A stretch of DNA of 64,000 nucleotides from Tubulanus polymorphus (taxonomy: Eukaryota; Animalia; Nemertea). The stretch's first letter is position 1; each line of letters starts with the position of its first letter. The stretch lies in assembly GCF_964204645.1 (NCBI RefSeq), contig NC_134032.1, positions 12,698,275 to 12,762,274 on the forward strand, written 5' to 3'. Below the pieces are notes generated by a model that was given only the letters and a program-made list of their open reading frames with translations, made no database searches and was not told the origin of the DNA. Both the position numbers and the translations under genes were made by a program. Positions 1 through 64,000 of this stretch are shown one piece after another.

Positions 1-101
1 TTGAAAAGCTCCAAAAGCGTCCTATTTCATCATATTTCTTTAAATGATTATTTCTTTTAATTAACAGTTTTACTTAACAATAGGTTTTATTATGAGCAAT
101 C

Positions 102-218
102 GAGGATTCCACTTGAGGCATGCGACGATCCACCAGGTGTCGCTAGTGTGCAGTAGGACATCGACCGCTGTGGTAATCAACTTGATTCCACTCGAGGCAA
201 GTGAGGATCCACCAGGTG
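102..218 (+). repeat. Dispersed ~70-bp minisatellite family A
   Basis: Motif GGATTCCACTTGTGGCAAGTGAGGATCCACCAGGTGTGCTAGTGTGCAGTAGGACATCAACTAC recurs at 12880, 22655, 41600(-) and 61110(-). Confidence 0.8.
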
Positions 219-436
219 GATAGCGTGCGATAGGGTTAGTTGATAAATCAAACTCCAAAATCCTCCTGTTTGTTAGTTATTTAATTCCAAATGATTGAAA
301 TGGTTAATTTTTTTTCAAATCAAATTCGAGTTTCTATTTCAACAATATGATTTTTTGCTTCAATTTCCTATGAATCCAACTATAATTTCAAACGAAGAAT
401 CGACAAAAAATTACTAAGTGCATTGCCTGTACCAAC

Positions 437-1300
437 CTCGCTGCTAATCATAGGCGGATAAGGCAACTGGTCGATGCTGCGTCCAACTCGGACCCGCGTC
501 GAGACCACGTACTCATTATCGGGGTCAAGGTCGCCGAACGGTAAGTTATCGATGTCTCCGAAATCCGGGGCCGGGTGACTGATCTCATCTGCTTCGACTT
601 TGTGATAGTCCTTGATGACGCGTTGGAACAGATCACCGAACGTATCGTAACATTCGGCATCGGCGGCGTATATACCGGTACCGGAATCCAGATTCTCAAC
701 ACCTTAAAAGATATGATTGAAAATCGTAATTGAAAATGTTTTTATTATTCCATACATGAAACAAGTCTCTGTATCTGCTTGAGGGGTTCACGCAACGGGA
801 GAATAAGGCAGGGTTTGACACGTAGGTCAGTTTAGATATAGCTATTCCGGATTACACCCTTTTACCGGTCGCTTCTATCAGGTTTGATGCTATTCCGGAA
901 TAGGTAGTGTAGTGGTCGAAACGAATGCCTCTCCCCCGTCACGCAACTCGCAAGCACCCTTGTCTGGTCGTTCGGGAGCGACACATTTGGATGGGGAAAT
1001 TTTATCTTCATTCACCTATCAGTTATACATGCACATTCGAATTTCAAATATTCAATGCCAAGTTTTGATTTAAAGTTATTTAATTTTCGACGAGATCAAT
1101 TTCAGTGACTGAAATCATAGAACTATGCTGAAATACAACTTACATGATTTGATGCAATGCTGTAAGGTGGCGCCACTGGCCGTTTTCGTATCCTTGTACT
1201 TCTCGACGAGGTCGGCGCTGAAGTGTTTTTTAGCGAGCGCCTTGCAATCTTTCGACGTGGATAACTTCTTGTGGTAATCCTGCAATGTTCCGACTTCCAT
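437..1300 (-). CDS. Arginine kinase / ATP:guanido phosphotransferase, 5' coding exons (gene continues beyond left edge)
   Basis: Exons 1300-1144 (ATG at 1300; acceptor at 1352; donor T|gtaagt) and 702-437 (ttttaag|GT...GAG|gttggt) splice to MEVGTLQDYHKKL...[43 protein letters not shown]...HPAPDFGDIDNLPFGDLDPDNEYVVSTRVRVGRSIDQLPYPP. The short GS region (DSGxGIYA) and STRVRVGRS motifs are those of arginine kinases; DYHKV...HPxPDFG resembles the molluscan type. Confidence 0.93.
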
Positions 1301-2675
1301 TCTTTCGGCGTTTATAGTCGTTAAACTGTTACGGATGAGAAGAAAATGCAATCTGAAAAGAGTCAAACAAAGAGCTTGAAAAAATCAGGTCTGCGCACGT
1401 GATGCCTGAAACCTTGGTTGTTTATACATTTTTCGATCGCAATTTGAGTGACGTCTAACCCGGACCAAACGACTGCAGGTCTGGATACTATGCTATCAAG
1501 GGAGAACCCAGCCGGTCAGCAAATGGTTTCGTAAAAAGGATTTTGTACGGAAATCCGTGCTCTGCTTACCGATAGAGGCCTTCCTGCTGAGAGGTCTAGA
1601 ACTGTAATGTACCCGGTCGGCGGGTACTACATACGGATTAGTCTGGAATCAGATATCAGTTCGTCTGCACTCTTTATTGAGGTTTCGGTTGGTTACAAAC
1701 GATCGATCAACCGATCGAAGTAATCGACCTTTAGTTCGCTAAAAGTCGAACATTTTACCGTCAACGAAGCAGAATTTAGCCAGACTTTTGATGACGCAAC
1801 ATGTACGTAAGCCGTGGTGATTAAAACACTAGATGCTCCAAATCATTAGGCATGATTGGATACAGCAGGGTGCTTGCTGAAGAGTATATCAAGTCTACAT
1901 TTGGACACGTTTTGATATAAAAATCACGATCGCGTGTAACTAATGGAAATCATTTTACTATTGAACACACTGACGGGTTTATTGTCGTTTGTAGTAGTGA
2001 CAACCACGCGACAACAGTTCGTGGCTGCGTTACCACCAAAGCTGTCTGCATTAATAGTCGTCTTATCTGATCAATATTTACGGTAGATTTTCTATCTCTT
2101 CCCCGTATAAAATATCATGAAATACTGTGGTGACATCCGCAGTATCTTTTACACTTGATATCAAACTCATGAACTGCTTAACGCATCTCGGGTGTAATTT
2201 TTCATTCCGAACGATCTGATCCAGTTTAAGTCAGAATTGGTCAAAACCAGGCCCAGATTGACCTGAAACGCGTAACCTCCTAGTCAAAAATCAAGCCTCG
2301 GAAGCCTGGGCCAAATTACACAAAGCTTGACCCTCCTTGAAGCCATGAGTCAATATCGATGGTCGTGGAAGGTCAGCAGGGATTAATTACCAGCTGCCAG
2401 TTTAAACCATGGGCTCTAAAATCGTTTTGAAGTCCTCGAGGGAAATGACTCATATTGCCTACGTGGTCACCTTATACCGAATTACAATTCAACCGATGCC
2501 AATCATATCTAAAAACAGCAATAGAAAAGCGCCGTATCGATCGAGGGTTAACGTTCAGAAGGAAAAAGCCAAAAGGTTGAAAGTATGTATTTATATCGCG
2601 TACACAGCCTCGAGGTCACAACCTTCAAAGACTTCTCAGATAAACACGACGATATCCCTTTTATCTAATCAATAC

Positions 2676-2800
2676 CTGCGCTTAACCGGTAAACAAGACG
2701 ATTGATTTAAAAACCGGAAGTTACATCGACTGAACGTAGGCAGACGAAAGAAATGTAGACCAGATTTTATCGTCGTTTTTTTCTCGCCAATCACTGACGC
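2676..2800 (-). promoter_or_regulatory. Candidate proximal promoter and non-coding first exon of the arginine kinase
   Basis: Inr-like TCAGTC at 2733-2728, ETS CCGGAAGT 2714-2721, CCAAT 2787-2791, TGACG 2795-2799, donor CAG|gtattg at 2676/2675. Confidence 0.4.
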
Positions 2801-2944
2801 TTTATCAGTTAAATTGCATAATGTCAATGAAGCGGCCACGTTGACGCAATTTATACTGGTACATATCGAATACATTGTAGACATTTGTGAATTAGATTCC
2901 ATTCCACGTGGAATTTGCCCACCGCAGACTCAACCTTACACCAT

Positions 2945-3210
2945 AAGAGGCAAAGTCCTGTATTTCAGTTATAAACTGTTACTCAGTATTTGACACCATC
3001 CAACTCGCAGTAGAATTGTACCGGTACACACTTAAGAGTCTACTGTATCTCTGAAACTTTTACTCAGTATTTGACAATAACTCTGAGTATAATTTTACCA
3101 GTCTCAACTTTACCGCAGTTAGAGTCAGAGTCTACTGTATATTTCTCAAAATCTTACTCGTTTTTTACACGAAATCTGGGTATAAGTACCGTACTGAACT
3201 TTACCACAGT
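2945..3210 (-). repeat. Dispersed ~90-bp tandem repeat family C
   Basis: Reverse complement of the unit GAAATACAGTAGACTCTGTCTCTTACTGCGGT...GAGTTGGTGTCAAATACTGAGTAA seen at 33650 and 34760. Confidence 0.7.
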
Positions 3211-6200
3211 AAAAGCATATTTGGCTCTAACGCGGGGTAGCAGTTTACCATTTCCAACATGATCGCCGTGAGGGACAAAGCCTACTGTATTCATTTAAAA
3301 ACTTCTCAATATCTATTTTGGGATATTTTATGACGTCGAATGAAGCCAAATGAAATCTCCACCAGAGGCGAAGAAAGACCACTCCCTTATTCTAACCTAG
3401 ACATAAACCCAAATGTGTGTTTCATCGATGTTGACTTGGCCAAGTTGTCTGATGTTCACTGTTTATCATTACCAATTTAGTATCAAAATGAGCAATTGAA
3501 CGAAAGGGCGTTTTATGGATATCAGGTCGCGGCCCCATTAGCGAAGATTTTTGCCGAGAACCCAGAGCCACAGCCTCACAAATAGGGCGGACGGAATATA
3601 AAATTTACATAGGGCGTTTCGTGAGTTAGAACTCTAAGATATTCAAGATAAGAAACAAGTTGATTTCGTCCCAGGTGGACACTCATTAATCCTCGGGGCC
3701 AATGTATAGACGAACTTAAGGGAACACATTTAAAAATGTAGCTCAATTGGAATGCAGTAATATCGATACTGAACTATGTATCGACTCGATGTTTTGAAAT
3801 TGAATCGTGTAAAAGTAAGGCGGAATATTTGAATATTGAATTCAAAATAAGCGACATGTTCAATTTTACATTGACACATATATACAAGTGCGTACCAGAC
3901 GAAAGCATTGTGTCTAATAAAACACTCTTGTTTTTAGAACGGGCTGCGTGTGACTAACTATAGCAGATCTGTGACAAATACGTCGAATGAAAACACCAAA
4001 TTTACTTCTAAATGTGGGACTAGAATATAGTATCGAGTTCTCTACACATTTACGACAGAATTTCATATTCGAGCGTTCTGATTTCATCGGGTTGACCGGG
4101 CCAGGTTAATGATCGGTGAAATTGAAGTTTTTTTCAGTCGACCCCAGATATAGCGCCAGTTGCAAACAAGCACCCGAGACTTGCCAACAGCAAAAAATCA
4201 GGGGATATAGGCCTACAAACTTGGCTCTGACATGTAATTCACTTGTTATTGTTTTTGCTAACCAATATGGCGCGTAGGAAAAGCACGCCTGCAATGTATA
4301 CCTATCAGCGGTTGACTGTGTACATTAGTTAAGTTTACCGACTTCATTGATGGTTTACCGAGTTGACAAGTAACGAGTAACACGTAATTATTTTGGGTGA
4401 AACGCTCTGTGGGCTGCGTGTGGCAGACTAATAGACCTCTGTTGACAAATATTTTGCTTGAAAACACACCGAACTAATCGCTCCGTAAACCTATACAAAA
4501 TGGTCCTTCGTCACGGTCTTAATTTCGATTTTCCATCATCACGCCAACTCTCCGTATCGCGTGCTAATAAAATAACGGATATCCAATTTTCCCGTCCTTA
4601 CAAAAACTACGTGGACGAATAGGGAAAAATGAGAGACGTCTTTTTTTACTAGAAAAACAGTAATGCTGTGTGGATATGAAACGATCGCTGATTGGTCGAT
4701 ATGCGAGGTAGCTCGGCTAATCCACCAATCAGAAAAGAGAACACACGAAATCACTGAATAGATTCTTACTTCCGGTACAGAAAAATGGAATCGTTGTCGA
4801 CTGTAAGTCACGTGATGATGCTGTGATGTTGACACAGAAGTGGGAGGGGTTTAGGTGTAATATATATGGATGTCATGTTATTATAAGTACGTGACGACTA
4901 GACACTTATCAGTGAGTCACCGTGGTGACGAAGGACAGCTGATCTACTCATGAACTCAATGTGTCCATGAACTGATGACGAAAGACATTCAGACATGACC
5001 AGAATTGCTATTGCGAAAAATGTTGCCGGATGAATTTATGACTTTGGATCATGGAATCTGTAAATTTTCAAATAAATCTCAATCGATTTTCTGAGTTAGC
5101 TGGACTGTTTGGCTGGTCAGAATCAAAGTCGATCTGCGAAAGCCGAGGGATCGCGAGTTATAGGTTCGAGATTGTAGAATGTCCATGAGACACTCCATCG
5201 CAATGATGGTGAACTCCACGTCCGTGGAATAATAGAGTGAGGGGAACCTCGGGAGCAGTCTTGAGTCTCTCGCCTTTAGTCAGCCACATATCTCTTGGTC
5301 ACAGAATTACAAAAAAAACCAAAGACGTTTTACGAGTACTTACTTACTAACACACAAAATCAGTCTACGTATATGGGAAAGGTGAACGGCCAATAAAAAT
5401 TTCCAATAAACACTTATGATGTAGACTTGTCACTAATGCCAAGGTCATACCTACGAGTTATAAGGATATGAATAGTACGTATAGCGGCCCGATTTGTCCT
5501 TTTTTTAACCCGAACGATTTCCGTTTGAAGTCAAGTGTCGTGTTGTTGAAAAAAAAAACTGATAGCGCATCCTGTCTACATGACTTTGATCACGCGAAAT
5601 GCGTACGTACATGTATATGTTCGAACAGAGTTCGCATTACATAGATCGAACGTCTCGTCTCGTCTAGACTGGTGTCAGATCGTAATGGTGACTCTTCGTG
5701 ATATTATATCGATCAGTGATGTTTGACCTTTCAACAACTTCGATCATCAGGAAATGACTCAAATATTTCAAAAATTAGGCATTAATGACGTAGACGTAGC
5801 GTTTGTACTAAAGATGAGTGTCGCCTTAAAGAAATATAGAGCTATGGAAAATGTGACGAGTCCCTAAACTTTATCTTTTGAGATTTTGCCCTGATTTGTT
5901 CAAAACGTAACCGAGAAAATACACTTTTAGTTGACTGTGTCTCACTCAGTAGGCCTACATTAAAGACTGGCCAAATTCTAACCGGTGTTAAAGATACGTA
6001 GATATAAACATACGTTTGTGTTCTACAACTGTGGAACAATAAGAATCTAGGATTAGGAATATTAAGAATCTGAAAGATCGTCATCTACTTTCGATTTAAT
6101 TCTATATGCCCTTCGATAGTTTTAAGTTTTTAAGAGGTTTGCTTTGACCTATTCCACGAATATCAACGATGAACTAAAGATTAAGATGACCGCTGAACGA

Positions 6201-9200
6201 CGAATGTTTGCCTTATATGAACGATCCCAGAATTGATGATTTCTGAAATCTATAATTCTGACCGTTTTAGATATTCCGGGAGCCTACATTGTGTTCTACA
6301 TTTTGAGAATTATCCAGTCTATCCACAATATCGTCCTTGGCGGTGGCCAGCAATCGAAAAGGTTCGGCCAAAATATCTTAATTCATATGGCGCTGAACCA
6401 CACCAAAATTACGTTTTGTAATAATATGAGACAATATATGAAATTTAAGTTATTTCACAATTCTAAGTTAATCAATTTATATTGGATATGTTCCCTATCA
6501 AACCCTTCTTGCATCGGTGCAACAGTTCAGAAATCTCGGTCAAATGGATCAAATACCCATCGTTACATTTCATGGGTGAAATCATTTTCACTCAAATAAA
6601 AAGGGGTTGTAGATCTAGGGGATAAAACACCCTAACGCAATCGTAAATTTTGGAGAAAAAATGACAAAACATTTCAGTCACCTTACCTCTACCTTCCTGC
6701 TCGGCACAAAGTTAAAATACCAGCCGGTATCACGACAGTCCTACTTGTCAGTGGAAAATCTAGATAGGAATCGATGTCTATATGAATTTCTAATGCCCTG
6801 CCGCACGGTGTAGTGCAGGAGAGCAAAGTACAAATTCGCCTACTTGACACATAACTACGTTCATAAAATAAGATCGTATACGTCAAAGTACCACTCGTGT
6901 GCAGTGACTATATGCTACATACATGTATAGACTGTTAAAAACATGTTTAGATAGTTTGTCGGGTGAGAAAGATGGTAATTTGTTCAAAATCGAGCGTTAC
7001 AAAAATTAAAAGATTTGAGAGGTTTAGCACGCGAAACACTGAGAGCTTGGCATGAAAATTTGAATAAAAATTATTCCGTACATGATTAAAACTTGCGTGT
7101 GTAAAGGGAATTGTTTTTAGACTGCACAATAAAGAAGATGTTTGAATTCATTGATTTCTAAATAGATTTTGCGCTTAAGTTTCTAGGAAATTTGCAAGAA
7201 ACCGAAGAACACGACGTAAACATATAGTTTTTTTCCAGATAGTGAATTACATCGTTAATAATGAACTGGTAATTAAGACTAATTGATTAGTATATAACCG
7301 TTAATAAGAATGTACGATTAATTCAATTCATTACTTTTTAAAGATGCAGAACAACAGTATGACGGAGAAGGATGTATGGAACTTTATGATTACGTTTGAT
7401 AGGAAAACATAAATCACGAATGCATATTGCATTAATCCTTAATGATAATTAAATCAATAAATCTCAGTAATATTGTAAGAAAAAGATTTGTTAATATTTT
7501 TGCCTTGTTATTCGTATAGTTTTTAGCAGCTATTTAAGATGTATCGTGTGTATAGGTATGTATTTTATGTACGTTACGTAGGTTAAAAGTATCGTTAACA
7601 AATACTATACGATTACCTCCCCAGTAAATTTTATGCAGGCTGCCAATCTACTTGTCGGCATCCGACCCCTACAGCAGTTCACCCAGTCCTGGAAGTTGAT
7701 GTATCCACACTCAGTGTTTTATGTCGCTCTATGCGATCCTAGTGTAACCACCTGTGGTACACAGACAGACACTAGGGTTCTCAATGAACCCCTCAAGATT
7801 CATCGGACTAAACCGACACCCTTGCCAATTGCCCTGCATCCTATATCAAATCAACGCGAAAATCGCGAATAAACTAACGACTTGGCTAGACATTCAATTC
7901 ACTCTTCGTGGAAATATTCAAGGTTCAACCCCTAGAGATTTCCCCAATGATTGGTCGACGTTAATTCAAATAACTGCGGACATACATCGTCGACTTCCGG
8001 TGCAAATATTTATTCCAATTTACGCGTGTCGTACGACCTTGACATCCGAATCTCTCGGGAAACTAGATCGCATCAAAACCGCCGGAGTGTCAGGCTTAAA
8101 TACATCAGAAGTATTTTGGACTAGGAATTTGTTAACGGCATCAAGGCTGTATGCATGTCATCGCGCTCGATGAGACCGTTGCTTGGCAACAGTTTTCGTT
8201 GATTGTCGTGGATTTGTAGCGGGAACAGGCAGACAGCTGCAGACAACTCGCTAGAGGAGAAACGTTTCGGGCAGCAGCCGACTAGCATCCATCAAGATTG
8301 TAGGCTGAATAAAAAGACTATACCTCCTGAAAACTACCTGAATAACTCATTCAAATGATAGCATTATTCATGAAGACTTAAGTGACCATTTTTTTCTGTG
8401 ATAGGCGGACAGGGCTAGGTGATAAGTGGCTTCTGAGCTAGAGGTCCTCAGATCAGACTCACAAATTCATCCTAGATGGAGGTCAGTTACAGCACGGGGA
8501 GTCCTTGATCAGGAAGCCCAACTGCTCCTCGTGGGTAGAGAAAGGGATGGTGTATTGCCGGGTTTGATTTATTATTTTGTAAATAGATTCAAAAATAGGT
8601 TCAGGAGAGAGTGGTTGAAAGCGAGCTTACAGAAATATTCTAGAAAGGTTCGACATCTCTGGTCTGCTTATTACAATAACGGAAATTATAATATCTACCT
8701 GCCTCGTAACGGAAGTCAGAGCTAGTTAGAGTGTGCACGTTGGATGTGAAACGGTCGCTGATTGGCCCGAAAAGGAGATAAACCAGCTAATTCACCAATC
8801 ACAACTTAGAACTCTGAATTGCTTATCAACGAATGTGGCTCTGATAACCAAATCAATACGAATTCCCGAGTCGAGACATTTCATGAATCTATATGAATAT
8901 GAACCGACTAAGGCCACATAACCAATTCGAGAAATCAATACTTGTCCCATATATGCAAGTCAAGTCAGACTTATAAATTCCAGGTATAGTGTCCCTTCTC
9001 GAAATCTGGTCAGCCATCCTTAAACGAAGAAAACGTCGATTCAAAGTTGAAGCCTTCCGCGAAATTCTGCAGAACATTGAACCAGCGTCATCCGAATATG
9101 ACCTGGCAAATTCCGAAAAAGGATTCAGTACGAAATCAAGTAATCACATTTAAAGAGTTGAACTTGTCCGCGAAACTGGGTGGGGCGTGGTGATTCTATA

Positions 9201-11660
9201 AGCCTTCTCGCGAGAAGGTTCGAACTCGTCAATTTCCAATGTCTCCGAGATGTAAATCTTCCCCACCCATATTAGATCTAACTATAGTAGCACATAATAT
9301 CAGATATATCAAATATCATGGACGAGTCCACCATCATGCAGTGACGTCTGGACGCTTCCAGTAAGTCGTCTGCAGATTCTACTGCTCCACCCGTTTTTAA
9401 ATCTTTCGTCTGCTATTACTGAGCATGTACACTGATTGTATTACGAACACCCCTGGACAGTTTGTTTGCTTATTTCAGGTGTAAACGTACAACAAATAAA
9501 ATTGGTGATAATACCGTGAGTCATATACTCGCGCTGGGATTGCGCATCCGGAATGATTTTTCTCGATGAACTAGAACTTATACTGTGTAACTAGAGATGC
9601 CTTGATTCTGACTAACATAACCTAGTCAATATATGTGGAGTATCTTAGAGGGGATATCGTGAGGTACATTAAAGGGATGTCATCGTGTAGGGATTCTAGA
9701 CGGAGTGTAATTGGACCTCAATCTACTCATATCCATCTTATTTACATGGTTACATACCTATTACCCTATAGAGCGCTGAGCTAACCGTAGATAACCCCAG
9801 AGGGTATGCGTGTATAGGGTATTCTATGGTAAAGTCTATCCCAGTGGTTATGATCGCGGTGCATCAAACAGTTCATATCATCGCAGATCTGGAACCCTGT
9901 GGTTTCTATGTGCTCAACCCTGCAAGTAACTGAGGTCAGGCAACTACTACATTCAAGAGTGAATAATACTAAAGTTTTCCCATCCTGGTCATTCACTTCT
10001 CTTTATTCCTCTAGATTTGGTTTTTTCTTGTATATTCTCAAAGAACACCGATTACTTAAAATGTATTTAAGCATGGAATTTCGTGGATTAATTTCTTATT
10101 TAAATAGTGTATGGGGTACCGGTACCTTCACTTATTCAAACTGCGTGGTCTTCTTCAGAATCAAACAATAGAGGAGATGCCATGGATGCTAGGTGCTGAG
10201 GTACCTTAAAGGGATTGTCTGTCAGATTAGCAGTAGTCTGATAGAGTGTGAACTTATCGATTCACACTACCAGACATTTTTGAACATATCTTTATAACGA
10301 ATACGTAATAATAGTTGTCTGTATCATCAAACTGAATCTGTTTGAACAATAAGTTGTGAAGTGCACGTGAAAATAAAAACCTGGTCAATGAAACGTTGTT
10401 GAGACGAGACGTAAAAATGATATTTCCCAGGCACCCGGTTTTAAGTGGTAGTCTAACTTACAAAATGTATATAATAGTACGCATGTACGTATATTTTATA
10501 GGCACTATTATATAGAGATGAGGGTCAGAGGGAAATTTTGATTTGCGGTCCTTGTCCAACTATGAGGCCACTTCAACGGGCAACAATCAACGGGCGAACG
10601 AATTGAAATTTCTCCGTCAAAGTTGTAGTTTCACATTTCTGAAACGACGCACGCGCTATCGTCAGACCCTGCGCGTAAAACTCGAGTGTTTGTACGTATC
10701 CTGAGATAATACCTATAAATTCCCCGACAGTTGTATGTAATACCAGTGCAGGTACTGAGTATAGTATATCAGTTAGTCTGTATTTATTTCGCTGAAGGTC
10801 ATTGTACGTGTGAGGTTTGAAGGTACTGCCGGAGGTCAGGTATGGCTGGTATTCATTGCCGGTGACATTTGTATTTATTAGTTAGTCAGACATTTTACCA
10901 AATGCATGGATTGCGGATACAGTGACTGCATAATTAAACGTTTTCGTCGAATCGTCGTGGAACGCGTGACCTTGGCGCGTGACCTTGGTCTGTGTGCGGA
11001 AGACTGTATCAGTTCTAAACAATAGGTGCAATAATTCAGGCATTTAGCCAAAGTATTTAGAAAATCTGTGGAAAATATCTAGAATGTTTGTCATTTTTCA
11101 AGAATTTACCCTAAGAAGAATTCGTTCCAAGATGTTTTACTTACTCAGGACGACGCCGCTCTGTGGCTTTTGTCCCATCGACACTCTTATGCCTTTTACA
11201 AGTTAGAATACGTCGCCAATTGAAGAAGGAAAACATATATTATATAGGCCTAGAGCTACCTCCATGCCCCAATGGCATCACCAAAATAATTTACGAAATG
11301 CTAATTTCCAGGTGTTAGAGGCAGTCATATTTCTGGGAAGATCTATTGACACATTAAGCAACTCGATTACTACATAAAGGATTTATGTAGAGTAACCTTT
11401 CCTGCGGGTTTTATGGAGTAGAATAATCTATTCCAAACACATAGTCTTATTGGCAGGTTTTTATGTAGGCGGTAGCCTTCTATACTTGACCATAGAGCTT
11501 CGAACTATTACCCTGGCAGGCGATGCTGGTAGAGCAATGTACGTAGTCTATATCTTAAATATATCTACATAAACAAAGCGGCTTTTCTTCGGGTAAAATT
11601 AGTGCATTCTTACGTAATATGGAACAAAATTTCGTCTGCAACAGCTGTAGGTGATGTTGC

Positions 11661-11661
<1 letters not shown>

Positions 11662-11695
<34 letters not shown>
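11662..11695. repeat. (GCT)n microsatellite
   Basis: About 11 perfect GCT units. Confidence 0.95.
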
Positions 11696-11696
<1 letters not shown>

Positions 11697-12879
11697 GTGA
11701 AGATACACCTCCAGATCTATGATGGATTTCATCTTATAGCCAATAAATAATTAACCAACCGGAGGCAGGTTCCAGAGTTACCGAAGCGATATGGCTGTTA
11801 ACCAGGTGTGCTTGACACCAGAATGAAAAACAAGGAAATAATCTTGTAAATATGATTATTCTTGACAATTTCGTTGACCTGTCTTCGATGTTAGTTGTAA
11901 AATGGGCGAATGGCTGAATTAGGAAGGGAATTGGTTAAGAAGTAGGAAGAGAGGATAGAGAGAAAGAGCGGTCCATGTGGAATGAGAGGAAAGAGGGAGA
12001 TATACGTGTGGAAATTAGGAAAGCAGTGGAAAAAGAAAAATGGAAGGGTGACACTAAAACAAATCTCTGAGGAAGGAAAGACATTTCGATGCTTTACATA
12101 TACAAATCAATCTTCGATAACGGAAATGTTAACTCCGCATCATTCATATCTTCGCCGGAAGTAATCTGAGCAGCGCCCCACTGGAAAACTCGCCGGAAGT
12201 AATCTGTGCAGTGACCGACGGAAATATATTTAGCATTAGCAGAATACACTGGTCTCCAGAGAGTCCGATACATTCTGTCATTTGATAAGAATATTTTCGT
12301 TTTTAATCTCATTATTTAAATAAGGTCGGTTCTCGTTACGTATTTTTTCCTACGTCTGTGTGACTATTCCGCTACCAAAAAATTCCTACTACTACTCCTT
12401 CTTATTAGATTATGAGATTTCCTCGGCGGGGGCTGTATTTCCTCGGCCACTCATCACCAGCAAGAACAAGACATTAACAAAAAATTCAGAGAATTCCCTG
12501 AAGTCAGAATTCCCTGATAAATCTGGAATTCCCCGCGTTGATTTCAGTTTCTCTCGTCTGCTCGAAGTCGGGCGTTAATTACTGATCGCGTGTTCGAGCG
12601 GAGAGCAAAATATCGATCGATACTATAGACAGAAATGGATGAATAACTTCTTTATCTGATACTCGAGGAGGATAAGTGAGATTGCAGCGGGGGTTCTATA
12701 CAAAAATACACTCTCGTTACTCCAAATACTCACAGATTAACAGCAATTACTTTCGCATGGTCGTTTTTATATTCATGCCAAGGTGAAAGTCGTCGGAAGA
12801 AATGATCGATGTTTTCAAGGATAAGAGAAACCGCAGTCAGTGATAATTACTGCAATATCAATGGCAGTACGGCTCATAG

Positions 12880-13062
12880 TAATCGCGGATCCATCAGGTG
12901 TGCTAGTGTGCGGTAGGACATAAACTACTACAGGCAAAGGGGATTCCACTTGTGGCAAGTGAGGATCCACCAGGTGTGCTACGATGCAGTACGACATCAA
13001 CAACTGGCAATAGAAGATTCCACTTGTGGCCAAGTGAGGATCCGCTAGGTGTGCTAGTGTGC
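12880..13062 (+). repeat. Minisatellite family A, about 2.5 units
   Basis: GGATCCAxCAGGTGTGCTAGTGTG...ATTCCACTTGTGGCAAGT repeated. Confidence 0.85.
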
Positions 13063-16000
13063 ACCTAGAAGCCTACACAAATATTGAGTACGAATTATTT
13101 CACTTTCCCACACATCCCCCTTCATACGTCACGTGCTCATGCAATTTTAAAAACGATCGCACATTTTCATACAAAGAGCTATATTAGAGGAGGGGGGGGG
13201 GGGTATTTTGATTTTACAGGTGAACAGTATCACTTCAGAGATACACCGCGCACGTGTAGCTTACACCGCACCTGACAATGTTTCAGAGATAGCAGATAAT
13301 ATTCTACATCGCGCCGAGTTCTAAATTCATCGAGAAAGTTTTTATTCTACAATCAAGTTTCTACACATCTCGCATACCAGAGGGGTTCCTATCCCTCGAC
13401 TGACACAGGTTTGTTCTATCGGTTTTCGAGTGGCGAATCGGAACGTAGCCAATTCCAGGTACGTAGTATACTTGACGAGTATTAGTGTCTAAATTTGTGA
13501 GTATACTTTGTGGATAACTGGTTCTGCTGCAACAGATATGGCCGAAGTGTACATATGAATGGCCAAAATATTTTTCTAGGACGTACTCGTCGTTTCCAAG
13601 GAAAGAACAACACCTAAAATCGAGTTTGATAAATGTGTCAAGTACCATGCTTGAAAGCGGGTGCATTTGCCAATAAAACACAGTTGGGGTACTTAGAATT
13701 GGGTCCGTTTTGATAAACCCGCCTCACATTCACCATAGATATATGTTCGCTGCTTGCCTCTCAATTGCCAGGTTCTTATTCTCGATGACTTTCACGTTTC
13801 ACGATTCTTTGGACAATATCGACATGTATATTTCGATACTAATTACTGATACGTTTTCGATACATTTTCTACGGAGTTTGACGAGGATTTATAGTGAGGG
13901 ACCCCGGGTGAGGGTCACATGTGTTAAACCGCAGCAAGGTTTTAGTAGACACACCACCACAGTGAGCGGTTAGTTACATGGGCCCCCATGAGTTTAAATA
14001 AACCAATTAATACACGGTGTGTCTCTGTTATATTATATAGATTCAGATATTCGTCGCTTTCATCAAATATTAACTCGTTGATGCAAGTTCCACTCAATAG
14101 ATCTGAATAGATCTAAGGGATATCTATATTTCCGATATAACAGGACTCGATTAGGGGTCAGTTTCATAACAAAGCAAATTCGAAATTATGATTAGTTACC
14201 AATGACAACTCGTCAATTGTGAATCAATATCCTGATTGGTTTTGTGGAACTGAATAAAGTGAAAAACTGGTAGGTCTAGAAAACGAGCAACCTTTCAAGT
14301 TTAAACTGGTCAAAGTTAGGAATTGCCAATGAAACCAATTATTGGGTTATATGAAATCAAAAACGGTGCATCAGCCACTGAGGCTAAGGACAGGCAGGCC
14401 CTGGAAAATTCAACTTCCCTTTGGATGTCATCGTCAGAACAAGTTAATTGGGGATCATTTTCGAAATCTAACGGCTATTTTCGGCATCTTCTCCACCGCG
14501 ACGTTACCATGGTAATTGGCTCACCCTGGAGTGGATTTTTGTCAATGTTGTTATATAAATCAGGTCTTACGGCAGGGATCATTCCATTTAGTACTATATC
14601 AACTATTTCTGGTATATTGATTTACATGGAGGATGCTGTCAGATGATGCTCCGTATCTTCCATCTGCTGTAGCAGTAGCTGAGATGCAGCATCCGTCAAT
14701 CCATCATATTACTCACAGAAACTGCAGTTGGTTTCGCTGTGCTGTTGTTGGGGGGTGAAGGAAAATTTTGGGTGACTCACTTCGCAAGATAGACGATAAT
14801 AAAAACGGTTCACCAACTAATGCACAGTACCATCACAACCGCCATATTGAATTCCCACATTTAACCGCGATGAAAACAGTTTGCCAACAATCATCACCTT
14901 TCTACGATAGCTGACTTTATTTCATCACATTTATTTAGTTCAACTCTTGAATTAATTTAAGTCTGTTCGATGTCTTCATCAATTCGGTTCATCTTTTTGG
15001 TTAATCTTTTTTTTTACCATAGACGCCATCCCTATACGTACACATACGGACTGGATGTCAATATTGTATCAATGCTGATAATTGTTTTGAAATATATCGA
15101 GCTTATGTGAAAAATAGAAGATTTCACAAGAATTTAGCTCAAATTTTGGGCGTCGAAAGCCTTGTTACTTCAGCAGCCACGATGTCATACACTTAACAAT
15201 GAATGCAGCCCCTTTCCAAAATTCCAGCATAATTTCGGCATATGGAGAACACTGACGTAACATGTTTACTTCGGCCACCGGCTCACTCTAGCTGCCTTCA
15301 TACCCCTATACCCTGTACCGATGTGTACCGTATTGAATCAGTAACATCAGAGACTGCTGAATAAATATAGACTTTGATCGGGAGAGTTTATTTGCCCCAC
15401 ATGTGTGGATTAATCGACGAAAAAGTCGCCACATAAACCATGTGAATATAGCTGCCGGAATGGGTCCAGTTTCAATCAGTGTCCATTTCAATCGTTGAAG
15501 TTATTGATCGAGGATGTGAAGGTCGTCATTAGTAACTATTCATAATTTTACTGAATTTCTCTTTAAAGTGATCGAAAATGAGAAGATCGTCGTTTGCAAT
15601 GAAATGCCAGGTCGTCATTTTGATTCGTGTCACAGTAGGATTTGGGAAGTTTACAACTGGGAGACGGAGACAAGAATTTAGGGAACTAGAAAGATTTAAA
15701 TCGGTTAACTGAATGACGGAAACGTGAACTTGAACTTGGAAACGGTAAAAATATTTCTTTGACCGAAGAGTTTACTCTATGACACATTTTATTGCGGTTT
15801 TCGAAATGAGTTACTGGCGGTTACTAATAGAAATACCGCGGCTATAAACCGTAGACTCCATCCATACCGCTCTGAACCAGCCAAGAATATTTATTAAGCG
15901 CGTGGCTTGTTTAAATGATTCCGATGATGTTGGTGCGGCTGGAATTTTTAAAACCGGAGGCTCTCGGAGAAAATACCGGAGAAACCGTTTTAAAGATGAT

Positions 16001-16271
16001 AGAGCAGATATAGCCGGGTATCTATGTTATATAGATGTGTTCTAAAACATCGTATGAATCATGATCTGGAGTTCTTCTTCTAACGTATCAGCAATAACCG
16101 TACATATCAAAAGTATGAGGTATTTTAAAATTATTTTTGTGGCGATATCATTCAGTTACCAACGATATACTGGCCCCATTCCGCAACGTGGACCCCAACT
16201 CCCAGACAATCGTTACATATATACTTTATCCCAATTTTTTCCAATATTGAGTTGGCGTCATCATGTGTTTA

Positions 16272-16610
16272 GGACTTCACATGTGATATTTTGAATTGCA
16301 AATGAACTACAAACACCAGGCATTAGATATTCTATCAGCGCACTCTCAAAAAGTGATCGTACACTTTAATCTGAGAATTCCTAATTGAAAACGAACTACA
16401 AACACCAGGCATTAGATATTCTATCAGCATACTTTCAAAAAGTGGTCCTCCACACTTAAGATGTTTTTCAGGACTTCGCCTAAGAACTTCTAATCGAAAA
16501 TGAACTGCAAAAACCGGAAATTAGATATTTTATCAGCCACTTTCAAAAACTTTCACAACTGAACCAACAAATGAACTCAAAACACCAGAAGATACCAGGA
16601 CACTTTCAAA
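16272..16610 (+). repeat. Dispersed ~90-bp tandem repeat family B
   Basis: TGAACTACAAACACCAGGCATTAGATATTCTATCAGCACTTTCAAAA repeated 3-4 times; also at 36459(-), 39968(-), 50497 and 63361(-). Confidence 0.85.
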
Positions 16611-17654
16611 AGGCAACCAAACTTCACTCGAGGCAAGTGTGTTTTCTAGACCTGTGCAAATTCAGTGTGTCCTGTTAATCGCATTAATTCCTCTGATGTG
16701 TCTCCTAACTATATCTGTAAACATGTGTCTAGTGTTGACTTTGATTAATGTACGCCCGCTTTACTGGATATTAAACATTTAAAACGGTGACCTGCGCAAC
16801 CTTCCAGTACTGGATACATATTCAAACATTCAGATCACAGATTCCAGTATATACGTCGTCCATATCATAACGAATACGTAATGAATAGAATGACGTAAAG
16901 TTCTTTTTTTGACGCCGTAAAAACCGTTACAATAATGTTTATATATACATTGATACATAATATGCGTTATTTAAGGGGTTCTGTGTTCGAGTTGATGTAC
17001 ACTACGTCATCAATATTGGCGTTTCATATAACAACTATAATATATACGATTATTAACTTTCTGGCGTTTATTTTGTAATCAAAAATATTTCATAACTCAT
17101 AATTTTCTTTCTAAATCTTAATAGTTTATTCTTAAGACGATGTGCGATACGCCCCAACTTTTAAGGGTGAACTCGATTTTTAGAATTATGCCAAAAAGAA
17201 CCACTCGGAACGATGAGGATTAAAGCATGTGCATACATCTCTTTTCTTGTATGTTTCAGCTTATCTAACCCATCTCTAGCTATCATTTTATACATGTATA
17301 TTTGTATACCATTTATCCTTATCTCTTTATACAAACAATTATAAAAAAGTATACAGCATTTTCAAAAAATATTGTTATCTTGGGTAATGTATAAAGATAA
17401 TGGACGAGTTGATTCCTATGGCGATTTGGTGCTTGTGTTCCAGTATAGTGTGTGCTACTTTCTCCCGTCATCAACCGGGAGACTCTTCCGATCTCTTCCT
17501 ACACAACAGTTACAAATATTTAATCTATCATAACACAGACGTTTGATTGATATCTGAATGTCTGCATGAAACATCGTCTGCTAGAAATCGTCTGCTAATT
17601 CGGTCTTGAATTCCATCGACATCTGAAAATCAAAAAAAAAGTTGTATGTCTTAC

Positions 17655-17761
17655 CTGCGAACAAGACGGGAGTAAGAGTTAATCCACAGTGTATAACCGC
17701 TGCTGCTGCTGCTGCTACTCGAGTTTGGGAGTAAACGACGCGAAAATGAAAAGCAGCGCAT
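17655..17761 (-). CDS. Candidate distal exon encoding a mitochondrial-type presequence for the arginine kinase
   Basis: Exon 17848-17655 has a strong acceptor (tgttttcag|) and donor (CAG|gtaaga). ATG at 17761 gives MRCFSFSRRLLPNSSSSSSSSGYTLWINSYSRLVR and ends in phase 2. This joins the kinase acceptor at 1352 in frame (RLHFLLIRNSLTTINAER-MEVG). Confidence 0.6.
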
Positions 17762-17949
17762 GCGCGTTGAAACGCCGCAATAATTCCAGATGCGTCAAGC
17801 GGCTTCGGCATCAGCAACTGCGACACACTCGCCCTCTATCGGAACTTCCTGAAAACATGAAAATACAGCTTCCTTTTCAAAGAAATTATTTTCATAAAAG
17901 CGTAAAAATTCATTGTACACTTTTAACGGAACTTAAAACAGAATCAACA

Positions 17950-18130
17950 TTCCAGATTCAGTCCTGCAGTTTAATTTGACTTCGGATTTAGGTCTGCAGT
18001 TCGTTTGGGTTTTAAATAACTTGACTCGGGATCCATTTCCACGGTTTTGTGGGCTAAATTCGATTTGATTCTGGATCCAGTTCCACAGTTGCGTGGGTTT
18101 AATTTGACTGGATCCAGTTCCACAGTTGTG
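17950..18130 (+). repeat. Repeat family D (GGATCCAGTTCCACAGTT)
   Basis: Short degenerate tandem copies; related copies at 19812-20000, 22258-22380, 37255-37360 and 52290-52535. Confidence 0.6.
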
Positions 18131-18661
18131 AGGGCTTTCAGGAATTTGACTTTGGATTGGAATTATTTGACTTTGAATCAACTGTTAGGTGAAAGCCATT
18201 TTGATTATCTATAAATTCTGTTCGCTCTATTTTGATTTAAATGACTCAATGGGCGGATAAAGAGTATAGCAACAAGAGGTTGAATCATAAATTCGCACGA
18301 AAATCAAAATTCCAACTCGCTGTGGGAGGTTAATTTACTAAAGCATTTTAAGCTAATGTTATACTTATTATTACGCAATTATGCGTTAGAACAATTTTCG
18401 ATCGTACAATTTCTATGGTGATTATTGTCAGGGGTACCGGAGCGATTCACGCGCAGTCGTTTCGAATTGAAAATAGCAAAAACAAGCAACCATAAAATTT
18501 GTCGAAGCGCGGATAATTCCCGACTCGAAACAATACTTTCACAGACGATCGTTCATCGTGACCAAATTCGTTTTTGAAAGGTTTACTAATCAAATCCGCG
18601 AATCGCGTTGAGGCGAGTTCTTTTCCGTCGGTGAGCGCCGACAAGCACGCGTAGGCCGGCT

Positions 18662-18701
18662 TATAAAACCCGAACTTCTCGCTGGACGTTCAAGCGCAGT
18701 T
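18662..18701 (+). promoter_or_regulatory. TATA-box core promoter
   Basis: TATAAAA at 18662-18668 with Inr-like TTCA/CAGTT about 30-36 nt downstream, in a CpG-rich stretch; leads to an exon ending ATG|gtaaga at 18921. Confidence 0.65.
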
Positions 18702-18918
18702 AGTATGGGATTCTCAATACACGGTTGACACACTCTCTCTCTCCCTCTCTGGTTCTAACCGGCAAGGCGTGTCTCGGAGTAAACCGCATTAGACTATATC
18801 AAAGACGGTGATTGCTGTGATTTTGTAACTAATTCAGTTACTGAAAGAACTCTCATTACCGACAAAACGTCTCAAGAATTCTGGTCTACTTACAGTCAAA
18901 ACTCGGAAAGCTTTCAAT

Positions 18919-20160
18919 ATGGTAAGACATCAAATTCTATTCTTGTTTCAAGGGAGAAAGATAGGAACATAGTGCTTTGTGAGCCTGCGTGACGAATTTG
19001 GTGCTTCTTTAATATAACGGACAAGCCATTTCTTGTACCTTTTCCGTGTTAAAAAGTACCTGAAGTGCATGAAGACTTGGTCGCCTATTGTATAGAACTC
19101 TGGTAATATATCTTGAATTTGCAAAAAGTAACATCCTGGAATGAAATGGAACTCGCCTGCATATATTCATATTGCACTTGTCGCATTTAACGTTCATCCC
19201 TTGGAATATTATGGAAACGACCGACCTCAATCATAAATTTGTGGTTTGAGCATTTGAATTTACACGTTAGTCGAATTCAATAGTATATGTAATTTATGTA
19301 AATTCTGCCCTGAAAACGCGTATCGTATTTGTAATTTTCCGAAGCCTATTAAACGGACGAACTTTGCTTTAGTTCACGAATTCGACAGATATTTGACGAA
19401 CTTATGAACTTTAATAATGAGAGTGGGCGATATAGTTTTATTTCACGGGTGACTCAGTTACCAATGAACAATTCCGAATTTCCTTTGTGCGCCTATTTAC
19501 GTCATATACGACTAATTTGTAAACAGATATGGCCCTATAGTTAATACAAATGTGATTTTTATCCTATATGAATGTCTTAGGGGCAGTTAGGTTAAACAAC
19601 GTCCAATCGAACTCTCGGTAAAAAACTTAGACGGAATCCATTCGGGAACTATTGCCGAAGGCTCGCTTATTTAATCAATATTTTTTCTATATTTTCAGAT
19701 GTCCATACCGTTCATTGTTTTCTTTGGAATTCTCGCTATTGGTAAGAAAATAGTTGATTCATTCTCCAAAGTGTTGGGTTTGACATTAGATCTTCCTCCA
19801 GAACCTCCGGAATCAGTTCCACAGTTAGGGTGGAGTGTAGGGCTGCAGTACTGCAGTTGGGGGTAGATTGTGGGGCTGGACCCAGTGCTGCAGTCGTGTG
19901 TTGGGTTCAATTTGTTTATGGACCCGTTTGTACAGATGCATGGGTTTAATTTGATTATGGACTCAGTTCCACAGTTGTTTAGTACACTGGGCCCATTCCC
20001 ACTTTCTGAATTCTTTAAGACTTGACTTGACAAACTCAATCTACTGCACTGAATTTATACAATATTTGAAATGAGACGACGATCATTTTCAGGATTTACT
20101 GTCGTTGCGTTGATGAATAATTGCGAAAAGAAGCGGATGAAAAAATATGAAAAGTCGTGA
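18919..20160 (+). CDS. Candidate 37-aa single-pass membrane micropeptide (3 exons)
   Basis: Exons 18919-18921 (ATG|gtaaga), 19699-19741 (attttcag|...G|gtaaga) and 20093-20160 (cattttcag|...TGA) give MMSIPFIVFFGILAIGFTVVALMNNCEKKRMKKYEKS. TATA box upstream; AATAAA at about 20280-20289. Confidence 0.7.
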
Positions 20161-20420
20161 TAGAAATCGTGATAATGGCGAGAAAGCGAATCGAAGGCGA
20201 TCGTGAATCTGTTAGAATGAAGAGGCGGCGCATGAGTGCGAAAATGAATGTTCATTGTCAATTTTATTATATTAATATAAATAAATAAACTCTTTTTATT
20301 CGTTATACGAATTGATGACAATTTTTCTTCATTTTCTCTCGAGGTTCGTCTATATAGATCTTCTCCTCAGGAACATCATTAACTTGAATTGAAATTCTGA
20401 ACTCAGTTCCACAGTTCTAA

Positions 20421-20528
20421 AGCCGGGCGTAGGTCGGCCTTGCGACGCGACGCGATCGTCGCTGGCAGTCGCAGTGAGTCGCGTCGCAGTGAGTCGCAAG
20501 CCGTCGCAAGGCCGACCTACGCCCGCCT
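20421..20528. mobile_element. PIF/Harbinger (Tourist)-like MITE
   Basis: About 27-bp TIRs AGCCGGGCGTAGGTCGGCCTTGCGACG / CGTCGCAAGGCCGACCTACGCCCGCCT flanked by TAA and TTA. Confidence 0.75.
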
Positions 20529-20964
20529 TTAGTTAAGATCTATCAAACTCTAATACAGCTGTGTAAGTGGATCCCGTATCATATGGTAGGAAATCTACGA
20601 AAATGCTAAATTTTGGGCGGTTAGAATACAGAAAGAAATCCAACAAGAAATCGAATTTCTATGACTGAATCCTATTTTAAGGTTTTCAACACAACCGCAG
20701 CACAGATTCGTATGGCACGCATTGCACAGTCGTTCCACACCCCCGAGACGTCTAGAGTTGGTCTTTTTGTCATTTAAGTGCTCGTGGGAACCTGGAAGCG
20801 CAGGGTAAAACCGGCAGCCATTCTGTTATAAAGATCTGGGAAAATTTGAATAGCAGACGCTTTTTCAGAAACTACGTATGCATGAGGTTAAAGTAGCGGA
20901 CGCTTTTTAGAAAAATGGAATCGGGTATCAGAAAACGCGGAAGATAATTTTCCGCAAGTGTGGA

Positions 20965-23225
20965 TCAAGGTAAAAATGGCGGACAATCGTAATTAAACAT
21001 TTCAAAATCCCATTTGTATTCGTCATAAACGCGTTGAATGATATCACCGGGAATGTCGCGATAGAATTCGTCAATCATCGCCGGATTGGTTTTGCGTTTT
21101 CGCTGTCTACGCGACTGTTCAAACACCTCCGTCACATTACTGATACCCGCCTTACGAATCACGTAGTTCAAATCGGTCGCCAGCGTTTCGAATCTACCGA
21201 TAAAATCGTACTTAAACTCGCACGGTTCACAAAGTTCGTGGTACTGGGACCAATGATCGTTGAAACAGTTGATGAAATCGTCCCTGGTATCTTCTCGGTC
21301 GTTGCGCGGAGCCAAATATCGCAAAAACTCTCCGAACGTCGCTGATCCCTTTTCGATTTCGTCGTCGCTGGCAGACGATCGGAACGATTTGACGATCTTT
21401 CGGCCGTAGACGCGTCGATAGTAAAAATCGTCGGTTCGGTTGAGAAATTTATCCCGGTAACACGAAAGCAGGCGAGAGAACGGGTCCCGTACGAATATAA
21501 AGCGGTAGTACTTTTTATATTTCTGTTCGAATAAAAGTGCGTCTGGCTCGTCGTCTGAATATTTGTTCCACTGGTCTTTCCGTAAACCGTGGTTGACGAT
21601 GCTGCCTAAAAACAAATACAAATAAACACATTATAAACACGTGAAATAGATATAGCAAAAACATTAAAATTTCTTAAAATTTTGATTGTGTCCTTTTAGA
21701 GAATCTAACTATGGTGTCAGATCAGTCATCCATCTTTACAGAAAGATCTATTTTTAGAATTCTTGCCGGAGGCAGCAAAGAATCCTTACCACCAGAAGGT
21801 TAAGAACATTCAACCAGTAAGGATTTTGTACCGATATCACGAAGGCAGCCATTGCTTCTAGACGCCGGATATGTTATATCTAAAACTTTTTTTTAGAACT
21901 AAAACGCCATTGGGGGATCTATGTGGTGGACAGCTATTGCGGGTCTACTATGCGATAGGTCGGGTTCACTTACCTATATAAGAACAGGCGGATTTCGGTA
22001 CAAAACAAAACATCACTTTCCTAGCATCGTTCACTAGCACGTGTCGAGTTCGAACGAAGTGGTTACTTTTCGGAGGTCTGTGACCCTGTTGTTTACATAG
22101 GGCTCGTAAACGACTCTGTCGCCGCTTCTGTTCGCGTTCAATAATCTCATCGGGAACCTGGAGAAGTAATATCGAAGAATATTACTCACTAAATCTGTTA
22201 TTACAGCGGAGTCGAAATCCATTTCTTCAGTTACGCGGTATTAATCTATATGTTTCTGGACCCATTTCCACAGTTGGTGTGTGGGTTTCTGCATCCAATT
22301 CCACAAGAGTGTATGGGTGATCTGAGTCTGAATTCAGTTCCACCAGTGTGTGGGTTTGATTCCCGGGGTTTGATTTGACCGTAGTTACCTTATCGTTGGG
22401 TGTGGTTGGATATTGCCATTGCTGTTCGCATTTCCTTCTTTTTTCTACGTTCCTGAAAATAACCTAACCGCGTAAGATGAAATTGTAAATAGTTATCATT
22501 TTTACTATGTTTTAACGTTACACTTACCAAGCCTTTTGACTGGATGAAAATCGTAGCTGTTGCGACGCATCTTTCATCACTGAATTGAATCTGAAAATAA
22601 GTAAATGACACCTCATAATGGTATCTCGATAGTACTACAGTAACAGTAATTTTAGGAAATTCCAGTTGTGGCAATGGGGATCCAGCATGCTAGTGTGCAG
22701 TAGGACATCAACTACCGTGGTAATTCAAGATAATTCCTTTTGTGGCAATTGAGGATCCACCAGGTGTGCCAGTGTGCGGTAGTACATCAACTACTGCAAC
22801 AATAGAGATTCCACCAGTGGCAAGTGAGGATCCACCAGGTGCGCTAGTGTGCAGTAGTACATCAACTATTGTGGTTAAGGAGGATTCCACTTGTGGCAAG
22901 TGAGTGCGCAGTAGCGCTTTAAGTCAAGTGATTTCGATAAAAAATTCGATAAAAAGTGATTTCGATTTTCTCCCCGAGGTGATAATTGATTCATTTTCAC
23001 CTAAAATTCACCGCTGGCTTGTAAAAACAGACCCTATACACCAGACCCCAGTATCTTATCTTACCTGGTTTTGTCACCATTCTTGTCTCCGAGATCTCTG
23101 ACAACCGCGTCGTGTGGCCTCCTCGGTGTCGTGTATTGAACTAGTGAAATAAACAACTGACACGTGACGAATCCGCTGATGAAATAAACAGCATATTTAG
23201 CCGTTATCCGTCTCCAAAAATACAT
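20965..23225 (-). CDS. Carbohydrate sulfotransferase (HNK-1ST/CHST8-14, Sulfotransfer_2 family), type II membrane protein
   Basis: Phase-consistent exons 23225-23065, 22590-22528, 22452-22389, 22157-21974 and 21605-20965. N-terminal anchor (YAVYFISGFVTCQLFISLV), 5'-PSB CFVPKSACS, 3'-PB FVRDPFSRLLSCYRDKF, plus NDHW, CEPC, YDFIGRFETL and DFEMFNY motifs. Confidence 0.92.
22655..22903 (+). repeat. Minisatellite family A, about 3.5 units (sulfotransferase intron 1)
   Basis: Same ~70-bp unit as at 102 and 12880. Confidence 0.85.
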
Positions 23226-25846
23226 TTAACCCGTATTTCACTGTCTACTGTCTCTCTCGAGTTCCACTTTCTTGTTCACGGTAGAGTTCCACTCGTTTGT
23301 CCTATACTTCTCAAGGTGTCAAAACCTTTATCAAATTTTGAATCCTTGTCCACTTGCCAGAGCTTCCACTAATACCACACAGTTCCCACGCGTCTTTTTC
23401 TAGATTAAGACCCCGATTCTCGTACACTTTTTCCGATTAGTTGTCCATATTCCTGAACTGTCATCTGCGTGAATCAGTTGCCAGCAGCACCTCAATGTGT
23501 CCAGTTTTTCAGAGTAAATTGATGGCCACAGTAGCAGGTGCCTGACCCGTCGGGGTACTGCGGAATCACCAACTGTATTATAATAGCCAACAATCGATGC
23601 AGGAAATATGCGTAAATGAAATCAAGCTAGCACATGTTAGCATTGATTTTGTAAGAGGATATTTTAGCCAACTGACGAGGTTTACAAATCGTTTTATACG
23701 CGTAATTCACATCGCGTTTACACATCTAAAAGAAATCACTCAGGAAATGAAAATCAAATCAACATTCAAATTCATTCATCCCTTTTCATAAATCTGGCTG
23801 GAATTGAAACTTGATTCGACCTACAATATAATTTAGTTGCCAAAACGACGACGGACATTTTTCGCTAACTCAAACATGTTTAGAGATTTTTTGGACTGAC
23901 GTCATATTGGCCGTCAAAAGAAATTTGTTATAGATGTCAGTTAGCGCGTCTGGTATAAACATGGTTTTAGTTTTGACCCAACTACAGTTACGTATTTTTT
24001 CATGACTTCAGCAAAGCCCGAACCAGCAAAACGTCATAATGGCATCAAAGGCATCGATCAGTAAAATATTGGATCCTCATTCTAAAATTCTAGGACGCCG
24101 TGCTGGGCATATTGTTTGTAAACTAGTTTCATACTGATTATCAATATCTAATCACCTGAAACTGGGAGCAAAAGTTCGCAAAATCGATTTTGAAATACCA
24201 ATTTCTCACGGCGCCAACGAAACGAGGTTGCAGCAAAGAACAACAGGGACAAAAGTGATAATTTCACAGACACATTTCATGAGGCGCAATTATCTATGTC
24301 GCTTTTAGGATTTTTTGCGAGTCAATTTTCCGATCGAATATTGAAATCAATTTCTTTTTGTTCGATACGTACTTAAAAATTCCTTTGTCCAAGCCGAGAA
24401 AGAGAGAAGGATAGAGTATTATCTCAAGCATGAGCTTATTTATAAAGTCGAAACCATTCCTATACAGACCGGCCTTTGCTCGTAATCAATTGAGAACGGT
24501 ATCCGGGTGGGTAGCTATGAACCAAAGCTGTTCGAAAATTCAAACCTTGACTTCTCAATCACCTGATCTCTGGAACATGTTCAAAACTAAGATACCACGA
24601 CCGTCGCTAAAAAATTTGAAACAAATCTGATAACAATGCAGTAGACAAAACGTTGCGGAATAACGATCACGTGGAAACGGGCTGTTTTCACGTGACCGAC
24701 GCCATATTGACGGCCAATAAATTCATGACAGACCCCCGAAATTTGTCAATGACCATATTATCTGCTGTAATATATGACACATCTGTGTGTGCATTATTCC
24801 ATATTTTTGAAAGTATTTGGTAATCGAGAGGCTCTAAGTGTAGCATTGATCATCTAATTTGGGGGAACTCTAGACGTCTACTGCGATTGATTCTTTGTTT
24901 CCAGTAGGTCAACCCGCCAGGTGGTGGTGTTGGCCAAGACCAGAAGTCTTTCCCATCTGACTGGGCAAACGATCTATGACATCACTCGCACGACGTCTTA
25001 ACCAAGCGAGTCCATTAAAAATGTTTTATACATAAATTCATATATATGTGCCCGTTCGCTGAAATGTGTGTATCAAATAATTTAAGAAAATATTTCTTAG
25101 ATTATTCATTCTAAAAGCCTGCAAGGCGCATTAGTCCACGCTATCAGAAAATTGAAAAATGTAGTTTTCGCGTTTATGCAGACACGCATTTCGTTCTGAA
25201 TAATATTTTCTCGGATGAAAGAAAAAATGTCGGAAATTCGTCGTATAAAAATTTCCGTTAATTTGAAAATAACGTCTGCCTATTGGTCGTCGGTGATTGG
25301 TTAAAATGTCCGCAACATTTTCGACTATTATGCGCGAGTTCTGATTTGTCAATCAATCACATGATTTTATACAAATAACACAGTGTTAATCTAACAGAGG
25401 TTCCTGGTGCGGAGCGACAGGTGCATTTATGTTCTCTATATTTTCTACTCGCCAATGCAATATTTCACAGTATATTCACGTCTGGCCTCGTCGTTTCGGG
25501 TAGCGGAATATTGTTACTCTGCAACTAACTTCGCATTTTACAACTTTGCAACTGTTGATTTATTAGTCATTCTAGTGATCACTCACCGGTGGAACAAGCC
25601 AGCAGTCCAGTATTCGTTACTGTCATCAACGCAATCTTTCAGCTGGGCAAAAAATACTTCGTTCCAACAAACTGTAGTTCAGATTTTGCCATAATTCTTC
25701 TTCGTCGACACCGCTTCGAAACATCTCCCAATAAAGTTCCATGAGTGTCAAAATATAGACGTTGGAATAAAGCATCGTAAAATTTGAATCTACATCTGCT
25801 CTGCGTTCGTTTCTACACTAGTCGGTTATAGCCGTTATTTTCAAAT

Positions 25847-26851
25847 ATGACGGCCACCGGCGATGGAAATAACCAATCGGCGACGGTCGTTTTCTACAAA
25901 GTTCGAACTATTCGTTATTGGGGCGCGTTTCTCGATTCGAGCAACACGGCCAGCTGGTTACAACCGATAACCCTCGGTCTATTCGTTATTATCTACGTCA
26001 TGGGTATGGTGGGCAACTCTTTATCGTGCGCGGTAATGGTCTTCACGCCTATGAAACGACATTCGTTCAGCGTTTATATATTTTTCCTCTCGGTCAGCGA
26101 CACGCTCGTCTTGAATATATGCCTTTTACGTTGGCTGTCGTACGGTTTCTTCCTGACCGGCAGACCCACTCCGATCAGAATCGACAGTTTCATTCGCTGT
26201 AAACTGATCGAATACCTACCGATAGTCGTGACTATGATCAGTTCTTGGCTGATCGTGCTCGTTTGCCTGGAGAGACTGGTCGCCGTCGTCACGCCGTTCC
26301 TGGCCAAACAAATCTGTCGCCGGCGAACTTCGCTCATCGCTTCGTGTTTCGTTTTCGGTTTCTGTTTTACCTCGACCGCCTACATGGCCGTCTGCGTCGG
26401 CTATGATCACGTGATACATTCCTGCGTGTTCGAATGCGACATCGATTTCGCCACGAATTTCCTAGTAACTTCGATAATCTGGCAGTATCTACCGATGTCA
26501 ATCATTTCCGTATCGAACGTGTGCATCATTGTCGTTTTATGCAAATCAGTTCGCAATAGTAGTAAAATGGGCGGGGCTGGCGGTTCGAAAAATGAGAAAT
26601 CCCGACAAGTGACGGTAATGCTTTTAGTAACTTGTATCGCATTCATTATTTTCATAGCTCCCGACACGTTTTTGCACATAATCTATCCGACGGGCGATTT
26701 AGAAAACTGGTTTACGATCGACGAGTTTTTGTCGTTGTGGTGGTTGCTGAACTACACTGTCAACTTGTACCTGTACGCCATAACAGGTCGCGAGGTTCGA
26801 GAATCGTTGAAGAAAATGTTTCAACAGATTTTAAAGCGCTTATTCTCGTAA
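25847..26851 (+). CDS. Intronless rhodopsin-family (class A) GPCR, FMRFamide/sex-peptide-receptor-like orphan
   Basis: 334 aa with 7 hydrophobic segments: GMVGN (TM1), LSVSD (TM2), C at the top of TM3, ERL in place of DRY, FIIFIAP (TM6), NYTVNLYLYA (TM7); N-terminal sequon NQS. Confidence 0.9.
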   Translation: MTATGDGNNQSATVVFYKVRTIRYWGAFLDSSNTASWLQPITLGLFVIIYVMGMVGNSLSCAVMVFTPMKRHSFSVYIFFLSVSDTLVLNICLLRWLSYGFFLTGRPTPIRIDSFIRCKLIEYLPIVVTMISSWLIVLVCLERLVAVVTPFLAKQICRRRTSLIASCFVFGFCFTSTAYMAVCVGYDHVIHSCVFECDIDFATNFLVTSIIWQYLPMSIISVSNVCIIVVLCKSVRNSSKMGGAGGSKNEKSRQVTVMLLVTCIAFIIFIAPDTFLHIIYPTGDLENWFTIDEFLSLWWLLNYTVNLYLYAITGREVRESLKKMFQQILKRLFS

Positions 26852-27136
26852 TTACGATTTTAGAAATTTTGCGCCCGTGCGTCCAATCGACGAAAAAAAA
26901 AATAGAATTCCCAATCAAAACAGCAGGACGTTTCTTTTAAACACATAGTAAAATACCCCTGGCATCTACGAAAGCAAATCGACAAATCGGACCAGTTCGA
27001 TCCTTATGAAAACGACCGTCCAGGCTGCGAATTTAGAGTGATAAGACCTGACGCCCGAAAATAAACTAATGTTAACTCTCCCCTACACGTAGATACTGTT
27101 GTTTCTTCATATTGACTACTCATTTTGCCGACGAAG

Positions 27137-27277
<141 letters not shown>

Positions 27278-27568
27278 TACGTACTTTCAAATAAAACCAG
27301 TTAACCTACGCTGTAATACTACCTGTTAATTCACTGACAGTAAATCTTTTACAACTCACTGGCGATGGAACTGAATACGAAACATTATTCATCAAAAAGC
27401 ATCTTTTTAAATAAAACAAACAAACAACACCATTCTCGGAAGTCAACAGAAAGACTCGTAGCTTCGTCATCTCACCCCGAGATTGGCAAGCGAGTTCACG
27501 AGTTACTAAATCTATTCCGACAAACACCGGCTCCATCTTTCGTCTGCAAGTGGGGGTAGGGTGTAGGG

Positions 27569-27605
27569 TATATAAACTGCTGTAACTCCAGCATCTCTCT
27601 CACTC
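27569..27605 (+). promoter_or_regulatory. Alpha-tubulin core promoter
   Basis: TATATAAA at 27569-27576 and Inr TCACTC at 27600-27605, at canonical spacing. Confidence 0.75.
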
Positions 27606-27746
27606 CGATATCTCACACGCTGACTCTTCATACAGTCGACTTTGTGTGAGAGGAATCTAAAACACAACTAACATCAGCCGCTCTTCAGAATCTAAATATT
27701 CTTCTTTCTATATCGATTAGAGACAGAACAACTCGCCGAAAACATC

Positions 27747-30615
<2,869 letters not shown>

Positions 30616-30863
30616 AAAAAGGCGTAAAAAAGGAAAATCGAAACTTATCCGCACCAGAATCGAGTTGACTGAGTATTGATGTAAAATCTCTGGGGCCAGT
30701 TTCACAGTCATGGCTAAATCTATCTAGCTAAAGAGTACGAATTGATGTTTCCAATTTTTCAAGTCTAATCGGTCAAATTCAACGCACAATCGTGGAACCG
30801 AGTGCGGTTCAATAGTTATGGGTTAAGTGGATTTTGACCAAATGAATATTTGAATAGAAAACG

Positions 30864-30919
30864 TACAGTGGAACCTCGTTGTAACGACTTGAAGTTCGTC
30901 GTAACGAGGTTTCAATGTA
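30864..30919. mobile_element. Tiny Tc1/mariner-type MITE remnant
   Basis: TA-CAGTGGAACCTCGTTGTAACGAC ... GTCGTAACGAGGTTTCAATG-TA. Confidence 0.55.
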
Positions 30920-31745
30920 TTTTGGCAGAGAGCTGACGCTTAGACACAATTAGTGTGGAACTGGTTCGTATGGGTTGGATTAGACCCGAATGCCCAGTCG
31001 ATAAATCGAACCCAAAATTAACCTCTGTAGACTGTAGACGACTGGTGTAGACGACGCTACAAAAAACCCTGAACACCACAGACCTCAGTTACCAAGTATT
31101 AAATCTTGTTGCACATTCGTTTTTTTTAGAAAATGAATATGATACGTTTATGTCTTCCAATAACCACGAACATTTTCTGAGAAAGATATCTCTGGGATTT
31201 TTTTATGAAACGAAAGTAAAATGACATAAAAGTTTTAAAAAAAGCACTTCGTTAGAAATTCGCACACGAAGAAAACTGTAATTTCTTTTTTTCAAGTTAA
31301 GTAAGAAAAACATTGATTTGTGAACATTGTTGTGATTTTTTTTCGAAGAATGTCTTCCAGCATGCATGAGGTACAACAAATGAAATAAAGACAAATTAGT
31401 TGAAATAATAAGTGTTCAGCATTTTGGACGTCCATTGTTAACAGACGTAATTTGTGAATTAATTTTGGATTGAAAATATTTAGAGTCGGGGAAATAAGAA
31501 GGAAGTCGATGAAGTGTCGATCATATGATGGCGGTAGGTCCAGGGTGCCGATTGGTGGTTCCTGTTTAGGGTATGAAATAAGATCTTTGCAAAAGAAACA
31601 ACGGTTTCTCCGCAGAATTGTGGATATTTATTCGAAAAAAGAACATTTTAAATACTAGGTTAAGTCAGATCTTAAATGGAAGCGAATGAAGTATCCGGTC
31701 CGATGTCCGTAGCAGTCCGGCGGGAAAGCCGAGTTCGATTTCCGG

Positions 31746-34700
31746 TCAACTCATTTCTAAAATAACAAAACGTGGAGACGATTTGAAAGAAGCATTTTAT
31801 ATCGTTGAAACTCAATTTGAAGTTGATGTTCACACAGAACGTCTCAATAAATAGGAAAATGAACAATTTGAAACAAACTGTCACACAGTTATATGTAAAC
31901 ACATTTAACATGAATTAAACTTTTTAGTTTCCGGGACATAAGAAATGTCCCACATGTTTGCGTGGGGTGGTGCGTGGGAAATATCCGCAGGACGCCACAA
32001 TTTCGGATGTAACGACAAACTTATTTTCACGTGTTAAGCGAACAATGAAAGAACCTCAGAGTTCGATGAACCGTTAAAAATCCAAAACAAATATTTGATG
32101 TTTGGCTTATGTTACAACTATATCTGTCAGAAAATCGATCGCGTCTGAGTTTTTGTTGGCTTTATTTCTCAGTGGAATAAAAACGCAGAGGTCATCAGCC
32201 TCCCTCACTGACGCCCATCCACACCTGTCGTAGGCTTGGTGCGTGCGTACTTACTTGACCAATCGGGAAAAATTATTTGGTATTCCTGACAACGGTTTCC
32301 GGTGAAACCCTCCGGGCAGCTGAAATATTCAAGAGGAAAATCAATCTCGAAAGACGTGAGTATAATGTGTTTCTTTTACTTTTATATTCCTCCAATTTCA
32401 AGTTACTTTGAATATGTTTTTGATACCACGACTGTTCAGCTGCGCGGCCGTTGTGAATCGTTACGGCGTCAATAATAAAAAGATTTTTTCATTGTAAGGT
32501 TTCACTTTGCTTTAAGCTACTCCGCATAGCCGTCCCCAAGAGGGTACCGGTATGTGGGTGGGAACGACCACTTTTGGCCCCAGAGTGTTTTCAAATGAGG
32601 AAGAATGTATCATTTATACTTAATAAATTACGCGATTTGTCAAGTATAAGAAGAATTTAGATTTGAATGTATTTTTAGAACGGGAACACAGCTTTAACCT
32701 ATTAATCTATCAAACACGTACGTAAGAACGTAATAAGAGCCTTGGTTGTTTTACTATATTCGACCCTTGGACGCCCTTGCTCTATGACAAAACTTACTGG
32801 CAGCCGAGGACTCGAGCCGATCCTAACTGAATAGCGAAACATTTCCCTCCGTTCAGACAGGCAGTTTTGGGGATTTCTTCCGGAATGCATTCATCCCTGT
32901 AATTAGGCGGATGCGTCGTGACGTCATCACTAGTCGTGACGTCACCACCGCCACTCCCGTTGTCGTCGGTGGCAGACGGGTTTTTGTAACCGTCTATGAC
33001 GTTTTTAATCATCTCATTGTATTCTCGGTCGTTGGCAGTTTTATATTTCTCGTTCATCGTCGATTCTTCTACAGCCGCATTATCTTCGTCGTTTCTCGTA
33101 TTTGCCGAATCTAGAATTTCTTGTGTGATGGAAAAAGAATGAATTCAAAATCAACTAGATATTATGTATATAATTGTAATTCTGTATGAAGAAATTTGTA
33201 GTTTCGTGGGTTTTGAAAATTCAGTTCTACAAAATTCAAATATTCTCTATCGAAATCTCTTTTTTCTCTATTACAAAAATCCATTGAATAATGTGTCGAA
33301 AAACTTCACGTGAACTAAAATCAATGAGAGAGGATAAACTGTGTCCGCTTACGTCTGTCTACGCTGGCAGTTCGACTCAATTTGTCGTGTATGGATGTCA
33401 AATGTGTCGGTTTATTATAGAAATTAATAATGATTTTACTATATTGAGGAACAGCTGTGTTGCTGAATCAATCTATCGACCTAGAAATACTGATTTGAGT
33501 TGAATCTAAATGTCAGCTGCTAATTAAGATATTGACAATAAATGTGCGTCATCAGCTGATTAAATAAATCGAAAAAAACTAGCGTTGAAAAATAACTAGA
33601 TCGATTACAAAATGCATGGGATCCTGTCATTATTGGGGCTGATATCGTGAAATACAGTAGGCTCGGTCCCTTAGTACGGTAAAAAATTGGGACTGGAGAA
33701 ATTCTACCCCGAGTTGGTATCAAATAGTTAGTAAGCTTTTGTGCGAGTAGACTCTGTCTCTTACTGCGGTTAAATTGCGACTGGTGAAATTCTAGTCCGG
33801 GTTGGGGTCATATACTGGAGTAACAGTTTGTAAGAGTTTGTGAAATACAGTAGAATATATCAAGCTTTAATTGAAGATTTTGTTATTGTGTAATATATAT
33901 CTCCCCTATTGACAACCTTGGTGATATAATCCTCTTGACATCCTCACCGACAGGGATTCGAACCTGACGGTATCGAGATTGCCACGGTACGAAAGGTTCG
34001 TGCCGTGGCTGAGTGTAGCGATGCCACCAGGTTTGAATCCCTGCCGTGGGAGGATGTCCTCTTGGGTGCGCAAACAACTTTTAACTGACGACTTCAATTT
34101 GCATCATACATGATTTTCTATGTTAGATAAATGTAAAAAAGTGTGATTATCATCAAAACCGTATCTTTATTGGCAATAAAGTCTGATAAATGTGGTTAGG
34201 ATGTGATTAGGGGATAAAAGATATAATGTGTTCTTTTCTCGTTTGTAAAAAACTTACCAAATATTCTTTCATCGAAGGTCTGTCGCTAAAAACGGAAATA
34301 TTTGATTTTAAATCGGGAAAAACGGGTCACAAAGCGCTTGAGTCGCTTCCCCTGTGCACAGCTTCTGCCGTTACAAACGAACGAACCCTCTAGAATAAAA
34401 CATTCTACACATGAATAGGATAAAAACCACTATGTACAATTATGAGAATTTAAAATCGAGAATTTATTTCTAAAATGTAAAAAACACGACGTTTCGATCT
34501 CACACAAGAGATCATCGTCAGGTGTGAGATATTGACAGTTCTCGATTTTTAATTATTTTTATTTTACATAGGGGGTTTTTATCCTATTATCCGTTCACCA
34601 CGTTTGAGTGTGGTTATCGTGCTATTATAAGTTTTAAGTTTAAGTTTATTGAAATAGACCATCATGGTCCTTAATTTCATACAATAAATTTCTACGAATA

Positions 34701-35508
34701 CTGTACGTTCAGAACTATACATTACATTTCGGAAAATATAAAATATAATATGTCCATCTTACTCGAGTTGGTGTCAAATACCAGAGTGAGAGTTTGCGAA
34801 ATGCGCTAGACCCTGTCTCTTACTCGGTACAGATAAATTCCACCCCGAGTTGAGATCAAATCGAGTAGAAGTGCGAGAAGTCTCTTCTCAGGGTATAAGT
34901 TGAGACTGGTTAAATCCTACCCCGAGTTGGTGTCAGTTACCTAGTAAGGGTTTGTGAAATACATTGGCCCTGTCTCTTACTGCGGTCAAGTTTGTCCGAG
35001 TTGCTTTCAAATACTGAGTAAGAGTTTATGAAGTACAGTAGACTCTGAATCTTACTGTGGTAAACTTGAGAGCGCGGTAAAATTCTATCACGAGTTGGAG
35101 TAAAATACTGAGTAAGAGTTTAAGAAATACAGTAGACTCTGTCTCTTACTGCGGTCAAGTTTAGACTGGTAAAATTGCAACCCGAGTTGGTTTTGAATAG
35201 CGAGTAATAGTATGAGAAATACAGTAGACTCTGCATCTCTTACTTATAAAGGGTTAAGTTAAGAATGGTAAAATTCTTCAAATACTAGAGCATAGAATTA
35301 TAGCAGGGTGATTGAAGATCGTGTTTGATATAATTAGCAATAAGACACTTTTTTTCAATGAATACTGCTTTCAGTGCAGAGATTGTAATTCAGTAATGTA
35401 GTGTTTATCCGTACAAAACACACGTACCTTGTTAATTCCAGAATCGGGAACACATGTCACCAACAGGAAACATACCACGAGCACCGCAAACCGAAACAAA
35501 ATCCTCAT
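31746..35508 (-). CDS. Secreted single-EGF-domain protein, EGFR-ligand-like (about 165 aa)
   Basis: Phase-consistent exons 35508-35428, 34285-34258, 33110-32798, 32319-32255 and 31756-31746. Signal peptide MRILFRFAVLVVCFLLVTC, acidic spacer, then CIPEEIPKTACLNGGKCFAIQLGSARVLGCHCPEGFTGNRCQEYQIIFPDWSKMS*. An intron falls between Cys4 and Cys5. Confidence 0.85.
33650..33855 (+). repeat. Repeat family C
   Basis: About 2 units matching 34760-35280. Confidence 0.75.
33937..34058. mobile_element. 122-bp foldback element with 5-bp TSD and tRNA B-box-like arms
   Basis: GACATCCTC...GGGATTCGAACC...GCCACGGTACGAA / TTCGTGCCGTGGC...GGTTTGAATCCC...GAGGATGTC; CTCTT at 33932-33936 and 34059-34063. Confidence 0.7.
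34484..34526 (-). ncRNA. Minimal type I hammerhead ribozyme (Penelope-like element type)
   Basis: Minus strand reads cacac CTGACGA t GATCTC ttgtgt GAGATC GAAAC GTC gtgt: conserved core, 6-bp stem II, palindromic ACGT stem III, GUC site, ACAC/GTGT stem I. Lies between inverted repeats at about 34411-34463 and 34539-34588. Confidence 0.75.
34760..35280 (+). repeat. Repeat family C, about 6 tandem ~90-bp units
   Basis: GAGTTGGTGTCAAATACTGAGTAAGAGTTT..GAAATACAGTAGACTCTGTCTCTTACTGCGGT repeated. Confidence 0.88.
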
Positions 35509-36458
35509 AGCCTTGAATTCGATATCCAGGCCGGTAGGTCAAGTGTAACGAGGATAGAAATCCGGCGTGATTTCAGATATGTCGTCAGGACCAATTGAAA
35601 ACGGCACCTTTCATAACGACGTATTGTGTACGTAACTCCGAAATCGATTTTCCCCTGATAACGTACTATTTAACACGAACTCGTAACGGTTGACGGTTAA
35701 TTTCAAATTTCAAAATTTTCATAATTTCGATATTTGAAATCATCCGCGCATACGCGAAAAAAAACCTCGAAAGTGTCGAAGCTACGAGCGATGTCTTTCT
35801 AATACGTCCGACGCCATCGACGAAATCGATTTCGGCTCCTTTTCCCGATTCGAATAAGTAAAAATAACCGACTTATTTAATCATTTGTCCGTTAAAATTT
35901 AGATTTCAAATATTATACAGCTCGCATATGTGGTACCTAAACAGCCAGATCGAGCAGCTGGCAGCTTTCCCTTTATTCAAGAGAGATCTGTGACGTTAAT
36001 GCGACTGGATTGTTTATATCGTATTGGCCTTTATGAATTTATACTGAATATAACAGTAATATGCATATCGTAGAGCATCGGGATTTTTGGATTATAATGA
36101 ACAAATTTGAATAACATCCGCCTATTTCAGCAAATACGGGCGACATGTCTGGAAAACTTCCGTCTTTCATATACAAAGTATACTTCGATGTAAAATTGGA
36201 TCCGTGAAATCGAATTTGATAAGGAAAAAGCCAGAATTCGTTTGAATGAAAAATTATTATTTCCATGAATTGAAAAGGGGAAATGTTGTTTTCACTAATA
36301 GCCCTCATCCCGGTTCAAAATATCCGTATTTAAGACAAACCTGGTCATGGCTTCACGAATCAGGACTTCACCCGAGACACATGGCTGTGGAATCGAACTG
36401 CAGCAATAGAATTGTCTCACAAACCATCGATTTTTGAAACTTCGTTGATAAAATGTTT

Positions 36459-36560
36459 AATGTCTGGTGTTTGTAGTTCATTTGCAATAGAAAATAACCC
36501 AGGTCAAAGTCCTGAACACATGTGAACTGTGGATGATCAGTTTTTGGAAGCGTGTCAATA
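36459..36560 (-). repeat. Repeat family B
   Basis: AATGTCTGGTGTTTGTAGTTCATTT...GTCCTGAACACATGTGAA.TGTGGA.GATCAGTTTTT. Confidence 0.75.
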
Positions 36561-36845
36561 AAAGAAAGCAACGATTTTTTTTCACAAAAATTCTAAATGG
36601 AAAATTCATTACTGATCATTGAAAAATCGGATATGTTTTTTTCTGAATACGCAGATTTTTAGGCCAGTTTTCTGTTTTTGTTTTTCACTGGTTTTCTAGT
36701 CCCAACTGAAAAAAAATAGTTTAACAAAATCTGCTTTCACAAATTTTCTGAAAAATGAATATTCAAACCCGCAACATCAGACTTTCGCATCCTTGGTAGA
36801 ACTCTGACACGTGGTATTCAGTAGCCAATAGACTTACCATCGTCG

Positions 36846-39004
36846 TTATGCCGTTAGATGGGAGGAATTTGCTTCTTAGGGAATGATCAATTTAACTTAC
36901 TAAAAAACCTAGTTACTGACTAGGTGTCTCAGTCATGGCTTCGACGGACGGCAATATCACAACACAACACATGAAATGCTGGTCCAGAATTCATACAATA
37001 TGTTAGTACGATATATGGATATATTTACCTGGTACTTCTTTGATGCACCGGACCATCATACTGCAATGTTTACAACCGTTGGAATAACAACTCTCAGTAA
37101 AGATCATCATCACCGCATTTACAAATTTATGACTGTTCCTAAAAAAACCATTTTCAACATCGAAATATGATGTTCAAACCCACGATAATTATAAACCGCG
37201 CGATCCAGATGCACAAAACTGCTTTTTGTGAAAGTGGGTCCGGTTTACGACCGGAACCAGTTCCACAGTTGCCAGTTGGATTCGACTGTGAATTTCAAAC
37301 ACTAACTACTTCTAACTGAAAGTTTAAAACTCATGACTCGCAACTGTGAAACCGGGTCCTGATAATGACTTACGGAGATCGTAGCGCACAGGCAACTGCG
37401 GTCCATCCAGAAGGGCACCGAGCTGATGGGTCTTTCTTCATATTACTGAATTCCCCTATCGTCAAAAATTGTCGCTGCGGACTTTTAGGTATACACTCGA
37501 TAATCGCCTGTACCGAAGAAAAACAAGGATTTATGAATACAAATTGATCAGGAAAACCACATGTTGAAAAGAACCATATTTCGTGAAAAACAGCGTTTTT
37601 TAGTCCGGCGAAAAAAGAATCACCGATACCGAAAAAAACTTACAGTTTATACCATATCATATCATAATTTACCGTCAATTGAAGGCCTGTGACTAGACAG
37701 CCTCTTGCTTTGAAACTAAGTGTATTCGTGAGTGCCCTCTTAGTGTTCATATGAGGGTGCTGTCTACCATTTTTCTTGGTGATTTAAAGTTTTCTTTTTT
37801 AATTTCGTAGTCAAATTTCTTCTCAGAAGTCCTGATGGCTATTCTCTTTAGATTCTAATGATGAATGAATTTATGACCATAGGCACAAGACCCCCTTAGA
37901 CATTGATCATAGAAGCAAATCTGCTGTAGGCGACCTACCCGGGTAGTTCCCTTTGGTGACTTAGCGTTGCGGGAAGTACACGTTGAGTTGTCGGATTCGA
38001 AAAGGGCACCGTCGCACCTGTTCGAGCACCTGCAGCTAACCATCACCATATCGCTCGGGCAGCTCACTGAACTGAAAGAGCTGTCTGCCTCTGTTGAGGG
38101 TTCACCTTCGTAAACAGTGGTGTTCCAACCTGTTCAAAATACAAGGAAATGTAGGGGTTCATAGTTCGAACTTTAAGACTCGCACTGCCTTGTCTCTCCA
38201 TTCAGGGGCAATTATTGGGGGCACCTAGCCTGGACTCCTGAACACAGAGTTCTGTAGCTCAGATTAAAACTTGGGGAATATCATTTTGGAGAACAAACCC
38301 TAGACAGCATCTTTTCTTTCCTTTTTGAAGATCAAAATTTTCCACACCTGTGGGGTTCGTGCATTTAAACGACCGTAAGACAGCTGTATAGAGCGAGCCG
38401 ACGCAGTTTTAGCCCAGCGCGTCGAATCATGCAGACGGCTCCGTTTAGAAATGATCCATCTTAGCAATGATGAATTGTACATCGATATACGTAGCCACAA
38501 AATAGCAAAGCAACATTTTGAACATTTTCACACAGAGAGTGACAAGAGATTACAAACATTGTCCTTTCATCGTTCAATACCGATTTATAGACAACGCGCG
38601 CCTAAACAATTGCGAAATGTTACTCGGAACTATGTAGTTGGGTTGAATCAGTTCATCTTAGAAATAATTACACAAGAGTCGATTTCAAATCAGAACGGTT
38701 AGTACGAACTAATGTTCGACTCGATGTTAGTTAAAATCTATGCGGATAAAAACCTGGGCCGAATTTCAGTTGCGATTTAAATTCTACTCAATCTGAGGGT
38801 TTAACGATAACGATCCCTGAAAAGTTAAAAAGTTAAGCTGCTAATAGAATGTGTTTGAAAAAACTTACGGCCGAAGTAGGCAGGCTGAGTCAGCGAGGCT
38901 CCCGTTCGAAGTGCATGTTCCAGACGCCACGCCGCGGTGAAATTAATCAACAAGTAAAAATAAATCGCGCCAATAAAAAACGCCTGCGAATATAACTGTT
39001 TCAT
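36846..39004 (-). CDS. Secreted Cys-rich protein with resistin/PCSK9-CHRD-like modules (possibly a decaying gene)
   Basis: Phase-consistent exons 39004-38869 (signal peptide MKQLYSQAFFIGAIYFYLLINFTAA), 38129-37939, 37507-37374 and 37138-37029, with a tentative last exon 36874-36846. Modules: SVSCPSDMVMVSCRCSNRCDGA...TCTSRNAK...AIIEC and ARCPSGWTAVACA...CYSNGCKHCSMMVRC. The 3' end is uncertain. Confidence 0.65.
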
Positions 39005-39040
39005 ATTTTCACTAGAATTTTGGAAGAATGGTTGGACGTT

Positions 39041-39450
39041 TTTTGGGCATAGCTCGGTCAATTTTGGGACTATACACCCGAAATAAGTTTTGAACTGATC
39101 GGAACAACATAGCGACGACGTATCGAAGCCGTTACTGTATCGACGGATTGCCCAAAAGACATTATTGAATTAGGTTGGAAGCGTTTTTTGAGATTTTTAC
39201 GTTTTGTCGAGGGGACAACTTCAAACTCTTCACCCTCAAAAAAAACCTTGAAAACATGTAAAACGGTGTTATCCTGACTGTTTATTACGATACACATTTT
39301 GCAATCCGTCAAAACAGCTTGAAACACCGATAAAATTCTGCTGGCTATGGCACACCGCCATTACCCCCGTGAAGCTGGCTCCCGGTTCCTATCAGTTTAA
39401 GACCTATTCCGGGTGTAGTGCTACCAAAAATGACCGAGCTATGACCAAAA
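39041..39450. mobile_element. Non-autonomous DNA-transposon-like element (imperfect ~65-bp inverted repeats)
   Basis: TTTTGGGCATAGCTCGGTCAATTTTGG..ACACCCG..AACTGAT at 39041-39105 is mirrored at 39385-39450. Confidence 0.6.
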
Positions 39451-39727
39451 TCAACTCATAAAGCACGTAAATGGATCGTGTACGACTGAAATGTCACGCG
39501 ACCACTGGTAAGCTAAACGTCAACTCGTTACTATCGAGTTGACGTCATTCGTTCTCTCCATGAAATATTCATTTTTTCGTTTTCGAGACATTTTGCCGAT
39601 AATTTCCTTTTTTCGGAACAGATATATCGAAACACACAGCAACAACCCGATGCCGAACAGAAATTGGAAATGTCAATAGCAAGTTCATGAAGTGCTTTGT
39701 ACACTATATCCTGGACCTGCTGCCAGG

Positions 39728-39842
39728 GCCTGCAACCCTCAGCTATTCTGCAGCCTGGACCTGTACCCCTCAGCTATTCTGCAGCCTGCACCTGTACCCC
39801 TCAGCTATTCTGCAGCCAGCACCTGTACCCCTCAGCTATTCT
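39728..39842 (+). repeat. 31-bp minisatellite, about 4 copies
   Basis: CCTGTACCCCTCAGCTATTCTGCAGCCTGCA tandem. Confidence 0.9.
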
Positions 39843-39967
39843 AGCTAATGTCAGGTGTTTGTATATGCAGTACATTTTCAAAGTTTTCTTGGATAATGTG
39901 CTGAACAGATTCTCAAAGAATGGGGATGAAATGATTTATAACGCCTCGTGTGTGTAGATCATTTTCA

Positions 39968-40125
39968 ATTGAACACAGATGTGAAGTGTGGACGATCAGT
40001 TTTTGAAAGTGTGCTGATAAAATGTCTAATGTGTCGTGTTTGTAGTTCATTTTCAATTGGAAATGTCTCAGCAATAGTTCTGAACACATGCGAAATGTGG
40101 ACGATGAGTTTTTGAAAGTGTGCTG
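39968..40125 (-). repeat. Repeat family B
   Basis: TGAACAC..ATGTGAAGTGTGGACGATCAGTTTTTGAAAGTGTGCTGA twice. Confidence 0.8.
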
Positions 40126-41229
40126 AGTGGCTGTTTTTCGATATTGGAAATCTCATTGATTTCATAGTAGAAATTGTGAGTAGAATTCTAACACGCACGC
40201 ATGCATGTACACGCACACGGACACGCACACGGGCGTCTTGACGAATACAAATATTCCAAACAAATCATAAAATCAGATAAGAACATCTTGATCGTATTTG
40301 GTTTTAAGTTTTTACCCTGATACAAATGTCATGCTATAAATGAAATAATAGATGTGGTCATATTTTCCAGGAAAGTAGATTCCTCAGATTTGGAAACTAT
40401 GCCGTTGATTCACATTGGACATAATTGCTAAAACAATTTTCATTTTGTTTGTTTCTTTTGTTTTATTAGCGAAAGTTTATTCATGCTATTGCTCGATTCA
40501 GCTCAGCATCATAAGTCCACTGTTCACTTTTTACTGGGATGAATCCCGCATTATGCTGTTCGCGGTTATAACTGCTTCTATGGGGCGAATCATTTCTTTT
40601 CGTCACAACCGATTTACGTGATAACACACCGCACCGGACACAGTTAAATCACTAGACATAGTGATTCTTTAAGTCATATTCGCCGTTCACACTTTTCTCC
40701 GACGTCCCAACCGTACCTACAAAATAAATATAGGAGATTGTCGTAGTAGCTATCAGACGGAGACGATTTGGACCGTGTCAAACTGGCCCGTTCCAGGCCA
40801 GAGTCAAATTAAGCCTAGCGCGTTCACACGAAAATCACTCAATCGTTACTACTATACCAATTTGGCCCGGTTTGAAAATATCTTATATCTTATTAGATCA
40901 GTGCTGCAAGCACTGGAGGGGATATCAACAACAAAGCCGGAGGTGACACAATCCATTTCCTCCCCTCGCGGTAGGAGTGAAAAACTGAGTCAAAGTACTC
41001 ATAGCGAGTCATCTATACAGCGGCCAGGTAACCCTGATTGCTCCTGGGACGGAGAGGCGGGTGAACCCCACAGTTCAGAAGTCAGGTGCTTACTATAAAA
41101 GACCAACAGTATATTTGAAGATTTGATAACGAAAATCTGTTACACTGACGTCACTTCAGCAGATTTTGGTAGTTAAATCTGTAATATCGTCGGTATTTCA
41201 CTTTATAGACTGCCTTCTGAAATGACTTA

Positions 41230-44200
41230 TCAAAAGTCCAATTGCTCTTCACCGACGATAGTAAAGTATCCCAAATATTTACCATTTTGCGGTAAATTCT
41301 CTGCCCCCTTTTCTTCTGTAGCCCCTGGCGATATTTCGTGTAGAGATATTTGCGATTGAGTGTTCGATTCGTCAAACGGTTTATAGTCAGACGACCCCAG
41401 ATCGACCGCGTCCTGTTCGTCGTCCGTTGACGTCACTGGTATGAAGTAAGCTCGTCTGGCGAGGATCGCTAGCAAGAACGTTTCAGCTATCAACATGATA
41501 TTGTGAATATCTGAAGAAAACTAAATAATGTAATGAATCTCGCTATGACATGACTGGGTTAAAGAAAATAACGAGTTAATGACCGTCTAACTACTAGCGC
41601 AACACGTGGATCCTCACTTGCAACAAGTGGAATCCTCTATTGCTACAGTAGCCGATGTCCAATTGCCCACTAGTGACACCTGACGGATCTTCACTTGCCA
41701 CAAGTGGAATCTTCAATTGCTGCAGTAGTTAATGTCCTACCTCACGGATCGCAAATAGAATATTAGGTATTAGGCAACAGGCCGATACTCACTTGCCGCT
41801 CTGGACTGCGTAGCGAGCAGTCCAGTTTGACAGGGAATTCCTCCAAATCTCTGAATCGTCTTCAAAATCACCGAACCTTGTAGATTACTGAACACGATCA
41901 GTAGCTGCATGCAGATAAATTTGCCGGCGATACCCCTTGATTTAAGGTAAGGTCTGGTAGTACGATAGATCATTGCTAAGCCCCACATAGCGGTAACTGT
42001 AGACAGTGCCGTTAGCACTGATATTGCCGTGTAAGTGTCACCAACAGCTCTCTGTAAAGATTATCAGTTTCTAGTTGAATAAAATATTGGTACATTTTTC
42101 AAATTTGAAAAAAAGAAACCGTTAATTACCGTTTCGGCAACGATCAGCGAATGGATGTAGGTCAGTATCGGCCGTACGATAATTAACTGACCCACGACGT
42201 AAACAATTCTCTTTAGATTCTGTCTGTAAAAAAAAAATCAAGAAACGTTACTAAAGTTCAACAGATATTGCAAAAAAGAAAATCAATAAAAACTTATAGT
42301 TTTGCACAAGAACTTTTGGGTTATTGATATCTTAATCTCAAGGTCGTCTGCTCAATAACCATATCAGTTCAAGGTCAAATAGGGAAAAACGCCTCGTCTG
42401 TCAAATTGAGTTTGGAGTGAGAGTTTAATTTTGATAACCTATCGTAATCTAATTTCGTGAAATTGGTCAAAGGAGTATAAGATGCTAATTCTTTTGATTC
42501 TGTAAATGAAGAAATCCTTACGTGGCACGTTTTCGCATTAACGCTTTTCAAAACTTTAAAACATGAAGGGCTACTAACCCGAGTAGTAAGTATCGGATGG
42601 GTTGTGCTTACCTCGTCAGTTTTACCAAAGGTAAGCAGATACAACAGCAGCAACAAGGAGGAGTACTCATTGACAGTTTATCTTGAGACAGCATCTGTAC
42701 ACAGCCCTCCGGCCCACCCATATAACTTATCATTAAATCTACGAATTTGTAGATACACAGCGATAGATACCTGAAAATTCAAGCGAAGAATAGTTTACTC
42801 GGAGGAGTCCGTGGGCCGTGGTCGTGAGAATTGGTCGGGCCAATTTGAAAAAGCAATTATAATCCAAATGGCAAAATAACAATTACTTTCAGGTCATTGA
42901 AATGAATTTTTTCTTTATTTCGGCGCAAACAGTAAATCGTAAATTGTTTTGCGAAACTGCGACCGTGTGGTTAGAAAGTAGGACTATAACCATTATGAAA
43001 ACCGGTCGAGACCACGGACGACTGAATACACGGCAGGCGATAATAGAGGAAGTCTCCTACGCTGAGAAAATGTTTCGTTGTAGCGAATGATTTATTTTCG
43101 ACGTTTCGACTTTATATCCTAACAGCCAACTTCAGTATTCCCGAAGAGGACTGTTTATCAATAGTGATTATATGGAAGACTCACATTGAAGCTACGATAG
43201 AATTCAGGAATATCGAACGGGGAATGCATACGGCTAATAATGAAGTGAAACTCGTCATCTGAAAATTCAAGAAACATGAGAAAAATATAATTTCAGAAAA
43301 AATAATTCCAGGATATTATTTTCTAGTTATTATATATCAGGAGACCATGACCCTCAATTTATTCTTTTCTTTCAGATCATTTTTTCATTCTCAAGATTTC
43401 AACTACAGATAGGAATGAATCAATACCACTTTTACAACTATCTTAAAGCAACATTGAGTGAGTAATTGAACTTTGAATTACACGATTCTTGAAACCTATG
43501 TCGAAAAGGATGTCGAATTGGAAATACTTGAAATAGTTAAGGGTCTTGAATCGATATACGAGACTTCAATCGATACTTCGCCACTTGCAGACACTTACGG
43601 GATAAAGAAAGAGTAGGAAGGTGATTTTACTACGTTTCACCAGTCCGCCTGTCGTCTGGTTGATCGTCTGGTCGAGCGCTCCGTACAGTTGATACATCTC
43701 CTCGAAGAACAAAACGAACGTGGCGAAAACGACCACTGAACAGACGATCAATCCGTAAAACTCCGGAGAAGGAATCACTACACGAAAAAGGATGCTCAGA
43801 TCAGTTCATCGTCACATTTTAGGCGCGATCACACGTAGATGATTTGGCCCGGACCAGACCCCGAGTCAAATTTGATCCGTGCCTTAATCAGAGAGTGCGT
43901 TCACTCGTAAATCACTTTATTCTTCATTATAGGCAAAAAGATGCTGCGGTAGGCAATGTCAATCATTTCCTAGTCAGTGGAATCATTTGACCAGCGCTTA
44001 AATTTGGCACGGGTCTCTACCGACGTTTTCGGTCGGTCCAAACCTTTGGCCAAACCTTTTTAAAAATCCCGACACGGGCACACTTAGCACAGATATGAAA
44101 AATTGAATTTGGTGGCCCGGATCAAAGACGCTCCAGTGTGATGGCGGCTTTAGCGGTGATCCCATTAAGGGGGAAACCCCACTGACGAAACCCCTTCATG

Positions 44201-44291
44201 ATAGGAGAAATTACGTACCTGTGAAAAATTGAGTAATAGTTGGTAGTTCATCCGTGCAATTGATGTCTGCTTTCGTTTTTGATTCGTTCAT
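41230..44291 (-). CDS. SLC51A: Organic solute transporter subunit alpha-like
   Basis: Phase-consistent exons 44291-44219, 43777-43599, 43258-43185, 42770-42612, 42223-42130, 42051-41793 and 41510-41230. Multi-pass membrane protein with LYP..., IPRS, YMGG, the diagnostic Cys string TPPCCCCCICLP, QLIIVRP, KF..MQ and LIAETFLLAILARRAY. Confidence 0.92.
41600..41745 (-). repeat. Minisatellite family A
   Basis: GGATCCTCACTTGCxACAAGTGGAATC twice. Confidence 0.8.
43820..44152. mobile_element. Degenerate Harbinger-like MITE (related fragment at about 40680-40870)
   Basis: Imperfect ends GGCGCGATCACAC / GTGTGATGGCGGC with repeated TTTGGCCCGG motifs. Confidence 0.45.
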
Positions 44292-44950
44292 CGTGAAAGC
44301 TTTGGTGTATTTCGGCTCTCGCTTATTCTGCGACACACTCCTTTAAACAAACCGAACAATTGTATTTTTAACTTGTGGCGGAATATATCTTTTTAATCGG
44401 TGTTTTCCCAGCCAGGTTTGGTTTAGTTTATAAGCCTACGTCCGGATTGGTTCACGGAATAATGAAATGACCAAATTTATACATTAAACTCTCTGGTATA
44501 TACGACTAAACTGGTTCGTGGTGATTAAATCGAACAATATGGTTATAAGATTAATTATAGAACCCCAAAAAACTACGGCACCGTGTCGAATATCTTCTAT
44601 ACCGACTAGAAGCAGGGGTCTATTGGTTATCCCTTCGTCACGGTCAGGAATGGTCGGTCTTCTTAACGCAACTTCACACGACCACCAGCAGAGTAAATAA
44701 AAAGCCGGGAAAGGGAGATTTGAATGCGGAAGTGATTATGAGATTGAGTTCTGTAGTACATTCACAAGCATATTGTGATATTTCTCGCGCAAATTCACTG
44801 CTTAATAATGTTTGTTCCTGTTTTCGGCCGTGTACGTACGTACTTTGGTTTAGTTTAGTTTTTGCTCAACAAAAACACATTTGCTTAGAGCGCAGAAACA
44901 TCTACAATAAATGTGTGAATACATGCATGTATATGTGTAGGGTGGGTAGT

Positions 44951-45867
44951 TCTCTTAACGCGGAAAACGGAATGACGGAAACGGAATAGCGGAGGGAGTA
45001 TCTATGAAGGCGGAATGGTGGAATCAATGTATTTTCAATACCTCGTCGTCAACGCAACAGCATAAAATTAATATACATACAGACATGCATCTGTTATATT
45101 TAGCTACAAACATCACACAGTGGATCAAAACCGCCAATGTAGATAAAAAAAACTTAATCAATTAATTAAAATTTAAGAATTCACACAGTTTTGATCAGTT
45201 AAACAATTCTGTTTTTAATCCTTCGATAAATTATTTCATATAGTGGGTTTATCTTCCACTGATTGTTGACTCTACAGTTTAATTTTATCCTTGAAATTTT
45301 GATATTCCATCGAATTCCTTTAAATTACGCTACATTGAATTTCGTACTATTGATTACTCTTACTGGTACCCGGTACGTAATTTGTGTTGTTTTGATTTGT
45401 AAATAACCCTACATGTAGTCTATGCATCATTCTCCGTTCGGTTGAGGAATGAAATATTTTTTTTGTGATAATGATTGGTCAGTCTTTGCATATTTATTGA
45501 GAAAATTTTTTGTCTGCACAGCGTATAGGCTAGTCACTACTAATGAGCGGACATTCACGAGATTAGTAGGCCTATTTACTTGTAATGAGGTTAAGGGCCT
45601 ACACTCACTCCTTGGGCTTTATCCTGACGAGTATGGTACTGAAACACACGCCGGCTGAACACGGCCATATTTATATTATACTGAACCTGGATTTTACTGC
45701 ACGCGGTAGACCCGGGGTAGGTCTACCGCGTGCAGTAAAATCCAGGTTCAGTATAATATAAATATATGTTTTCTGTATAATCCACAACCGAATTTTAGGC
45801 CATTCCGCCTTCATAGATACTCCCTCCGCTACTCCGTTTCCGCCATTCCGTTTTCCGCGTTTAGAGA
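44951..45867. mobile_element. About 0.9-kb non-autonomous element with ~68-bp TIRs
   Basis: TCTCTTAACGCGGAAAACGGAATGACGGAAACGGAATAGCGGAGGGAGTATCTATGAAGGCGGAATGG at 44951-45018 is mirrored at 45799-45867. Confidence 0.85.
45667..45765. repeat. Perfect 46-bp-arm palindrome with a 7-nt loop (nested MITE)
   Basis: Arms 45667-45712 and 45720-45765 are exact reverse complements. Confidence 0.92.
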
Positions 45868-47111
45868 TGGGCATAAACAAGGCTATAAAAAATTACACTA
45901 TAGATTTAACCCTTTACCTTTTACCCTACGTAATTGCGGTAATTGAACGAACAACTTGTGTCCTAAAGTCACCCGGCGACCAACTCACATTAGATCTCCA
46001 TTCTAATCTACAGAATAGAGCATTTTCACTTAAATTCCAGAGGGACGTGTTGATAAAAAAGCATTTTTTTGCATCGACTGTTAACAGGTTCAACAGAAAC
46101 AGGCTGTTACCGACAGTAGTCGATTGGCGCAGCTGTTATCGACTGCCACCAGTTGACTGGAACAAAGCAGCAGAGGTCGAGGTCGATCAAGTCTCCTCCG
46201 CCCGCAGGCCATTCTATACACGACACGCCCCTGCGACACTAACGGCACGCTTATGCGTGGTCGCAATTCAAGATCAAGATCGAGATGTTAACAAGCGCGG
46301 CTGCAAGTGCTTAACCGTGGTATAAGCCCACAAGGAGGTTAGCCTAATCCCGGGTAAGCATGGTTAGGATAACCGGGTTTCTTGCATGGGACCCCGCAGT
46401 ACGCCAAATTTTGATCCAAATTTCTATAGTGATATTGAAACCAAGGTATGGTCACTTGCATTGACAGTGTGGAAACTTTAAGACGTTGACTTTACATGGC
46501 CCGACTAAACGCTCAATTGCGAGCATATCATGGAATCGAACTGAAATTGACTCATATTTAACTTACACGATGAAACTGGAGCTACGCTAGGTCCCAGGTT
46601 GACAGTAAAACAACCATTCAGTAACTGCCCCTGCTAAAGTGAAGTATATCTAAACTTGTTGTTAACCTCATTTGTACATAAGCTCTACAAGTAAATTAAA
46701 GGTTATTCGTCTGATTTTCGTTGATAATTAGAGACACTAAGAATTAGGCATTGACTTATCAGTTTCTTATACCTAAAGGTTCCTGTCCATAGTACTAGTG
46801 ATAAGATCGCAGATAATGATTCCCCGAGAATGTCTGAGCGCTCGAAAGAACCTCCCGGGTACTTGATCAACGTACCTGTTTATTCGGCCTACTGATCAAC
46901 TTTTCTTTGCGATTCATTTTCAAAGTTTGGATAAAACGCCGCCAGAACCCGGCGCGCATGGGTATACTCTTGTACGGACTGTACTGGGATTTGGAGAATT
47001 CCTGAGGTTTATTCAGTAACTCGGAATAAACTAAATTTAATTTGTAGTATTCCGACTGAGCTAACTCAAAATTATCCTCGAAAATCACTTTCAACTGAGA
47101 AAACAAGATTT

Positions 47112-47290
47112 TGCGCGAGTTTAAATATGATTTCGAATCATTCGAAACCCGTCCACATCTTAAATCCTACTGTGGCAAGCGAGCCGATTCGTGAGTTTAA
47201 ATATGGGATTCGAAACGTGGCACTTCTAAAATCCTACAGCGGCAAGCGAGCTCCGCTTATTCGGTGGGTGTAGCGACGACGCCATTTTCG
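47112..47290 (+). promoter_or_regulatory. Probable promoter of the zinc-finger gene
   Basis: Two ~65-70-bp direct repeats (GAGTTTAAATATG..TTCGAAAC..AAATCCTAC.G.GGCAAGCGAGC) followed by a YY1-type CGCCATTTT at about 47280. Confidence 0.45.
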
Positions 47291-47638
47291 GGTCCACAAT
47301 CTCCACAAAATTGGAATTTTTATAAAATTTGATTTGGGAACCGCGAAGATTTCTCTTTTTCACGTCAGTTGATTATCCAAGAACGATTCAATTAAAAGCG
47401 GCTGTATTCTAGATGTAATCGGGACTGGTTAGTTCAGAAATCGGGTTAAAATACGCTTCAAATCACCGAGAATTGAATCGAAAAACGCTCTTCTGACTAC
47501 GAAACTTTTTAGTCTGCTCAATCAAAATCGTTAATTAACTCTGCGTATATATGATATTTTCTTTGGATATTTTTCAGATTGATGAAATAAACTTTTGAAT
47601 TCTGCATTATTCATTTAGTTAGGATTAATTCTAACAAA

Positions 47639-49498
47639 ATGGATCATTCTGGTGGTGAGTATTTATGACCGACAAAAAGAAATAAATAAAAAAACTGGAT
47701 GATAGCGCTCAAATTTTGTCATTAATTCGTCTTTTGAAGTATTTTATTACTTTCGGCCCTAGTGTTATCCAATTGTCAGTATGAATGAATATCTAGGAAA
47801 GTGTTATGGAATTACCCTGGGATATATGACTGGTCTACATGACTAGTGTCCATAGATCACTGGCTAATTAATAAGTTAATTAGTTGTCTATATAACACCT
47901 CACTGTAAAGGTCATTCAATCAGATGAACTGATTGACGGCCACAAAGTAATTAATTCAATAGGATGAATGTGGGTGATTCAAAAAAATCGAATTTTCATA
48001 AAATTTAGTTGAATGTTTTCTCAGTTTTCTTAAGTGCAAAAAATTGAGCTGCACACTTTTATGAAGGAATTTTACTGGAATGTACTTCTTTCACCCAGTC
48101 AAAAAGTCCTGCCATTTATGTTTATATAATTGTTTCTGCCTTCTTTTTATATTAGCCATACCACACTTTTCAGCAACCTTTTAATAGAAATAAGTTGATA
48201 TTTTAGATCCCCACGAAGTCGTGATCAATGAGATCGTCATCGGAGAGACTTTAGTTGAGATGTCGGAGGGTGAATTCCGTCGATCGGCGTCCCCGGTGCG
48301 AGCGTTAGATCTACAACACCTCGTCAAGCGTTTAGCGGCGCGGGAGGCGGTCGGTATCGGTACGCAATCGGTCGCGCCCGCGTCACCTCCGACGTCGACG
48401 CCGTCTACCGGCGCGTCGTTAAACCAAAACGAGATATCGTTAACGCGTCCACGACGACCTAAACCTTCCCCGGCGCTTACCGAAGTCGCCGTGGGTGTCG
48501 ACGTGTTATCGTCGGGTATCGCTTCGAGCGGTCGCGGCGCGAAGAGTTTCTTCTGCGATATGTGCGGCCACGAATTCAGCTGCCGTAAGAACATGATGCG
48601 CCACCAGGTGATTCACAGCGGCGAGAACCCGCATCGGTGTCGGCTGTGCGACAAGGGTTTCAATCGGTCGGACGCGTTGAAACGACATATGAAAACACAC
48701 GACATCCACCGCCTGTATAAACCGGGCGCCACCGAACCGGGCGCGATCGGTGACTTGAAAAATCTCGAAGAAGGCGAGGTGATCATTCGCGAGAACGGTC
48801 GGCCGTTGATCTGTCATCGGATGAACGACGGCGAAACCGACGACGAATCGTTGTACATTATGGAGCATAATCCGAATCGCGGCGATCCGAATATTTCAGC
48901 CGCAGTCAACGGGATACCGCGTATCGACGTCGGCGCCGATGATGATGAGGACGACGATGAAATTAGCGACACGAACGCCGAGGATTTGATCATCGAAACG
49001 ATTCGTAAAGCGAAAGTTCAAGATTTAGCCGAGAAGGGCATTTCGTCGGAGATCGTCGAGCAACGCGTCGCCGAGGAGGCGTTGGCGTTGCGCGTGAAAC
49101 GCGAGAGTCGCGCGTACGAAGAGGCGCAGCGTCTGTGCGAGGAGCGGCGTCGACGTCGCGAGTCGAAACGCAGAACGATCGCCGAGCGAAGAAAGCAGCG
49201 GCTGCAGCAGCAGCAGCAACGCGACACGGCCGACGCGCGGCTGCAGAAAACGAAAAACTTTCGACGAATCGTGAAAAGAAATCCGCGTGAATCGAACATT
49301 TTGAATCGTGGATTCCCGGCCGAGTTGTTGCCGTCCGGGGAGACCGGTTCGCAGGCGGCGCCCTCTGCGTCGCATTCGAAGTTATCGTCGATAAATATTT
49401 TGACTCCGCGACGAGACTCGCGAACGCGGACAGGTGAAAACGATGACTTTGTGGCGTCGCAAGTGATTATGATGTTGGACGCAGCGTCCGATGATTAG
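47639..49498 (+). CDS. C2H2 zinc-finger protein (two fingers, about 435 aa)
   Basis: Exon 47639-47654 (MDHSG|gtgagt) joins 48207-49498 in frame. Fingers CDMCGHEFSCRKNMMRHQVIH-SGENPH-RCRLCDKGFNRSDALKRHMKTH, an acidic patch and a basic coiled-coil/NLS-like region. Confidence 0.88.
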
Positions 49499-50252
49499 CT
49501 GTGAAATATTTGAAATATGTTTTTTGTCGAGACGATATGTTTTATGAATGATATTCCAGCTCTTAGTTTACTCCAGATTTTGATCTTTGCCAAGTATTAC
49601 AGCCAACCCCTCTTAACTCTTTCAGTGCTTCTACATTTGAATTCGACTTGAAAATCTTTTCTCATCTAGTTTTTGAACGTTATATTGATCGTTGGGTTTT
49701 CTCTTCATTGGAACTTTTTTTCATTTTAGCATTTCATTTTTCTTCTCTGCTCGGAAATCATTTCTGACTGTAACATAACAGTTGTATGAGTCACACTAAA
49801 TAAATGTAAATAAATTTGACAAAATAGAATTTTGTTATTCTGTTTAAAGTCTGGATAATCACAAGTGTGGATTGCTGGTTGTAGGGTCCTCTCTATCTCT
49901 GCCTACAAGACACTAAGGAGGTCTGGACCGGGTCTTTGCGTTGGTTCGTAGCCAGTCTATTAAGTGCAACTCCTTTACAATTTTTGTTTGCAAAATAAGA
50001 TTCCTCTTAGGACGTCGTTGGCGTCCTCATGTGGAAACAAGTTCTTTTACATGGAATTGGGACAGATGGATTGTGGTTGACCCGGTCGAAAATATTCATA
50101 GGAAAAAAGTAAAAGAAAGAAGACTTTTTTACATGTAAATACAATATTTTCCCCCCAAATATTTTATTATTTTATCCCTTCAAATTTAGAAGATATGAAT
50201 AAAACGTAATAACATCGAAATTTTTCCCAAAAAATAAATGAGATAATAAATT

Positions 50253-53200
50253 CTATAACGATTTAATGGTTTGATTTCTGCCACCATCGTCGAATGGTAT
50301 TTCTACAGTTGTCTCGTGGCTAGTTTTATTGCGTTCTGGTAAATACTGCGACACTCTGTCCAACTGAAATATCAATTCAAATCATAGGCCATTTAAGATA
50401 TGAAATATATCAAGTATATATTGAATTTGGTGCACGTATCAATCTGCAGCCTCCTGAAATTATAGCCCCATCAGATATTCAACCATTGTTCAACAAAGTG
50501 TGGATGATCACTTTTTGAAAAATGTCTGATGTTTGTGTAGTTCGCTTTTAACTAGGGTGAGGTCATGAAAAAAATATGAAGTCTGGTAGTCCCCCCCCAC
50601 AACATTCCCAGGACTTTAACCCAAACATTTTCAATTGAAAATGAACTACGAAGACAAGGAATTAGACATTTTATCGGCATCTAAAATTAATTGTCCACAC
50701 TTAACATGTGTTCAGGACTTCAACCGAGACATTTTAAATTGAAAATGAACTACAAACACCAGACATAAGACATTTTGTCGGCACACTTCAAGAAGCCAGA
50801 CATTCAAACAGTGAGTGAGGTGCTCCAGGCCGCTGCATGAACTCGGAGAGCTATAATTTCAGAACTGGTATAAATGAAACACTGACCTCTTGAAGAAATT
50901 TACTGATTGCCTCGAAGTAACCTTGAACCTGCCACGTTTCGTTGTGCGTGCCCGATTCAAATCGCGCGATTCGTTTATGAGCGCTTCCACATGCCTGAAA
51001 GAGACACCGTCGTTAACTACCGGTTACTCGCAAGAGACACCGTGAATACATTTTGAACTTGAACGATTCGTTTCTTACCTCGTAAAGCTGAGCCATCATC
51101 GATGGCGGAATTAAAGTATCGGATAATCCGGATAAAAATAACGTCGGCACATTGCATTGACGGATGCAGCACTTGGATGGAAACTGGAGCAAAAATTAAT
51201 AGGTCATGTAATTCTTTTCTATACAAAAACGGAGTAGGTTTTTTGTTTCGATTAAGTAGCTGATGGTAAAATCATTTTTCGTTAATTCTAGTACTTCTTA
51301 GTATGATTTCTAACCGGAATGCCTCGTGAAACTACCATGGTACCAGCACAAACCCTTGCCCTAGGACACAACCCCTCATTAGATATTCCTTATTTGACTT
51401 GCTTTATCCTGACATTTGATCTAGCAATCTCAAAACATCTCCCAGTGTCCCCTGACTTTTAGCTTTAATACAAAATTTCCTGACTTTTTCAATTCAAAGA
51501 AGAGAAAATTCCCTGAATTTTCCCTGGTTACCAGGAGGTAAGTGACCAGCCTGTTCAACAACAGCCCCGAAAAACTCTTGATTTATTCCTCAAAATTTTA
51601 CCTGATTTTTAAAGCACCAATCGGGAAGAAAATTCAGCACCTTGAAGTTGAAAATATTACGACCGATTTCCGGCAACGACGTGAACGTATTTTCGATAAT
51701 CACGGCCCAAATATTCTGACACATCGCGCCGTTCGACGCTAGATTTATAGCTACAGCGCCGCCTAGTGACCGCCCGAAAACTACGATGCGTTTAGTGTTA
51801 ATGTCCGTCCTTTGCATGAGGTACTCCAACGCAGCCTGCGCGTCTAAATAAATTCCTGAAAAACGAACCAACTATATAGATAGGCTAGGTCTTGTAATGT
51901 CAATGTATGAGAGATAATGATCGCATGAAAATGTTCAAAATAATTGAGTTTTTGTCGCGTACCTTGTTCGCTCGGAGATCCAGAACTCTTTCCATATCCT
52001 CGATATTCGACCAATAATATATTAAAACCTAACATGTTGTATAAATAGTACGCATTCGGTAACCTGCAAAACAATACGAGCATTATGTAAATCACTGGAT
52101 TTTAGAAAAGGCAGGACATTTAAATTGTGTCATTCTTAATATTTATCTACCAAATTGAGACAAGTCTTCAGCCCATTTCTATGCAGTTGTCAATCCGCTG
52201 CCTGTACTCACTGATACAGTCATTCAGTTATCGTTATCTTATAGCCTAACTCAAAGATTGATACCTACACCAAACCTAAGTCTTCACTTTAAGGGCCAGT
52301 TGCACAGTCGAGGTTTCTAGATCTTGAAACCGAGTCTATGCCAATCCTGGTCATAACTTAACACAAGTCTAAGCCCACTTTGTTTCTATAACTTAAGATA
52401 AGTCCTTGGGCCGATAACTTCAGTTATGGCTCAGATTAAAGACCACAGTCCAATTCAGTTCTATAACCGATCTTAAAAGTTAAGACCTGTCTTAAGATTT
52501 TAGAGTTACCGGTAAGCCACAATTGTGCAATCGGGGTCACCACCAGCTGTTGTTCCCAAACAGCTGGTGTCAGGAAACCCGTTCATCGTGAAGCATTCAG
52601 ACGAGACTGTGTACATTACCTGTGCCCGATATTTCCAGCGTTTCCATGGAGAAGCAGCATTGTAACCGCGTGCTGTCGCTGGCCGTTCGGTCGCGGAATG
52701 AACTGCATATTAATACGCACGTTATCGCGTGTTTGAATGTTTATATTCTCGTACGGCAGTCCTAAAGTTTGAGGAGATTCGACGTAGAGTCGCGCGGTCG
52801 GCGGCTGCTCCGGGTAAAATAATAATGTGTCCTGAGCGTTGTATAGAAAACCTACAAAATAGGAAATAGAAGTTAGGACGAGGGTGCTCTTCATCCTCTA
52901 GGAAAAGCTGTTCTTCGACTTGTCCCTGTGGTATAGTAAGCTTTAATAATCAGATGGGTTTATACCAAATGCAATTTGTGAAATCATCTAAAGTGTAAAC
53001 CACAGACGACAGGTTTATTGGTCTAGCCAGGAAACCTATCAGTAAGTAATTGAGTTTCAGTGATCAGATATTTCAACAAACCACATATTGGTATAACTCC
53101 AGTTATAAAAGCTAGCCACAATAAAGTAACAGCTGAGCAGTGGAACTGTAGCAACTGCATTAACGAAAGCCGCTGCAATAATTGATTGAATGATGCTTTT

Positions 53201-53538
53201 TTCATGTTTTTGACGAAATTATAGCTAATTTTCAGTGGCAATATAAGAACCTATCTAGAAGACTATCTTATTTTTCAATTGAAAAAAAAATTTTCAAAAT
53301 GTCACTGAATTGGATACTCACCAACAACTGCAAAACAGAGCAGTAAAAATGCTGCCACACTTCCGTATAACCAATAGAATAGAAACAACGATAGTAACAT
53401 CGCCATACAAAAAGCCCATAACTGAACGGCCGCTTGCCAGACTAGTTTTCCTGCGACGTACAATATTGACACTAAAACTCGACATTTCGAGGGTTTTTTA
53501 TCTATAACTTGCATTATCCTGTATCTGCCACGAGCCAT
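50253..53538 (-). CDS. ABHD13: Alpha/beta hydrolase domain-containing protein 13
   Basis: Phase-consistent exons 53538-53322, 52851-52620, 52063-51963, 51855-51602, 51183-51079, 50994-50887 and 50363-50253. N-terminal TM segment, [17 protein letters not shown], nucleophile GRSLGG, ENTFTS, catalytic D (SGLSDTLIP) and H (GTHNETW). Confidence 0.95.
50497..50790. repeat. Repeat family B (copies in both orientations)
   Basis: TTGAAAATGAACTACAAACACCAGACAT.AGACATTTT units. Confidence 0.75.
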
Positions 53539-54026
53539 TAGACTACGTTTAGAAATATGTTACGATTTTAGTCACGTCCCGACGTCGTAGACGCCAGTTA
53601 ATCGCGTTGAAAAACCGAACTCGGAAATTTTGTTTTTATTTTTGAACCCTGGGCGCCGCCATTTTAAAGTTCGGAATTCGGGACGGACTGCTCGTCCGCG
53701 CCGCAGATTATAAACGAACGGATTCTCGTTTCGTGTAAGAATCTAAAGCCTAAAAAGGCCAGATTTTAGATCATTTTTACATAGCTAAATGTTTGAATAA
53801 GTAGCAAGAGCACCTAGATGAAAAACTAGGGTAAAGTCCTTCTCGAGACAGGGCGTTCTGAAACAGGCGTCCGTTTCGCAATCCGCAGCTGCGTGTCACG
53901 TGACTTAAACTTCATTTTCAGGGTCTAGTGAATAAAGCCGGTATTTTCTGACCCCCGAAACTAATTGAGCGCGCCATTGAAAAAGGAATTCGTTCGGTTT
54001 AATTGGATATTTGAGAAATTTGCAAA
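53539..54026. promoter_or_regulatory. Bidirectional promoter ABHD13/CAND1
   Basis: 488 bp between divergent ATGs; CpG-rich; YY1-type CGCCAT at about 53657 and 53972; palindromic E-box GTCACGTGAC at 53895-53904. Confidence 0.75.
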
Positions 54027-57000
54027 ATGGCGAGTGTGTCGTATCATATCGCTAACCTACTGGAAAAGGTCAGTTTGATGTCAAAAAAGTCCAGAAAACA
54101 GAACCTTCTCATTTTCTCTATTTTGAATGAATTTGAAAAGTTGCTTGTCATCTATCTTTTTGGTTGAATGTAGGCCTAAGGTACGATACTGTACTGCAGT
54201 TTAGTCAGTATCCGGACTGCAGTTTGGTTAAATCAGTTTGTAGTTCAGTTAAAATAAGTGCAAACCCAACTGCACCCGCTGCGGTAGACCGGACTGCAGC
54301 TGTCATTGTCAGCTTCCTTAATCAGTATCTGGGTAGCAGTTTATTAGTTAGCTGATTGCAATTTGGTTTAGTCGATAATCGGATTGTAGTTCATTCAGTA
54401 ACCGGACTGCGGTCAATAACTGGACTAACTGTCAGTGGGGTTGGAAATGTAGCGACTGCAGCGTTGTAAGCCGTAGCAATAATTTACTCCATGACGTTTT
54501 TTTTCTTTGAATTCCACGTTAAATGATGAAATTGATTGAAGTGAATTCACCGCGGCATTATTAGAACCTGTCAAAAATAGGCCATTAGCCGCGGCAAGAA
54601 AAAAATTGCTTCCAAACATGCTGTAGCGTGACTGCAATAAAGACAAGTCAGTATCCGAACCACTGTTTAGTCAGTACCCGTTGGTTATGAATAAATTTGC
54701 TATTTCAGATGGGTTCGGCCGATAAAGATTTTCGTTTCATGGCAACGAACGACTTGATGGCCGAACTTCAGAAAGACTCGATCAAACTGGACGACGACAG
54801 CGAACGAAAGGTCGTGCGTACTTTACTGAAACTTCTCGAAGATAAAAACGGCGAAGTTCAGAATCTGGCCGTGAAATGGTGAGTGCACGGGAAAAATAGT
54901 TGTTTTAAAGATTTGAAATATAGATGACTTGTTACTAGATTTAACTGGAGACCATGAAAATCAGGGAATTTGAATTGTTGGTGTATTGTTGTTCTTGCTC
55001 ATGATGAGTGATACTAAGAACCTCTTGATAAGAAATAGACCCCTCTGAGGATATCTAATATAGTCTAGAAAATCAAGGAATTCTTATTCCTTTCTTGATT
55101 GAAAGTCAGGGAATTATAATTTTTGGTGTGTCGTTGGTCTTGTTCTCCCCCACTGAAGATTTTGATAAGTTTTTAATTCCCCAAGCTGTAACAACCCTGC
55201 TGTATTAATTCATGTCTTTCAGTCTCGGGCCACTGGTGAACAAAGTGAAGGAATTTCAAGTGGAAACTATCGTCGATACGCTGTGTACGAATATGTTATC
55301 GGAGAAAGAACAATTGAGGGATATTTCCAGCATCGGTAAGAAAGAGTTTAGACTTTTTCTGATTACCATTATTTGGTTGATAATGTCTATGCAGTACTGT
55401 TTAGCTGAAAACCCAGCTATCCCACCAGCCGCATCTTTCTACAGTGGATCTTCATTACAATGAACATTAGGAGACCAGAAAATATGTTTGTGTGTTTAAT
55501 TGAAAGTTTGTTATATCCAGTATGAAATTGTTAGAATTTTGACTCAATCTTGATGGAAGTATTGAGAAATTGAGTTAGGCCTATCATTAGCAACACCTCA
55601 TGAATCCTCGCTTGCCACATGTTGCCTAAGTCATGGTTTGTTTCGTTCATTTAGGATTGAAGACAGTGATCGGTGAATTGCCGCCCTCATCAACGGCGCT
55701 CGCTGCGAGTATTTGTAAAAAGATCACCGGTAGACTTACTAGCGCTATTCAAAAGGTAAAATATCTCAATTCAGCTCCCTTTCTCCGGTCTCTGACCCAC
55801 AATTCAGCTCCCTCCCATCTCTCTCCCTCTCTTCCATTCTCTACCGCCCCCATTACAACCAAAAAGGAATCACCTCAATCTCAAATAAAACTTTATGAAA
55901 TCTGACCCCTGATATTTCAAATCTATGTGTGTGTCTGTGTTTCAGGAGGATGTGTCGGTGCAGTTAGAAGCGTTGGATATTTTAGCCGATTTGCTCAGTC
56001 GCTACGGTGGATTATTAACGAGTTTTCATCAGGCGATTCAACAAGCTTTACTACCGCAACTCGCTAGCCCGAGATTAGCCGTCAGAAAACGCTCGATCAT
56101 CGCTCTAGGTACGTAAGTCTATTCCGGTGATCAACGTCGCAATCATCCGTATTATTGTCAACCTTGATAGTCGCCACTCGGTCTTTGGCCGATCAATTCA
56201 AAGTCATTCACTTCATGAACAGGTTGGCCACTTACCTGGAAATCAGGGATCATTCATTTATTACGTATGCATAAAATTTGAATTTTTCAACCCCCTCTAC
56301 ACGCAAAATCGGCTATTTTTCATATACATTAAGCATTACAGTAAGCAATTGCACTGACCCCTCCCCCCTCCCCTAATGCGTACGTAATAAATGAATGACC
56401 CCTAAGGTAATTTTGAGGCTATGTCAGGGGAAATATGTTGAGATTGCTAGTAACATCATGTGTATAATCAAACAGTTTCCGTCTATGTCTTACATATTTG
56501 ACTGCGTTAAATGATTGGATTCTTAGCTGATCAAGTCGGGGAAAACAATGTTCATGTCGGGGGGGGGGAAAGCTGGTCAAATAAAAATCGCCACCCTGAT
56601 TGAGAAGCCATGTTTTAGTCTTCACGCGAGTGTATCAAATAGGAGTTGCTCCGGAAATATTCAAATCACAGCGTTCAGACTCATCCGTTTCTCGAATGGT
56701 TGGCTCCGGGTAGATTTACTCCCTTTTTTCTAAGGATAGAGTTCGAATAAAACTGATACTGGGGAATTTTGTGTTTTTCAGGTTTCTTAGTAACGAGTTG
56801 TAGTAACAGTTTATTCATCGAACTGATCAGTTTTCTGTTGACTGAATTGTCGAAAAATTCAAACATTTCAACAACGCGAACTTATATACAGTGTATGGGA
56901 GCTATCAGGTAAAATATCATCAAAGGCATCACGACACCAAAAGCTCAAACCTCTCCATTGCAAACACCTCTCTCCACTGCATTTGATATCCATTGTAGAT

Positions 57001-60000
57001 ATGTTTTACTGTGTGTTAATTGTTTTTTTGTTTGTTTTGTTTTTCAGTCGTCAGGCGGGTCACCGTATCGGTGAACATCTCGAGCGCATCGTGCCGTTAG
57101 TGATTAAATTCTGTAAAATCGAAGACGACGAACTGAGAGAGTTTTGTATCCAGGCGTTTGAATCGTTTATACGCCGCTGTCCGAAAGAGATATCGCCGCA
57201 CGTTTCAGCTGTACGTATCAGAAACGGGAATAGAAACCAATTGTTAACACTTTCAGTGCTGACTAATTAACACCCTATAGTGCTGGAGATAATTTGAAAA
57301 TTCTGAAAAATTCCACCCATGTGTGTTGAATAACAGGAATACCACTATAGTGCGACTACACCGCGGCGCAGTGTAATGTTAGTTACTAATATTTCACTAC
57401 GTTTGACAGGTGCTGCCATTTTTCAAGAGAGATAATTACTAATTACATCAATACACCGCAGTGCGGTGTACTAGCAAAATCTATCTCTGATTTATATACC
57501 GCATTGCGGTGTAGACGCACTGAAAGCGTTAAGAGTTTTAGTATATTGATATAGAATCCACACGAATGCTAAGGAATGAAAGCCCTTGTATTATTAAGCC
57601 CTTAGTATGATCCCGTGGGATAAGCATATCTGAAATTTTGCTTGCTCCCTCAAAAATCAACTTGCCCTACACAGCCAGTCCTACTCGACGTGGCACAATC
57701 CTCCGTTGTGATAATGATAACCTACTTGCCCTAATGAAAATATACTTGTCCCAAGCAATCGGACCAGTGCTTACATGATGTTAAACATGTGAAATTTTTC
57801 CTTTGAGCTAATGATGTATTGCAGGCAACATTTCTGCTATCATAGGCCTAATCTAAAACTGAAGGTAACTATCAGGTTACAGCCAAAGCCTGAATGAAAT
57901 AAGATAGCTCAAAGGAATTGATTTATCATCATTAGTGTGCAGGGGTTCCATACATGTATATTATCATCATAAGATATGGATATTTTAGTGTTTCATCAAT
58001 GGTTTATAATCATTACCTGGTTAGTTTGATCATCTCGCCCTATAGATAATCGAACTGTGTGAAGAGTATTTGTGCTACGATCCGAATTATAATTACGACG
58101 AAGAGGAAGATGAGGATGCGATGGATGTGAATGATGAGGAGGAAGAGGGGTAAGTGTTTGTGAGGAGTAAGAGGGAAATCATCGATGTGTTTTACGTGGT
58201 TCCCACTGTACCGGAAAATCGGGAAAACTTAGGGAATTTTAAAATGATATTTCCCGGTTTTTAGATATTGCAGAATTCTGATTGATTTCCTCTGATGGCG
58301 GAAATATTTTTGAAAATCATTTTATACTTCGTGTAGCTTAGTTGTGGGATATCAGTTGCTTGCTGAACCGCGACTTCTGTCGCAATCTTTTATGAAAATA
58401 ACCTTTGTCAACTACAGGATGGCATCTGTTTCTAGTTGGAAAACAATCCATGAGGTCCTCGGGAAATACTTAGGAAATTTTGAATTAATCATGGTAATAT
58501 TTGTGTTTGTGGGGGAGGGGAGTGGAGGGGGTTTGTGTTTGGAGGGGAGTGGATGGGGTGTAGAGGGGAGTCACTGATCTATTGTTTATGTTTGTCTAGT
58601 GAGAGTGATGGGGAGAGGTGAGGGGAGTGCAGGGGGTGTGGAGGGGAGTCACTCACTGATCTGTTGTTTATGTTAGTCTAGTAGTGAAAGTGATGACGAG
58701 AGGTGAGGGGAGTAGAGGGGAGTCACTCACCGATCTGTTGTTTATGTTAGTCTAGTAGTGAAAGTGATGACGAGAGGTGAGGGGGTGTGGAGGGGAGTCA
58801 CTCACTGATCTGTTGTTTATGTTAGTCTAGTAGTGAAAGTGATGACGAGAGGTGAGGGGGTGTGGAGGGGAGTCACTCACTGATCTGTTGTTTATGTTAG
58901 TCTAGTAGTGAAAGTGATGACGAGAGGTGAGGGGGTGTGGAGGGGAGTCACTCACCGATCTGTTGTTTATGTTTGTCTAGTGAGAGTGATGATGAATACA
59001 GCGACGATGATGATATGAGTTGGAAAGTTCGTCGCGCGTCTGCGAAATGTCTCGACGCGATCATCGCCACGCGACACGAGATGCTCGTCGAATTCTACAA
59101 GATCATCTCTCCCACTCTTATCAGTCGATTTAAAGGTAAACTATTCTAAAATTGAAATTAGTTTCTGTCCAAATACTGAAGTTCTTATTTACTCTTGGAA
59201 CTGTTTAGAACAGTCTACTGGCCTGCAATTGAAAGAGATTTTAACATACAGTAAACCCCCGATATACCACCCTCCCATATACCGCCACCCCCCGCTTACT
59301 GCCAAATTTTCTCATTGTACATCTCTATACAAATACCTAGTAAAACACCCCCAATATGCCGCTATACTCTCGATACGGGATCTAGATTTCTCCAAAATTG
59401 TTCTGCACCGATGTGGGGGGTATATCGGGGGTTGACTGTGTCATAAATTTTTGCTGTCTGAATTATCTACATAAAGGGTCTTAAGATTCGAACATACTTA
59501 CTGTAAGTAAGTAATACAGACTTAGAAATTCTTTAACTGGGCCTCAACATTATATGTATATATTTTGTAGAGAGGGAGGAGAATGTAAAAGCCGATATAT
59601 TCCATGTTTATATAACGTTACTGAGGCAGACGAAACCGAGCGTACTCACTGAACCCGACGCTATGGAAGAGGACACCGGGTAAGTAGTACTGATTTCACT
59701 TAAAGATTATCATCCACCAAAAATGATCTTGAAATTCCAAATTTTCCTAAAGTGATATATGCTGTATCAAAACTCTTTGATCCTAGAGATGAAATATGAA
59801 ACCAAGGAACAAAATTTGCTACTTCTTTTTAAGTTCATTAATCATTTGATTAGTCTTGATTTTCTTTGACATTTTGATCAACTTCTTGAGTACATACCGT
59901 AACTAATTGAGGTCTTACCCTGAGTAAGTCTGAGATATCTGAGATATGGTCTGAACCCATGTTCTGCACCCGTTGCCAGCGAGTCAAGTTGAATCTGAGA

Positions 60001-63000
60001 AAAAGCTTCCATTTTGTGAAATTTCTTGAATTTTGATGTTGTTACCATATGTGTAGAGAGAAATAACACCCCTGAAGGGTCTGTTTCACGAATGAATTAT
60101 CTTTCTTACATTCTATCTATTTTTAGACCGGTGAGTCTGTTACAGTCACAGATACCGACGATCGTGAAAGCGTTGCATCGACAGTTGAGAGAGAAGAGTA
60201 TTAAAACTCGACAGGGCTGTTTTCTGTTGCTCACCGAGCTGGTGCAGGTGTTACCCGGGGCGCTCACCGATCACATCGGTATACTCATACCCGGCGTTCA
60301 ATTCTCACTAGGGTAAGTATGATCTCCATTTAGGACCTTATGTACAGTCAACCCCCGACACGCCGCCCACATCGGTGCAAAACGATTTTGGTGGTATAGA
60401 GAGTATGGCGGTATATCGGGGATGTTTTACTATGTATTTGTATAGAGATGTACATTGAGAAAACCTGGTGGTAGGCGGGGATGGTGGTATATCGGGGATT
60501 GACTGTACGTTGGTCTATGCTCCCTCGGGGGGGGAAAGGGTCAAGGCTTTTGTCTCTGACCTAGAACCTAGAGTGCTATGGTCTCTATGCTGCTGCAGAT
60601 GGTTCACCTAGAGCTGGTATTGCTGTGGTCTCTACGCTAATCCAGGAGGCTGACCTAGAACCTATAGTGCTGTGGTCTTTACCTACACTTCCCAGGGAGG
60701 TTCATCTAAACTGATAGCGCTGTAGTCTCTATGCTCCCCCAGTGAGTTCTCCAGGCACCTTAAATTTCTTCCATGGGTGGCTCTGAGAATATAAGAATCA
60801 CTAGTACATATTGTCGGTCAGCCTAATCGAGTAGGCAGAATTAGTTTCAGCTGTAGCTTTGAATATCCGTCACTGAAATAATGTTTGTATCTGTTTTCAG
60901 GGATAAGAATTCTAATATGAAAATCGACACATTAGCGTTTGTAAATTGTTTATTGACGACGCATGCACCGACAGTTTTTCATCCCCACATCGGAGCTCTT
61001 ATTACTGTAAGTATCAATTTTTGCTTCAGAAAGTATTTCTCGGTGGAAGTTCTTAAGACCCAGGTTCGGTTTGTTTCAATCATTGACATTGAACTCAAAT
61101 GATGTCCAAACACACCTGGTGGATACCCACATAGTATAAATGGAATTCTCTATTGCTATAGTAGTTTGTGTTCTACTGCACACTAGCAACAGTGGATCCT
61201 CACTTGCCACAAGTCGATTCCTCTTTTGTCACAGAAGTTGATGTCCTACTCGCTGAACACCAGCAAACCGGGAGGATCCTCCCTTGCCACAATAGCTGTT
61301 TACATATCTTAAATTCAGATTTATATATTTCAGCCGATAGTTCACGCGGTTAGCGACCCGTTTTATAAAATCACATCGGAAGCTTTGTTAGTTACGCAAC
61401 AACTCGTCAAAGTTATCCGACCGCTCGGTCAGTATCTCCTCCCTATTGTCAACTACTCGTAAAATTCGAAAATGAAAATTATTTATTCGTACTTTTTCAG
61501 ACGTCGAGGTGTCTTTCAATTTCGCTGTTTACGTGAATGAATTGTACGACTGCGCTCTGAACAGACTGCAGGCTTCAGATATCGACCAAGAGGTGAAAGA
61601 GCGCGCGATTTCATGCATGTACGTATCATCGAACCTCCTACCTCTTATTACACCTTATTAGAGAGAATAAGACATGTGTTTATTAATTCATACAACTATT
61701 TAATTGATGGTTAACTGCTCACCATCTGTTTCATACTGCGAGGGTCAATATTCTATTTACCCGCCTATAAATGCCAACCAATTCTTACCCTTAAGTGCTG
61801 GAGATATACTTCGGGTATTTCAGACAATTTCACCCCCCCCCCCCCCCCTCATTGCGTTTGGTATAACGGGCATTCCGTGTATCTTCACCACAGCGCGGTG
61901 TATCGTTAGTGACTCATGGCTGCGTTGCTTCGAGTCAGAAAATCTTGCCATCATCTTCATAATTTATATATGAGATTTAATTTTGTCTGCTCTCTTTTAC
62001 GTTCTAGGGGTCAGATAATTTCGAACGTCGGCGACACGTTGACGTCGGAGTTGACGAAGTGTTTGCCGATATTCCTCGAGCGTTTGAAAAACGAAATCAC
62101 GAGACTGACGACGGTTAAAGCTTTGACGATGATCGCGTCTTCGCCGCTGCAAATCAGTCTTCAAACAGTACTCGTACGTATTGTAAAAACATCTAGTTAT
62201 TAATAAATCAATACTTCAGTACGAACTCAGTGCCACGGTTAACTTAGAATTTTGTTCATGGCAGAACTGTGTCTGGTTTTATTAGCGATATCGATTGTTT
62301 GTTGAATTCGAAATTTCAGGGCGAAGGAGTACCGATTTTAGCTTCGTTTCTCAGGAAAAATCATCGAGCCCTGAAACTTTCAACCCTGACGTGTTTAGAC
62401 GTGCTGTTTATTAATTACGGTAAGCAGATGATGCAGGGTTTCTACGACTCCTTAAAAAGTCCTAAATGGAAAATTCTTTTAAAGTTGCATGAAACTCCTT
62501 TAATTTGAGCAAAATATCTGAAACTCCTTCAATTTTGAGAAATAGGAAATTAGAAATTTTTGTCTAGTTTGTAGTTGTAAAGTTAACTACACCTTAATCG
62601 ATACAGTTTGGATTTGTTTTTACCCTGATAGGTTGGTTGGTAACTGTATTAGAAACCTAGTTTGGGTAGAGTTAAGAATAAAAATGTACTTTTAAAACCA
62701 CTGAATTAATGGTTTACCGTAATGAACAGTTCCGACTTGGGAGGAGTCTACTGTAATGGATATATGAAAGCGATGCAAGCACTTCCTCAAAATTTGGAAT
62801 CAAAACTCATTTTCTTATTGAAAACTCATCGTATCCAGGAATGACTGATCTGTAGGGACCCTGTGATAGTGTTTTTCAAAGCTAGGGTTTATTACGGGCA
62901 TTGAATGAGTGCAGTGAATTGAAAGCGTTGAAAAACTTTATCATTGCTTTGAATCGGCGTGAATTTACACGGAAGGCCTTGAAAATACAAAGTACGAATT

Positions 63001-64000
63001 TGAATTGTAGGTGACGCGATGACGCAATCGATGGTAGCAGACGTAATGAAAGAAATTCCGTCGCTGATTTCCGACACTGATTTACACATTTCGCAGTTAA
63101 CTCTCACGCTGTTGACGTCGATTTGTAAAGGTCACAAATCTTGTACGACGAGCATTCAAACGTCGGTACTGCCGCACTTACTCACCCTCATCAAATCACC
63201 GCTTTTACAAGGTATGTACGTACGTTCTCTAGACCAACGATTCTTTTCGTAAATAGATTGAAATCGTTAGTTTCTTCAGGGGTAATTATACCGTATTTGA
63301 ATTCGTTGAGGTATAATATATCATTATGCAGCTTGAAACCATCCCTTCAGTTAGTTACGTAGAAGTGTGGACAATCAGTTTCTTTCTAAAGATAAGCTGA
63401 TAAAATGTCTAATATCTGCTGCTGTTTGTAGTTCATCTTCGATTAGAAACCTCTCAGAGAGAGTCCTTGTGAAGTGTAGATGATAAGTTTTTGAAAGCGT
63501 GCTGATAAAATGTCTAATATCTAATTTTCACTGAGAAATGTCTCTGGTGAAGTCCTGAACACATGTTAAGTGTGGACAATCTGTTTCTGAAAATGAGTTT
63601 ATGAAATGTCTAATGTCTGGTGTTTGTAGTTCATCTTCAATTAGAAACCTCTCAGATAAAGTCCTTGTGAAGCCTGGACGATCAAAAATAGGAAGAATAG
63701 TAATAGAGTATTGAAGTACTGAAGGGTGGGTCCTGCATTACGTACATTTGACCCTTTGTACCCACTCATGAACCATATAAACACCAATAGAAATTGTCGA
63801 CTCCAGTTACTCCATCACTTCACGACAAAATTGAAATTTCAGTTGATGATATTTTTCGTTTGATATTTACGTAGGTGGAGCGTTGAACGCGATGTTAGAA
63901 TTTTTCCAGGCTCTCGTCGCGACGGGAACGCAAAAATTGGGCTTCAAAGATCTTCTGCAGATGTTGTTATACCCGATTTATAGTCCGACGCAGGACAATA
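54027..64000 (+). CDS. CAND1: Cullin-associated NEDD8-dissociated protein 1 (3' part beyond window)
   Basis: Exons 54027-54068, 54709-54878, 55223-55335, 55655-55755, 55946-56108, 56782-56908, 57048-57210, 58046-58149, 58981-59135, 59571-59679, 60127-60312, 60901-61006, 61334-61427, 61501-61618, 62008-62173, 62320-62419, 63011-63211 and 63875-end. Motifs [76 protein letters not shown]. Confidence 0.98.
56246..56402. mobile_element. Harbinger-like MITE in CAND1 intron 5
   Basis: TIRs GGGATCATTCATTTATTACGTATGCAT / ATGCGTACGTAATAAATGAATGACCCC. Confidence 0.75.
57248..57528. mobile_element. piggyBac-like MITE in CAND1 intron 7
   Basis: TTAA-CACTTTCAGTGC ... GCACTGAAAGCG-TTAA (TTAA at 57244-57247 and 57529-57532); related fragments near 49613 and 61790. 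Confidence 0.75.
58561..58995 (+). repeat. 75-bp minisatellite duplicating the intron 8/exon 9 boundary of CAND1 (6 units)
   Basis: Unit GGAGGGGAGTCACTCACTGATCTGTTGTTTATGTTAGTCTAG-TAGTGAAAGTGATGACGAGAG-GTGAGGGGGTGT; the last unit supplies the true acceptor at 58980/58981. Confidence 0.93.
59249..59438 (+). mobile_element. Tc1/mariner-type MITE, copy 1
   Basis: TA-CAGTAAACCCCCGATATACC ... GTATATCGGGGGTTGACTG. Confidence 0.8.
60345..60505 (-). mobile_element. Tc1/mariner-type MITE, copy 2 (inverted relative to copy 1)
   Basis: TA-CAGTCAACCCCCGA ... TATCGGGGATTGACTG-TA; internal TTTGTATAGAGATGTACATTGAGAAAA matches the reverse complement of the copy 1 interior (one mismatch). Confidence 0.8.
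61110..61292 (-). repeat. Minisatellite family A
   Basis: CTACTGCACACTAGCA..GTGGATCCTCACTTGCCACAAGT. Confidence 0.8.
63361..63683 (-). repeat. Repeat family B, about 3.5 units
   Basis: AGTGTGGACAATCAGTTT..GCTGATAAAATGTCTAAT..TGTTTGTAGTTCATCTTC repeated. Confidence 0.85.

Follow-up and report, generated by a model that had tools for sequence, protein, structure and literature searches.

Tandem duplication of DNA that carries splice signals reportedly gives rise to new potential introns and exons, as set out in Rogers' model and as is said of Drosophila and of potato RdRp. Regulated animal microexons show conservation between species, and they rely on intronic enhancers as well as on strong signals at their flanks. 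Among described repeats, 'mirage' minisatellites were reported in the amphioxus gene Adh3 and in the globin genes BflGb6 and BflGb9, where the repeat unit spans an exon-intron boundary (PMC3087553), and the turning of a mirage unit into a new exon has already been proposed for amphioxus (PMC3087553). In the human F7 gene, a 37-bp repeat in intron 7 contains identical pseudo donor sites that are normally silent (PMC1557585). Splicing at these published junction arrays proceeds normally despite the extra sites (PMC3087553, PMC1557585).

The array that we describe here lies in CAND1 of the nemertean Tubulanus polymorphus, within the 64,000-nucleotide stretch that was analyzed (the window; coordinates count from its first nucleotide, and all features given below are on the + strand). 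Exons were mapped by tblastn with a full-length CAND1-like protein followed by splice-site refinement, which gave a single-copy gene of 28 small exons running from 54027 to about 68730, so that CAND1 extends 4.7 kb beyond the 3′ limit of the window. When the exons of this model were concatenated by script and the length and stops were counted, no internal stop was present; homology searches were made exon by exon. An earlier sequence-only reading of the same DNA had numbered the exons concerned as 8 and 9 and had put the shortest intron at about 73 nt. Both statements fit the 28-exon model, in which the 27 introns range from 73 to 835 nt.

Exon 8 (58046–58149) encodes 34 residues plus (G) and ends in phase 2 (..GAG GAA GAG GG). 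It is followed by intron 8 (58150–58980; 831 nt, GTAAGT...TAG), which is rich in G over its 3′ 480 nt (41%, with 9% C), and by the true exon 9 (58981–59135; 155 nt), which encodes (G) plus 51 residues and is also the last, partial copy of the repeat. Exon 9 matches residues 335–384 of human CAND1 (PDB 1U6G) with an E value of 8.5e-26 and differs from it at 6 of 50 residues. The exon 9 acceptor has an unbroken tract, tgtttgtctag, and scores 5.7 bits, and the exon 9 donor, AAG/gtaaac (the slash marks the splice boundary here and below), scores 6.5 bits. The non-repetitive first half of intron 8 holds, within 58250–58275, an acceptor-like site of its own, tttcccggtttttag/ATA, which at 10.4 bits beats most real CAND1 acceptors.

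The sequence-only reading had reported a 75-bp minisatellite in intron 8 of CAND1, and we recovered it with the acceptors, segments, spacers and frames that had been assigned to it. Tandem Repeats Finder gave a period of 75, 4.7 copies, 96% matches, no indels and a score of 660 over 58631–58981. This is the homogenized part of the array, in which each unit consists of a G-rich spacer, then cactcac(t/c)gatctgttgtttatgttagtctag, then TAGTGAAAGTGATGACGAGAG. A repeat-family search found five in-register copies from 58558, at spacings of 75, 74, 75 and 75. This array was found nowhere else in the 268-Mb assembly (77 contigs), intron 8 being the sole locus, and the unit had 0 matches in the metagenome contig collection. 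The copy numbers given here come from a single haplotype.

The oldest and most diverged copy, U1 (58558–58632), has 63% identity to the reference copy. It has retained the ancestral tract tgtttgtctag and contains an 18-nt pseudo-exon at 58600–58617 (TGAGAGTGATGGGGAGAG, ESDGES) followed by gtgagg, with scores of 4.7 bits for the acceptor and 3.8 bits for the donor. The pseudo-exon of U2 (58682–58702) is 21 nt long, or 18 nt when counted from the second TAG, is in frame, encodes SESDDES and is likewise followed by gtgagg; those of U3 (58756–58776), U4 (58831–58851) and U5 (58906–58926) are also 21 nt long and are the same as that of U2. Joined to the GG that ends exon 8, the pseudo-exons read GESDGES or GSESDDES, stop-free and phase 2 to phase 2, just as the earlier reading had it. 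Six TCTAG/T acceptors are present, at 58595, 58677, 58751, 58826, 58901 and 58976, and the sixth (58976–58980) is the true exon 9 acceptor, which bears out the earlier count of five decoys ahead of the real one. The spacers measure 64, 53, 54, 54 and 54 nt, so that only 54 nt lie between the donor-like GT of U5 and the true acceptor.

Assemblies tend to collapse or expand tandem repeats, and a copy-number difference between two contigs of another animal, described below, may be an effect of this kind. That the present array or its copy number has been mis-assembled is nevertheless extremely improbable, as the array spans no more than about 435 bp, lies within a 16.7-Mb contig without N, and shows ordered differences between copies together with an older, diverged copy at its 5′ edge, as real minisatellites do.

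Alignment of the six acceptors showed that every unit duplicates the intron 8/exon 9 boundary, in keeping with the origin by tandem duplication of an intron/exon boundary that had been put forward for the array. The intron part common to the units is cactcac(t/c)gatctgttgtttatgtt(t/a)gtctag. The units carry ...ctgttgtttatgtt(a/t)gtctag followed by T(AGT)GA(A/G)AGTGATGA, which corresponds to the end of intron 8 and the start of exon 9 (TGAGAGTGATGATGAA), and the copied exon piece continues into GAGAGGTGAGGGG, part of a G-rich 10–12-nt motif. The first 11–15 nt of each pseudo-exon are a copy of the exon 9 start. Because the unit copies a real junction, its branch-like motif, T-rich tract, TAG, frame and Glu/Ser/Asp codons are inherited; all that is new in the units is the donor-like AG/GTGAGG and a pseudo-exon length that is a multiple of 3, for which the a priori expectation is 1 in 3. 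The tandem repeat itself is certainly beyond chance, and the alignment indicates that the acidic, stop-free reading of its units is largely inherited from exon 9.

The array lies inside the intron and adjoins exon 9, and its last copy is the authentic junction itself. The tract of the four internal units is tgttagtctag, and they have two silent changes and an insertion of 3 nt in common. U1 and the true junction keep tgtttgtctag; homogenized inner units flanked by older edge units are the usual picture of a minisatellite. The T-to-A change of the four internal units (58672–58677 in the first) creates, within the pyrimidine tract and besides an extra AG, a GTTAGT hexamer that scores 4.6 bits as a donor.

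Upstream of the array, a G-rich stretch (58500–58570) is made up of 10–12-nt motifs, GAGGGGAGTR / GGGGGTKTG, which were detected by Tandem Repeats Finder at small periods (5–12) and as repeat families D2 and D3. The motif recurs inside each unit, where it supplies the GGTGAGGGG that forms the donor-like site. Within this stretch, on the transcribed strand, 58511–58550 has at least four runs of G4-5 with short loops between them (GGGGGAGGGGAGTGGAGGGGG...GGAGGGG), from which a G-quadruplex could form; every decoy donor also has this G-rich motif directly 3′ of it.

From these features we propose that the terminal ~32 nt of intron 8, the initial 11–15 nt of exon 9 and an upstream G-rich piece were duplicated in tandem, the duplication point probably being a short GAGTG(G)ATG homology. 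Amplification and homogenization by unequal exchange would then have produced about five copies, and the AG/GTGAGG donor would have been formed where the exon piece was joined with the G-rich motif.

The sequence-only reading had further suggested that the array acts as a generator of microexons that tunes the length of an acidic loop in CAND1. To assess the splice signals of the copies, we derived position-weight matrices from CAND1 only, with the donors and acceptors of its 27 real introns, and the true intron 8 acceptor was excluded from the matrix when its copies were scored. The decoy acceptors scored 4.7–5.0 bits, compared with 5.7 bits for the true acceptor, a gene median of 7.9 and a range of -2.5 to 14.7 for real sites. 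On these scores the decoy acceptors appear to be credible competitors, nearly equal to the true one. The decoy donors, GAG/gtgagg, scored 3.8 bits, under all 27 real donors (4.5–10.8, median 8.2; 27-site matrix), and 7% of the GT dinucleotides in CAND1 introns score as high as the decoy donor or higher.

In the four internal units, the T-to-A change places another AG 5 nt upstream of the decoy acceptor, with a score of 6.9 bits in three of the four and 4.1 bits in the remaining one. This AG is the first past the branch-like motifs, and its use yields a frame-shifting piece of 26 nt, starting at 58677 in U2, 58751 in U3, 58826 in U4 and 58901 in U5. A decoy acceptor used without its donor reads, from the sequence, ..GAG AGG TGA, which is a stop.

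The spacing of the units bears on their use as well. All spacers (53–64 nt) are shorter than every CAND1 intron. A transcript could plausibly include no more than one unit, and inclusion of the last unit would leave an intron of 54 nt. The earlier suggestion that adjacent copies may be mutually exclusive is upheld, provided that the shortest intron of 73 nt is a guide. An unsupervised scan of 268 kb for donors and acceptors with an open frame between them proved too noisy to set a genome-wide minimum for intron length; at moderate thresholds it showed an excess over the control only at 70–100 nt and none at 50–69 nt.

Regulated microexons of animals are marked by an upstream TGC motif, and a check of the sequence found no such motif within 40 nt upstream of the decoy AGs. 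We also considered a GGUGAG-CUCAC(C) hairpin that would hide the decoy donor; this pairing appears in the predicted folds, which had z values of -0.4 to -1.0, no better than shuffled sequences.

Transcript-derived CAND1 protein of this species was sought in several ways. A word search with exon 9 found none among proteins of 28–89 aa. A homologue of 147 aa covering exons 7–9 (P0085), used as the query, found none among proteins of 81–257 aa, for the best 120 of 418 matches, and a query of 735 aa (P0130) found none among proteins of 404–1286 aa, the matches listed being sauropsid paralogues. The large representative search yielded no CAND1 protein from the same species, and no protein returned by the exon 9 query, the P0085 query or the large search was more than 93% identical to the exons of the window. 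The genome itself holds no CAND1 retrocopy that could record the spliced junction.

Some of these data point away from silent copies: the decoy acceptors are nearly equal to the true one, AG/GTGAG is a credible donor core, and the piece between them is stop-free and preserves the frame. One rival reading is that of working alternative microexons, with one unit of 18 or 21 nt spliced between exons 8 and 9 to add SESDDES and its three CK2-type serines, a reading that we regard as very unlikely. In its favor, every piece is complete, keeps the frame and comes with AG/GTGAG, a branch-like motif and an acceptor; the differences from exon 9 are silent only; and the loop of 22 residues would grow to 29 with one insertion, which is within the range of 19–30 residues seen in 157 distinct homologue loops. 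In one exchange intermediate, the CUL1 'claw' grips an acidic CAND1 loop that is largely disordered (PMC10156175), and we infer that this is the loop at the exon 8/exon 9 junction. If the units were indeed used, the copy number of the repeat would vary the frequency of insertion into this disordered acidic loop, which we hold to be equally doubtful.

What speaks against working microexons is that the decoy donors score under every real CAND1 donor, that a frame-shifting AG competes in the four internal units, that the sequence runs into TGA when the donor is not used, that the TGC motif is missing from the 40 nt upstream of the decoy AGs, and that skipping is the expected fate of a 21-nt exon that shows no sign of an enhancer. 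In addition, a parallel array in another animal, described below, does not preserve the frame, and published arrays of like kind are silent and normally spliced. Taken together, these points leave the proposed microexon generator unsupported, while the other parts of the earlier interpretation, namely the minisatellite, its decoys and their origin by duplication, hold.

The reading frame of the units offers a further, weak hint. In the codons that they share, the internal units and exon 9 differ by GAG versus GAA, GAT versus GAC and GAA versus GAG and by a 3-nt insertion, all of which are silent or in frame. Differences of this kind hint weakly at coding constraint, with an estimated chance of about 0.06–0.16 if some of them arose in the real exon; the hint is weak because the changes may have arisen in that exon, which is itself constrained. 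Since the internal units are identical, they give no conservation signal for microexons. Selection on the pseudo-exons was considered as a line of evidence and rejected, as there is no difference among the four internal copies, too few sites vary and the silent differences may date from the real exon.

We see a small chance that an exon or intron is being born at this locus, with one decoy included appreciably but neutrally, as the opening step in the model that derives a new exon from a mirage unit. For amphioxus globins this model is in print (PMC3087553, Figure 7); in CAND1, the unit preserves the frame and is already equipped with both splice signals, and the loop tolerates changes in length. 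However, all the points raised against working microexons apply here too, and the likeliest forms of mis-splicing, through the upstream AG or without use of the donor, would give frame-shifted or stop-containing RNA.

In the large representative search, junction repeats at the same CAND1 exon were found in two further animals, both from environmental assemblies. In the first animal, an acceptor-side unit of 57 bp occupies the same boundary, with three decoys on one contig (L005:966–1184) and two on another (L006:366–500), the contigs coming from two ENA metagenome assemblies. The unit reads ttgttcag/G GAG TCT GAC GAC GAG TGC AGT GAC GAT GAT GAC/gtgagt... and consists of an exon piece of 34 nt and a spacer of 23 nt. 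With these lengths the array can neither keep the frame nor splice unit to unit, and it follows that at least one such array cannot be a microexon device. In every decoy of this animal, the ATGAGC (Met-Ser) of the exon has become GTGAGT, a consensus donor, by two transitions; these changes also bring the stretch closer to the neighboring GT-rich repeat, and the donor may be a by-product. The end of the second contig (L006:1–42) is tcgtcggcagcgtcagatgtgtataagagacag, which we take to be a Nextera/transposase sequencing adapter, and this contig was probably not adapter-trimmed.

The second animal has a donor-side array (L014:1750–2000), in which the final ~43 nt of the exon, together with the donor (..GCAAGGTTCAAGG/gtaaatga), occur in tandem at least five times; its sister contigs P0319 and P0321 have one copy. 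Junction repeats at this CAND1 exon are therefore recurrent and independent. Several Logan-derived CAND1 fragments of other animals (P0239, P0240, P0241 and P0264) have 20–35 non-acidic residues exactly between ..YQG and GSDD, and from their sequences these inserts look like a retained or read-through intron at the conserved junction.

Considering all of the above, we conclude that the array is probably an ordinary intronic splice-junction ('mirage') minisatellite, the decoys of which are silent or used at trace level. The spliceosome would join exon 8 to the last copy, and the last acceptor would be chosen because it alone leads into a purine-rich exon of the full 155 nt that has a real donor. 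The decoys lie 53–64 nt apart and are followed, after 21 nt, by a donor below the range of real sites and by G-runs, and they would be used at trace level if at all. Use of a decoy, when it happens, would mostly give out-of-frame or stop-containing RNA.

As one more instance of a described repeat type, the array is of little consequence by itself. With complete in-frame pseudo-exons in front of a highly conserved exon, it is a natural setting in which one could test cleanly how a spliceosome singles out the last of six near-identical acceptors, and likewise the published model in which a mirage unit becomes an exon. The independent repeats at the CAND1 exon suggest that such repeats are common in the genomes of marine invertebrates, and gene annotators should expect them. 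We give little credence to the view that the copies are individually included and that a repeat of variable copy number sets how often 6–7 acidic CK2-type residues join the CUL1-gripped loop. If true, it would represent a protein feature tuned by a minisatellite as well as live exon birth from a junction repeat, and real inclusion would change an acidic CAND1 loop with a probable part in SCF substrate-receptor exchange.

Compared with regulated animal microexons (3–27 nt), the CAND1 copies are alike in their length of 18–21 nt, in preserving the frame and in that they would insert into a surface or disordered loop, but they differ in being young and species-specific, with a weak donor and no such enhancer motif. 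In the Drosophila and potato RdRp cases the new intron was reportedly shown to be spliced, whereas the new signals of the CAND1 array are putative. In F7, the duplicated sites are donors that lie downstream of the authentic one, and the winner is the site furthest upstream; in CAND1, the extra acceptors lie upstream of the authentic one, and the acceptor furthest downstream must be the one to win. Moreover, the F7 units lack a complete pseudo-exon, unlike the units in CAND1.

The likeness to amphioxus is closer. The BflGb6 unit is also made up of the 3′ end of an intron together with the next exon's 5′ part (PMC3087553), and the amphioxus mirage repeats share with the CAND1 array many units with AG/GT, concerted evolution and edge copies that lie outside homogenization (PMC3087553). 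The amphioxus genes were studied by RT-PCR and the CAND1 array by its sequence. The present array differs further in its host, a nemertean, in its gene, CAND1, and in its unit of 75 bp versus 150–160 bp in BflGb6, and every one of its units is a complete pseudo-exon that preserves the frame.
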